Shown: piece by piece, positions 1 to 64,000 of the stretch
How the letters are laid out: each line of letters starts with the position of its first letter
Numbering within the stretch: the stretch's first letter is position 1
Source of the DNA: Stegostoma tigrinum
Taxonomy: Eukaryota
Direction of reading: 5' to 3'
DNA length: 64,000 bases
Assembly: GCF_030684315.1 (NCBI RefSeq)
Contig: NC_081387.1
Span: 10,994,822 to 11,058,821, forward strand
Made by a program: the position numbers and the translations under genes
The notes under the pieces: generated by a model
What the model was told of the DNA's origin: nothing
Database searches by the model: none
Seen by the model: only the letters and a program-made list of their open reading frames with translations

Positions 1-144
1 ACCCACTCTCTTGTGGACCGAGAGGAGCAGAGCGCTGTGTTGGAGGTGGAAGGAAGACTACAGGTTGGCTGTGCACCCTTGCAACCGGTGGATTTTAATG
101 CTGGCTTCGGCCTAACGCTGGTTCAGGGGAGCAGCCAACCTGCA

Positions 145-1612
145 ATGATGGCTGCGGCAAGTGCTCGTGCCCCAGGTCAGGGGGTCCGGAACACCATCCG
201 TGTTTCCGTTAAGAAGGTGGATGAAAGTGCACCTGTGGACCGCACATTCTTCATGAAGAGGGTCCTGTTGGACTGTTGCGGGTTCGCTGCTGCGGGCATT
301 TACTGCCTGCAGGATTTCCCCGGAGGAGGTTTTAACGATGTAACCTTCAGGAGTGCCAAGCTTTGCGAGCACTTCCTGGAGGGTTTCAAGGAGAAAGGAG
401 GTGAGGGCCCCCTCTCTGTACTGACCGCTGTCCCTTTGCTCGTGATGCCAGTGCAGAGGAGCTGTATGGTGACTGTACACATGAACAACACGCATGTGCC
501 AGCAGTTGATGTCCTGATCTTCCTTGGAAGGTACGCGAAGGTGGAAGGGGACCTAACCAACATCATGGACCCCTTCGGGGTCTGGACCAGTAAGAGGCAG
601 GTCAAGGTGACGCTGAGGATGGGGGCGGATGGGAACATTGTACACCCACTGTCCAGCTTCACGATCGGCGGGAGCAAGAGCTACCTGACCTACACAGGGC
701 AACCTAAAGTCTGTCATGCCTGTGGTAGGTCAGGTCACGTGGCGGCCAACTGCAAAGCCACCATCGGCAGGAACTGCAGGGAGGAGGGACACCTTGCAAA
801 GGATTGCCCACAAGAAAAAAAGCTGCAAACTTTGCGGGGAAGTGGGCCACCTCTATAGGACATGCCCACGGCGGGGGACCACCTACGCCCAGGTCGCCAG
901 CAGGGGCAATGCGGGGCCAGCCACCCCGGAGAAGAGGAAGGCACCAGGGCCCTGCAAGGACCCCACTAATGTGCAGGAGGGCCAGGTTGTGCAGGAGGGC
1001 CCAGCCCCGCAGGATGGGCCTGAGGCCAGCAAAGCGCCCCTGCAGGCTCCGATCCCCCCCGACAACGCGGAGTCGATGGAGGCAGTGACAGGCGACCCAG
1101 GGGAGTGGACGACGGTCTGGAAAAGCGAGGAGGAAGGCGTGTCAGCGGGCCCAGGCACCACAACCATCAGGCCGGAAGAGGCAGCTACAGGGGGGCTATA
1201 AGAGCTCCTCTGACGAGGGAGATTCAGAGAGGGCCCGGCCAAAGCAGAAGCTGAAGATCTCAAGGGAGAAGGAAAGCAGCACCTGGCTTCCAGGTGACGG
1301 GAGGCATCCTGAGGCTCCCTCCGACACCCAGTCACGTGCCGCTGGGGCCCTGGAGGGGCCCCGGAACTTCCAGGCGGGAAGGAGGAAACAGCACATCCCC
1401 AGCCTGACCCAGAGCCGGACTCTCCTGCCTCCGTACCCGCGACGGGGGGATGCCACCCGGAAGGCAGCATGGACGGTTTCCTGAGCCTGGAGATCGTCCA
1501 GCAGTTAGCCCGGGCAATGGGCATGAAGGGACAGATGGAGGGGCTGGACCTTGGACTTGGGGAGGGTACTGCGGTCACTGCCCACAATGGGAGTACGAGT
1601 TGCGAGCATTAA
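145..1612 (+). pseudogene. Tx1 ORF1 (gag-like zinc-knuckle protein of the ZCCHC3-like type), frameshifted
   Basis: ATG at 145 (MMAAASARAPG). Knuckles CHACGRSGHVAANC, GRNCREEGHLAKDC and, after a frameshift at the A-run near 815-821, CKLCGEVGHLYRTC. A Pro/Glu-rich tail can be followed through two more frameshifts to TAA at 1610-1612. Confidence 0.85.
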
Positions 1613-4600
1613 TGTGCGCAGCGTCAAGTCCACCACAAGATGTGTATCCACGTTGGCCTACCCGACCACTGTCAAGGCCTCCCGTTTCTGCAGGAGTACG
1701 GAATACTGCGCCTCAGCAGGTACGGGAAATGGTCCGGTGCCTGGACCTGTGGGCCTTCGATCTGGTCGGGTGTAATGACTGTCGCTTCTCGGGCCTGGCT
1801 CTTCTGCTGCGGGGGCGCAACTTCACCATCTCTCAAGTTCAGGAGGTGGTGGGGGGGCACCTCCTAGTGGCTGATGTCACCTACAGGAACGCTTCCCTGA
1901 GGCTGATCAATGTGTATGCCCCAGCGGTACGGAGTGAGCGGTTGGCCGTCCTGCGGCGGCTTCCACCCCTGCTGGCTACGTCCAGGCCGGTCATCCTAGG
2001 CGGAGACTTCAACTGCATCATCGATGCAGACGGAAGATCTGGTGTGGGGAGAGCGGGTGGGGGGAGTCAACTGGATGTCACGTCCAGATTCCTGATGGGC
2101 ATGGTGAAGGACGCCAAGCTGCTCGACATCTTCAGCACCCCTGCAGATGGAGCGCAGCGGAGGTGCACCTGGTCGCGGCCAGACGGGTCTATTCGCTCAA
2201 GGACAGACTTCCTGTTTGTGTCACGGGCGTTCTCGGTCAGGTCCACCGGCGTCGAGCCGGTGTTCTTCACTGACCACTGCCTCCTGCTGGCCGACTGTCA
2301 CTCACAGGATGACCAGCCGGCCGACAAGGGGACATGGAAGCTCAACACGACTCTGTTGACCCCAGAGAACATCAAGGAGCTTAAGAGGGAGTATGCCGGT
2401 TGGAGAACCGTGAAACCCCTCTTTGAGTCTCCGGGTGACTGGTGGGAGATGGTGAAGGAGAACATCAAGAGGTTCTTTGTCCTCAAGGGTGCTCGGAAGG
2501 CGAGAGAGAGGCGGGAAAAGTTGTCGCGAGTCCAGAAAAGGGTGCAGAACCTGCTCCTTCTGCAGCTAATGGGGGTCAATGTCACAGAGGACCTCCGTGA
2601 GGTGAGGAGCCAGCAAGCCTCGCTCTTCGCCGCGGAGGCCTCCAGGATAATCCTCCGGTCCAGGTTCCGCTCCGTGGAGCAGGACGAGACGTGCTCACGT
2701 TTCTTCTTTCAGAAGGTGCACAAAGAGTGCTCTGTGCTTAGCCGGCTGAAGGAGGACAACGGCTCAGTGACGTCGGCTCGGCCCGACATTTTGAGGATCA
2801 GCAGATCCTTCTATGCCGGACTGTACGACACGAAGCCCACAGACAGCACGGCCTCCGAGTCGTTCCTATCGTCTATCACGGAGGTCTTGGACGTCGGCAC
2901 GAGGGAGTGGCTGGACCGGCCGATATCTCTGGATGAGCTGACCGGAGCCCTCAAGTCCTTGGAGAGGAATAAGACTCCCGGGAGCGATGGCTTACCGGTC
3001 GAGCTGTATTCCGCTCTGTGGGACCTGGTCGGCCAGGACCTGCTGGAGGTGTACGATAGTGCGCTTCAGGCAGGGGAAATGTGCAAGTCCATCTGCCTCA
3101 GCAGCCTGGACCAGGAGAAGGCCTTCGACAGAGTCTCTCATGCTTACATGAGGGACGTCCTCTCCAAATTGGGGCTTGGGGAGGGCATCCGCAATTGAAT
3201 CCGGCTGCTCGACACCAACATCGTTAACACAGTCTCGATCTCTCTCCTGCCTTGTTCGTGTGCTGTGTGGAGCCCTTCGCTGCATCCATCAGGAAGGACA
3301 TGGGCCTGAAGGGCGTGACTATCCCAGGCAGCAGAGGCCTTCAGGTCAAGACCTCCCTGTACATGGATGACGTCGCCATCTTCTGCACCGATCGTCGGTC
3401 GGTGAGTAGGCTGTTGGACATCTGCGGCCAGTTTGAACTAGCCTCAGGTGCCAAAGTCAATAGGGGTAAGAGCGAGGTCATGTTCTTCAGGAACTGGGAC
3501 GACCGCTCCTTCATCCCCTTCACCGTCAGGACAGACTACCTGAAGGTGCTGGGTGTTTGGTTTGGTGGAGCTGGGGCGTGCACTAAGACTTGGGAGGAGC
3601 GTATTACCAAACTGAAGCAGAAGCTGGGCAGGTGGACGCTCCGGTCCCTCTACATCGCGGGTAAGAACCTGGTTGTCAGGTGCGAGGGGCTTTCGGTACT
3701 GTTGTATGTGGTGCAGGCCTGGCCTATTCCCTGGACCTGCGCCACTGTGGTCACCCGGGCCATCTTCCACTTCATTTGGGGGTCGGGGATGGACCGGGTC
3801 CGCAGGGACACCATGTGCAAAGACCTGGGAAATGGGGGAAAGGGCGTACCGAACGCCACCCTCGCCCTGATGGCTACCTTTGTGTGTGGCTGCATCAAGC
3901 TGAGAGTAGATCCTCAGTACGCAAACACCAAGTGTCACTACTTACTGAGGTTCTACCTGTTCCCCGTGTTGCAAAGGATGGGCCTAGCCTCGTTGCCGCA
4001 GAATCTCCGTGTAGTTGGACCATCCCGTACCACCTGTCCTTCATGGAGAAATTTTTGAAGGGAAACACCTTTGACCACAAGGCCGTCAGGCAGTGGTCAG
4101 CACGTAGTATCCTCGAGACCCTTCGGGAAAAGGAGAGGGTGGATCCCGTCATGTGGTTCCCCATGCAGACTGCCAAAGTCATTTGGCAGAATGCCTCATC
4201 ACCAGAACTTTCAAACAAGCACAAGGACATTGCTTGGCTGGTGGTGAGAGGGGTTCTGCCGGTGAGATCCTTTATGCATGCCCGGAATCTCTGCGCCACT
4301 GCACGCTGCCCTCGAGGCGGCTGCGGGGGGGATGAGACTGTCGATTACCTCCTTCTGGGGTGTGCCTATGCGCAGGAGGTCTGGAGGGGGATGCAGTGGT
4401 ATTTGTCGAGGTTCATCCCGAGCAGTTCCGTGACGCGGGACTCCGTGGTCTACAGGCTGTTTCCCAGGACGAACACCGAGACCAACATCAACTGCGCCTG
4501 GAGGACCATCAATGCGGTGAAAGATGCTCTTTGGCCTGCCCGCAACTTTTTGGTATGCCAGCTGAAAGAACTGACCCCAACCGAGTGTTGCAGACTGGCG

Positions 4601-4690
4601 CACTCCAAGGTCCAGGACTACGTGCTGAGGGACGCGCTAAAGCTTGGGGCAGCCGCCGCCAAGGCGCAGTGGGGAAAGACCACCGTATGA
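1587..4690 (+). pseudogene. Tx1 ORF2 (APE endonuclease plus reverse transcriptase), frameshifted, with two internal deletions
   Basis: Starts MGVRVASINVR at 1587. Endonuclease motifs FLQE, LINVYAP, ILGGDFN, TDHC. RT motifs KTPGSDGLP, LDQEKAFDRV, YMDD near 3360 and YLKVLGV. C-terminal CPRGGCGGDETVDYLLLGC. Pieced together from ORFs 1551, 1640, 1450, 3252 and 3680. Confidence 0.92.
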
Positions 4691-7066
4691 AACCCCTCGT
4701 CCAGAATAGAAAAAAGGGCCCTATCTGGTAACTGGGCCCAGCTGGCGCCTTCCCCAACTGGTCAGGGGGCCAACGGGGACTGTGCGGGGTGACAACTGCC
4801 GGGGTATTTTCTTTGCTTTGTGTTTTTTCTGCTTTGTTTGTTTTTTTTCCTTTAGTTGGTGTACGTACCCCCTGGGTAACCCGGAGCGGCTTTCATGACT
4901 GGGTAGGTGTATAAATATGTTTTATTTTTTGTACATCTTATGAATAAAGTATATTTTTTCAAATAAAAAAAGTGACAAAACATCTGAAAACTAACCTTCC
5001 AGCTCAGCGAGCAAACACATCCATAAAAATAATTACTTTAGTAATCTGATGTTCAACCATTCTGCTGAATTGAAGCTTATAGTTAATGTTTCACTGTTGT
5101 GTGGCTCTATTTGGTTTCACTTTTGAAAGAAAAATTGGCATGGAATGAGGAACAGATTGAAGACACTATGCTATTGTTTTAGCGATACAACACCAGGCCA
5201 AAGGGCCAGCCTTGTTCTCATTGATCATTTGTGAGAAAATGCAAACCACAAGGAAGAATATGAAAGAACACATCCTCAAAGCTTGTCAGCTCTTTATCAG
5301 CAACAAGTATTACTGCCTTGAAACAAAACCATGCAGATCTTAATCGGCTGTACTTTGCAAAAAATGTTTTAGAAGTGAGGCAAAGCTGTTGAACTAAACA
5401 CAATTTTTTGACATTGTATTTGAGTTAACTTTGTAACAATGTGTGTGGAAGTTTGTAATACTGTAAATAGGTATCAGACGTGATTATAGGTTAACTGAAT
5501 GTATCAGACATTTGACTAATTCATTCCATTTAAATACACTGTATAGCAATTTGTATATGTTTGAAAGTTGTGATATTCATTATCCAACATTATGAATATC
5601 GAATATACAAGCAATAGTTTAACTACATATTTTGTCATGAAAGTAATATGAACTCTATCCATGCATTCTAACACTGCAGTGCCGAAAACACTTCTCTTAA
5701 CAAGTGGCTTCGACGAAAGAACATGAGGTCAATGATTTGATGTGCAGTGAACATTGAGAACAATTAAGATAATGACCTCATTGTGGCCTTGCAACATTTG
5801 ACCCTCTGCCAGCACACGTTTCCCTTTGCAAACCAAATGCATAAAGAACAAGTCAAACTCTTTTAGCAAAACAATAACAATGAAATTTTAATGAATGGGA
5901 TGAGCCTATGGATAATTGACAACTTCAAAAAACTGGAGAAAGTTAGAGGTGCCAGAAGTTGCTACCTATCTCAATTCAAATCCCTCATTAGATCTGGTGA
6001 TTCCCTTAAATCAATAAACAATGAGCACCATCTCACCTCACTTAATCACAATGTAATGATGCAAGTAATAATGCTCTGTTTTGTGGCTTGGAAAGTGTTG
6101 ACCATTTCTGACAGAATTTCTCACTGGCAGAGGCAAGCATTAAGTTTAAAACTGAAGTTATCCCATCAAGTAAGTGTATACCTGGCTTTTCCAGATTCTG
6201 CACCTCCACCCCAAGTGATATTTATTCTCCACTGTTTTTAGGGACACGGACAGAAGCTGCAAAGGAGTCATGATAAAGTCTACATCCTCCTGTTTTACCA
6301 CAATGTTGGATGCTCAACTTGGGCTGATCCATGTTGTGGGACATTAAAGTGATAATCCTTATAGCAGGGGATAGGTAACTACTCTCTGTTAGGATCATGA
6401 AAGGTTGACTCTTCTGGTGCTCCAGTGTAATGTGCTAAATCTTCCTGACCTGAACTCTCAGCAGGAAAGAGCTAAGCTGTATTTATTTGGACTCTGACAT
6501 TACAGGCACGACTCCCAGGTGTTTTAAATCCAGCTCACGTACGAACGCTCATGCTATCATTAATAAATATGCAGGAGAAAAAAAACTGGATTAAACTTTG
6601 AAATATAAACTGTAACTTGGTATAAGGGTGCAAATCAAAAGGGAATCTTTTTTTTTCTTTCATTGATTATTTTATAGAACCATCTATTTATTTTCCAGCC
6701 ATTCTCAGTTTAAAAAAAAGAAACAGCAGTAATGTAATTTCAATGGGTGCTTGCGTATGTCTGGAAAAGATTTTGTGAATAGTGAAACCAGTGCGTGTAG
6801 TTTATCTTAAATATTTATACATGCTTATTATGTTCAACAAATAAATGCATTCTTGGTTAATATCATTTTCCCCGAGACCATTTTATTCACTTTCAAAAGA
6901 GAGATAACGGTTACTGGACTCAAAGGGACAAAGGAGGGTTTGGAAAGTAAAGAGATACAGGAGCATTTTTATAGAAAGTCTTGATATGAAAATTGACAGG
7001 CTTGGGGTGGGGAATGTTGGTAAATTCTTGGGAAAGCAGACGTTGGCAAATAACTAGAATTGGAAT

Positions 7067-7892
7067 CAGAGATAATGGGAACTGCAGATTCTAGACAATC
7101 CGAGATAGCAAAGTGTGGAGCTGGATGAACACAGCAGGCCAAGCAACATCTTAGGAGCACAAAAGCTGATGTTTCGGGCTTAGACCCTTCATCAGAAAAG
7201 AGGGAGGGGGAGGGTTCTGAAATAAATAGGAAAAGACGGGGAGGCAGATCGAAGATGGATAATGGAGAAGATAGGTGGAGAGGAGACAGACAGTTCAAAG
7301 AGGCGGGGATGGAGCCAGTACAGGTGATGTAGGTGTGGAGTAAGTGAGGAAATAGGTTGGTTCAGGGAGGACAGGCAGGTCAAAGAGGTGGGATGAGGTT
7401 AGTAGGTAGGAAGTGGAGGTACAGCTTGTGGAGGGAGGAGGGAAGAGATGAGTGGAAGAACAGCTTCCCCTCACTGCATCCCAAAACCAGCCCAGCTTGT
7501 CCCCGCCTCCCTAATCTGTTGTTCTCCTCACCTATCCCCTCCTCCCACCTCAAACTGCACCCCCACCTCCTACCTACTAAACTCATCCTGTCCCCTTGAC
7601 CTGTCCGTCCTCCCTGGACTGACCTATCCCCTCCCTTACTCCCCGCCCACACTCCATCCCCACGTCTTTGACTGGTGTGCCTCCTCTCCACCTATCTTCT
7701 CCTGTATCCATCTTTGATCTGCACCCCCTCCCCTATTTATTTCAGAACCCTCTCCCCCTCCCCCTCCCCCTTTTCTGGTGAAGGGTCTAGGCCAGAAACA
7801 TCAGCTTTCCTGCTCCTAAGATGCAGTTTGGCCTGCTGTATTCATCCAGCCCCACACTTTGTTAACCAGAATGCCGGTGCTGCACACTTTGT
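7067..7892. mobile_element. Penelope-like element 3' fragment with inverted arms and a 16-bp TSD
   Basis: Minus arm about 7067-7450 and plus arm about 7460-7865 are diverged reverse complements. TAACTAGAATTGGAAT occurs at 7051-7066 and 7893-7908. Confidence 0.85.
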
Positions 7893-8384
7893 TAACTAGA
7901 ATTGGAATATCCTTTACTGTCACCTGTCCTCACGTACGGATGTTCCGGAGTACAATCACAAGTTTAAAATGTTGCTGTTCTCTGGTGCTAACCGAGTTGT
8001 AAGATAATTAAAGGGTAATATGGTGGGAAGGTATTGGGAGACATGAGGGGGAGGATACACCACAAACATTAATTATCAAACCAAAACAAGAAGGTTGTAT
8101 GTGATGGTGCGGAACATCAGAGATCCCCAAGTCTGGAATGTATATTGTCACCAACATTAGAAAATGGAAGAGAAGGAATGTGGAAATGAGATAAAGGAAA
8201 AGCCTGATGAACGTCAATATATTGAAGATCAGGAGCCATCTTCTTTACCAATATTGTTAAACGAGGAAATGCCTGCAATGCAATTTGATTTTACCTCACT
8301 CGTTTAAGTTTTTTTTTAATAAAACAGTGCAATTCCAAAAATTAACTAAGGGAAGAAGGAATGAGAGAAGGCAAAACGGAAACT

Positions 8385-8471
8385 TGAAGGGTCTAGGCCC
8401 TAAACGTCAGCTTTTGTGCTCCTAAGATGCTGCTTGGCCTGCTGTGTTCATCCAGCCCCACACTTTGTTAT
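8385..8471 (+). repeat. Penelope-like pLTR fragment
   Basis: gaagggtctaggccctaaacgtcagcttttgtgctcctaagatgctgcttggcctgctgtgttcatccagc, the same unit as at 7.8, 10.9 and 37.1 kb. Confidence 0.8.
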
Positions 8472-8862
8472 CCAGAATGTCGGTGCTGCAACCGGGTGAC
8501 AGGAAAGACTTTGGTCGAAGACCCGGCTTCGGCAGGTGCTGCTCCGGTAACATCTCATCTGGAAAAGACATCTCGAGAAATGAAGTAAAGCAAAGTCATG
8601 AATTCATTGGTCTCTGAATGTTAGAGGCTGGTGTTTGAAAAGAAAACGAGATGCTTGAAGTAATTATAATTAATCAAGATGGGCTGGGAGAGGTCAACAG
8701 AAGTGAGTAATTCAATTATTTATTTCATTCTTAAGTGATACGATTTTGTGCATGGGTAAAGATTAAATTAGTGCAACGAGCAGTGATGAGAAAAGTCTTT
8801 AGTTTCATTCAATAACTAATTTAGAACACAATGTCGTAATTGAGACAAATCAAGGTGGTATC

Positions 8863-8965
8863 TCTGAAGGAGGGTCCAGGCCCGAAACGTCAACTTTCCT
8901 GCTCCTTTGATGCTGCTTGGCCTGCTGTGTTCATCCAGCTCTACACCTTGTTATCTCGGCATCTC
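8863..8965 (+). repeat. Penelope-like pLTR fragment
   Basis: ctgaaggagggtccaggcccgaaacgtcaac...gctgtgttcatccagctctacaccttgttatctc. Confidence 0.8.
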
Positions 8966-9349
8966 TGGTCATGATTTGCCATTCCTGAAACGGTTCGCTC
9001 CAGGACAAACACATCTGCTGTAAGCGCGTGCAACTGCAGAAACTTAACCTTAGCCTTTTTTTATTTCTGAGCTGCACACAAAGCATTGTGGTGAGGGAAA
9101 TTGTCATTTTCTCGCAGCTCTTGGTTAGGACTCTACAGGGCAAGTCCTTGTGATTCGGGCAGGATCTGGAGTTCACAACAGCAGTGAGGCACTTGCAAGC
9201 AAGGACCCCGAGATCTGAGTGCAGGATTCTCAACTTTTGCTGTTTTCCAAAAGATTCTTACAGCTTGATTTTACGATGTCGTATCGATGAACTAATTCAT
9301 GATGCCGTGCTACTGGAAGTTATTACAAACCAGGAAATGAAAAGCAATA

Positions 9350-10997
9350 GAGATAACATGGTGTGGAGCTGGATGAACACAGCAGGCCAAGCAGCATCTG
9401 AGGAGCAGGAAAGCTGACGTTTCAGGCCTAGAACCTTCTTCAGAAATGGGGGAGGGGAAGGGAGTGCTGAAATAAATAGGGAAAGAGTGGGGAAGGGGAT
9501 AGAAGATGGATAGAGGAAAAGACAGATGGAGAAGAGACAATAGGAGCCAGTAAAGGTGAGTGTAGGTGGGGAGTCAGGGAGGGGATATTTCGGTTCAGGG
9601 AGGATGGGCAGGTCAAGGAGGCGGGATGAGGCTAGGAGGTAGGAGATGGGGTGGGGCTTGATGTGGGAGGAGTGGACAGGTGGGAGGACAGGTTAGGGAG
9701 TCTGGTACAAGCTGGGCTGGTTTTGGGATGCGGTTGGGGGAGAGAAGATTTTGAATCTTGTGATGTCCACATTAATACCATTGGGCTGCAGGGTTCCCAG
9801 GCTTGCTGTTCCTGCAAGCTTTGGGTGGCATTGTTGTGGCACTGCAGGAGGCCCAGGATGGACATGTCATCCAAGGAGTTGGGGGGGGTGAGTTGAAATC
9901 ATTCCAGAGGTTGGTGGGGTGGTTGGTAACGATAAAGACGCTGGTGGGGAGCTCCTCGTCCACATTTACCACCCCACCGACTTCTGGATCCAATGCACCA
10001 TCCTCTGATAATTCCGCCATCTGCAATCTGACCCCAGTACCAAAGACATCTTTCCCTCCTTCTCTGCTTTCCGGAGGGACCACTCTCGCCATGATTCCCT
10101 CATTCATTCCACAATTCTCACCAGCCCCACCATGACTGGCACTTTTCCCTGCACCCGCAAGAAGTGCTACACCTGCCCCTAGACCTCCCCACTCACCCCC
10201 ATTCCAGGCCCTAAGAAGATCTTCCACATCAAGCAGATGTTCACCCATGCATCTGGAATATGGTATCCGCTGTTCCCATTGTGGCCTCCTCTACATCGGA
10301 GAAACCAAGCAGAGGCTTGGGGAAAGGTTGCAGAACATCTAAACTTGGTTCACAACAAACGACTACACCTCCCAGTCATGAACCATTTCAATGCCCTCTC
10401 CCACTCCTTAGATGATCTGTCCATCCTAGGCCTCCTGTAGTGCCACAGCGATGTCACCCGTAGGTTGCAGGAACAACATCTCATATCCTGCTTGGGACCC
10501 TGCAGCCTAATGGTATCAATGTGGGTTTCACAAGCTTCAAAATCTCCCCTTCCCCGACTGCATCCCAAAACCAGCCCAGCTCGTCCCCACCTCCCTAACC
10601 TGTCCTCCCAACTATCCACTCCTCCCACCTCAATCCCCACCCCCATTTCCTACCTGCTGCCTTCATCCCACCTCCTTGACCTGTACGTCCTGCCTGAACT
10701 GACCTATCCCCTCCCTAACTCACCACCTAACTCACCTTTACTGGCTCCAACCCCACCTCTTTGACCGGTCTGTCTCCTCTCCACCTATCTTCTCCTTTAT
10801 CCATCTTCTATCCCCCTCCCACTTTCTCACTATTTATTTCTGAATCCTCTTCCCGTCCCCCATTTCTGAAGAAGGGTCTAGACCTGGAACATAAGCTTTC
10901 CTGCTCCTCTGCTGCTGCTTGGCCTGCTGTGTTCACCCAGCTCTACACCTTGTGATCTCAGAATCTCCAGCATCTGCAGTTCCTACTATCTCCTACT
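9350..10997 (+). mobile_element. Penelope-like element, 5'-truncated with an inverted arm; GIY-YIG endonuclease remnant; 14-bp TSD
   Basis: The plus arm (about 9935-10997) encodes CSHCGLLYIGETKQRLG and HFNALSHSLDDLSILGLL...RLQEQHLISCLG. The minus arm (9350-9905) repeats the 3' part. AATGAAAAGCAATA occurs at 9336-9349 and 10998-11011. Confidence 0.9.
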
Positions 10998-13900
10998 AAT
11001 GAAAAGCAATATACACCATCATATAATGAAATAGATTGAAGCATAGAATCAGTGGAATTTTTTTGCAGAAAGAGGCTATTCAGCCCATTGAATCTCTACC
11101 CACTTGCAGGCATTTTAATTTTTAACCTCCTTCATCGTTAACCTTGCTTGTGGCTTCTCTTTAAATAATTGTCCAAAGCCCTCTTAAATACCTTAATTGA
11201 ACAGGCCTTCACCACATTATGAGCCAGTGGACTTCAAGCCCTAACTACTTACAGCACAACTTTTGTTTCACTTCTCAATTTATTTCTTACCTCAAACTTG
11301 AACCATTTACAAAACAATTTAAAGCTGTGCCCTTTGATTCTCGATCATTCTCTTTAGAGCCTGAATGATTTTTGAAAAGACTGACCACATCTTCTTCGTA
11401 GACTTCTCCTTTCCAGTGAAAACACTCACAACTTCCCATTCTTTGCTTAAAACAGCAGCACCCCATCCCTGCAAGCATTGCTCCGCCACAGAGACAAACA
11501 ATCATACCAAATCAGAATTTCCACCTCAGTATTCCCAAAACAGTAAAATTAAAACTGTCAAAGCCCCCAGTGATCACTCCAATGGTTCCAAACCAAACCT
11601 TTGAATAACCAGACCCAAACTTTGTGAGTAATTGAGTCCAGACACTGGTTTTGTGTCTTAAGCAAACAAGTTCACAATTTGTGAAATACACCATACATTA
11701 AGCAGGGAAAACTTAAACAACAATGCACTCCAATTAATATCTACCCTTCCCATTCAAAATATTTGTTTTCAGGTCCCATTCACACAAAAGATGGACAGAC
11801 AAATCTGTACAGTTCAGGGATAAATAATTGAAAAATATTGTTTCAAGGTATAGATATGCTTGGGTTGCTTTCCCAAGATCATTGATCTGTGTCACCTTTT
11901 CAGTTAAATCAGGTACAGGTAGTAAAATGCTTAACTCAACTTTCTACTCTCTGAACTTCCAGAATGTGGTGTTGGAGATTAAGCAGAAAACTATCAAATC
12001 TTCCTATGTGTCGCCAGCAGCTAAACTAATCGCCCAGAAAACACAATACGAAAGACAACTTAAATGTTGGTCCAGCCCCGATCGTTTTCTAATTGTTTAC
12101 TGAGACCTGACTAAAATCAACATTTGCCACCTGAACATAGGCTATCTTCCAGGCTTGCTGGAACCAGTTCCAAGATACTGACCTCACTATCACCCAACTT
12201 CTGCTATCCGTTTAAATACAATGCTCTTCCAGGTTTTACTGTGTCTTTTGGAACCGTATTAATCAAGAATCAGCCTAAAGTTAACTTCCAGACCTGGGAG
12301 AACAATCAAACAAAAGCTTCTTTGGTCTGTTCTTTCCCTTTTCCCACAAGCTATTTTACAAAGCCCCATAGTCAACTTTGGCTCACATAAGAAAATACAC
12401 AACTCCGAACCAAAATTGATGGAACGATAAAAGGGGAGAAAATGGACATCAGTTAGGGTTCCAGCACAATTCTCTTCTGAACTCTCTCCAATGAAATCTC
12501 ATTCTACCCACAATGTGGCACTTAGACAGTACAAACTATGCCAGCTAAGGGCTATTCTAAGTGTTACACAAATCGATCATATGTTCCATGCTTTGTAAAC
12601 TGCGTTGGTATTTTTGAAGACTAGAATGTTGTTTGCAGCATTAACGTCTATCTTTCCAATGACCTTGAACATATTATATTAATAAACACCCAGGACCCTC
12701 TGCTCCTTAGCACCCCTTACCATAGTGCCATTTATTTTATGATGTTACAAAAAGACTGTAACTGCTGGATGAACCTATTAAAACTCTTTTTACAAGGGTG
12801 CAAATGTTGCAATTTTGTAATCCCTGACACCAACCCTGTTTCTAGAGAAGATCAAAAATGAATTGCTATGTCAGGGTAAGATTCATTTGCAGTTCCTTCA
12901 ATATTCTTGTTTGCATCTCATCTGGCCCCATTGCCTTCTCAATTTAAAGGATAGGCAGCTTATCTAATATAGCCTCCTTATCAATGTTATACCCATCTCA
13001 TGTCAAAGATTCCCACTTCGTCGTGCCAGTTTTGAAATCTATGGGGAAATTAAGTGAAACATTAAGCAGTCCGTGAGAGGAAGGGGAATAGATTTTGAAA
13101 CTGTCACTAAATTAGGAAACAAATGCATAGTTTTCAAAGATTAAGAACAGAAAAAAGGGCTCTGCAGGCAAATTTGGTTAACATTTGAAATAAAACGAGT
13201 CAAGGCTCTAGTTGAATATTAAGTTGAAAAAGGAGCAAGAGAAAGAAAGAGGCAGGGCTACACTGTATTGAAGTAGAGATTTAGTGCAAAAGGCAACGAT
13301 TATCTTGTTCAAAAGAACAGGATGTAGAAGCAGTCTCGATAGAGATATGTCAGGATTCGAGTCTGGGTGTCATGCACAGGTAGTTTAACATTACCAATGC
13401 GGGAGGATAGACTAGAATGAGAGGATTAAATGGAGCCTGGAAGAAAATACATGGCTATGAACATGTTGGATTTGGAACTGCATGCAGACTGGGAAAAAAA
13501 TCAAATGGACAAAAATTGTGCACTCTTTTTCCGGATATGTTTATCTTAAATCAAGACATTCTGGAGCCAACGAAAGTGGGTTTTAAAAGAGAATTTTTTT
13601 TTCCTCTTCACAAATATTTTATTGTGGCTGAGTCACTCTACAATAATATTCCAAGTTTCTTGAATTCCTTTCATAACTCCTGCAGCTCTAGTGATCTTAA
13701 GAACTTTGAAGCGCCCTGCCTCAAAGAGAGGCTGATGTTCCCCTCACAGTCACACTATCCCAGTTCTGCAGATTCCTGAAGTAGAGTGATAAGTGCACAG
13801 GCATGGTATTGTAAAGCAGTGGCACTTCCCAATGCACTGCATGCGAATCAGAGTTGCCCATTTTATCTTAACCGGAGCCAAAGCAAGTATTAGAACTCTG

Positions 13901-15310
13901 AGATGACACTGTGCCCATATGGACACAGCCTGACTCAAAGAACATTGCTTGTAGGGTTAACAACACAACATGGTGGTAAGTCTATATTTCTGGACCCATT
14001 CATGCCGTGAAAACAGCTGGTGGAGCCAGGAATTTCTTTCTTACTATTACCACTGTTTTGTTAATAGAATACGGTTGTGAAGGGTTGTAGATATTGCTCC
14101 AAATACAGATGGTATATGGCTTGAAAGAGAAGCTGCAGGTGATAGCCTTCCTGTGTATTTGCTGCTCCTGTCCTTCTGGGAGTGGGAATTTCGAGACTGA
14201 TCCTCCAATCTGCAACTTTGATGAAGATGAATACACAATGTCAGCCTAAAATTTTGTGCTAATATATTGGTTCCCCACATATTGTTGAAGGTGGGATATT
14301 TATGGAGACGCTGTCTCCTGTTAATTGTTTAATTGTCATATCCAATCTTGAATGATGATTGACAGGATTGGAAAAGTTAACACAACAATTTATTTCATTG
14401 AAACTTTTCAACAGCTTGCAAGAACAAAATTGCCAAATGTCGCTCTTTGGAGGCAACAGTGACAGTCAGAAAAACATCACACATAAATGATAGCAAATTA
14501 GCAAATACATGGCTCGGAGATGTCTCAAATATAGCCTTCCACACAGCCCCAACATTGTTGCTTTGGCATCGTCAGTTTTGGTTGTAAACACAGACTGGCA
14601 CCATCATCCAAATTAATTCTTCTTAATTGGGCTTTTTTCAGGCACAAATACAGAACCCCTGGCTCCTGTTTTGTCAAGGAGAGGAGACTGATAGGAGGGA
14701 TTGAAGGGTGGAGGTTGTTTGAGGTGGATCAACAAAATACCTCTAAAACAAAATAATGCATTAAGCTGAAACAATTTCGGTGACTGCTGATTTTCTTTTT
14801 AATTAGGATTTTGTCAGTATATGTGCTGAATCCAGAACTGAAGTAATTGAGGGTGGGAATGTGATAGGTTCATTACTTTTTATCCACTGTTTCTGAATTC
14901 TTTTGCATAGCACTTGAGCATGGTTGAGTCGGCCAGCATTTTAAAAGTCTATTAATCAATTTATTTTGAACCGAGGGATGTCCTGGATTATATCAGAGGG
15001 CAGCTGGAAGCTAACCATGTTAAAGTGCATATTGGCTCACAGGCCAACAAACAACAGGACTGTATATGTTTTGATTATAGATGATACAGATATTTGATTA
15101 ACCAGAGTAGCTTCACCTTTCCCTCCTTTCAACCAGGGAATGAATTGTTTCTGTTGCCACAAACCCACTCTACATCTAGATCCAGTGCATTTTCCAGCAA
15201 GCAGTGATATGTTGTTGTGCAGATGACACGAGTCCAGGCTGACAGCACATAACTGATATGTGGGATGAATATATTGAAACTTTTCTCTGGCATGCTCTCA
15301 GTTGAATTAA

Positions 15311-16209
15311 TTAATTGATTAAATGAATAAAGGAAGTGACAGGATATTTCACAGCACTCTTGAACTGCTCTCGAAACTTAGACTGAGTTATCCCATAAAT
15401 AAATGTGTTTGTGCAACAACTTAATTCCACCAACATAATCCCAACTTCTCTAAAAATGTAAGTAGAATCACTGAAATATTTGGTATTAATCCCTGTAATT
15501 ATACAGAATAAGAAGTTGGTAGTGTACAAAAGCCACAGAAGTATAAAGTTGCCAGATATGGTGAAGAGTAAAATCACAGACTTCCTTCTGTTCTCCATTT
15601 CTGGGTCACTGCAATTCTCTTCTTTGTTCTTACCCCTTAGAGCCTTGCGCACTTGACTGACTATCATAATATATCTGACTGTAAACACATTGAACAATAG
15701 AATTAAAGCACATGGGAGTAATGGGGTTAAAATCTTATCAAACCAATCAAATGCTAACCATGCTGGGTCAGTATAATAGCTTCTCTTTAAATAACAGAAC
15801 CAAGGAACATTGTTAATTACCTCTCCAGGTTCAAAAGTGAAATAAGTTGATATATTTTTTAAACTGAGTACAACACACGTTGTAGAAAGAACTACAGATG
15901 CCGTTTTTTTGGTGCAATATTTAATTCTGAGCTTCTGGCAACAGATGGCCACCATTCGATCCAAGGAGAAAGTTACAGTGAACCATACAGAACTTTCTCC
16001 AGAAGTATGGAGTAGGACCATAACAACACTACACACAGGTGTGATTTCTAGGAAGGATCCTGGGAAATAATAGGAGAAGATGCGTAGTACGATGACCGCA
16101 GTGAAAATGAACAGCAGATCTGCCATTGCCATGGCCACTAGATAGCATGTAGTACACATGGAGAGATCAGACTTTCCCCGGGACAGGATCACAATTGCCA
16201 CTAAATTAA
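15311..16209 (-). CDS. Class A GPCR, GPR139/GPR142-like, gene 1, exon 2 (CDS = complement join 18673..18736 and 15311..16209; 320 aa)
   Basis: Open frame with hydrophobic helices and motifs YLVAMAMADL (TM2), SVWFTVTFSLDRMVAIC (TM3), LTPLLP (TM5), FILLW (TM6), CCTNTFIY (TM7) and KFREQF (helix 8). Acceptor ttttctttcttccag precedes TT AAT TTA GTG at 16209. Confidence 0.93.
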
Positions 16210-17384
16210 CTGGAAGAAAGAAAAGGCAGAGCAGACTGTAACTTAGTGACCATCTTTCTCATTGTCTTAACCCATCAAGATCAATCCAAAGTGAGAGGGC
16301 AGATCACAAGAAATGAATTCTACTGTGTTTCTGATTAACATAATAACAATGAAATATCTCAGAAGATTGTCATTGGAAAAACTTATTATTTTCAGTCTAG
16401 CTTAGTGTGAAGTGCTGTATTTTGGTTGAAAAAATATATAATAAAGGAGTATCAAATTAGACACGATCCTATTGAATGGCAGATCTTGCTCAGTGGAACT
16501 TCTCTTCCTTTTTCTTGTTGTGCAATTGCTTTATGACATTTTCAAACATGCTTTGCAAAATAAGAATCCAAATCAGTTCACTGGAACATATTAGCAATTA
16601 TTCAAAATCTAATTGTAGGTTATCTTGACAATAAACATGGAAATTAACTGAAGCTCTTTTGTGAACAAATGTCACTATACTATATGTTATGATAGTATAT
16701 AAAACTTAATTCATGACATAAGTTTTTTGTCTACTTGTTGAAAAGATGATTTTGATGAAATAAAGAAGCTGCTAACATTTTGAATGGTGTGGTGCTACAG
16801 CGGAGATAGATCTACATTATGTGCTGTCATTAACTCCTTACTAATACTTTAATTGTAGCCTTACATCTAATGCCTACATTATGAAATCTCAATATGTTTG
16901 TTCATCAGTTATCAGGATTCACTCTTCACATTTCATTGAGCTGAGAACAAAGTTTGGTGCAGGTTAAAAGCATGAAAGTGTGCATTCATAAATAAGGACA
17001 TTCATAAGTTTAATCATATTCCAAATGTGTTTTTAAAATACTTGCAATCAAATACTTAGTCTTTGCCATAGACAGAAAAAAACAAAATTCGCTTTAATGA
17101 TCACATGTTCAAAGCAATTCAATGTGAGATATGGAATGGCCAGTGATTTGGCATCATGACATTTTGATTAACCAAAGCCATTATCCAATGAGTTTGAGCA
17201 CAGTAATCATCTATACCCCCATTCTGTACCCTGTCAGTAAATATTTATCTTATGTCTATGTTTGAACAGGTCAATAAGAAAGCAGAGCAAAACTTATATA
17301 TTTCACTTAAGGTATCAGAAACAAACATCACCATTTAAAAGTGAATATTTTCCTCTCTGCTTCTGAATAAATTTAGAATACATA

Positions 17385-17673
17385 TCATAGAATTGTAGAA
17401 TCCCTACAGTGACAAAACAGGCCCTTCAGCCCAACAAGTCCACACCAACCTTTGGAACATCCCACTGAGACCCATCCCCATCCCTGAACACTACAGGCAA
17501 TTTAGAATGGCTAATCCACCTAGCCTGCATATCTTTGGACTGTGGGAGGAAATCTATGTATGCACAGGGAGAATGTACAAACTCCACACAGACAGTTACC
17601 CAAGGGTGGAATTGAACCTGGGTCCCTGGTGCTGTGAGGCAGCAGTGCTAACCACGGAGCCACCATGCTGCCC
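17385..17673 (-). mobile_element. HE1-type tRNA-derived V-SINE with a CR1/HER1-like tail, in the intron of GPCR gene 1
   Basis: Minus strand reads gggcagcatggtggctccgtggttagcactgctgcctcacagcaccagggacccaggttcaattcc (A and B boxes), then tgtgtggagtttgtacattctccc (V-domain-like) and a tctatg-type tail. Confidence 0.85.
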
Positions 17674-17744
17674 CTAAATTACAGCCTACTGCACTCAACA
17701 TTCAAAAATTTCAGTCTGTAACTTCCAACCCATTTGATTTCTCT

Positions 17745-17862
17745 TCTTCAATTTAAAGTTAACCATCTGCTGTGATGGGATTTGAATCCAGGTCCAAGAG
17801 AATGTTGCCTGGGTCTCTGGATTAACACACCAGGAATGACACCACTAGGCCATTGCCTCCCT
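17745..17862 (-). mobile_element. tRNA-derived SINE head fragment (second SINE family)
   Basis: Minus strand reads ggaggcaatggcctagtgg...ggattcaaatcccatcacagcagatgg, matching the 5' part of the copy at 50755. Confidence 0.75.
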
Positions 17863-18672
17863 ACTATGGATAGCTCCATGGATTTAAGTGATAACTCACT
17901 GGCAACAGGGATGTCATAAAAATACAAAATTGTTTTCTTTCTTTTATTGACCCACATCCAATGCATTCCAACAGTGAAAGGCACTCACAGAAATATATGA
18001 TCAGTGAGATCAGGTATTGCCCAGTCATCACATAGGCCTGTCCAAAAGTGACTAAAGGCAGTAAATTGAAAAAAATTCAGCCTGGGTTTCAGACAAGTGT
18101 TTTTTTTTCCTGTGCTTTCTTGTTCAAACGTTTCTGCGACATGGAAATCACGATTTGAATAGTATTTGCACTATTCACACAGCCAGATAATAGACAGCAA
18201 CATTGTTATTGGTTTTCAGCCACAGTTAACCAAATCATGTAAGGATAACAGATTTGTTTCCCTTGATGGCATTGGTAAATAAGTTAGTTTCTTTTTGAGA
18301 AATTAAACGGTAGTTTTGTTGCCACCAATGCTGTACACGATTTAAATTATTTTTAATAATTGAAATATACTTGTTCTAAGATGGGATCTCAATCAATTCC
18401 TGGCCATAGTTGTCAAGGTAAAATCTCATCACATTTGGGAATGACTGTGGTGATGCCAAGCCAGGGGCAGGTTGCATGAACAAATAAAACAAAATATCAT
18501 TATGCCAACGACTCCCTAGATAAAAGCTAGAAGAAAAAAAAACAAAGATGTTTGAATTGATGCAATTGAAAGATCAGATGCACAATTAACTGTGACTATG
18601 AAGGAGAGTAAGTAACATTCTCAATCAAATGAAAAAACAAGAGAGCAATTCACATCGAATTCAGTCACATAC

Positions 18673-18736
18673 CAGGGACACCAATAGCAGCAATAAGCAC
18701 ATAGTACATTTTGCGAGCATTGTGAAATGATTCCAT
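18673..18736 (-). CDS. GPCR gene 1, exon 1 (MESFHNARKMYYVLIAAIGVP)
   Basis: 64 nt from ATG to the donor G|gtatgt. The phase-1 splice restores GVPVN in TM1 in frame with exon 2. Confidence 0.88.
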
Positions 18737-19425
18737 CCTTTCCTATGTGAGTTGATCTGCTCCTCTGTACTCCAAAACAATCACAATAGTTTATGATTTA
18801 TTTACAAAGCCTTGAATATATAACCTGCAGCACTTCCATGGGGACACTGTGATGACAGCATAATTCGTTTTTCCAAATCCATCAAGATTACGAAGATTAC
18901 AACAGCCAAATGAAATCCCAGTTGAGATAGGATATAATTATTGCTACGATTGAATTAGAAAACAATTACAATAAAACAGTTTAGTCATATTCGCTACTTA
19001 ATAAAACTTATCCCCAGATTGTCCCACAAATCCTAATGATCATTCAACCTCCACCAGATCCACTTTTGGCTTTTGTCCTGCTTTAGAGATCATTACATTC
19101 AGTCGTGCATTCAGCAATTAAATCACCAATTTTAAGTATTTTACAGGGATTATTTTGTTGCATTTAAACATGTGATTAACACTGTTAAATTTCTCCATGA
19201 AGTAACTCAAGTGAAGGATTAGTGTCAAGAGATCATGAAACTATCACAGTCACTATCAGATTGGTGTACCAGAAAGAACTCTGAAAGCTAATAAAATCAC
19301 TCACAAATGAAAAAAATTCTTTTTAAACAAATACCAAATCTGACATTGCCACATTGCTTGCCAGTCCTTATGAGACTTTTGAGACAGAGTGCAGATTTGA
19401 CTTCTTAAAGCATTACAGACCATGT

Positions 19426-19738
19426 GGGGAGGTGATGACCTGATGGCAATATTGGTGGATTGCTAATGCAGAGCCGCCCAGAACATTCTGGGAACCTAGT
19501 TTCAAATCCCACCATGGCAAATGGTGGAATTTGAATTCAATTGTTTAAAAAAAATGCCTGGACTTAATGATTTTGTGAAAAACCCATCAGGTTCACTAAC
19601 GCCTTTTCGGGAAGGAAACTGCCAGCATTACCTGCTCTGACTGACATGTGACTCCACACCCACAGCAATGTGGTTGATACTAAACTGGGCAATAAACACT
19701 GCTGAGTGAACGACACCTTCATCCCGTTAATGAATAAT
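19426..19738 (+). mobile_element. tRNA-derived SINE (second family), diverged full-length copy
   Basis: Colinear with 50755-51120; shares ggaaggaaactgcc and catgtgactccacacccacagcaatgtggttga. Confidence 0.8.
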
Positions 19739-21469
19739 ACAAAGTGCCACTGCACTGCAGTCAGTCAGGAATTTCCAGGCTTTGTTTCCCAATGAAGCGA
19801 AGTAGCCGTTTAGCTCCAAGAGAGTCTTTCTATGATGTCGAGTTCACAGATTTTGAAAGATGTTGATGAAACTTCAGTGAGTTGCTGCAGTGCGTCCTTT
19901 GTGTAACACATGCTGCTGCCACTGCATTTTGCTGACCTCCGGTGAAAATTATTGAGTTAGTGCACATTAAGTGTGCTGTTTTCTTATGGATGGTTGGTTT
20001 TAAGCTGCTTTCAATACAGTTTGAGCAGCACTCATCAAGACAAATGAAGGATATTTATAAAGTGTCATGTCTTATGACTTGGAACTTTGCAAAGACACAA
20101 AGCTAGTACTCATTGCAGCACTCATACGGTCTGACATGTTCACAAAACTACAGTATCATATGGATGATTCAACCAAGCTTCCAGTCATTCTTAACGTCCA
20201 GAAAGTTAACGACATGATTTTTAGCAAAGATAACCCAATCAGATGTCAATGGGAGATGACAAGTTTCACTCCGATTAGAGATGGTCATTTCCTGGCATGT
20301 GTACCAGGAAATATTGCTTATCACTCATCAGTCCATGCTTAAATGTTGTCTAAGTCTTCCTGCAAGTCACTATCTTGTCGGAGGAGCTGGGAATGGTCAT
20401 GAACACCGTGTGATCATCAGGAAAATTCTCAAATTCTTGATCGAAGAAGGTACAGCAACTGGAAGGGGTATGTAGAAGAGAATTTCTACAGTGTTTGTTT
20501 TCTGATTTGGACTGTGTTCCCTCGATCTTTCAGAATCAAATTGTTGACTCTTGGATAGAAATCTGAGAATAAACAGTTTTATTTGGAACACAATGGCGAA
20601 CTTTCCTTTTCTTGTTGAAACACGTGTCGAATTCCAGCCAAAGAGCATTCGCTGAAGGTTTCCTTAAAATCTAGCCCATGCCAGGTTTTCCTTGCTAGAG
20701 AAATGCCTGGCACAATGGGGAGACAAAAATTGATCAATGCAGGAAGACAGTCATTTTAAGCATAGAGTGAGAGAAGGAGGACTGCAGGTTGGATTGAAGA
20801 ATCCTCACCACAACAGTTTGTGGGTGCTACTATGAACGGAAGTGAAAATATGCTGTTGCCCTGCATTCTGATCAATTAATCTGTTATTGGAAATAAAAGT
20901 AATGTATTTATATATCATGTTGGTAAGTTCGGGGAAAAGAAAATATCAAAAAAGTAAAAAGAGTCTGATGATTAACTTTAACCGAGTCAATGGACAACCC
21001 AAAACAAGGCATAGATATCGGTGTAGGCTTCATCAGAGTTCAGCTCCAAGTCAGCATAAAATACAGATGCCTGATAAAATGGCATTTCCAAAGCTTCATC
21101 AAGAGACCAGTATCAGTCTTTATTGCAGAAATAAGTTGCTCAGACTCAAGCTAATTTAGGTCATGACCCCTACAGACGTTCCAAATGTTTCTGACCATGA
21201 AGATGGTATTCTCTTAAGAATATGAAGGAAATGGTCACCATTGGCTTGAGAATCAACTTTTTTTTAAAAGAAAACATATAAAGTTTTTGCAGTAAATGAA
21301 CTCATGATTTTGAGCTGAGGGCTAAGAGGAATCTTCACACAAGATTTTTTTTTAAATCAGGTTGAAATCACCCAGAGAAATAGAAACATTAGTTCTTTGA
21401 TATCAAGCAATGGAGAAGTCTGTAGTGCACAAAAATGAAACAGTAATTTCAGTTGAGTGTTTTTTGTTC

Positions 21470-21645
21470 TATTCATTTTTGTGGGATGTGGGCATTGCTG
21501 GCTGGACCTAGTATTTCTTGCTCACCCCTAGTCGCCCTTGAAAAGGTGGTGGTGAGCCGCCTTCTTGAACTACTGCAGTCCTCCTGCTGTGGGTTGACCA
21601 TCAATGCTATAAGGGAGGGAATTCCAGAATTTCGACCCAGCGACA
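21470..21645 (-). mobile_element. LINE 3' end fragment (family shares its tail with the second SINE family)
   Basis: gcccttgaaaaggtggtggtgagccgccttcttgaac...agggagggaattccagaatttcgacccagcgaca, homologous to 47300-47490 and 49090-49260. Confidence 0.7.
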
Positions 21646-23894
21646 GAAAATGCATTGATACAAAGTTAAAAATCAAAGCACTTTCATGGCTTCGATGTTA
21701 GATATGCAGACGCAAACGTTGCTCTCTATCTCACTATTAAAATATAGGAATTAGTATTATGTTGTTAAATTTGCATCCCAATGTTGTTAGATCCCATCTA
21801 TTCCGGTCCACTTTTAAGTAGATGTCACTGTACTTGTTGGGGACATATGACGGACATCTACCAGTGTGATATCACATTACTTCAGTTTTAATTGATGTTT
21901 CTAAAAAAAACTTGCTTCTTTTTCTGATCACTGTTTTCTGTCTTCAAGGTTTCATATAAGTTTCCTTTTCTGTGATCTGTTATTGAATGTCCCTTACGTC
22001 CATCTCAATCCTTGCAGATGCAACTTCCAAATCTTTGGACATTGTACAATCAATATCCCTCATCAATCACGTCATAGATATCCGATCAGGATGGGTCACT
22101 GAAGAAGGAAAAATAACAATAGCTCTACGAAAACTGCATATAACAGTGTTATGTTGCACTGGAACAATGTGGGAAAGGGAATATTCTGTGAGAATGTTGG
22201 AAAGGGAGGAATATGATAGTGATAAATGTGAATCAGGATATTAGGAATAAATATGGATAAAGATAAATAGGTGGGGGCAGGTTCATGAGAAAGGGGAGTG
22301 GGGAATGGTAAGTGGTTGATGCATGAATGGGAAACAGTAGCAGGGAAATGGAAAAGTAGATAAGGAATGAGGAAACATAGGAAGAAGTTTAGGACAAAAT
22401 TTGGTGGAATAGGGGCTGGACAGAGACAATTTGTGATGAGTGAGTCAGTGAGAAAAAAATAGGGCAGGGTGAACATGAAGACAGGAGGACATTGGTGAGA
22501 ATGTGGAGGGATTAAGTTAGGGTGTATTGGGGACGGGATGATGGGAAGGGCTAATCGCAAACTAAAAGATGTTAGTCTCTCAAGACTGTTTCAATAAGTA
22601 ATTGTTTTGAATCAGTTTGCATATTGAATACATACACAGGGAAACAGAGCAGTATTGTATATTTGTAACCTTTCAAAGACAATGCTCACTGGGTCCTCTT
22701 ATTTCCTGCATGTTATCACCCCCATCTATAACTCTATATCTGTATCTCTGTATACTCCTTCTGTCCGACAGGCCTGACTAATTATTAACCTCTACATGAC
22801 CTATTCCATAACTATTCAGCTAAGGAACAGTCACAGCAATGTTTGCATTCTCAATTGCCTCCTAGCTGGAACTGATAAAATCCTCACTATCTTTGCCAAC
22901 ACATCCACACCCAGAATGTTTCCATAATTCTGGAAACTGCTTCAGCCTTTAAACTTTTCACGGCTTCATTAATCTCCTGCAGTGAATCCAAACCTAGCTA
23001 TCATTCAACACGCTCGGTACTGATTGTAGGCATACATCAGAATCTACACTTGTGATAAAGAATGCCTCTTCACAGCAAGGTAGCATTTGGCTGATCTAGA
23101 AAACTGACAAAACTTTAAGTCAGTGCAACCAGGGAGAAAGGCTCCAACATTAATCTGATAGCAATAAACCCATTGACAAAATACACCTGATGATCCATTC
23201 TGGAGTTGCTGCTCCTGATGTGTGATTATGGCCAGTAAAGTGTTACATTGTGTGTGAGCTTCTCTCAGAGTTCAATTTGACTTATTGTACTGCATGCTTA
23301 TCTTGTGTTAGCCATTATACAAGTACCAGACCCATGATATTGTTTTATGAATTCAAACGTCCTGAATCACGCTGATGTTTTCATTTTATAACCTTAATAG
23401 AAAGAATCTGGTTTGTAACTTAGACAGCTGTTGATTGTTTTTTCAATAATGTGTATTGAAAAATAAATGTTAGTATGGTCTACTGTTAAAGAGAGAAATG
23501 ATATTAAGAGAATTGTGCATTGTACTGTGCGTGGCCTCCAAAATAGAGTGGAACACCCAAATATGATGGTCTTGGGTAACACTGACAATATCTGTTGCTG
23601 CAGAATTGTACATTGGGCCAGCCATGAGCTGGGCCAATGTGATAATATTTATGTCATTGTTTCAGATGACTGACATAACCACTCAATTGTTCTGCCTCAA
23701 CGTCGATGAACGAAATTAATCTCTGAGGAGAACATTTCTGTTAGTTTATGATCTTTGTCTGTACATTATGCCTTTGAAGTATATTGACCTTGCTCATGTT
23801 CAGCTTGAGCTATGAATGGACTGGTGATGTGAATTGTTAATTATTATTAATATTAATAATAAATTAATATTAATATTAATTATTTAACGCCACT

Positions 23895-24692
23895 AAACAG
23901 CAGGTGTTTAATCCAGACAAATGTGAGGCAATGCATTTTGGAGGATCAAATTTAAGTGTGAATTATATTGAAAATGGCAGAACCCTTAGGAACACCTAAC
24001 ACTCAGAAGGATCTGGGCATGCAGGTCCACAGTTCCCTGAAAATGGCAGCACAGGTAGCCAAGGTGATTAAGAAGGCATATGCCTGTTTGTCTTCATTGC
24101 CTGGGCCGTGGAGTACAAGAGTTGGCAAAACATGTTGCAGCTATGTAAAACCCTTATTAGGCCACATTTGGAGTATTGAGTGCAGTTTTGGTCACCACAC
24201 TGCCAGAAGGAAGTGGAAGCTTTGGGTAGAGTACAGAGAAGGTTCACCAGGGTGTTTCCTGGTCTCCATGGCATTGACTATGAGGAAAGGTTAAAAAGAC
24301 TAGGATTGTTTTCACTGGAAAGACAGCAGCTGAGAGGATCTACAAAATGGTCAGAGGCATTGATAGGGTGGATCGTCAGAGACTTTTTCCCTGGGTTGAA
24401 GTTTTAATTGTGAGGAGGCACAGGAAAAAGGTCAGAGTGAAGGGGATATTTTAAGGGAGATGTTCGAGGGATGTTTTTCTTGCAGAGAGTGGTAGCAGCC
24501 TGGAATGCACTACCAGAAGAGATGGTGTTAGTGGGCACATTGAAGACATTTAAGAGGTACCTCGATGGGTACATGAATAGGGGGGGAATAGAGGGATACA
24601 GATCAAAAAATAGCAGGCTTGTTTTTAGTTTAATTAGAGCATGTTGGTCAGCATAGGCTTGGAGGGCCAAAGGGCCTTTTCCTGTGCTGCAC
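23895..24692 (+). mobile_element. CR1 (HER1-like) LINE 3' fragment
   Basis: RT C-terminal remnants KDLGMQVHSSLK, QFWSPH, RVQRRFTR, YEERLKRLGLFSLE and FFLQRVVAAWNALP, followed by a CR1 tail ggcctttt cctgtgctg. Confidence 0.9.
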
Positions 24693-25254
24693 TTTTTTTT
24701 TCATTTGCTCATTGTCACTGTGCCCAAAACCAATGGTTTTGTAACACTTAATTTGACTTTATTTTTTGATTAATAATTCCCAACATCCAATCAGTGTAGG
24801 CGATATGTTTCGTATCCACGTAATTTTTCAATTACAAGGCCTGAATATTGAATGCTGATTTTACATTGTTCACTTCTCTCAGTGTCCCATGTTAAAAAGA
24901 TGATAAATAATCTTTCATTTAGAGTCTGGACACATAACCAAAGCTTTAAATGAATGCCAATTTGCATAAAACATATGACATAAAACATATATAACTGTTC
25001 ACAGTTACTTTGGAACCATTTTACATAAAGAGTTAATAATAAAACTTAAAAATGTGCATCACCATTCATAGAGCATCAATATCTGCAAAAGTATAGAATA
25101 AATGCGTACTGTATTACTAATGCATTCTGAAGTTAAAGTTACATGAAAAATCAATTTACATTGCAACAACAAAACAGATAATTCATTGTTAATAATGCAG
25201 TCAGCAAGTGTATGACAAGAGCGAGAAACATACTTGAATTTACATAAGTGATCT

Positions 25255-26110
25255 GGATGTGAATGTATAAGGCACGATTAGAATTTCCAGATCATACAAA
25301 GTTAGAAGGTATGGTTGGTGGTGAGAGAGTTAACAAGAAATTACAGTGGGATCTTGATCGGATGGGAAAGTGGACTGAAGATTGGCAAGTGCAATTCAAC
25401 GCAGATAAATGTGAGGTGTTGTACTTTGGAAAGTCAAACCAAGGTAGGACTTGCACAGTAAATGGTAAGTTCCTGAGGAGTGTTGTCAAACAGAGGGATC
25501 TGGTAGTACAAGTACATAGTCCATTAAAGCATCATCACAGGTAGACAGGATGGTGAAGAAGGCATTTAGCTGTGCTGACCTTCATCAAGGCATTGAGTAC
25601 AGGAGTTGGGTCGTTATGTTACAGTTGTATATGTCATTGGTGAGTCTGCTTTTGGAGTATTGTGAACAATTTTGGTCACCGTATTATCAGAAAGACATAG
25701 CTAAACTGGAAAGTGTGCAAGGAAGATTTATAAAGATGTTGCCTGGGCTATTAGGCTTGATTTACAGGGAGATGTTGGCCAGGAAAGGACTTTGTCCTTC
25801 TAACACAGGAGAACAAGGGATGACCTTATTGAGGTGTATAAAATCATGAAGGGCACAGACGGGATGAAGCATATAGTCTTTTTCCCAGGGATGAAGAATT
25901 GAAAACTGGAGGGCATAGGTCTAAGGTTAGAAGGGAAAGATTTAAGGACCTGACGGGCAACTTCTTCACACAGAGAATGTTGCATGCATGGAATGGGCTG
26001 CCTGAGGATGTGGATGAGGCAGGTGCAATAGCATCATTTTAAACAAATATTTGAGTAGGTACATGGATGGGAAGCATTTAGAGAGATGTGGACCAAATGT
26101 AGGCAATTGG
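25255..26110 (+). mobile_element. CR1 LINE fragment
   Basis: WQVQFNADKCEVLYFG, RDLVVQVH, LEYCEQFWSPY and LESVQGRF. Confidence 0.9.
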
Positions 26111-26613
26111 AACTGACTCTATGTCAACCTCAACAATCTGCCACAGATGCATATGTCCATGAAGCAATTGGCAGAGAGGCCACTGCAAGATAGTTGTGGA
26201 GATGGAGTTTTAGACTTACAATGCAGAACCTCTCCAAATTGTCGCGTGGCACCATCTTTGCGCTAAAGTGAATAGATTTCAAAAGGATTCCGATTCAAAG
26301 CAGGGTACCGACTAGCGATAGAGGAAATAGCATCAACAGAATTCTGCCCAACCATAACCTTCAAACCTGCAGAGTGTCATAACCCCCAACCAAACCTCCC
26401 GATCTATCCTGTGTCCAATAGGAAATGCAGGTGGACATGCTCAGCGCAGCACTATTCAGACCTTAAAATGTTGTGTCAATTGTGTTGAATCTAAAACCAC
26501 AGGACAATTCACATGCTAAACTGTAGAAATTGCATATATCATTTCAAGTCAAACAAGTCCATAATCAACAGATCAGTTATTAACTCTGCACTGCAATTCC
26601 AGTTATGAATTGT

Positions 26614-27526
26614 TAGAACGTAGAACATAGAACATTACAGCACAGTACAGGCCCTTCGGTCCTCGATGTTGTGCCGACCTGCAATACCGAACTCAAGCCC
26701 ATCTAAACTACACTATTCCATGTACGTCCATATGCTTATCCAATGACGACTTAAATGTACCTTAAGTTGGCGAATCTACTATCGTTGCAGGCAAAGCGTT
26801 CCATTCCCTTACTACTCTCTGAGTAAAGAAACTACCTCTGACATCTGTCCTATATCTTTCACCCCTCAATTTAAAGCTATGCCCCCTCATACTCGCCGTC
26901 ACCATCCTAGGAAAAAGGCTCTCCCTATTCACCCTATCTAACCCTCTGATTATTTTTCATGTTTCAATTAAGGCACCTCTCAACCTTCTTCTCTCTAATG
27001 AAAACAGCCTCAAGTCCCTCAGCCTTTCCTCGTAAGACCTTCCCTCCATACCAGGCAACATCCTAGTAAATCTCCTCTGCAACCTTTCCAAAGCTTCCAC
27101 ATCCTTCTTATAATGCGGTGATCAGAACTGTACACAATACTCCAAGTGCGGCTGCACCAGAGTTTTGTACAGCTTCACCATAACCTCTTGGTTCCAGAAC
27201 TCGATCCCTCTATTAATAAAAGCTAAAACACTGTGTGCCTTCTTAACAGCCCTGTCAACCTGGGTGGCAACTTTGAACGATCTGTGTACATGGACACCGA
27301 GATCTCTCTGCTCATCTACACTGCTAAGAATCTTACCATTAGCCCTGTACTTTGCCTTCTGGTTACTCCTACCAAAGTGCATCACCTCACACTTGTCTGC
27401 ATTAAACTCCATTTGCCACCTCTCAGCCCAGCTCTGCAGCTTATCTATGTCTCTCTGCAACCTACAGCATCCTTCGTCACTATCCACAACTCCACCGACC
27501 TTAGCGTCGTCGGCAAATTTACTAAC
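26614..27526 (-). mobile_element. CR1 LINE 3' fragment, relatively well preserved
   Basis: SKFADDAKVGG, WQMEFNADKCEVMHFG and PHLEYCVQF, with a (CATAGAA)n terminal microsatellite at 26614-26634. Confidence 0.93.
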
Positions 27527-30500
27527 TTGTGGAAAATTAATCAAACAATAGAGGGAGGGGACACATAAAAGAAGATGCTCCTCTAGTGCTGATCTCTGCA
27601 CATCAGTGCAAAATAAAAGACTGAAGGCTTTTTAATGCTCTTCATATTCTGGTGCAAACGTATGATCAATCCAGCTCTGCTTCCTCCACATGTCCCCAAC
27701 ATCAATATGACATCTTTTAGACGACGTGACTCTCTCCATATGACATCTTGAATTTCTTGAAGGTACAAGATGCTGCAAAGGCAATGAAATCACACAATAC
27801 TTCATGGATAATACTGAAGGATTACTGATCGAAAACAGCACAGCTGTAATAGTATTTACAACCTGCATCCTCCACTCTTTGAAAGGCATTCCCATGCACT
27901 TTACATTTGATGAGGATGACCTTTACTAATTCATTTATTGTTAAATCAGCTTGAATTCATTTCAGAAAATGGCATGCACCACTTCCTGAGAAGATAAAGA
28001 TCAATTAAAACCTCAGATAAGTAATACTTCCTCATCTTCATCTGAAGCGACAGATGCCTTCTTCTGAAATTGTGCCAATCAATTCCAAACTCATCAGAGA
28101 AGGTGAATTTTGTCTTCATGACTAAACCGTCAAGTTCCTCAGGCTACTTCATACGAATGACTATCATCTTAAACTTCCCAGCCTTTCCTTATAAGGCAGA
28201 TCCTTTATTCCTGGAACAAACCCAAAGATTTTCATTCTAAACTTCCTCCAAAGCAACTTCATCTTTCCTCAACTAAGCAGGACAAAACAACTGTGTAAGA
28301 CCTGTCCACTTTATATGCTGCATTGCCTTGTAGTAAATTTTGAAATTCCATTCCACTCTCTAAATATTTTTAATATCTAAATGCTGGTCTTTGTATAAGG
28401 TCTGCTCGAGCCCTCTTGACCTAAGCATTTAGTACTTCCTCTTTATTAAAAATAACTTATATTCTATTATTTGCAGTAAAGTAGACACACACACATGTGC
28501 ACTCACATTTCTCCATCTGCCAAATTTTGTTGAGCTCACAGAATCTATGTCCTTTAAATGCTCTGTACACCCTTTCAAAGTTTGCTTTTTTTGTCTATCT
28601 TCTGTATTTTTGGCACCAACAGATTTGATTACAATGCACACATTACTTAATTAATACGATTCCTTACAAATGCTGAAAAATGCATATAACGCTAAAGATT
28701 TAACTCTTACACTTATCAGAACAATCAATGAGAAATATCGATATGAATGGAAAAGTTCTGTCCTAAATGTGATAACAGCACTGATTATTGATTCTGGATA
28801 GAGGAGTCGTTGGAAAGAAAATGCAGCAGATCAACTATGTTGGACAGCTTACTGCCAAGCTTAATAATCTTATTGTTAAAGCAAGCAGTTAGACTCCGAA
28901 TGATTAAGGCATTGCTCTGATAAATGAGTCAGAGAATGTCTGTCACCTATTTAGTTGAACTGAGCAGACCCACTTTGAAGCACACTTCCATTTTACCTAC
29001 AAATAGAAGGGACTGTATGCAAGTGTGTGTGTGTGTGTAAGTAATCAGGATGCTTTAACAAATGTTGTCCAATCTCACACTCATCTTTGTTTTACAAGCA
29101 TTTGCTGGTTGCTACGCATGGTTTTTTGCTTGCTCCAATGCAGTTTGGCACATTACAGAGACGTTTCTTTGTTTGGGTATCATACTTGGAGACAATACAT
29201 CAGCCTGGTGCTCTATGGTCATTTTATTGTGCAAGTGGTGGGTCGGAAAATGGGCACAGAGGGTAGGGGCTCATTTTCAATTTCTGCACATCAAGAGGGA
29301 TCAGTTTGGTTTTTCAGATCAGTTTGTGCTGAGGTTTTTATTTAACGAATTATGATTCAGATGGCTAAAGTGTGATGTGTCAATTAAGGATGAGATTTCA
29401 TTTTTAATGAAAGGATAGCTTCAGGTTAAACGTCATGAGAAAGGCCTAAAGATCATTTTATGTGTAGAGAACTTCTTTAAGGAGAGAGTTTAGAGGAAAA
29501 AGATCATTTTATGTGTGTGTTCTACTGTGTCTGGTGAGGCATCAGCTTGGGTGAAGGAATCACTACGGGGATTGTCAATACTTTTGGATGATAACTTGTT
29601 TGACTAGCATGGGAATAAACCTGGGAAAAACTTCGGTCAGTTTGGAGTCATTTTGTTTGTAAAGGGTCATTTTTGAGAGCGGTGTGTTAGTGTGTTGCAC
29701 AGAATATATGTTCTCCTTTCTGCTTGCAATCAAACTACTTGTTCTCCAGGTCAAGATCTAGTGCTTTCATTTCTATGACTGTTGGCTGGCTTTAATTACT
29801 TGGAAGGAGTATTTTCAATAACAGTCTGTAATGTGCAAAGTAGTTCACTATCAACAGTCTCAGATTTGTTTGGAATTTATTATGATTCATTTGTGGATGC
29901 GCACAGTGTCTCTGCATAACATAGAAAAAGAAGGCACCACAATTATAACTGGGAAGAAATTGTGTCTGTCATATTGTTAAACATCAATAGCATGAGTGTT
30001 GTTTTGTGAAATGCATTCATAAATTATTCACTAAAAGGAAAATAGAGGTCCTGTGACTCAACATATTCAAGGCAGAGATTTTCAGATTTTCAATCAGCAA
30101 GTTAATCAAGATTGATACTGAGGAAAGACAAGAAAATGCAGTTTTGGATTATCAGACCAACATGATCTCATGGAATGGTGGAGCAGATTCAATGGACTGA
30201 ATGGCCTACTTTAGTCTCCTATGTCATATCGGTATTTCTTATGGAATTATGGAAATACGGAACAGGGACTGGAGAACTTATTTGGTAAATGAAGATGCAT
30301 TGGTGTCTCTGTCTGATTCATCATGCAATAAATCAAGGATTAAGAACTTACTTTTTGCTTAAGATCATCATACAACTAGTCTTCAAGTATATAAATAACT
30401 CCCATCTCTACTGTTCCCTCCTGTAGAATAAAGTCACAGCTTTCTTAAACTCATTAAATCACAAGGTAACTTCCTTCAAAGTTACACTTCAAGGATGAAC

Positions 30501-30549
30501 ACATGTCGGTTCAATCCAGCTGCATCCAAAAGAATATTGCAGTCTATTG

Positions 30550-33175
30550 TTACTTAGTCCCTGCCTGTGGCTATAATTCACCTGATAGTAGTGAAGACAT
30601 TGGCTTGTAGAAGGTGTAATATAAGTGCAAGTTGTACATAAATAGAATAACCTTTTATATATGTTAGTGAAGATAAAATATTATGGGACGAAGGAGGGAC
30701 TAGTTGAATTATTTCTCATGTTGTTTAAACGATGGATTATCGCTCTATGTTGTGATTTGGATTGCATCATATCATAATATGTTTAATCATCCACCTGGAG
30801 GAGCAGGCCATTCCCCAGATGATAGCCAATGAATAGAATTCCTTCAATGTGGCATGCTTTTGGTCTTGCTTGGGGAATGGGAGTGTTGATAATAATGCCT
30901 TAAAAGAGATTACTTCATCAAATCCTGAGTAGATTCAAAGTTAGGTGAGAATAACATCTACATAGAGGACACATGGAGCTTTTACTAGACGTGAATGGAA
31001 CCCTTGACTGTGTCATAATGTGGTTGAAGAGGTACAATGTGGGAAGTGTCATATTGCTCACTTGAAAATGAAAACAAGAAAAGCATAATATTGACTAAAA
31101 TAAGACAGATCATTAATTGTTCAACAAAATGTAGGTGTAGTTCTCTGAGAAACACAGAAAGTGAGAGCAGACAAACAGGAGGCTGGAAGAATATGGCAAT
31201 GCAGGCAACATCTGGAGGAAAGGAGCAGTCAATGTTTTGTGTTTACCCTTCCAACCTCTAGTTCATCTACCTGGATTCTAACATCTGCAGTTTGGTTTCG
31301 TCTCCAACAGAAAGTGAGGGAATGGTTCATACTGGAAATTAAGAAGAAAATTAGCTTTCTACCTCTTTTTTTCAATAGCTTGGTGTTTGGAATGAAAACT
31401 AAAATGCCTTGCTTCAAGTTTACAAAGATTTGTTGAGACCAAAGCAGAACTACTGCATCTCCATTTCGAAGCCAGAGTGCCCTTATCTTGGAACTGAAAC
31501 TGTGAAGCTTAATGGCTTTTATTGCAAGGCACAAACTGGGAAGATAAGTTTAAGAAAATGGGATGCAGGAAAATAATGAGAGTTTTACGCAAATTTGTCT
31601 CAGTGACAGGAAGGAAAACATTATCGATCACTGGAGCTTTCATGAATGCAAGGTGGTTCAGTATTGGTTCCATTGATGCTTAAATTATGTCTGAATCATT
31701 TGGAGTTAAATGTGAAAGTCACAACGGGAAAAAATGTGGAAGATAGAAAATGAGTCATGTACTTAATTGTGAAAAGTCTAGCTATCGATTTCGGAATTAT
31801 GTAAATGTTTCAATAACATAGGTGAAATGTAGGAATATTAGAACATAGGATCAAAAGCAAATGATTGAGATGGTCAAGCAAGCCCAGTTGTTCAATATGG
31901 TGGCTAATCAAAAACTGCCATGCCTCATTCACAACAAATGTTCATGATCCTGAATGCCATAGATAATCAGAAAATTTATAAATTTCTACTTTACTTGCAC
32001 TCATATTCTGAGCTTCAGTGATCCTCTTTTTCTGAGAGTTCCTAAGATTCCAACTCTCTCAGTAAAATAAATTCTCCTCATCTCAAACTAAGTGGCATCC
32101 CACCATTCATAAATTGGGGCATCTTCTTCTAGGCTCCCAAACCATGGGGAATACCCTTCCCGAATTGAGGTGGAGAATACAATGCAAGCCAAAGGTGTGA
32201 GATAGAGAATTTGGGGAGGTCAAACAAATGTAGGAAAACTTGAATAAACCAGTGGCTTTTAAGATTTGCAGAAAAGGGAGATATCTTTCATTGCATGTCT
32301 ATAGTCTTTTGAGGGTGACAGCTAAGTTGGTTAATAAACTGTGTGGATTGTCTTCCATTATTTAAAACAGCAAGGAATACAAAAGCATGGATGTTATAAT
32401 GGAATGGTGTGAAGTGCTGAGCAGGCAGTAGTTGAAATATTGTGTACAAATCTGGTCAGGACATTGCAGTAATGATATAACTGTGATGGAGACATTATCG
32501 AGGAGATTAATAATCATGTTGCGAAGGTTTGAAAATTGCAACTATGATGCTAGATTTGATTGCCTGGGCTTGTGTTCCCCAAAATTGAGGAAGACATAGT
32601 ATTATTTAATTACAGTGTTCAGAATTATGATGGGCATAGACAGAATTTACCAGAATATGTTTATCGCAGTGTAAATGCCTATTTCCAGGAGTATAGATTT
32701 CAAGTGATGGTCAGAGGGTTATAGGGGAAGGGAGAGAAATATTTCAACTTGAATATCATGGGAGACTGAAAGGCCTTGTTTGATTAGATGATGAAGACAG
32801 AAACATTCCACTTGCAATAGAATAGTTTCATTCTGCAATAACGTTCTGGTATCTCTGTGTCAGTGATTGACAGGAAGGAAGACTTGTTCTTTGAAATGAG
32901 ATTTGAAAAAAAAGCTATCCTATTCCCTCCTGTAAAACTGTGAGAATTGATCACGTTGAATGATATACTTGAGTGAAACCAATTGGTACGGTAATCTCTG
33001 ACAAAATGTTTCCACTGTCTGGGAGAGTTGCTAAGAGCTAATGTATGATAATGAAAGAGTTAGACCTGAGATAGTTACAATAAACGTAGATATTGGAAAT
33101 GTAAAATATCAGTGAAATATATGTATGGTGTGAAGTTTCATCACCGGATTTCAAATGAACAAACCTTATTGATTG
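30550..33175 (+). repeat. Diverged tandem segmental duplication, copy A (upstream of GPCR gene 2)
   Basis: Ordered matching blocks with 38120-46445: approximately 30790/38381, 30900/42472, 31830/43233, 32378/44588, 32820/46105 and 33150/46418. Confidence 0.8.
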
Positions 33176-33379
33176 TCTGTGTTGAAATTAGCTGTTCCTT
33201 TTTAAAGTAGCTTCTGCTGACAAGCTATCATGTTATTCCTGATTCTCCCAAAGGTGTAAATGGTACTGCCTAATGACTTCATCATTGAAACTCCAGGTTT
33301 TATATGGATCACTTGTTTTCCAGTTCTTACAACAAAGATCCTTAGGGATGAAATATCACAGTATCATTGAGGAGTTCAC

Positions 33380-33386
33380 TATAAAT
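33380..33386 (+). promoter_or_regulatory. Candidate TATA box of GPCR gene 2
   Basis: TATAAAT lies 97 bp upstream of the ATG at 33477. Supported by position only. Confidence 0.4.
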
Positions 33387-33476
33387 AGCTTCCCAATTTT
33401 TCTTTTTGTTAATCTCAATACTTTATTTTGATCCATCACTTTGATAATATTCAATATCTGAAGACAAGTTGAAAAA

Positions 33477-33546
33477 ATGCTTTGGAAACCAATATTCCAG
33501 GTCATAACCATATACTACACTTTCCTCACAGTAGCTGGAGTGCCTG
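33477..33546 (+). CDS. GPCR gene 2, exon 1 (MLWKPIFQVITIYYTFLTVAGVP)
   Basis: 70 nt from ATG to the donor G|gtgagt, phase 1. Same YY...GVP end as exon 1 of gene 1. Confidence 0.88.
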
Positions 33547-34388
33547 GTGAGTTACACTATTTTGTTGCACCATAATTTCAAATTGGGCACAACCCTCTGA
33601 CTTTTGACTGCTCAACCTATTACACTGACCTCCAACTTATCACGCATTACTGAGCAATGCCCACCATTAAGACTGCCTTCTCTCTTCCCAACTGAAACGT
33701 TTTTCTAAAGTCTCATTCTTTATGTTTCCTTCTCCCCAAAACTTTCAATCCTTGACATTTTCACATGGCCCTTAAGCTCTTTATTTTATCACTTTAGCTC
33801 CTTATTCCATTCTCATTCAGTCTCAGTGTTATCTGTTTCTGTTCTGAACATTTCTAACCTTGACATTTACCAGTTATCATGTTACAGTTGCATTATCTTC
33901 TTTTCTCTGTTTTTGATTGTTACTATTGATGTAATCTCGATTCTTATCTTTATATTCTAGAGTTATTCTGTTATACGTCAACATATCTTAGGCCTTATTT
34001 CTTCTCTGACTACCAACTAATTAAACAGTTGTTTTCTCTCGCAGTTTTTTTTTCTTATCTGCATTGTATTGTTATATTCTATTGTTTAATCTGGTTATTT
34101 TTGTATCCCTTCCTCGTTTCAATTGTTGGTGTCTCCTATATTTATAAAACTAATATCCTTCGTGTTATCCCACTTTAGCTGATGTGTTCAATTGATAGGT
34201 CAAAAGAAAATGAATCCTTAGATTCATTCATTAGACATTGCAATATCAATGAGAAAATCATTAGCACAAACTTCAGAAGATGATAGATTAATACAAGTGT
34301 TGAATGTTAACCTAGCGTTACCACAGTTAATGTTTACTGTTGATTCCAGCTATTTATTGACTGTTTTTATTTTGATTCTTTTCCACAG

Positions 34389-35314
34389 TTAACTTGATCA
34401 CAATTGTGATCCTGTATAAGGGAAAATGTGGTCTATCCAAATGTGTAACTCAATACCAAGTGGCGATGGCGACAGCAGACCTCATGGTGATCATTTGTAA
34501 TGTGATAATACACAGGATAGTTGCACTATATCATTGGAATTTTTTACCCATTTACACTTCTGTGTGCAGACTCATTCTATTCCTCTCTCCAACTGCCGTG
34601 GACGTTTCTGTTTGGTTTACAGTTGCCTTTACCTTTGATCGATTTGTAGCCATTTGTTGGCAGAAGCTGAAAACAAAATATTGTACTGACAAAACTGCTA
34701 CTCGGGTTATCATTCTACTGCATCTTTTCTTTTGCATAAAGAACATTCCATGGGCTATCTTGCATGTTTCTCAATTAAAAATTGACAATATACCACGAGG
34801 TTGCATAGAATCACCTGCAATTTACATTCAGTTTGCAGGGATGGCATTTTCTTGGTTAGATCAGCTGTTAACCCCAATTCTTCCATTCTTTTTGATGTTA
34901 ACCTTTAACATCCTCACAGTTAGACATATTTTAATGGCCAGTCATGCTCGAAGGAACCTTTGGATCCATAAGAGGGGGGAGAAGGATGAGGACCCTGAAA
35001 TGAAAAGTCGGAGAAGGTCCATTGTTTTACTTTTTGCAATATCTGTCAATTTCCTCCTATTGTGGATTATAACAATTGCATATTTCTTTGATTTTCAAAT
35101 TAAAAGCTATTTTAATCGCAGATTTCTAATGAACAAATTGGAAAATTTCAAAAATGTGGGCATCATGCTACAGCTTCTGAGCTCCTGCACAAACACTGCG
35201 ATTTATGTAGTGACCCAGAGTCGGTTCAGAGAGGAGCTGTTGAATATCCTGAAATGTCGCTTTGCTCTTGTTAGAAAACAGACTGATGAAAAAAGACGCT
35301 GCAATGAAAACTGA
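34389..35314 (+). CDS. Class A GPCR, GPR139/GPR142-like, gene 2, exon 2 (CDS = join 33477..33546 and 34389..35314; 331 aa)
   Basis: Acceptor ttcttttccacag precedes TT AAC TTG. Motifs VAMATADL, SVWFTVAFTFDRFVAIC, LTPILP, DPEMKSRRRSIVLLFAIS, FLLLW, SCTNTAIY and RFREEL. No internal stops. Confidence 0.93.
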
Positions 35315-37016
35315 ACCGCCTCGCTCAGTCATGCAAACCACTTTCACTGAAAAATTATTAATTACATTTACTAAAGGCTCTCAGCTGCCAGATTAATAAT
35401 GTTTAACTTAAATTTAATTGTTGCTTCATTCAAGTATCAATTTAATGTAACCCACCAAAAGAAAATAGCTGTGCTGAGCACAGAAATATTGTCAAAACAT
35501 GTTCCTTAACAAAGATACTTTTACAATCAAATTCTCAGAGAAAGTACTCTGGTCTGAGCATTGTGAAATAATCTGGATTTTCTTCCCACTAGACTGGTGA
35601 GCCTTGCTACTGCATATGTGGAGCTAATTTTCACGCAAAAATATTTCTCTTCTAGCAAAAATTATATTGTTCTTACCTGTTGATGTTATTCCAGCTGCTC
35701 TCTCAACTATTAACACTTTTTTTAAGGTGCATGCTAATAATTGCTAAAACTGTGAAATTTCACAGTTGTATAAAATCGCTTGCCACAGTCACTGTGCCTA
35801 ACATTTTAAAATAGAGGAGTCAAAGTATCTGGTAGAAGTCCTAAAGAAATAAATGAATTCAGCAGGTTACGGATGGTTTGGTTGAGCGTGTATGGCTGAG
35901 TAAGGAAGATCACAAGAGAAGGTTGATCGGTCCTTCATGTTTGTTTGATTAAGGCTGGTCTGAAGCTTCACGCGATGGTAGCAAATTTTGCCAACTTTCC
36001 CTAATGCATGTAGATGTCTAGTAGTTAGCAAACTCACATGTGAAATGATCAATTGACATCCATTATTTGTCACATCCAAATCTCTGTCACATTTTAGTGA
36101 GGAACTCTTTCGCAGTTTCACTCCTGAAAGTTCCGACTCCAGTTTTTAGAAATGATTTCACTCTCTCATCCGCCTTCATATCATGGATACATGGAGAATA
36201 AAAAAACCCAAGAGGGGATCGGAAGGAAAGTTCAAAATAACCAAGGGGCTGGTCAGAGGGGCTAAGGAGTAACTCATCCCACTTGTAAAAGGATCAAGGG
36301 CAAAAGACTTTTGGTTTCAAATGCTTTCCAAAAGATGAATGTGGGATGTCAGAAAAAACATTTCCACGCAACGCATCACTCAGAACATGAACACACTACC
36401 TCGGCTTGCAGTGGAGGTAGGTTCGACAGTCAGTCAAAAGGGCATTGGCTGATTATTTAAATATAAACAATTGTCAGTGATAAGAGGAAAGCATGAGTTT
36501 GGTGCCAAGGAATGATGCTGATCCTGAGAGCTGAGGGAGGCACAATGGTCTGAACAGCCTCCTTCCGTGCCAATCCACTTTGTGGTCATTACTTACAAGA
36601 TGTGTTCACCCAATTCCCTTAACATTAGTCAATGTAAATAGCCACCTATATTTACCTTATCTAACCTTGTTACAATCTTGAACACTACCATCAAATTTTC
36701 CCTGTGACTTTAATAACATTGCCTTTCGTGTCCTCAGCTCCATCCATGCACTATCTGTTTCATCCCTCCTGACACTGCAATAATTGGAGCCTCGTTAACT
36801 TTACAATAAATAGAGGCTGCACTTGCAGCAAGGTCAATCCCTTTATTATAACATGTGGTACACAGAACTACCCACATTTCTCCAAGTGTCACCCAAACAA
36901 GACTTAGTGTGGCGGCATTGTTTTATTCCAGGCCTTCAGATATGAAGTCTTTTATTTTCCATTGGACTGCTTTAATTATTATCTTTGCCTCTGAAAGACA
37001 CTTTAATAATTCATAT

Positions 37017-37236
37017 CAGAGATAATGGGAACTGCAGATGCTGGTGAATTCCAAGATAATAAAATGTGAGGCTGGATGAACACAGCAGGCCAAGCAGCAT
37101 CTCAGGAGCACAAAAGCTGACGTTTCGGGCCTAGACCCTCATCTCTGATGAAGGGTCTAGGCCCGAAACGTCAGCTTTTGTGCTCCTGAGATGCTGCTTG
37201 GCCTGCTGTGTTCATCCAGCCTCACATTTTATTATC
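37017..37236. mobile_element. Young Penelope-like insertion made only of two inverted pLTRs; 14-bp TSD
   Basis: Arms at about 37052-37139 and 37152-37238 are near-perfect reverse complements. TTAATAATTCATAT occurs at 37003-37016 and 37237-37250. Confidence 0.9.
37143..37175 (+). ncRNA. Minimal hammerhead ribozyme motif in the Penelope pLTR
   Basis: CUGAUGA (37145-37151), an extra A, stem II GGGU-cuag-GCCC, GAAA (37165-37168), loopless palindromic stem III ACGU, and GUC with predicted cleavage after 37172. Stem I is very short. Confidence 0.65.
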
Positions 37237-37453
37237 TTAATAATTCATATAATTGGACTTCAATTTTCTTGAATTATCATTAAATTATTAAAGTGTCTTA
37301 TAAAAGGCAAAGATAATAATTAAAGCAGTCCAATGGAAAAAAATGACTTTATATGTGTGGGATAGGGGGCTAGGACAAGGGGTGAGGGTCCCCAAGTGGA
37401 AAGCTCGGGAACCCTGCAGACACTTATTTATGTCTCCTCCCCAGCCTCACCTT

Positions 37454-37590
37454 CCTGAGGATGGGTCACCACACTCAAAAGGCTAACTCTGATTTTTTTT
37501 CTTCACAGATGCTGCCAAACCTGCTGAGCTTTTCCAGCAAGTTCTGTTTCTGTTTCTGATTTACAGCATCCGCAGTTCTTTCAGTTTTTA
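37454..37590 (+). repeat. pLTR-like repeat of a second Penelope-like subfamily (other copies at about 48318-48420, 52289-52420, 54610-54690 and 56320-56445 minus)
   Basis: ctgagga.gggtcac...aactctgattt..cttcacagatgctgcca..cctgctgagctttccagca recurs through the window with a degenerate hammerhead-like start. Confidence 0.65.
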
Positions 37591-37847
37591 ATTGACACAC
37601 ACAAGCAGTTCTCCCATTGATTAACATTTGACAGTCACTCATCTGACTCCCTCTTGTTGCATACCGGCGACTGCCTTCGTCCTGTCCTTTAGAACTGGTC
37701 CAGATCAAGTCAGGATATTATTTCCAAACCACACATTCTGTTGGATCCCGGAGTAGTTTCTCTTTTGATGTAACCTTTAGTGCATTCTCCAAATGGATCT
37801 TATCATGCTCGACAACTGATCCATTCATGGAGTCAGAGACTCTTCTT

Positions 37848-38113
37848 TCTGAAGAAGTGTTTAGGCTGAAAACGTCAGCTTTCCTGCTCCTCTGATGCTG
37901 TTTGGCCGGCTGTGTTCACCCAGCTCTCCACCTTGTTATCTCAGATTCTCCGGCATCTGCAGTTCCTACTATCTCTGAAACAATTTTAACCCAATGGCAA
38001 AGGATCTTCTGAGGAATTTCTGACGAAGGGTTTAGGCCCAAAACATCAACCTTCTTGCTCTGCTGATGCTGCATGGCCTGCTGTGTTCATCCAGCTCTAC
38101 ACCTTGTTATCTC
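37848..38113 (+). mobile_element. Tandem pair of Penelope-like pLTRs
   Basis: Two direct copies at about 37848-37976 (with tail) and 38019-38113 (without tail). Confidence 0.8.
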
Positions 38114-38962
38114 TTGTCATCAGTTGGTCCCTGCCTGTGGCTATGATTTCGGCTTTTGTGTCCATGACTATGGAGAAAATGTATTCTGGTAAAAATTGTA
38201 ATGGAAGTGCGAGTTTTACGTTCATTGTCTAACCTTGTTTACGTGGTAATGGAAATAAAAGATGAAGATAGGAAAGAGGAACAAATTGAAGTACTTCTCA
38301 TAAAGTTTAAATGAAGCGCTATTAGTACATGGTGTGGTTCAGTTCTCTACTCTTTCATTTCATATCATAACATAGTTAACCATCCACCTGGGAGAACAAG
38401 CCATCCCACAAATAATATTTGATGAACAGAATTCCTACAATACTGAATGCTTTCAACTAGCTTGGGGAATTGGAGGGATGGTGATAGCTCCATAGAGCAT
38501 TCTGTGCAGCAACCAATTAACATTTGGCATTATTGTATTTATCCTGTTGACTCGAAGGTTAAATCAATTCCCTTCGCGGATGCTCTAGATCTGCTCTATT
38601 TCTCCAGCATTCTCTGTGTTGGTCTCAGATTTCCAGCATCCATAGTATTTTGCTTTTATTCCTATCTTTGTTCTTAGTCTCAAAAGCTGTGATTGCATTT
38701 TCACTTGTTGGACAGTATTATTTTTTGTGTGCCCCTTTCTTTCTTTACCTTTAATTCTCTCCCATCTCCCGAATTCCTCTGGATTTTTAGCTTGTCAGTC
38801 ACATCAATATGTTCCTGATTTCCCAACACTTTATGAAAAGTCAATAGGGACTGGAACACAATTTCCAAATAGCGGCTTCTCTCTCTCTCTGCCTCCAATA
38901 TGTGTCAGAGTGTCTCCACTTCTCTCCAGCTCAATATCTCTGGCCAGGAGACCCCAGCAGTA

Positions 38963-39328
38963 TAACATAGAACATAGAACATAGAAAGGTACAGCACAAT
39001 ACAGGCCCTTCAGCCCACGATGTTGTGCCGTGGAATAATCCTAATCCAAAAATAAAATAACCTAATCTACATTCCCCTCAATTCACTGCTGTCCATGTGC
39101 ATGTCCAGCAGTTGCTTAAATGTCACTAATGACTCCGCTTCCATGACTACCACTGGTAAATTATTCCATGCGCTCACAACTCTCTGGGTGAAGAGCCTCC
39201 CTCTGACGTCTCCTCTATATCTTACTCCTAACACCTTAAAACTATGACCCCTCATGGCAGTCAATCCTGCCCTGGGGAAAAGTCTCTGGCTATCGACTCT
39301 ATCCATGCCTCTCATTACCTTGTACACC
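38963..39328 (-). mobile_element. CR1 LINE 3' end
   Basis: YKVMRGMDRVDSQRLFP...FTQRVVSAWNNLP, with a (CATAGAA)n tail. Confidence 0.9.
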
Positions 39329-39804
39329 TAAATATGTGTCTACTGAAGACATGTTCCCTCCTTCAAGGCAGTCAGACTGTTTTAAAAACTCAAATATACT
39401 GTTGCGAAGAAGCAAACCTTGCTCTACTAAACCTTAGTCATGGTTATTCGTAGCACAAAACAGTATAATGTGTTAGTTTTGTCTTCGTTTTCAGTTTTTT
39501 TTTAATTCTACTAAGCAAATTCTACTAACATTGAGCAAAATGTTGTTTTATTGTATACATTTATCATTGTTGTAAATGCCATACAAGGGTCAAAATTTAG
39601 ATTGTTGCCGCATCAAGCTTTTTCAAACCACTACAAGTAATAAAAACAGCCTCTCCCCAATTCCTTTTCAAATTTTTGCAACTTTGTATGTTATAAGTGT
39701 CAACTTCCCACTCTATTTATTCTTTTCTCCAAACTTGCAGGCAGCCTGATTGGAGACTGTGCGGGCAGCCATGGGGTTTCTGCCAAGTTGGAAGGAAAAA
39801 AGCA

Positions 39805-39878
39805 GAAGCTGGTGGGATTCAACCTTGGGAAGCTGGTGGAATTTGACCTTGGGAAGCTGGTGGAATTTGACCTTGGGA
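39805..39878 (+). repeat. Minisatellite, 3 x 24 bp
   Basis: gaagctggtggaatttgaccttgg starts at 39805, 39829 and 39853; the first copy has 3 differences. Confidence 0.9.
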
Positions 39879-40849
39879 TGGACGCACAAATTTACCAGTC
39901 AATGCACTCATTGAGATGAGTTCATTAATTTTGCACTTAGGAGTTAGAAGCAAGTGTATTTTACTGTGACTCACTTATTTTGTGCCCATAATTTGAAGTT
40001 TCCATTCATTACATTAATTCTGTCTCTACAAGTTCTGGAAACAGTAAGTCAAAAATTAAATAAGATTCTGGATGGCTGTTGATAGCAAAGAGAAAGCGAA
40101 CATACATTCACACAGCTCCTTTACTCTTCTCAGGATACTGCAAATTTGTTTAACTTCCAGCGGTTCAACAGTTTTGCTGTGGTTTTACGAAAGGAAACAC
40201 AACTGCTGTGTCACACACAGGAACCTCCCCTAAAAGGTCAGAATAATTTACTATTAGGTGATAGCTGAGAGTTGAACAGCTGTCTCAAAACAACAAGGAT
40301 ATTCCCAAATTCTCTTTCCTTCGGAATTAAGGAATTGGTACATTTCATCTCTATCTAGTGGCAAAGTCAGACTCCTCATTTTACATCTTATTCGAAAGAA
40401 AGCATAGCTGGGGGAGTAGCTTTCCCTCACTAGGTTCACAAAACATCACACTGGATCTTTTAACCACACTTCTGCAAGATGCTTGGTGCCCAGTACTTCC
40501 TAACTCAGAAGTGCAGTGTGACCACTGATGCAAAACTGACAACCAAACGGAACCATTCTATCAAGCAAATTACACTCAAACTTTAGTGAAAGGAGACATA
40601 GTTGAGACACTGAATGAGCAGAACATTGCTACTAGCAATAAGGGCTATGCTTACATTTGGTTACCAGAACCCGATAAAATGCATTAGATTTGAAGAACAG
40701 CTACAAGTTGTGGAAGTCGAATCTTCCATGATGTCATTGTGCCAGAGGGTTCGAGAATTCCACATTGTATGCCATTGCTCCTGAAAAGGATAACCCCAGC
40801 AAAGACAGACCAGTCGTCTCAATGCCTGTGATGAGCAAGCAGAAGGCAG

Positions 40850-41245
40850 CACCAGTGGTTAATAGGGTAGTTAAGGAGGCAAGCAGGATACTTGCCTGTC
40901 TTGATCATGGCATAGGTTTATAGGAACAGGGAGGCTTTGTGGAGCTGTACAGGCTTTTGGTCAAACCGCAGCTTAAGTCAATACCAAGATGGCATAATTT
41001 CAAGGTGAAAGACAGGAGATATAGAGTGGATTTTAGGAAAGAAAATTCTAAAACACTGTGCTTGGGAAGCTAGTTGAGGCAAGAAATCTTTACAAAGTTC
41101 TTGTATGAACAGTAGAAATGTCACAACATTTAGGTCCATGTGTCAATAGCTAGAAATTTAGATGAGGGTATTTTAGCGAATTATTTTTTGTTGGAGCAGA
41201 CTCACTGAGCCACACTGCCTTTACTTAACTATACGACTCTATGAT
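40850..41245 (+). mobile_element. Old, internally deleted CR1 fragment
   Basis: agggtagttaaggaggca, ggagctgtacaggcttttggtcaaaccgcagct, and the tail actatacgactctatgattc. Confidence 0.6.
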
Positions 41246-43699
41246 TCAATGTATCTGTGATTCTGTGCGACAATCTGATGTAAACTTTACAGCAGGTTTG
41301 AACATTTGGAGGATTAATTCAGGAAAATATATCATGGGTTCATTCAGATTCATTAATTTGATTCCATTTTTGTATGAGCAAACAAAAAGATATTACAAGG
41401 ATAATGCATAAGGGTCCTGAACCAAAACGTTGACATTCTTATTCCTCTGATACTCCCTGATCTGCTATGTTCTTCCAGCTCCACACTGTCTTGACTGTGA
41501 CTCCAGCATCTGCAGTTCTCGCTATTGACGAGAATGAAACAAATATTTTTTTGTCGTGTACATGCTGTTTTGAAAGCCACCTAAAGTGTCACGTTAAAAG
41601 CTTGTCACTAAAGATGAAATCCATAAAATCGAAAGGGGCCAATCCACGTTAAAAAAAGAAATTTGATATTGTAGGCAGTATTGGTGGAAATACTGTAATT
41701 CAAAAAAGAATTACATTGATGGATTAATTGAACTGTGGCAAATCAAATTTAAAATTGACAAGCATGAATTAATTCACTACAAACAGAAAATGGACATTAC
41801 GGAATGCTTGCTACATAGTGAAAAGTTTGGAAGACTGCAGACCAAATGAGACATTGTCAACATGGCTTTCTTAAAGGGAAATCATACAAAACAAATCCAG
41901 TTGAATCTTTGTGGATATAACTACTGAATGTGTTGGGGGTTGGGGGGGGTGGGGGGGGTGTGGTTCTGATGTTTCAATGGGTAACTTGCATGCTTCTGAA
42001 CCTGCAGTTCTACGTTTAGGTCCAGTCCCAGGTCTTGATAGTCACAAAATATAGCATTCATAGTAAAATGTAGCAAGAAGCATTCTCAATTTGTAAATTC
42101 AACTGAGACACTCACTCAGATGGCAAGAGCAGGAGTATCCCTCTCTGCCATGCTTAGTAAAGAGTGGTGTCCTTCAAGCGTAGCATCTAACAAAAGGCAA
42201 GTGACCTGTTCCCTGAAATCTGGACATGAAAGGAATGACTAGTAAGAATCTGTGTCCCATGTGCTTTCAGATATGGGAGAATAACCAGGAAAAATATTTT
42301 TTAAAAGTAGCAGGATAAATAAAGACATTGGATATGACACAGCTCAGTAACACAACATACAAAATGAAGAAACATGCAGTAGGGACTCATATTAGAATGC
42401 ATTGAGAACTGTAATGCAATCCCAGAAGGATAAATGTTAGGGCTATAGTTATTTATATTAACGTTGGAACCTTAAAAGAGATTAGTTCGTCAATATCTTT
42501 GAAGATTCAAATCTAGGTGAGAATAATGTGTACGTGCAGGATACACTGAGCCTCAAAGAGATGTGGACAGAACCACTGACTGTATCACAAGGTGATAAAT
42601 GAAATACAACATGGGCAGTGTCAGATTACTCACTTTAACAGGGAAACTAGAAAAACATAATATTTACTAAAATAAGCCAATCTTTTAATTGCTCAGTAAA
42701 AGGTGGGCATGGTACAATAAGGAACACAGAAAGTTAGGACGTAGATCATACATGCAATTAAGAAGAAAAGAAACTAGGTTCCTTTTTATAGTATGACAAC
42801 TGAAATGATAAACTAAAAACACCTTGCTTTGATTTCACAAAGCTTCATTGCGACCACAACATAAATATTACATCTTCATATTTAAGCAAGAATATCCTTG
42901 TCTTGGAAGTGAAACAGAGAAGGTTAAGGACTTTGATTCCACGTCACGTACTGGAAAGTTAAAAAAAACATAACAGAACGCAGGGAAATATTGTGAATTT
43001 GATACAAAATTGGCTCAGTGACAGGAAGCAAACAATATTGATCGACGGAGTTTTTATGAATGCAAGTGGCTCAATGCTAGTTCCATTGATATATAATCTG
43101 CATCTGAATTAATTGGAGTTAATGTGAGAGTCACGATAGGAAAAATTGTGGAAGAGAGGAAGCTGAATGATGTACTCAATAGTGAATAGGCTAACTATCG
43201 ATTCCAGCAATAGATCAATGGTTTGATTTAGTGGGTGAAATGCAGGAATATTGGAACATAGGATCAAAAGCAGTGCATTGAGATGGTTAAGCCTATCCTG
43301 TCATTCAATACTATTATGCTGATCCAAAACTACCATGCCTTGTGCACACCCCATCCCCATAATCCTGAATGCTGTTGGAAGTCGGAAATATCAATTTCTG
43401 CCTTAAATACACTCAAATTCTGAGCTTCCACATATCTCCTGTTGAGAATTCCAAAGCCTCACAACCTCCTGCAGAAAATAAATTCTCATCATCTCAGAGC
43501 TAAGTGGCATCCCACAATTTCTAAATTGTGCACATTTGTTCTCGTCTCCCCAGTCAGTTGAACCCTGAACTGTGGTGGCAATTACAATTCAAGCAAAAGA
43601 TGATGGATAAAGAATTTGCTTAAGTCAAACAAAGGTAAGGAATCCCAATTAACAGGTAGATATTAAGATAAGCATTAATATAAGCATAAATATGGACTT

Positions 43700-44492
43700 T
43701 AAGGTGCTGCATTTTGGAAGGACAAATCAGAGCAGGACTTAGACACTTAATGGTAAGGCCCTGGGGAGTGTTGCTGAACAAAGAGACTTTGAAGTGCAGG
43801 CTCATAATTCATTGAAAGTAGAGTCGTAGGTAGATAGGATAGTGAAGAAGGCATTTGGTTTGCTCGCCTTTATTGGACAGTGTATTGAGTGCAGGAGCTG
43901 CGAGGTCATGTTGCGGTTGTACAGGGCATTTGGTAGGCCACTTTTGGAATACTTTGTGAAATTCCAGTCACCCTGCTAAAGGAAGGATGTTGTGAAACTT
44001 GAAAGGGTTCAGAAAAGATTTACAAGGATGTTGCCAGGGTAGGAGGGCTGAAGCTGCAGGGAGAGGCTGACTGAGTTGGAGCTATTTTCCCTGGAGCATT
44101 GGAGGCTGAAGAGTGATCTTACGGAGGTTTATAAAATCATGAGGGACATGGATAGGGTGAAAAGACAGGGTCTCTTTCCTGGTGCGGGAGAGCCTAAAAC
44201 TAGAGGGCATAGATTTAAAGTGCGAGCCAAAAGATTTAAAAAGAACCTGTGGAGCAAGTTTTTCATGCTGGGGGTAGTGCATGTATGAAATGAGCCACTG
44301 GAAGAAGTGGCAGAGGCTGGTATAATCACAATATTTAAAAGGCGTTTGGATGGGTATATGCATGTGAAGGATTTAAAGGAATATGGGCCAAATGCTGGCA
44401 AATCAGATGAGATTTATTGAGGATATCTGCTCCACATGGACAAGTTAGACCAAAGGCCCTGTTTCTGTGCTGCAGAACTCTATGACTCTGTG
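43700..44492 (+). mobile_element. CR1 LINE 3' fragment inserted into duplication copy B
   Basis: LFSLEHWRLKSDLTEVYKIMRDMDRV and TRGHRFKV, with the tail ctgtttctgtgctgcagaactctatgactctg. Absent from copy A. Confidence 0.9.
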
Positions 44493-45132
44493 AACCTATG
44501 AGCTGAAAACGGGAGAAGCCTTTGACGCATGCCCACAGTTGGTAAAGAAAGCACATGGATTGTGTTCATTTATCGGAAACGGTGTAGAATACAAAAGCAT
44601 GAATGTTATAATAGGATGGTGTGAAATGCTGTTTAGGAAAAAGTTAAACTAAATTTGAACAGTTCTGACCACCACATTGCAGTAAAGATAACGCTGTGAT
44701 AGAGAGAACAGAGATTACAAAGGAAATTAACAATCATGTTGCTAAGGCATGAAAATTGCAGCTAAGGTGCCAGACTTGATTACCTAAGTTCTTGTTCCTC
44801 AGAGCTGAGGAAGATGTGGGTTTATTTTGTTTCCATGTTCAGAATTACGAGGGGCCTAGATCGAATCGACAGGAATGATGCAGTTATCCTAATGGAGATG
44901 CCTACTTCCAGGAGATACAGATTTCATTTGATTGGTCAAAGGATTAGAGGGGACATGAGGAGAAATATTTCAAGAAGGCTGCGGATGCCTGGAATTCTCT
45001 GATTGGTTTGATTATAAACACACAAAAACTCGGTTGTGAAGTACTAAATGTTGCAAAGTATTAGCCCCATTGGTCAAACTTGTCCATGCCCACCAGATAT
45101 CCTAAATAAATCCAGTTTGATTTGCCAGTATG

Positions 45133-46088
45133 TGTAGAATGGGTGGCAGGAAGTTAGAATTTGGTGTTTGTAAAATGCTAGTGGTCACTTTAAAAGACCA
45201 TGCGCTTTTTCTATGCTTAGAGATTTAAAATGGATATCTGGGAACAGCTGCTTGAAAGTTTGCAACCACACAGAGAGCACCCAAATTGAATCATTTGTAT
45301 CAAAAGGCCATACATTTAGCAGGGCAAGCAGAAGTTGTTACCAAAACCACAGGCTTTTGAATTTAGCCAATCAATTTGAACCAGGTACTTAAATACCAAA
45401 ACTCTGTTCAATTTAAGTCTGATGGTTTTGACAACATAGGACCAATTCTATTGTAAGACATCTTGATATGTCATCAAGGGTATAAAAGAAGGGGGCAAAA
45501 CAAAGCCCACAGAGAACCAACTGTCAGCTGCCAGAGCTAAAAGCCCTCAGCTCTCAAGACAGAATCGCTGGCTCTCATAGTCTCCTCTATATCTTAGAGA
45601 AAGCACCATCTAATAACTACAGTACTAACACCGCAACTAGTTCATACACTGACAGAAGAATCGATGAAGAAGGTATTCCTGACAGAAGAATCAATGGGCA
45701 AGGCACAGAACATTCTGGAAGACATGTCACCTGGCTGAATTTTGAGAGAGTAAATTCTGATTTTTTTATATATGCATGTGAGACTTCTATTAACTGGAAC
45801 AGCATACCATCAGAATCTTGCTCTATTCGGGAATAGTTAGTAGTTTTAAGGGTTTTATTCTGTTTGTTAATAGTTTAGTTAATTTGTTCACTGTTAGAGT
45901 TCGATAAATAAATTGTCACTTGTTGATTTTAAAGTGAGTGTCAGAGATTGATTTTATTTAACTGCTAGAAGTTGCTGAAAAGCAGGTTACACCATTTTCA
46001 CTCTCCATTTGCAGATTATAGAGTGAGGTGCTCCTCTTTGAGTATTCTCATTTTAGTTCTCAGGGTTGTCACACTCCGCTTTATAACA
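45133..46088 (+). mobile_element. Probable solo LTR
   Basis: Insertion relative to copy A with TG...CA ends, CCAAT boxes near 45367 and 45442, TATAAAA at 45481 and AATAAA near 45907. No clean TSD was found. Confidence 0.5.
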
Positions 46089-47554
46089 ATTCCACTTACA
46101 CCTCAATAGCTTCATTCCGCCATAACTTTCTGGTAGCTCTGAGGCAATGATTGTCACGAAGGGAGTTGGTCTGTGAAAAGACATTGAAAAAAAATGCCAT
46201 ATTCCCTTTCATAAAAGAATGAGAGGCGATCACATAGAATGATATACGATATTGAAGAGAATTGGTAAGGGAGCCTGTGATAAACTGTTTCTACTAGCTG
46301 GTAGAGTAACTGACAGCTATAGTATAAAAATGAAAGAGATAAGCGTGAAATTGTTGCAATATTGAAATTGTAAAAGATAGGTGAAAGGTAATAGAGTGAA
46401 GAATTGTCTCTTGACTTTAAATGATCAAGTCTTATTGTTGTTCAGAGAGGAGATAGGATAGCACTTGGGAAAATAGTGATAACTGAGTGTGTGGAGTAAC
46501 AGCCATCTTACCACTTTTGGAATGTATGAAAAACAAGATGTTTGCCTAAAACGGACCATTTTAGAATTGGTGTAATGTTCTGTCTACATGACTTGCATTT
46601 AAAAAAGCTGATGTTTCCTCACGGCATTAGGATACCACCTTGGAATCTTTTCTTGTTAAATAATCTGCCAAAACAGTGATTAGCCCCTTTCTTACTCTTG
46701 CTGTAGTTCATGGAGTTTAGGATTACTCATACTGCTGTCAGTAAGGAAGTTCCATGATTTTTACCCAGCGACAGTGAGGGAACAGTGATACAGTTGCAAG
46801 TCAGGATCATGTGGAGAATGAAGATGAACTTTGCAGTCAATGGTGTTCCAATATATCTGCTTCTCTTGTCCTCCTAGGTGGTAGATGTCCAGGAGTTTCC
46901 CCAGAAAGACACAGACTCTTTCAGCATTTATGGAGCTATAAACATTGCTGAACTTTATCTGACCTTATGATGGAAGGAGGTTCATTAATGAAAATGTTTG
47001 CAACATTTTAAATTAAAAGCCACTTGTTCAAAGATTTAAGCATCTTTGTCAAGCTGATCTGATTTAAGTTTCTGATGTGTAAAAAGACTACTCAGCATAA
47101 ACAATGACTTCATGGTGTTTCAAGTATCTGATAAGCGCTCAGCTAGATCAGAAAGCAGCTTCCTGGGCTTCGAATTGTGGATGGTGAAGCTGGAGGAGTC
47201 AGCGTTGATTAATATTAATTGCTCGTTGCCTCCAGCATCAACAATGTAGCCTACAGTTGTTCAACCACCATTATATCAGACAAGGGGAACCACTTTTTTA
47301 GAAAATATTCAGTCATGGAACATGGGTGTCATTGGTAGGGCCATGATTTATTGCTCATCCTTAGTCGCTCTTAACTGCTTTCTTGAAGTAGCATGGTTTA
47401 GTTGGTGTAGGAAGCCCCACAAAGCTGTTAGGGAGGGAGTTCAAGGGTTTTTCTTAACCCAGCAACACTGAGGGTGCACAATATATTTCCTGATTTTGTT
47501 ACTGCCAGGTTCATCCAGTTTCATTCTTTGATACATTTTCGTGGTTTGATATAA

Positions 47555-47822
47555 TTAAGTGTTTGCAAGGCCATATCAGGTAGCAGGTAAGAATCACATC
47601 TTAGCCAAACTAGACAGGACGGCAACATTTCTTCCCTCGAGGATCTGAGTGTACAGGCTGGGTATTTGTAACAATTGCTTCATAGTCATCATTAAGCTTT
47701 TAATTCCAGGTTTTATTTAATGCAAATTCCACTAAATTCCATCATGGAATATGAACCCGGTCCTCCAGAACATGAGCTTGATTTTTATGTAATTAGTGCA
47801 GTAACGTTATTCCTATGCCATC
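47555..47822 (-). mobile_element. Old tRNA-derived SINE (second family)
   Basis: Diverged match to the reverse complement of 50755-51120 (gtcatcattaagcttttaattccag, gaacccggtcctccagaacat). Confidence 0.6.
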
Positions 47823-49089
47823 ATGTCCCTCATTTAACATTAAACAGATGTAAAAATTATTCAACGGTGACTTCTGAGAATTCTTCACTCATCACAGCAG
47901 ACAAATGGGCTGTTGACCTATAGTACTTTGGTCTCAGAATCATCAATTGCAGCATTCTGCTTTCTGTCAACATTTTTAAAGAACTTATGTCAGGGTGTTC
48001 CTGCATCTTCCCTTGGCCCTTCCTCCATTTAAAGCCAGTGACTGTGGGAAGAGGACTTATTAATACACTTTAATTCTAGGATCTAGTCATTTCTTCTATC
48101 TCAATCATTTTTTTTAAACTTTCCCAGTTTGGCAGTGTCTGTCAAGGTGACCTCAATATGGGAAACACAATCTGGCTGATCTTAGGTCCTGACTGCTTAG
48201 AATTGTTTGGGTCTTTTTCAGAGAGAGAGAAAATCAATCCTGCACACAGTTATGCCATAAGATTTCAATACCATTCTGAAAAAGGCTCTTATTTCTTGAA
48301 CAAAAGCAGAACTGCAGCTCTGAGGAAGGGTCACTCAACCCGAAATATTAACTCTGATTTCTTTACACAGTTGCTGCTAGACTTGCCGAGCTTTACCAGC
48401 GATTTCTGATTTTGTTTCTACCAGTTCTTATTTTTTGAGCCAGGTAGGCACCATTGTTGTAGCAGTATGGGAACAGCTTGGCTATGGCCACAGCAAGCTG
48501 TGGTCGACCGATCTTCAGTCTTATTGCCACAATGTTGTCAGTATCAGCTGCCTTCATTTATTTTTTTGCATCACAAGTGAATTGAGTTGGCTGAAGACTA
48601 ATATCTGAAATGCTGGGGACTTCGGGAGGAAGCCAAGATGGATCATCAATTCAGCAAATCTATCTGAATTCTTTTTTAATGCACAGATGTGGTTGGCACC
48701 CTCATTATTGAAGATGAGAATATTAGTGGAGCCAATGAGTTGTTTTATAGTCCACCACCATTCATAACCAGATGCAGCAGGACTGGACACCTATCTAAAT
48801 CTCTCTGTTCTTGCATCCACTCTGAAAGGGAGCTATTTATCTTGTCTCAGCTCCTCCAACTGACCAGACTGACCCACTTCCACATGCAAATACTGGCAGT
48901 GTTAAAATCAGGAACCACTGCTTGGGAAGATGGAGCTGATCAGACTCACAAAGGTTTTGGGTTTCTGCATTCCAGATCCTAATCTGGATTAAAGGGCTGA
49001 ATTAGTGCCCAGATATTGCAGCCCAGTTTAGATTTTCACTTGTGAAGACAGCTGCAAAGTGCCTAATTAGTCATCTCTAATAATACCTT

Positions 49090-50080
49090 TCTATTTTTAT
49101 TCTCTCAATGGACATGGCATTGCTGGCTGGCCAGCATTTATCACCCATCTCTCGTTACCCTTGAGAAGGTGGTGGTGAGCAGCTGTCCACATGCTGTAGG
49201 TTGACCTCCAATGCCCTTCTGGAGGAATTCCAGGATTTTGACGCTGTTTCAGTGAAGGGACAATGATGCATTTCCAAGTCAGGATGGTGTCTGGCTTGGA
49301 GGGGAACTTGCAGGAGGTGATGTGTGTGTGTCTATGTATAGAACATAGAACATAGAACTTTACAGCACAGTACAGGCCCTTCAGCCCTCGATGTTGTCTG
49401 CTGTCCTTGCCCTTCCAAATGGGAAGTGGTTCTGGAAATGTGCTCCCTAAACTTCCGTTGTGAATTTCTGCAGGGCACTTGTAAAATGATATACACTGCT
49501 AGCACTGAGTGTCAGTGGGGGAAGGAGTGGATATTTTTGGGTATGGTGCCAATCAAGCGGGCTGCTTTATCCTGGATGGTGTCAAACCTTTTGAATGTTA
49601 TAAGAGCTGAACTCATTGTAGGCAATAATAGTTTTGCGTTATACTCCAGACTTGAGCCTTGTAGATGGTGAGCAGATTTTTAAGGAGTCAGGAGGTGAAT
49701 TACTCACGGCATATTCTTGACATCTGGCCTGCTCAGGTAGCCACTGTATTTATATGGCAATCTTAGTTGAGTTTCTGGTTAATGATAACCCCCAGGATGT
49801 GATAGTGGGAGATTCGCTGATAGTAACACCATATAATGTCAAGGACCAGTAGGTAAACTGACTCTTATTGGACATGCCATTTCCAGAGGTGTAAATGTTA
49901 CTTGTCACAAGTCAGCCCAGCCCATACATTTTCCAGATCTTGTTGCATTTGAAAATAGGCTACTTCAGTATCTGAGGAGTTGGGAATGGTGCTGAACATT
50001 GCACAATTATCAATAAACATCCCCACTTCTGACCTTATAATGGAGGGAAGGCCATTGTTGAAGCAGCTAAAGATAGTTGG
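49090..50080 (-). mobile_element. LINE 3' fragment with a nested CR1 tail at about 49338-49397
   Basis: Same family as 21470 and 46730-47000 (ttccaagtcaggatggtg, ttctgaccttataatggagggaaggccattg). Interrupted by (CATAGAA)n...acaggcccttcagccc. Confidence 0.75.
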
Positions 50081-50094
50081 TGCTCAAATACTGC

Positions 50095-50425
50095 ATAAAA
50101 TGGATAAGTCTCTGGGACTTGATCGGTGTGCCCTAGAAATCGGTGGGAAGCTAAGGAAGTGATTGCTGAACCCTTTGCTGAGATATTTATATCATCAATA
50201 GTCACAGGTGAGGTGCCAGAAGACTAAAGCTTGGCTAGTGTGGTGCACTTGACAAGTTTCCTCATGGTAGACTGAGTAGCACAGTTTGATCACACGGAAT
50301 ACAGGGAGGACTAACAGTTGAATAGAGAACTGGCTCGAAGGTAAAAGACAGATGATGGCGGTGGAGGGTTGCTTTTCAGACTGGAGACTGAAGGGTCTGT
50401 TTCCTTGCTGTATGTGTCTATGTGG
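50095..50425 (+). mobile_element. Internally deleted CR1 fragment
   Basis: ggataagtctctggga, ggtgaggtgccagaagact, ggttgcttttcagactggag, then directly the tail gggtctgtttccttgctgtatg. Confidence 0.7.
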
Positions 50426-50754
50426 TTATGACCCTGACTAACTCATGCAAAGATATCCTGAAGCTGAGATCACCAAACTCTAAAAATCACAACCACAGCG
50501 TTTTCCTTTACACCAACTATGACTGCAACTTGTAAAAGGTTTCCTGAAGCCCATGTGTTCAACATCATAATATTTCCCCATTACTGGGTCTGATACCCTC
50601 CTCAATGACTGCTAGCAGCTTGGACAAGCAGCATCTTTCCTTTTGGAATGTGCTTCTTTGTTATTAATTCTTCTTCATAATCCCTTAAAGACACCAAATG
50701 TTCCCCAAAACAGGTGGATTAGTTTTGAACTGGGGTCAGAGACAAGAAGTCTCT

Positions 50755-51120
50755 GGGGAGGTTGATGGCCTAGTGGCATTATCACAGGACTGTTCATCCA
50801 GAAACCCAGATAACATTCTGGGGACCTGGGTTGGAATCTCACCGCGGCAGATGGTAGAATTTGAATTGAATAAATATCTGAAATTAAGAATCTAATGATG
50901 ACCATGAAACCAGTGTCGATTGTCAGAAAGATCAATCTCGTTCAGTAATGTCCTTCAGGGAAGGAAACTGTATTCCTTACCTGGTCCAGCCTACATGTGA
51001 CTCCAGACCCACAGCAATGTGGTTGACTCCGAACTGCTCTCGGGGCAATTACGGATGGGCAGTAAATTCTGCCGAGCCAGCAATACCCTCATTCTGTTAT
51101 TGAATAGAGGGAATAAAAAA
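50755..51120 (+). mobile_element. tRNA-derived SINE (second family), full length
   Basis: A box tggcctagtgg, B box ggttggaatct, central body, LINE-shared tail ggatgggcagtaaattctg and an A-rich end. Confidence 0.85.
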
Positions 51121-54100
51121 GTGGAAGAACAGACTCATTTATTATTTAAATTATAATTAAAACAAAAATACTCTTACAGATCCCAGATTTGAAAGCATAA
51201 ATCAAATAACCATCATCAGTGTTATTACAAAAGACTTCCCTACTATTATTTTATTGGAAATTAACGAAAGCTAATTTAAGTCATCCAACTGAATGTACGC
51301 TGCTTAAATTTCTTTGATCTTTCAGAATGACTTTAGTACCATTGTAAATTAGAGTAGTCACAAACTGTGTTATGCAAATGCTGATGTGAATCATGAGCTC
51401 AGTTGTAACTTTTATTCCTGCTTGTGATCAGTCCTAGGGTGAAGCAATTGGGAGTTGAATGGATGGAAATTTGGCCTAATATTTTAGTGACCTGAACATT
51501 TTTGAGGTACTGAATAGACAGTAAGTACACATAATGATGTATAATGTCGCTGATTGTAAAAGCAGGTATCCTGCTGTATGAGGGCAAAAAGATAAATACT
51601 TTAGTAGAATCTCAGCAACCCAGAGAAAAGGCAAACAAAGGCAAACCTGGAATCCCACACATGCTAGCCGCATACCATGATTCCTCTACTTTAGTCAAGC
51701 TTGACACGAGATAGTTTAAAACCAATAGGTGCTTTTACTTGGAAAATTGTTGAAGGCAGAAATCCTGAGCCTGTGACATACCTGGGCAGGTAGATGGTTC
51801 ATGACATTTTTTGTAATGACACAGCAGTAAGGCAATGACTGAGTTCAATAAGACTGTGAAGGGATTTCTGTGTTACTAATGAATATTTAACCCAAGATCT
51901 GGAACTGTACCATCGATGAATGGCTGGCACAGCGTTCACACGTACATGTTGCAGTGCCTCAGAGGTCGGTGCCAGATGCACAGTCACTTTGGAATCACCA
52001 TTTGAAGACAACGTTTCTACCCAGGAATAAGAATCATATTGTCACACAGTGATAATACGGCCAGATATTAGAAAGACACATAGAGTATTGAGATTTTATT
52101 GTTTGCATCATCGATTTGAAACGCTTCAGAATCAAGAGTGAATGTTTTAACCGGTCATTCCTTATAGGACATCATTGAATTGGGGCCACTGGGGAATAGA
52201 AAGAAATACATGATTATGTTTGAAGGAAACACAACAGACCCAGCACACAGCAGCAGAACCCATCTGACTCAAATTCAAATATAAACAACTGAGAAAGGGT
52301 CACCGGACCCAAAACATTAACTCTGATTTTTCTTCACAAATGCTGCCAGGCCTGCTGAGCTTTCCAGCGACTTCTGTTTTTGTTCCTGATTTACAGCATC
52401 CACGGTTCTTTAGGTTTTTATTTAGTATCAAACCTGAGCAAGGCTCATTCAACCCATTCCCCAAAAATCAGCAACATCTGGCAGACCCACTCAATAAAGA
52501 CCAGCAAAACCCACAGGGGCACAAAAACATGATGATTTTTGATTAGCCCCTCAATCCTGTTCCATTATTGTTGTCTGGTTCTAATTAGACTGACCCCTCA
52601 GTCCGAGACTGCCCAAACAGTGGAGATGATTTCCCTGTATCTACTACCCACTTCTCTTAATATATTGAAAACCTTGGTCAAATGAGACCTTGACCTTCTA
52701 CATTTCAGGGAACACAACACTAATTTGTTTAATTTCTCCTCATAATTTAACTCTCAAAATCCAGATTTTTATTCAGGTCTGTCCACACTGCACTCCCTCC
52801 AAGATCATAAATCTCCTCAAGCCTGATCTCTTGAATTGCTCTGAGTTCTCCATTAGATCCAGACCCCATCCATCATGGCATTTCACAAACACCAGTAATT
52901 CATAATCCCAGGAGAGCAACACTAAACTCCAGGAACCAATTTTAGTGAGCAGTCTGGGAATATTGACTCCCTTAAGGAAATCGAGCAGTTGACAGGAAGC
53001 CACATCCAGAATGAGATGTTTACAAATGATTTTATCGTCTAAACCCCATCTCTCAAAGAAAACTTGAGACTCAGACCCGTCTTGGGTAGCCATCTCCAGA
53101 AAGTCAGTCTGAAATTTCAGTGCTGAACTCTATGAGGCGGTCTTTAGTGAGCGCACAGTAGGAGGGAGAGAGAGAGAGAGACCCTGAGTTCAGAGACCAC
53201 CCTCCAAGTTATATAGTTAACACCAATTTCAATATCCCGGTTAGAATGATCTGCTCCCATGACTGATGAACGGTATTCATACCTCAGATACTGACAGAAC
53301 TGTCTGTGGATGAGGTTTCACCAAGAGCTGTTAATAGAAGGAGAGGTATTAAAAACTGTTCAATATCAGAGGCAGAGACACAGTAATTGCACAGATCAAC
53401 AGAGCAGAGTCAAGCATACAGTAAAAGGGGTGTACGCACAGATGCAGAGACGGGCAAACATATCCAGATAGTGACAGATAGAAGCAGGCAATGGCAGCAG
53501 ATAGGCAGATTCACAGAGAGACAGAGAATGATATAAAAACAAATAGTGAGAGACGCTCATGCGTACAACTACACACAACAGATCACTCAAATATACACGC
53601 GCAGCATGAGACAGGAAGAGAAAGACAGTTAAGTATATGTCACAGAACGAATGATTCGGTAAGAGAGAAATACCGGTTTTTGATGATAAACTTACATTTT
53701 GTAGAATTGTAGTTGCTCATCCCTCTTACTGTAAAAGAATGAATGTCTGTGAGTGACAAGACACCGTCAGAAAGTGAGAGAAAAAATACTACAACTCCAA
53801 GTAAAAGTGGGTGGTAGACTCCACCATACTGAACTCCTCCAACTAATTATTGAGCCCCTTACACCTTGACTTCAAATAATGAGACAAATAACAGGTAATT
53901 ACAGACCAGTTAGCTTGACATTGGCCATTGGGAAAATGTTGAGCTTATCATAAAGGATGTAATAATAGAACGTAATGGAGGTACAAACAGTCAGTATGGA
54001 TTAATGAAGGGTAAAACATTTACTGGAGTAACAAACAGAATTAGTAAAGGGAAAGCAGTACTTTGGTTGAATGGCACAATTCTGCTCCTACTTCTTAGGG

Positions 54101-57100
54101 TCTAACGAGCCACCACCATAGACCACTTTGTCGCAAAGAGGGAGACTCTCCCCAGAGCCTGAGTCACCACTAACTCCGAGATCAACTTCCAACTCCCTGA
54201 ACACTCAGTGAGAAGCTGCCTTTTTCTTACAAACTCCTACCTTTTTTCTTGTACATGAAGACAGCCACAACTGCAAGAGCGATGATTCCGAGGACTCCAA
54301 GCACAATCCCAACAATAACAGGAACCTGAGAGTGAGGCTTTCGGACTGTCATGAGAGAGAATCAAGATAATACAAGACATACAACACAGGCTATATCTGC
54401 AGTATGTTGTTTTTATTTCAATGTTTAATTCACAGCCATCTTTCTTCCAGGTATGCATACTTTGAAGAAGTTCTGCCGTTCTCTCTGGTGGGATGGGATT
54501 GCTGGTGGAATCTTTCAGCTTGTTCATTTTCTTGCTTTCTACTTCTGTCCACTTGCTTTTTCTCCATCATCAACAGCATAAATACCTTTGTTTTCCAAAC
54601 CTGTTCAGCCCTGAAGAAGGGTCAATCAGGTCTTGGACATTAACTTTATTTCTCTCTCTACAGACAACCCCAGACCTGCTCTAGCACTTTCTAGGTCTCT
54701 CTCACTTTCTCTTTTTATTTCAGCGTTTTTGCGTATATTCAGTGTATGTTGCACTTGAAGTGCCACATTATCACCCTCTTTTCATTTCTCTAAATACATT
54801 ATTACAACTCATTTCAAATCATTCCCTGTGGTAGAAAGTTTTACATTCTAGCCCTCTCTATCATTCAGTATAGCTATGGCTGATCATTCAACTCAGTACC
54901 CAGTTCCTGCTTTCTTCCCATACCCTTTCCTTCTATTGGTCTTAAGAATTATATCGACATCTTTCTTGAAGGTCTTCAATATGTTGGCCTCAACAATTTG
55001 CCGTGGCAAAGAATTCCATAAGCTTGGTTCTGGATTCCCCAGTTATTGGGAACATACTTACTGCATCTACTCTCACTAAACATGTTTGAATTTTATGGGT
55101 TTCCATGGGATTCTACCCTCATTCTTCTAAACTCTAGTGACTATAGTCCTATGCAGTTCTGTCTTCCCCGACAAAAGCAAAAATTGCTGGAGAAATGCAG
55201 TAGGGGTTTCCAAAAATTCACAAACCTCTAAGAGACGGTCAAAATCTCTTTGGGAATCTATTCATGGTGAAATCCAATTATTGTGTCATCCAATAACATT
55301 TTATCAACAGACCAGATCTGTTACTGTGCTTACAGAAATGTCTGAAACAAGCACCGCTGTATCATACAGGACAGTAATGCTCCATTCCTCTTTCAAGGGG
55401 AGTTAGAGTTTCTTTTATCTGTCTTTGAAAAGATCTGACACAATATCTATCTTTAAATTTCCAGCTCAGAAACTTCCAAAAAATCTATTTTCCTTGAACC
55501 CGTTTAATATTTTTCAAAGCCATAGCATTATGTTTTACAGTTTGTCTGAAGTACTATTTGAACTCAATTGCTAGCTGATTCTCATCCTCACTAGCATCTT
55601 GCAGAAGACAAAGTGTGATCGCCTAAAATGAAATTTTCATCAACTCTAAGACAACATGGTGGTCCTCTGCGCTTTCCGCCAACAATATAACCATTTCCTG
55701 ATGCTTCTCCTCCCCTGCATCCAAAATCTTCCCTGAAGGAGGTTTGAGGATTTGTGCTCCTAAGATGCTGCTTGGCCTGCTGTGTTCATCCAGCTCTACA
55801 CTTAGTTATCACTGTTCATGCCTGCTGTCTTATCCTGTCTGAAGCTGTTTTGGAACAGAGAACCTTTTTAATTAGACATGATCAACTGACAGTACACTTG
55901 TTTGATACATTGGGGAAATTTTGTGAAAGTTATCTACAGGTAGTTACCCACATCAGCCCGGTACTTTCAAACTTGAATTTAAAGAACAGTGCTGTTTTTG
56001 AACAGTAACTCTAGACTAGCAGCATGCTGGGTTGTTTAGTGGTAAATGAGACATTACACTATTTGGGTAATATTTTAAAGAAAACAAAATTGTCTGTTTT
56101 GAAACGGATAGTCCACCCAATACCCTCGCCTGGATCACAAGCAGACCATTCAGCCCCTCAAGCCTCTTCCGTCATTCAGTGAGATCTTAGCTGATCAAGG
56201 CCTAACTCCATATCATGCATTTGACTCGAGTTCTTTCATTGAACAAAAAGTTATTTATTTCAGGTTTTAAAAATTACCAACTGTCATCCAAAACTATTGT
56301 CTCTTGCGAGAAAAACAAAAAACTATGGATACTGGAAATCTGAAACAAAAACAAAGTGCTGGAGAAATTCAGCAGGTCTGGCAACATCTGTAGAGAAAGA
56401 AACAAAACTGACATTCAAGTCCAGTGAGCCTTTTTCAGAACTGAAAATAGCTGTTTAAGGTTGGGTTTTATGCTGAATTGGGCAGGGAAAGATGGATATA
56501 ATAGGAGAGAGTGAATACTGTACACAGAGACTACTCAAAGAGCGAAAGGAAGGGATAGGCAAATGAAGAGATGACAGCTAATAAGCTGAGAAAGATAAAT
56601 GCTGGCAAGGGTGCGAATGAGAAGTACAAATGGTTGAAAATGTTATCTCTGTGTTTTTCTCTATATAGGCTCTGTCAGACCTGCTGAGTTTCTCTACCAT
56701 TTTGCTTTGTGATGTTATTTTCTCCTGTGTTTTCTTTCTTCTCTGTTCCACTCCACCATCACTTTCTCCCCACTCTACATCCTTTTCCCCATTTCCAAAT
56801 ACTTCAGCTTCTGCGGCTTGCGTTGGTTTTGTAGCATGACTTTTGAAATCTCACCATGCATCAAGAGCAGAACTGTGATGTATTCCTTTTAAATATCATT
56901 TGCAAGCTCTACGCTTCCTTTCGTAGTTTGAGGTTTTCTGGCCTGACATGCATAATTAGAATCTTGTAATGAACTGTTGGTCACCTTTTTAGAGAAATGG
57001 GGCTTGTAGTACAATGTAACCTTTCCAGTGCAGTGTGCCTGGGACCAAGCCTTTTCTGGATTTGGAAAAATGTTAAAATGCCAAACCTCAAGTTTGTGGA

Positions 57101-57917
57101 TAGGATTAAAATATGGATCTTCCTGACATGCACAACAGCGACATTAAAAAATAGCAGTAGACGTTTTTAGTCATCTAAATACGGCATTTTCAATGCATTC
57201 ATTTTGTTTTAAACAGCGATATTGGAGTGAGCTGACACTTTCTGAAACACATCTCTACACATCTTCAAATGTCTGCCTCAACATAACTCATCGACTGCAT
57301 CATCTTCTGTCTCTTTGTGTTTGGACATATTGATGCTCTAATGTGTACTTGACAAGGTACAAATATGCTTGGAAAGATCTGAAGCTTTTCCAATATCAAC
57401 TATTGACGCACTAAATTAACTCTGTTTCAGCATTGCAAATGACCAGAGCTGTATTTGTTCAAACCAAAATTCAAGATAGCTGGTGTTCCAGTTTGAGAAG
57501 TTACAATACATTTTTCTTACCCAAACAATGAATTGGTAAAGAAAACTCCAGAACAATATCTTATTAGTTCTCCATTGTATTTGGTTGTTAGTGGAAAAAG
57601 TCAAGTAAGTGTGTTTACAATGAAATTATCACAGGTATGGATGTATAAATCAACCATTGATAAATCCTTCTAAAAATTGGAGTCAGCTTACGTGACAAGC
57701 ATAAAGATGAGGTCTGAGCATGGGTACAGATGATCATTTTGAAGTGTCACTGTCATCTGATGCAATCAGTGGATGTATCTTAAACTACTGTTCAATTTCT
57801 CAATGCATTGCCTGCTTGACCTCTTCTAAATAACACACATAGGGTGATAAACTGAGGCTGGTGACTAATGCAAGCATAGTCTGCTGTGGTTGGGAGGGAT
57901 GGTCAATTTGTATATTA

Positions 57918-58256
57918 AACATAGAACATAGAACATGGAACATAGAACAGTACAGCACAGAACAGGCCCTTCAGCCCACGATGTTGTGCCGACCATTGAT
58001 CCTCATGTATGCACCCTCAAATTTCTGTGACCATATGCATGTCCAGCAGTCTCTTAAATGACCCCAATGACCTTGCTTCCACAACTGCTGCTGGCAACGC
58101 ATTCCATGCTCTCACAACTCTCTGTGTAAAGAACCCGCCTCTGACATCCCCTCTATAGTTTCCTCCAACCAGCTTAAAACTATCACTCCACGTGTTAGCC
58201 ATTTCTGCCCTGGGAAATAGTCTCTGGATACCAACTCTATCTATGCCTCTCAGCAT
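57918..58256 (-). mobile_element. CR1 LINE 3' end
   Basis: LRGIDRVGIQRLFP...FFTQRVVRAWNALP, with a (CATAGAA)n tail. Confidence 0.9.
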
Positions 58257-58794
58257 ATTAAGTGTATGCATAACCTTAACTTTTGGAACTGGAAGTTAAG
58301 GGTTGTATCATGCCAGATCAACACATATGCCACAATTTACAGCAGGTCAAACAGATGTTATAACCTCATCTGGATAATCCTTTTTATTTCAGTATTGCAT
58401 CATGAGCTAGCATGCAAAATTTGTCGACAAGATAGGGCAATTTAGTTTTACAGAAACTGGGTTTATTGTTTATCCAACATTGCTGTAGCTAGCTTTTGTA
58501 ACTTTGCGGTCATCTGCACTGAAGACATTTGCACCATGCATATATGGATTTACAGTGCAAATACTTATTTTCAATTCACTGGGAATTCCAGTACATTCAA
58601 TTAGAGGAATCCTAGTTGATTGTAAGTTTTCTTCTACATCTTTTAGAAGCAGGGCTACTTAATTTGATTTTAATTAGCTCGTAGGAATGATTTGTCAATA
58701 TTCTACATTTTTACCTAGGTTATATGAAGACAGGATAAAAATGGTCATGGAAGAATGTGAATTAGCCCTATTCCTTTCTGAAGGTGCTTATTTT

Positions 58795-59355
58795 TAATTC
58801 ATTTGTGGGATGAGGGATCACTGACTAGGCCAGCATTTATTGCCCATCTCAGAGGGCAGTTAAGAGTCAAGTACATTGCTGTGGGTCTGGAGTCAGATGT
58901 AGGCTAGGCCAGATAAGGATAGCAGTTTCCTTCCCGAAAGAACCTTAGTGAAACAGATGATTTTTTCTGACAATGGACAATGGATTAATGGTCATCATTA
59001 GACTCTCTTAGTTCCAGATTTTAATTGAATTCCAATTCCACTATCTGCTGTGGCAGGATTCAAACCCAGGTCCCCGGAATTTCACAGATAACACGGTGTG
59101 AAGCTGGATGAACACAGCAGGTCAAGCAGCATCAGAGGAGCTGGAAAGCTTGACATTTCAGGTCAGGACCCTTCTTCTTCCCTTTTTCTGAAGAAGGGTC
59201 CCGACCCAAAACGTCAAGCTTTCCTGCTCCTCTGATGCTGCTAGGCCCACTGTGTTCATCCAGCTTCACACAGTGTTACCTCAGATTCTCCAGCATCGGC
59301 AGTTCCTACTGTCTCCCCAGAACATCACCTGGGTCTCTGGATTAACAGTCACTAG
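58795..59355 (-). mobile_element. tRNA-derived SINE (second family) interrupted by a Penelope-like insertion
   Basis: Reverse complement of the 50755 SINE, split at about 59080-59313. Confidence 0.85.
59080..59313. mobile_element. Penelope-like inverted pLTR pair
   Basis: Arms at about 59085-59177 and 59187-59313. Degenerate TSD tccccggaa (59071-59079) and tccccagaa (59314-59322). Confidence 0.85.
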
Positions 59356-60585
59356 GAACAATAATATGGGATCTTGAGAAATGGTGGATACTTGAATGTT
59401 AAACTGAAGTATGCAGTAGCCACTTGACATATGAAACTAGCTTAAAACGCAAAAATCATTGGGGAATGGTTCTTGTTGAGACAGACATACTAAAAATGAA
59501 CTAAAGATGACTGAATTTTAAAAGAGCTAGTGAAATCTGGATGTTTGCCTGAAGGCTATATGCAGAGTTAGAGGGTTGCTCATAATTTTGAAATAAACTT
59601 GCCAAAAGTAATTACGAAACTTTGATATTATAGTGCATCTGCGCAATCACTAAGGTCTCACCTGCAGGCTGTTAATCCATCATCCTAAATGTGTCATGGC
59701 TTGTAAAGAATTTAGCAAAATCTTATTAGAACATTTGATTTGATGAAATCTCTGAACTAATTAAGGGAGTGATTTGTATCTTTATAAAGTTGTTATTTTG
59801 AAGAGTTATATATTTGATCCCAGGCTTCTAAAACTGAACGAGAATAGGAGAAAAAAGTGTTTTTTTTCTCTTTTTTGCAGAAAACCCAAAGTTGTAGGTT
59901 TTGCACTTAACTGAGTTTTAAGCTACAGAATTGTTATCGATATTATCTTTTATTTGAAAAGATGATGTGTTGGGAGTACTTTAAATAAGTTTGTGGTTCT
60001 TGTGGAGACTCCAGATGATTCTCTGCTTTTGGTACTTTGTAGAATTTTAAAATTCAACTGTTTTTACCACAAATCAACACATATTGTTTATTTTTACATA
60101 ATTATTTGCGAATGAAACTACAAAGCATTTTCTTTCTGGCTGTGGTCATGAGATGAGCTTGGATTGTCTACAGAATTGAGGGAAGAGCATTTGTAGTGAT
60201 GTGTTCTCCTTCAATTCCTGTCCAATCACTTTTTGCATTTGTTAGGGATCCTTCCTTGACTTTATTCCTGTCCTCAAATAAGTCTAATCAGGGACTCTAA
60301 CCTAATATTGGAGAGTGAGAGATAAAATAGACAGGTCAGGGACATGAGTATTAAAGACTTTAAATAAATCAGGGACTTAAATCCGGCCAGACTGGCATTG
60401 TTTGCAGTGATTTCCAAATTAGCCTGTGAAAAACGACTCTCGGGATTATCGCGATATATTGTAACGAAGCTGTTAAGGTTTTAGAATGTTGTGAAGGTTT
60501 GTGGAAGTCGATAGTTTGCTGTTCGTTGACAGATGGTTGATCAGTGAAAGTTTTGGGTCGAGATTATAAAAGGAGATTGTTTAAG

Positions 60586-61011
60586 ATGTGTAATAGTATA
60601 GATAAGATGGACGATCCGTCTTCTTCACTGGTGAAACTATGTGAATAGTATCCGGATAAATCTGAAAGCCTGCGTGAAGTTTCTGGCGCCTTAAATAAAA
60701 AATTAGGTGATGGACATTGGCCACTAGGCAGCCTCAACAGTAATTAATTCGTTAAATCAGCCCAGCGATGAAACATGGGCTCGAAAAAAGAAATGAAAAA
60801 ATTGATTGGACTGTGGCGACAATTTTGCGACGAAAGCCACAAACAATTGGTATTAAATTCATGGCTGGAGCCTGCCACCAAATTGGGAATTGAACTGACT
60901 GACGATGGTACCATAAAATTAATTGAGGTCCTCAAAAACAAATGTACTCAACTCAAATGTCAACAGGAACAAAAAGTGATTGGTGTTCCTATTGGCTCCT
61001 CGCACCCCTAA
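60586..61011 (+). pseudogene. Matrix-like ORF upstream of gag (142 codons, 3 in-frame stops)
   Basis: MCNSIDKMDDPSSSLVKLCE*YPDKSESLREVSGALNKKLGDGHWPLG...MKKLIGLWRQF..., colinear with the gag N-terminus at 61321. Confidence 0.6.
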
Positions 61012-61320
61012 GCAGAAGTTGCGTTTAAAAAGCTCGGAGGTTTGAGTCCCCCAGTGGCAGGAAAAGTGAAAAAAAAATCTGGAGGTTCGCGATAAAAAAT
61101 ATATAAGTCTGGAGGAATTAGTATAAGACTGGTAAAGTAGAATAAGTATTCGGCTATAAGTATAGGATAAGTACAGTGTCTGTCTGTCTCAAACTCTCTG
61201 CCTTAGACCGGTTTTTAAGAGGGAAATCCCCGCACGAAGGTCGGGACTGTGAAGTGGGTGTTGAGACCAAGGACACTGGTGTAGTAGATAGAAATAAGCA
61301 ACAATGTAAAAGCGCTAAAA

Positions 61321-61545
61321 ATTGGTTAAACCTCGGATAAATCCAGGACTGGTGTTCCTCTACATCGAATGTGCCGAGGTAATTCTGAGGATAGGAAGCG
61401 AATCAGACGTCTGTCGGCACGCCTTAATAATAAATTAGGGAATGAAATTTGGCCAATAGGGGGAACCTGAGATGTAGATAAATACATAAAAGTGAAAGAA
61501 GCAATTTGAAAATGCAATTCAGGGACAAAATTGAAGAACTTTAAT
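61321..61545 (+). pseudogene. gag: gag remnant (matrix region)
   Basis: IG*TSDKSRTGVPLHRMCRGNSEDRKRIRRLSARLNNKLGNEIWPIGGT*DVDK. att ggt taa is two substitutions from MGQ, and WPxxGT is typical of class I matrix. Confidence 0.65.
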
Positions 61546-62400
61546 ATCCATGTAGAGAAAAACTGCTGAGGAAATAACGAACAAATCTAAACTGGCGAGT
61601 TGGGAGAATAATGCATGTCGAAGAGGGATTAGAGTATGTGATTATGAGGGAAGCTTTAAATCGTGGGATGCATTGAAGGAGCAGTATGGGGAGTAAAGCA
61701 GAACAGGAAATGCGGAATAAAGAATTAGGAGTAAAACACCAGACTGAATTACCGTACGGAAATAAAAAGGAGGTGCCTCCTGACATATCTGTCTTGCTGA
61801 TGTTGTTCCAAAGTAATGACATAAATGAGTAAGACAAGCAGGACTGGAGAAGGAAGTAGGCTACTTAAAATAAAGTGTTACATGCAATGCAGATTATGTG
61901 GTACATTAGAACATGCAGAGATTCTGCCAATACAGATCTGATGAATTGGTTTAAACTCCCTGTTAACAATGCAGAGATTTAGCTGGGTTAGAAGTGCCTT
62001 ATAATACAGTATCAAGGGGCTATTTCCTAGCAGAAGTTGTTTTAAAAGAATACAGTAACCCTCCTTTGGTTGCCCACGTCGGGGTACTGGAGGAATACAG
62101 TTCCTTCATGTAGTCATTTTCAGATTAAACATCAGTAATGCATTTGTGCTGTTGTCTGGCACACCACATTTTAGTTACAGCCATAAGATAAAGAATACAA
62201 ACCCACGGCTTGTACAGACCATATGTCCTGTCGTACAAGGCTTAAAACTAAACAGAGAAACAGGAGACTGAATACAGAACAGACTGTGGACAAAAGGAGG
62301 GAGGGCAGGATTCTTCTAAAACTCACAGGGGAGGCCTTAAAAAAAAGCCTCCTCAGGTACTCCCATCCAGAATTCCCTGTATGTTAAAACCCTTGTCCAG

Positions 62401-63579
62401 GCAATCCTCTTCCCTAAACAATTGGCTATTATCAAATGCGCTGCCCATGCCTCCTGTATTTATTTAGGGTAATGCTTGGGTTGATCAGGCTGCCACAGAT
62501 CAAACTTTTATTGTGCCCTCTATGAGCAAGCAGATCATAAATTGCTTACCTCCTTCCAACATCTCAAGCATGCCAGATATTGTCACTGTTCAGTGTTTAC
62601 AGGGGGTCGCCCCTGACTCTGAAAAACAATTATGGAAGGCGCGTGGGTGTTGGCGCTCTGCGTCAAAAGGCCTCTGGGTCATTCCACTTGGCCAAGTGTG
62701 TATACCTGATGCTTTGTTATCAATGCTTATTGACTGGTCAAGGAGTGCGGTGCGTAACAGGAAACACTCTTGCCAGGTAGTCTATTTAAGAGCATTAGCT
62801 TGATTTTATTGAATTGCCACGTGTACATTGCTATAGGTATTGTCTTGTTACTGTTGATGTATTTAGTAGAAGAATCGAGGCCTTCCCAACCACTCATAAT
62901 GAAGCCTCGACGGTGGTAAAATTACTACTGACAGAAATCATACCAAGATTCGGGGTACCTCGACAGATTAGTTCAGACAATGGCCTCCACTTTATTGGGG
63001 ATATTGACGATGAAATATGTGCTCATTTTGGGATCTGCCGCCAACTTCATTGTGCGTATCACCCTCAGACTGCGGGGCTTGTAGAACGCTGTAACCAAAC
63101 TTAAAAAAACTAAACTTGCCAAATTGACTTCTGTGACCAGTCTCTCCTGGGTTCAATTGTTGCCTCTGGTCTTATTCCACCTGCGTTGCACTCCCATGGG
63201 CAAAACTCGCTTGTCCCCAGCCGAAATCATTTACTGTTGAGCTTTCCGGGGATGATGCCCTTTCCCCTGTTCATTTCTACCACGTGACTGAAGACATCCT
63301 CCTGTATTCTTACTTCAACTAAAATTTTGTGAGGTCTTCACTCCCAGTCCTTGCTGCCTATGAGAAGCTCCCCTCCCTGACACTGTTCCAACTGTTGAAC
63401 CCAGCTCCTTCGTTCTCATCAAGAATTGGATGCGCCGCGGCCTCCAACCTCGATGGGAAGTCCCCTTCCAGGTTCCCCTCACCACCCCTACTGCTGCTAA
63501 GGTCGCTGGGCGCTCCGCCTGGGTTCACTTCCATCATTGCAATGTCATCGGTCTAGCCCCTTCCGAAGCGGGGAGATGA
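62401..63579 (+). pseudogene. pol: pol remnant: RNase H C-terminus plus integrase
   Basis: AILFPKQLAIIKCAAH and GNAWVDQAA; LDFIELP...VDVFSRRIEAFP...SSDNG-(D-X35-E)-YHPQTAGLVERCNQT; SWVQLLPLVL, LSPAEIIY; PRWEVPFQVPLTTPTAAKVAGRSAWVH. Protease and RT were not found. Confidence 0.9.
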
Positions 63580-63740
63580 AGGAGATGGAGACGATGAGGG
63601 ACTGGGGAAGGAACCAGAATCAGTTGGTTACAGACCAGACTCCTAAGATACAACCAAAACTGCATGTTTCGAATAATAATTCTTCTTTTGTTTTAGATAT
63701 CCTACTCCTTGCCCCAGGACGACCAGAAGGAATCTCCCGG

Positions 63741-64000
63741 CCATTCTAGATTCTCCTGCCAACACCAACAGCTGCCAAAGTCCAGAGGACAGAGCCGCTG
63801 GATTCACCTGAGTGATTGTAAACGATGGGCCCCCGCAAAAGGATTAAAGCCTGCTATTGGGCTTTCCATTGTCATGGCTGCCTTTACAGCATTAAGCCAA
63901 AAGGACAATTTGTTTTTTATGGCTCATATCCTTTTATGTGGAAACCGCACTGTGTGTCACCCACTTGCCCTGTCAGTAGAGGCGTTATTTGCAACCACCC
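63741..64000 (+). pseudogene. Second integrase-CTD-like segment running into a probable env N-terminus
   Basis: PF*ILLPTPTAAKV, then a +1 frameshift, then GQSRWIHLSDCKRWAPAKGLKPAIGLSIVMAAFTALSQKDNLFFMAHILLCGNRTVCHP, open from 63787 to the window end. An acceptor-like tcttcttttgttttag ends at 63696. Confidence 0.55.

Follow-up and report, generated by a model that had tools for sequence, protein, structure and literature searches.

Background

The closest described counterpart of the locus reported here is recKoRV, in which the 5' LTR, gag leader and a truncated gag of KoRV are joined to a PhER element; in the available text of the two reports, this recombinant is present at many loci, is not mobile by itself, and has its breakpoints no further than about 1.5 kb from the genome ends (PMC5696478, PMC6112702). 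Reading frames that stand 5' of gag have also been described. In walleye dermal sarcoma virus (WDSV), 7 bp separate the end of orf C from gag; its product is characterised as mitochondrial and as inducing apoptosis, and the accessible part of the report describes no second leader (PMC3185748). In bat betaretroviral ERVs, the ORFs that precede gag begin in the LTR and end 3-26 nt before it, and that report, in its accessible part, does not describe them as copies of the matrix domain (MA) (PMC3621094).

Here we describe an endogenous retroviral element, found in a 64,000-nucleotide stretch of DNA from Stegostoma tigrinum (the window, analysed at its full length), that carries two MAs, each behind a leader. 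It resembles recKoRV, as far as the available accounts of the latter go, in that one retrovirus appears to have contributed its 5' leader and a shortened start of gag, joined to another element. Whereas recKoRV1 takes the 3' part of PhER, the shark element keeps its partner from the partner's own primer site and gag start, which yields two leaders and two MAs. In those same accounts the breakpoints, LTRs and helper dependence of recKoRV are demonstrated, while for the shark element we infer them. Like WDSV orf C, the upstream frame of the shark element stands 5' of gag in a retrovirus of fish; compared by description with the accessible account of orf C, it differs in being an MA homolog and in standing 309 bp and a second leader ahead of gag. 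The bat betaretroviral ERVs, in the part of their report available, likewise have an extra frame ahead of gag. A layout with two leaders and two MAs was not found in the openly accessible papers searched.

Organisation of the element and the window

The element lies on the + strand and begins with leader 1 (60309..60585), whose PBS-like TGGAG start is also the start of the multi-copy DNA. It is followed by the upstream MA, of type 1 (60586..61011, with MA likeness to about 60957), and by a stretch (60958..61079) that takes in the final codons of the upstream frame, is covered by contigs from other copies, and would contain the junction between two lineages. Leader 2 (61080..61320) then precedes the second MA, of type 2, which forms the start of gag (61321..61693) and is matched by the family HMM in two pieces, with 70 and 38 bits. 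Behind this MA, a likely remnant of the Gag linker (61737..61841) is suggested by a weak match to the tail of the homolog P0005, and a likely RNase H end (62341..62490) by PDB matches at E 0.6-1.3, six of seven of which are to RNase H of the MLV/XMRV type. Next, in pieces, come an integrase core and a C-terminal domain of the MLV type (62799..63543; Pfam rve, E 2.4e-14; MLVIN_C, E 1.7e-12). At 61888-61914 a C-x2-C-x4-H pattern was seen by eye, which had no significant match and is possibly the remnant of a zinc knuckle.

About 1 kb lies between the start of the second MA and the likely RNase H end. There was no Pfam match for capsid, protease or reverse transcriptase between the second MA and RNase H, and the capsid of P0015, a homologous full Gag, did not match the element; with these parts undetected, this copy would be internally deleted. 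A contig over 62067-62445 may lie wholly within pol, and we do not claim a deletion from capsid to reverse transcriptase for other copies. No LTR, tRNA or Rfam family was found near the element, and there was no 5' LTR upstream at the locus: the DNA at 59600-60308 is single-copy right up to the first PBS-like motif, so that no 5' LTR can be recognised in this copy. In other copies the sequence at this place is a different one (contig records 2 and 18). The MLVIN_C domain, the MLV-like RNase H matches and a weak Gag_p30 match in P0015 point to a probable class I (gamma/epsilon-like) affinity of the element.

Elsewhere in the window, intronless frames of rhodopsin-family GPCRs are present at 15311-16258 on the - strand and 34376-35314 on the + strand (7tm_1, E 4e-17 and 2e-16, respectively). 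A GC-rich LINE-like element with a ZCCHC3-type ORF1 and an endonuclease, which we take to be Tx1-like, occupies 1-4700. Self-complementary repeats with long inverted ends at 7106-7864, 36937-37357 and 59086-59281 form a MITE-like family, of which the window contains many fragments.

Likeness of the two frames

Both frames, their motifs and the 26-residue C-to-W spacing were found where the initial annotation had placed them, with the upstream frame starting at 60586 and the second at 61321, 735 bp apart and in the same frame. The likeness claimed for the pair was also confirmed, and it reaches further than claimed. By BLASTP 12/34 residues are identical (E 1e-6), and tblastn follows the likeness beyond the frame break of the second MA into a second piece, at 61535-61684 in another frame. 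When an X is placed at the break, the alignment runs across it with 31/103 columns identical and a score of 111 (z 18), which none of 20,000 shuffles reached (maximum 68); the score of the 61535-61684 piece on its own was reached in 1/20,000 shuffles. The identity between the two MA frames is 0.43/0.60/0.38 at the three codon positions, and different codons are used at 20 of the 29 identical residues. With the second codon positions the most alike and the codons different, the two frames diverged as working proteins, a divergence that fits two Gags of different viruses and a gene with its paralogue equally. The old split that had been proposed for them is supported. We also considered, and rejected, a third remnant of MA at 60985-61089 (tblastn E 0.27), which the HMM did not support.

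In this copy both MA frames are dead. The upstream frame, which had been described as ending after 142 codons, is not open over that length: codons 21, 54 and 62 are already stops, codon 142 is the fourth, and codon 170 the one after that. The second frame is interrupted by four stops and, near 61531-61534, by a break of frame. The MG myristoylation signal is absent from the start of both window frames, so that, for the upstream ORF with an MG start that the initial annotation had envisaged, this copy offers three internal stops and no MG. Where the start of a homolog is complete, it reads MGN or MGQ.

Matrix identity

Scanning 1.84 billion proteins with an HMM returned 11 homologs; three matches came from a profile search, which added P0015. 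Homologs were found by these two methods only, since word-based protein searches with the two window frames yielded no match (0/11 candidates for one frame and 0/3 for the other). The homologs with a named source come from Scyliorhinus torazame and Rhinoraja longicauda. The upstream frame matches an HMM built from 11 non-window homologs with 100.7 bits over profile positions 1-123, and both window frames match the family HMM, which bears out by profile the homology of the two peptides that the initial annotation had assumed. When the DNA context of the homologs was sought in viral and metagenome contigs, none was obtained apart from one unrelated weak locus (L001).

Neither the two frames nor 8 homologs were assigned to an MA family by searches of Pfam and of PDB sequences, and the identity of the family was approached through its place in Gag and its fold. 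P0015 is a Gag of 566 aa, consisting of an MA domain at 1-128, a PPPY motif, a weak Gag_p30 match (E 0.021) and zf-CCHC (E 1.1e-6), and the Atlas features of its residues 1-128 lead to Gag_p17/p10/MA (0.92). For the model of P0002 residues 1-127 (pLDDT 88.7), retroviral MAs are six of the top seven among 48,161 chains, the first being RSV MA with Z 7.9, which is under 8 and modest alone (rmsd 2.4, 82 aligned), and MoMLV MA having Z 7.7 (rmsd 3.3, 77 aligned). Over residues about 7-95 the model is alike to the MAs of RSV, MoMLV, MPMV, MMTV and FIV (Z 5.3-7.9). The family differs from known orthoretroviral MAs in that no Pfam MA family matches it by sequence, and in that the solved MA structures do not cover its conserved ~30-residue extension beyond the ~95-residue core. 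In alignment A4 this extension consists of a long helix, a short hairpin and a helix. Foldseek against BFVD and PDB returned nothing at E 0.001, and two MA entries appeared only at E 3.9 and 6.3. The model of the upstream frame itself (X at the stops, pLDDT 68.5) matches RSV MA with Z 6.0 (rmsd 2.7, 80 aligned), a score tied with those of tyrosine-recombinase N-domains (Z 6.1 and 5.8). Since the place in Gag and the Atlas features agree with the modest fold match, the MA call is supported, and with it the claim that both frames are matrix domains: a homolog, P0015, opens a full Gag with this domain and the model of another, P0002, folds like the MA of RSV and MLV.

Two groups of matrix domains

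The upstream MA is 51% identical to P0013 and 45% to P0001, and 28-29% identical to its neighbour; the second MA is 62% identical to P0003 and groups with the full Gag P0015. In the tree, which is small and unrooted (11 rows), the upstream MA falls in the type-1 group (100/99) and the second MA with P0003 (96/91); it does not include P0007, P0010 and P0011, as short or atypical sequences, or P0004, P0012 and P0014, as near-copies. By these sequence comparisons the two MAs come from separate groups and are not sisters. Forcing them into one clade is 52.6 log-likelihood units worse (AU p 3.4e-5), and this rules out a recent tandem duplication. What the tree leaves would be either a recombination between lineages or a duplication that predated the spread of both groups.

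The type-1 relatives run past the MA into a linker and a proline-rich stretch, with the motifs PSAP and PPEY in P0001 and YPPL in P0002, and the Atlas places residues 130-302 of P0001 closest to clusters of Gag (0.92), which serves as no more than a lead. The post-MA tails of six homologs did not match the DNA behind the upstream MA (best 48/1000 shuffles), and in this respect the description of the upstream MA as standing without the rest of Gag behind it was correct. Behind the second MA, the tail of P0005 gave its weak match (5/1000 shuffles, one of 12 tests). Neither capsid nor nucleocapsid was found in type-1 proteins (0/9), and the only full Gag found is of type 2. P0001 ends at 302 aa and P0002 at 280 aa; the source contigs of P0002 and P0013 are 998 and 610 nt, which is too short for a Gag. 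P0001 (XP_072335647.1, Scyliorhinus torazame) consists of MA, PSAP and PPEY and ends where the start of a capsid would be expected. It may be either a truncated Gag or a capsid-less protein of MA and late domains, possibly expressed.

Two leaders

Each MA is preceded by a leader of similar length (277 and 241 nt) that starts with TGGAG, at 60309 and 61080, respectively. Leaders 1 and 2 are reciprocal best matches among the 195 TGGAG sites in the window, and their score was equalled in 2/5000 anchored and 3/500 whole-leader shuffles. The unanchored local alignment of the leaders was only marginal (21/500 shuffles), and as the anchors were chosen after it, outside support is needed. Where the first anchor lies, the multi-copy DNA begins; the second anchor falls on a threefold step in depth. 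The start of leader 2 agrees with the tRNA-Gln1 PBS, whose sequence is taken from the primers given in the available text of PMC1592299, at 9/9 positions; the rest of the 18-mer is imperfect, and the 9-mer occurs once in the window. Both PBS-like motifs are imperfect, the first more so. Folding of the leaders was in neither case better than in shuffles (z 1.22 and -0.70).

As leader and MA are repeated together, the unit that is repeated is the front end of a retrovirus and not the MA alone. What separates the two frames is thus a leader-like 241 nt with a PBS-like start, in place of a single leader with an ORF close to gag, a description that is not final given the imperfect motif. The initial annotation had named an LTR or PBS between the copies as the mark of two separate insertions; of these, a PBS-like motif does lie between the MAs, in imperfect form, and no LTR was found.

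Other copies of the element

Other copies were followed in contigs from three public runs with the same species label (two samples), aligned at 80% likeness; summed contig depth is a rough measure and gives no copy number. A bisulfite run (X5), of which just 246 reads aligned, does not enter the figures. The flank has single-copy depth to about 60300. At about 60300-60314 the depth in run X1 rises from about 25 to 500-650, and contigs from other copies align from 60314. Relative to the flank, the depth across the three runs is 25-26 at the upstream MA, 80-94 at leader 2, 44-56 at the second MA and 23-26 at the integrase, leader 2 being about three times deeper than the upstream MA. At 61074 the depth is 5-8 times that of the flank, and there are indel variants in the junction region (40 of 521 differences were listed). 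Record 20 spans 61036-61295 across this region, and contigs that join 61015 to 61133 and 61017 to 61132 have a gap of about 115 bp, from the end of the upstream frame into leader 2. Among the contigs listed, none spans both MAs. A contig that joins 60659 to 61420 was considered as a deletion and is read instead as a mis-laying between the paralogous MAs.

The alignments of contigs 3 and 4 begin at 61094 and 61107, respectively, and continue into the second MA; ahead of them stand 166 and 230 letters that do not align, which would be expected if lineage 2 also occurred without the upstream MA. The tandem is probably common to several copies, though not the sole form. Across 61070-62980 the depth is in general greater than over the upstream MA or over the integrase/env part on the 3' side, and this could reflect a recKoRV-like sandwich, in which both ends come from one lineage.

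Discussion

We think it fairly probable that the element is a recombinant, in which the leader and gag start of one lineage were joined to a second lineage, and that the product then spread, likely with a helper virus. The two units of leader and MA come from two distinct groups of cartilaginous-fish class I-like retroviruses, and recombination is the likeliest way in which they were joined. The likely route is a template switch in reverse transcription between co-packaged RNAs of the two lineages, where minus-strand synthesis on lineage 2 would arrive at the region of that lineage's primer site and carry on within the start of gag of lineage 1. Such a switch would place ahead of lineage 2 the primer site of lineage 1, its leader and the opening 370-420 nt of its gag, with the joint within about 120 nt upstream of the lineage 2 primer site. 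The upstream MA would then be a cut-off gag start, kept as an RNA signal or a passenger and not as a dedicated accessory gene, and the recombinant would have been copied to several loci. By analogy with MLV, the captured stretch would carry a packaging signal, and its length is about that of the extended packaging region of MLV, which could explain the retention of the captured piece. Because gag 2 stands behind another frame and a second leader, spread with a helper virus is likely.

That the parts come from two distinct lineages is supported by the tree and the AU test, and an ancient duplication would give the same tree. Parents without the junction may exist, as the excess of depth and the other upstream DNA would suggest for type 2, and the Gag-like tails in other species, in which no capsid was seen, for type 1. 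The junction may be present at several loci, as the depth of its region and the indel variants would suggest; no breakpoint or microhomology was located. Against a recombinant origin stands the depth of the upstream MA (about 26 times the flank), which equals that of the integrase (23-26 times) and also fits a regular gene of the family. The type-1 proteins count against it as well, none of the nine reaching a capsid.

Both of these points can be argued for a free MA, where an old duplication, or a capture that was kept, would have given a replicating lineage a stand-alone myristoylated matrix protein encoded upstream of gag. Type 1 would in that case be an accessory gene across cartilaginous fish, a capsid-less module for membrane binding and budding. 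We regard the free protein as unlikely, and its extension to a gene of cartilaginous fish as similarly doubtful. The divergence of the two MAs under protein constraint is as one would expect of such a gene, as are the ends of P0001 and P0002 at 302 and 280 aa, and ORFs upstream of gag have their precedents in WDSV and bat betaretroviruses. A recognisable second leader with a PBS-like motif nevertheless lies in between, and its persistence would be unexpected while the MA diverged to 30%. The linker and late-domain motifs of the type-1 relatives are, moreover, missing here, and the tail is not conserved. As for the relatives themselves, the end of P0001 resembles the capsid start of P0015 by eye, a likeness that is not significant, and the contigs of P0002 and P0013 could not have held a Gag. 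With the MAs in separate groups, and leader plus MA as the repeated unit, the proposal of the initial annotation that a free MA paralogue served as an accessory protein like WDSV orf C is improbable and not the best reading; it retains some weight because no upstream-type homolog reaches the capsid.

The two leaders with PBS-like starts could also be accounted for by separate insertions, if a type-2 provirus had landed in or beside a type-1 provirus, the LTR and the rest of gag 1 had been deleted, and the block had been copied as DNA by segmental duplication or gene conversion. Other large deletions, and the absence of a 5' LTR, in this copy are in keeping with such a history. It would, however, need a deletion endpoint no more than about 120 nt away from the second primer site, and the flank is single-copy to about 60300 whereas the junction has 5-8 times that depth, with indels by which the other copies differ. 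Since other copies cover the junction region, two chance insertions at one locus are not the best reading, and we consider this course of events quite unlikely. A recent duplication of leader and MA within one element would explain their tandem position, same frame and similar leaders, but a mutual identity of 28-29%, against 51% and 62% to outside homologs, speaks against it, and it is rejected under the tree model (AU p 3.4e-5) and highly improbable.

Conclusions

The family to which both MAs belong is a matrix family of cartilaginous-fish retroviruses, missed by Pfam and with the fold of orthoretroviral MA. If the upstream MA were after all an accessory protein, it would represent a new kind of retroviral gene, derived from a Gag domain, and would offer a natural test of what a free MA can do. 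If the element is a recombinant, as we favour, it would be a fish-side parallel to recKoRV, where lineages only ~30% alike in their MA would have recombined in one host and the product would have spread.

Follow-up and report, generated by a model that had tools for sequence, protein, structure and literature searches.

The window analyzed here, the whole 64,000-nt stretch from Stegostoma tigrinum, ends inside a class I endogenous retrovirus (ERV), decayed and present in multiple copies, whose internal region covers 60314-64000 on the forward strand (+) and runs past the window end. No 5′ LTR was recognized in this copy. In the sequencing run X1, contigs reach a depth of 29-47 over the flanking 59501-60168 and of hundreds or thousands from about 60314 onward; the runs X1 and X2 belong to a single study, possibly the source of the assembly. 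When the element was scanned with Pfam in three frames, with stops read as X, the only significant matches were the integrase catalytic core (rve) and an integrase C-terminal domain (MLVIN_C), and no match was obtained for capsid, protease, or reverse transcriptase (RT). These three domains are probably gone or beyond recognition, and on this basis the ERV family appears to be non-autonomous. The copy in the window is dead.

The gag side of the element includes two N-termini at 60586-60750 and 61336-61500 (+), similar to each other with 12 of 34 residues identical (BLASTP e-value 3e-7) and also recognizable as a DNA repeat (D2). We take these two gag starts, at 60586 and 61336, to be matrix-like; the Pfam scan did not confirm the label, and atlas searches with two segments from the gag side yielded no usable result. 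In some X1 contigs, 60659 is joined to 61420, and 26 letters separate the two. A stretch near 61890 is presumably a zinc knuckle, and the end of RNase H presumably lies within about 400 nt after it (about 61950-62350, +). Protease and RT seem to have been deleted, and the deletion may be family-wide, because contigs from other copies bridge 62067-62445.

Several features were recognized outside the ERV. The first 4700 nt of the window (1-4700, +) are GC-rich, and the long frames there (up to 596 codons) resemble a non-LTR retrotransposon. Two frames without introns, 312 and 315 codons long (34376-35311, +, and 15314-16258, -), look like GPCR genes. At 59086-59281, a very high-copy host repeat occurs as an inverted pair, with 92-nt arms that are 88% complementary and 12 nt apart. 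No tRNA gene was found in the 64,000-nt window.

The integrase catalytic core is represented by a fragment at 62799-63101 (+; rve, e-value 2.4e-14). It is followed by the element's own integrase C-terminal SH3-like domain, designated here as CTD1 (63403-63546, +). CTD1 is a full member of the murine leukemia virus (MLV) type, matching Pfam MLVIN_C (PF18697) with the e-value 1.7e-12 and 47.3 bits, above the curated cut-off of 29.2, and the resolved MLV integrase C-terminal domain (2M9U) with the e-value 3.8e-9. The pol/CTD1 frame ends with …VPFQVPLTTPTAAKVAGRSAWVHFHHC and the stop codon 63577-63579, as the earlier note on this DNA had described. Downstream lies a purine-rich spacer (63580-63680, +; A 0.38), in one frame of which an acidic tail can be read. 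Three ATGs (63576, which overlaps the pol stop, 63585, and 63594) are in the frame of the first half of the next feature.

A second, broken integrase C-terminal domain, designated as CTD2, is located at 63681-63822 (+), offset by 278-279 nt from CTD1. The earlier note had reported a diverged copy at 63738-63819. That copy is confirmed, and its block (63738-63822) is split over two frames by a stop codon at 63747-63749 and a frameshift near 63783; the proposed start was too late, as the homology begins 57 nt earlier, at 63681. The alignment with CTD1 is ungapped from SSFVL (63681) to PTAAKV, with 16 of 34 residues identical, and 4 of 10 residues are identical in a further block. CTD2 has no unbroken frame fused to the integrase core, since the CTD1 stop lies between them in addition to the stop at 63747 and the frameshift. 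With X placed at both breaks, CTD2 matched positions 25-52 of the 56 in MLVIN_C at 20.4 bits, short of the 29.2 required (e-value 4.2e-4), 2M9U with the e-value 0.004, and CTD1 with the BLASTP e-value 1e-9. The profile match that the earlier note had asked for is thus present, albeit weak. The DNA local score between CTD1 and CTD2 is 58, which was reached by none of 2000 shuffles (maximum 45). The profile, BLASTP, and shuffle results together show that the resemblance is real. Unlike CTD1, CTD2 scores under the cut-off, carries a stop and a frameshift, and lacks the L.PRW segment of the MLV domain. It is therefore described here as a homologous relic, not a member domain of PF18697.

The substitutions between the two domains are unevenly distributed. 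TPTAAKV and PF are common to both. In TPTAAKV, third codon positions differ at 5 of 7 sites and first or second positions at 0 of 14. In the conserved half, pS is 0.59 and pN is 0.26 (24 codons, P 0.019), a synonymous signal that is inflated because this block was picked for similarity. The middle 15 codons of CTD2 show chance identity to CTD1 (11 of 45 nt; pN 0.66, pS 0.74), with L.PRW lost there. The dN/dS is 0.42 over all 44 aligned codons and 0.27 in the core. In CTD2, 14 of 34 codons have A at the third position, vs 9 of 71 codons in the frame of CTD1 (P 0.002). The synonymous excess and the differing third-position A suggest that both domains diverged as coding sequence, which fits an origin from two viruses.

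A predicted env splice acceptor, composed of a pyrimidine tract and TAG, occupies 63681-63696 (+), on the first strand of CTD2. The earlier note had pointed out this polypyrimidine-AG, and it is present: by a home-made crude score, the AG at 63696 ranks first among the 247 AG sites of the element, and 9 of 4303 sites in the whole window, itself included, score as high. A second acceptor-like AG, ending at 63717, ranks second of the 247 by the same crude score. An acceptor-like site is found at almost the same place in CTD1, ranked 7 of 247. The five residues SSFVL encoded in the tract all match in the register set by PTAAK; among the 924 pyrimidine-rich 15-mers in the window, at least three of these five residues are found in 24, at least four in 2, and all five in 1. 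Because the ungapped register with CTD1 extends back into the pyrimidine tract, the tract belongs to CTD2 and encodes the first strand of the domain. The env acceptor of MLV likewise lies inside integrase-coding sequence.

Splicing at 63696 is predicted. The best 15 of 589 rows of junctions all came from the host repeat near 59,100-59,350. In run X8, the type of which is unrecorded, the summed contig depth is 449 at 63676 and 1724 at 63705, with zero in the flank 59501-60168; contigs cannot reveal RNA level or starts, and this step near the acceptor is a lead only. X1 and X2 have no upward depth step between 63676 and 63705. One X1 contig alignment starts exactly at 63697, for which a variant between copies is an alternative cause. 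Splicing of the env mRNA is standard among retroviruses, and the acceptor of porcine endogenous retrovirus (PERV) was located between pol and env, according to the available text of PMC5932395.

The frame downstream from the acceptor (63697-63999) is open in this copy and contains AIGLSIVMAAFTAL and DNLFF..NRTVC. The segment at 63844-63900 (+) is a putative signal-peptide core of Env, showing the top 11-residue hydropathy of the frame (2.35), and it is aligned with the N-terminal hydrophobic segments of the relatives described below. It is followed by the N-terminus of the surface subunit (SU), recognized by tblastn (63901-64000, +; NLF…GNRTVC.P..SVEALF), which is cut by the window end 33 codons into SU. 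The whale-shark Env P0009 is aligned from its residue 7 at 63844, so that its Met1 maps on the ATG at 63825-63827 (+), and both start with MG. This ATG, the likely env start codon, lies 26 nt past the conserved Trp codon of CTD2, overlaps the CTD2 tail, and is in a frame different from the WIH block of CTD2. This is how pol and env are arranged when the start of the latter overlaps the end of the former. A break between 63825 and 63844 puts the ATG out of register with the signal core in the window copy, and it is because of this break that the last block of CTD2 seems to read into the signal core.

An exhaustive phmmer search of 1.84 billion proteins with the env-side frame returned three matches, two of which are Env proteins carrying matches to TLV_coat and to GP2-like HR1-HR2 heptads. 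The third match, a bacterial PPR protein, was dropped as chance. Word-index protein searches, which covered longer proteins only, gave nothing for the env-side frame (41 candidates) or for CTD1 (55 candidates). A profile of three Env proteins recovered 13 proteins at the e-value 1e-10 or below among 8000 scored candidates, including proteins from sawshark, horn shark, and whale shark. In tblastn, 12 of 13 relatives matched 63838-63999 in the env frame (e-values 9e-12 to 3e-4), the best being a whale-shark member with 63% identity over the last 52 codons of the window; when the 13 were compared with the window, no alignment reached upstream of 63838. The proposal of the earlier note that the downstream frame is env thus gains support from 12 of 13 relatives, and the frame after CTD2 is, by homology, env. 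Loci of this Env family were absent from the viral contigs, metagenome contigs, and prokaryote genomes scanned.

Ten of the 13 proteins recovered by the profile keep their N-terminus. The NLF motif is at residue 24-35 in nine of them, which thus begin 23-34 residues ahead of it, and at residue 173 in one, behind a hydrophobic N-terminus of its own. The CTD motifs PTAxK and WxH..C were found in 0 of 21 proteins of the family. All of these are gene calls, from which a leader exon could be missing, although RefSeq models account for four of the proteins that keep an N-terminus. The relatives, such as Pristiophorus UPI00398EB15E, Rhincodon XP_048454915.1, and Heterodontus XP_067871035.1, share homology with the env frame of the window and, unlike the window copy, are open frames beginning at the signal peptide.

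The transmembrane subunit (TM) of this family has CX6C followed by Ile in 17 of the 17 relatives in which the motif was found, and the immunosuppressive domain (ISD) in 18. The family is thus not a canonical CX6CC gamma-type Env as defined in the available text of PMC9967133. The CX6CC candidates surveyed in 10.64898/2026.05.06.723177, as far as its available text describes them, differ from this family, which has CX6C without the third cysteine. Surveys demanding CX6CC would overlook this shark Env family. In the relatives P0002 and P0004-P0023, cysteines flank a hydrophobic stretch after a furin-like site, and the TM is similar to filovirus GP2.

One further protein, P0017 (XP_048473945.1, Rhincodon typus), annotated in RefSeq as "erythropoietin receptor isoform X1", is a fusion. 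An Env ectodomain belonging to this family and 92% identical to P0009 makes up residues 1-402 and is joined to the transmembrane and membrane-proximal region of the erythropoietin receptor (EpoR; matches to 2MV6, 2MXB, and 6E2Q). If the transcript is real, the fusion recalls the env-mpl fusion of the myeloproliferative leukaemia virus, and the product could be a ligand-independent receptor; it could also be a gene-model artefact.

Other copies of the element carry CTD2 as well. Diverged versions at 63705-63713 were found in 13 contigs of X1, 5 of X2, and 6 of X8, at depths like those of the upstream element, and so the absence of CTD2 from other family members, which the earlier note had raised as a possibility, is not observed. 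Substitutions in these copies are located at 63676, 63705, and 63713. The variant at 63705 turns the third codon after the acceptor into a stop and, counted in depth units, makes up 660 of 673 in X1, 80 of 80 in X2, and 1724 of 1724 in X8, as well as 5 of 5 reads in run X5. The frame described earlier as stopless from the acceptor onward is indeed so in this copy, but nearly all depth elsewhere has the stop. A contig of X8 that covers 63725-63981 has three gap letters, each of them placed away from the frameshift in CTD2; since its gaps are all accounted for elsewhere, the frameshift seems to be common to another copy. The 63705 stop and the shared frameshift suggest that CTD2 is non-coding in the family. 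A length difference between the ATG and the signal core was seen, among 12 of 140 rows, in one contig each of X1 and X8 and in none of X2, and a contig with this difference has a second one further on. Most copies may keep the broken register, as would be expected from an already defective master. One X2 contig tracks the window to 63700 and then continues for 345 letters unlike the window, from which it follows that some copies differ past the acceptor.

The earlier note had offered two readings of this locus, an Env leader derived from the SH3-like integrase domain, and the scar of an env swap in which the pol end of the donor came along. The scar is the best fit and is regarded as probable: env would have arrived together with the pol end, the acceptor, and the start codon of its donor. 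In this scenario, CTD2 would be the non-coding pol end of another class I retrovirus, carried in with its env. A template switch would have connected the recipient, immediately beyond the end of its pol, with a site upstream of the donor CTD. Both the acceptor and the env start of the donor would have lain within its CTD-coding sequence; this stretch would have been needed as RNA (3′ splice site, 5′ leader, and start context) and no longer as protein, and its reading frame could have decayed while the RNA signals persisted. Env would then be translated, beginning at the ATG 63825, from an mRNA spliced into position 63697 (or 63718), and its signal peptide would be an ordinary one, about 26 residues long. 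The swap is favored because the whale-shark Met falls on an ATG inside the CTD2 tail, in the layout of a pol/env overlap, because the Env relatives begin at the signal peptide and are free of CTD motifs, and because the acceptor belongs to the CTD sequence, CTD1 having an acceptor-like site at nearly the same place. Frequent incongruence between Pol and Env in fish and amphibian ERVs, reported in the available text of 10.1101/2021.11.23.469661, points in the same direction. The earlier note had named three observations against itself, a downstream sequence other than env, family members without CTD2, and a CTD2 with no profile match to the integrase domain; none of these was made.

The leader derived from CTD2, which would need a start codon supplied by an upstream exon, is unsupported and highly improbable. 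It would account for the WIH block and the signal core lying in one open frame in this copy with no ATG ahead of the core, the second acceptor at 63717 opens in that frame beyond the stop of the other copies, and a length difference in the interval is unlisted for most copies among the 12 of 140 rows. Against it, none of the 21 Env relatives, RefSeq models included, has such a leader, and the homologous Met falls within the CTD2 tail itself. About 13 last residues of the CTD are in the env frame, too few for a fold, and CTD2 as a whole is spread over two frames with a stop. In addition, MLV, ALV, and HTLV have short Env signal peptides, about 21-64 residues, in the available text of PMC9967133. 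Nor is the doubling easily dismissed as a chance resemblance, an error of the assembly, or a rearrangement that this copy alone has undergone, explanations that are largely refuted and retain scarcely any probability. The Pfam score of CTD2 under the curated cut-off and the X2 contig unlike the window after 63700 would be in their favor, but the DNA score unmatched in 2000 shuffles and the BLASTP e-value of 1e-9 contradict chance, and the 5-13 contigs per run with diverged 63705-63713, whose depths resemble those elsewhere in the element, contradict a private event.

The more serious rival, though still rather unlikely, is an old internal tandem duplication of the 3′ end of pol with a period of about 278 nt. 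The integrase role would have stayed with the upstream copy. The downstream copy would have retained the acceptor and the start of env but not its frame, by which the overlap between pol and env was uncoupled. The 34-codon ungapped register between CTD1 and CTD2 is consistent with it, and the shared TPTAAKV and PF would be expected of duplicates as well as of close kin. The dN/dS of 0.42 over 44 codons is near the expectation for one freed copy and could thus be obtained from a duplication as well as from a swap. The matrix-like domain is also doubled in the same element, which may therefore be prone to internal duplication; either such a tendency or a single replacement of the gag-pol core would explain both doublings. 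On the other hand, the changes in TPTAAKV (none at first or second positions vs 5 of 7 at third positions) indicate a long coding divergence of both copies, and the third-position bias differs between CTD1 and CTD2. Fresh direct repeats are also efficiently deleted during reverse transcription, which counts against a duplication. A further point to be weighed against the swap is that the register between the ATG and the signal core may be broken in most copies, which would make the start unconfirmable from them.

CTD2 could also have been kept as a gene. A small accessory gene starting at ATG 63576, which overlaps the pol stop, would have a frame of about 85 codons ending in a stand-alone SH3-like domain, and this is considered very unlikely. 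Its frame stays open over 57 codons, which has a chance of about 0.035 in a single frame, and the substitutions at 63676, 63705, and 63713 in other copies add no stop to it. Nevertheless, it is interrupted by the stop at 63747 and the frameshift near 63783, the latter apparently present in another copy, its middle 15 codons have lost L.PRW at pN 0.66 and pS 0.74, and the ORF alone has no Pfam match; the ATGs themselves can stem from Asp/Glu codons of the acidic tail in the neighboring frame. A broader proposal, distinctly unlikely though not negligible, is that the second integrase tail was retained on purpose, either as a stop-start-coupled SH3-like accessory protein or as a splice-and-start module, with the doubled matrix marking the other end of one replacement of the gag-pol core. 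A gag-pol core would then have been dropped into the shell of another virus, leaving a matrix stub on the 5′ side and the CTD and env on the 3′ side.

Recombination between pol and env is known from related systems. Chen et al. (10.1101/2021.11.23.469661) described, in the text available, recombination between pol and env as frequent among the ERVs of fish and amphibians, epsilon-like pol combined with gamma-type env being one of the cases. Further reports are found in 10.1101/2024.07.05.601823 and the reviews PMC10536682 and PMC3758190, and shark ERVs and Env genes have been described in PMC4422223 and 10.64898/2026.05.06.723177, each as far as its available text goes. With the anamniote ERVs of 10.1101/2021.11.23.469661, which combine gamma-type Env with epsilon-related pol, the element in the window has in common a class I-type integrase CTD ahead of an Env that carries ISD and heptad repeats, here in a cartilaginous fish. 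Recombination was recognized there from tree incongruence and genome layout, and the word "integrase" is absent from the main text, so no second CTD is described in that part of the paper. RD-114, type-D betaretroviruses, and XtERV-S are alike in combining a foreign env with another gag-pol (PMC10536682, PMC3758190, 10.1101/2024.07.05.601823). The element in the window differs from them, as they appear in the available texts, in that tandem integrase tails are retained, such as an offset junction leaves, and in that both partners look class I; the anatomy of the junction is not given in those portions of the accounts. In the main texts searched, which included few subscription papers, no account of two integrase CTDs ahead of env was found, although genome maps in figures and supplements may show such a case. 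Env exchange in fish ERVs is thus already known, and for this particular scar no report was found.

The locus is a dead copy, and no new protein is shown by it. The feature is real, and is best read as the seam that a known process left in an ERV family that is dead and appears non-autonomous. The exchange of env among fish retroviruses is usually inferred from conflicting trees. If the pol end of the donor has been retained here, the junction itself is available together with a piece of donor pol, which would allow the donor to be assigned to a lineage and the event to be put in order. The retained pol end also suggests that the unit exchanged in an env swap consists of the acceptor, the leader, and the start codon together, with the CTD sequence dragged along. 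If tandem CTDs prove to be common, they would be a cheap marker of past swaps.
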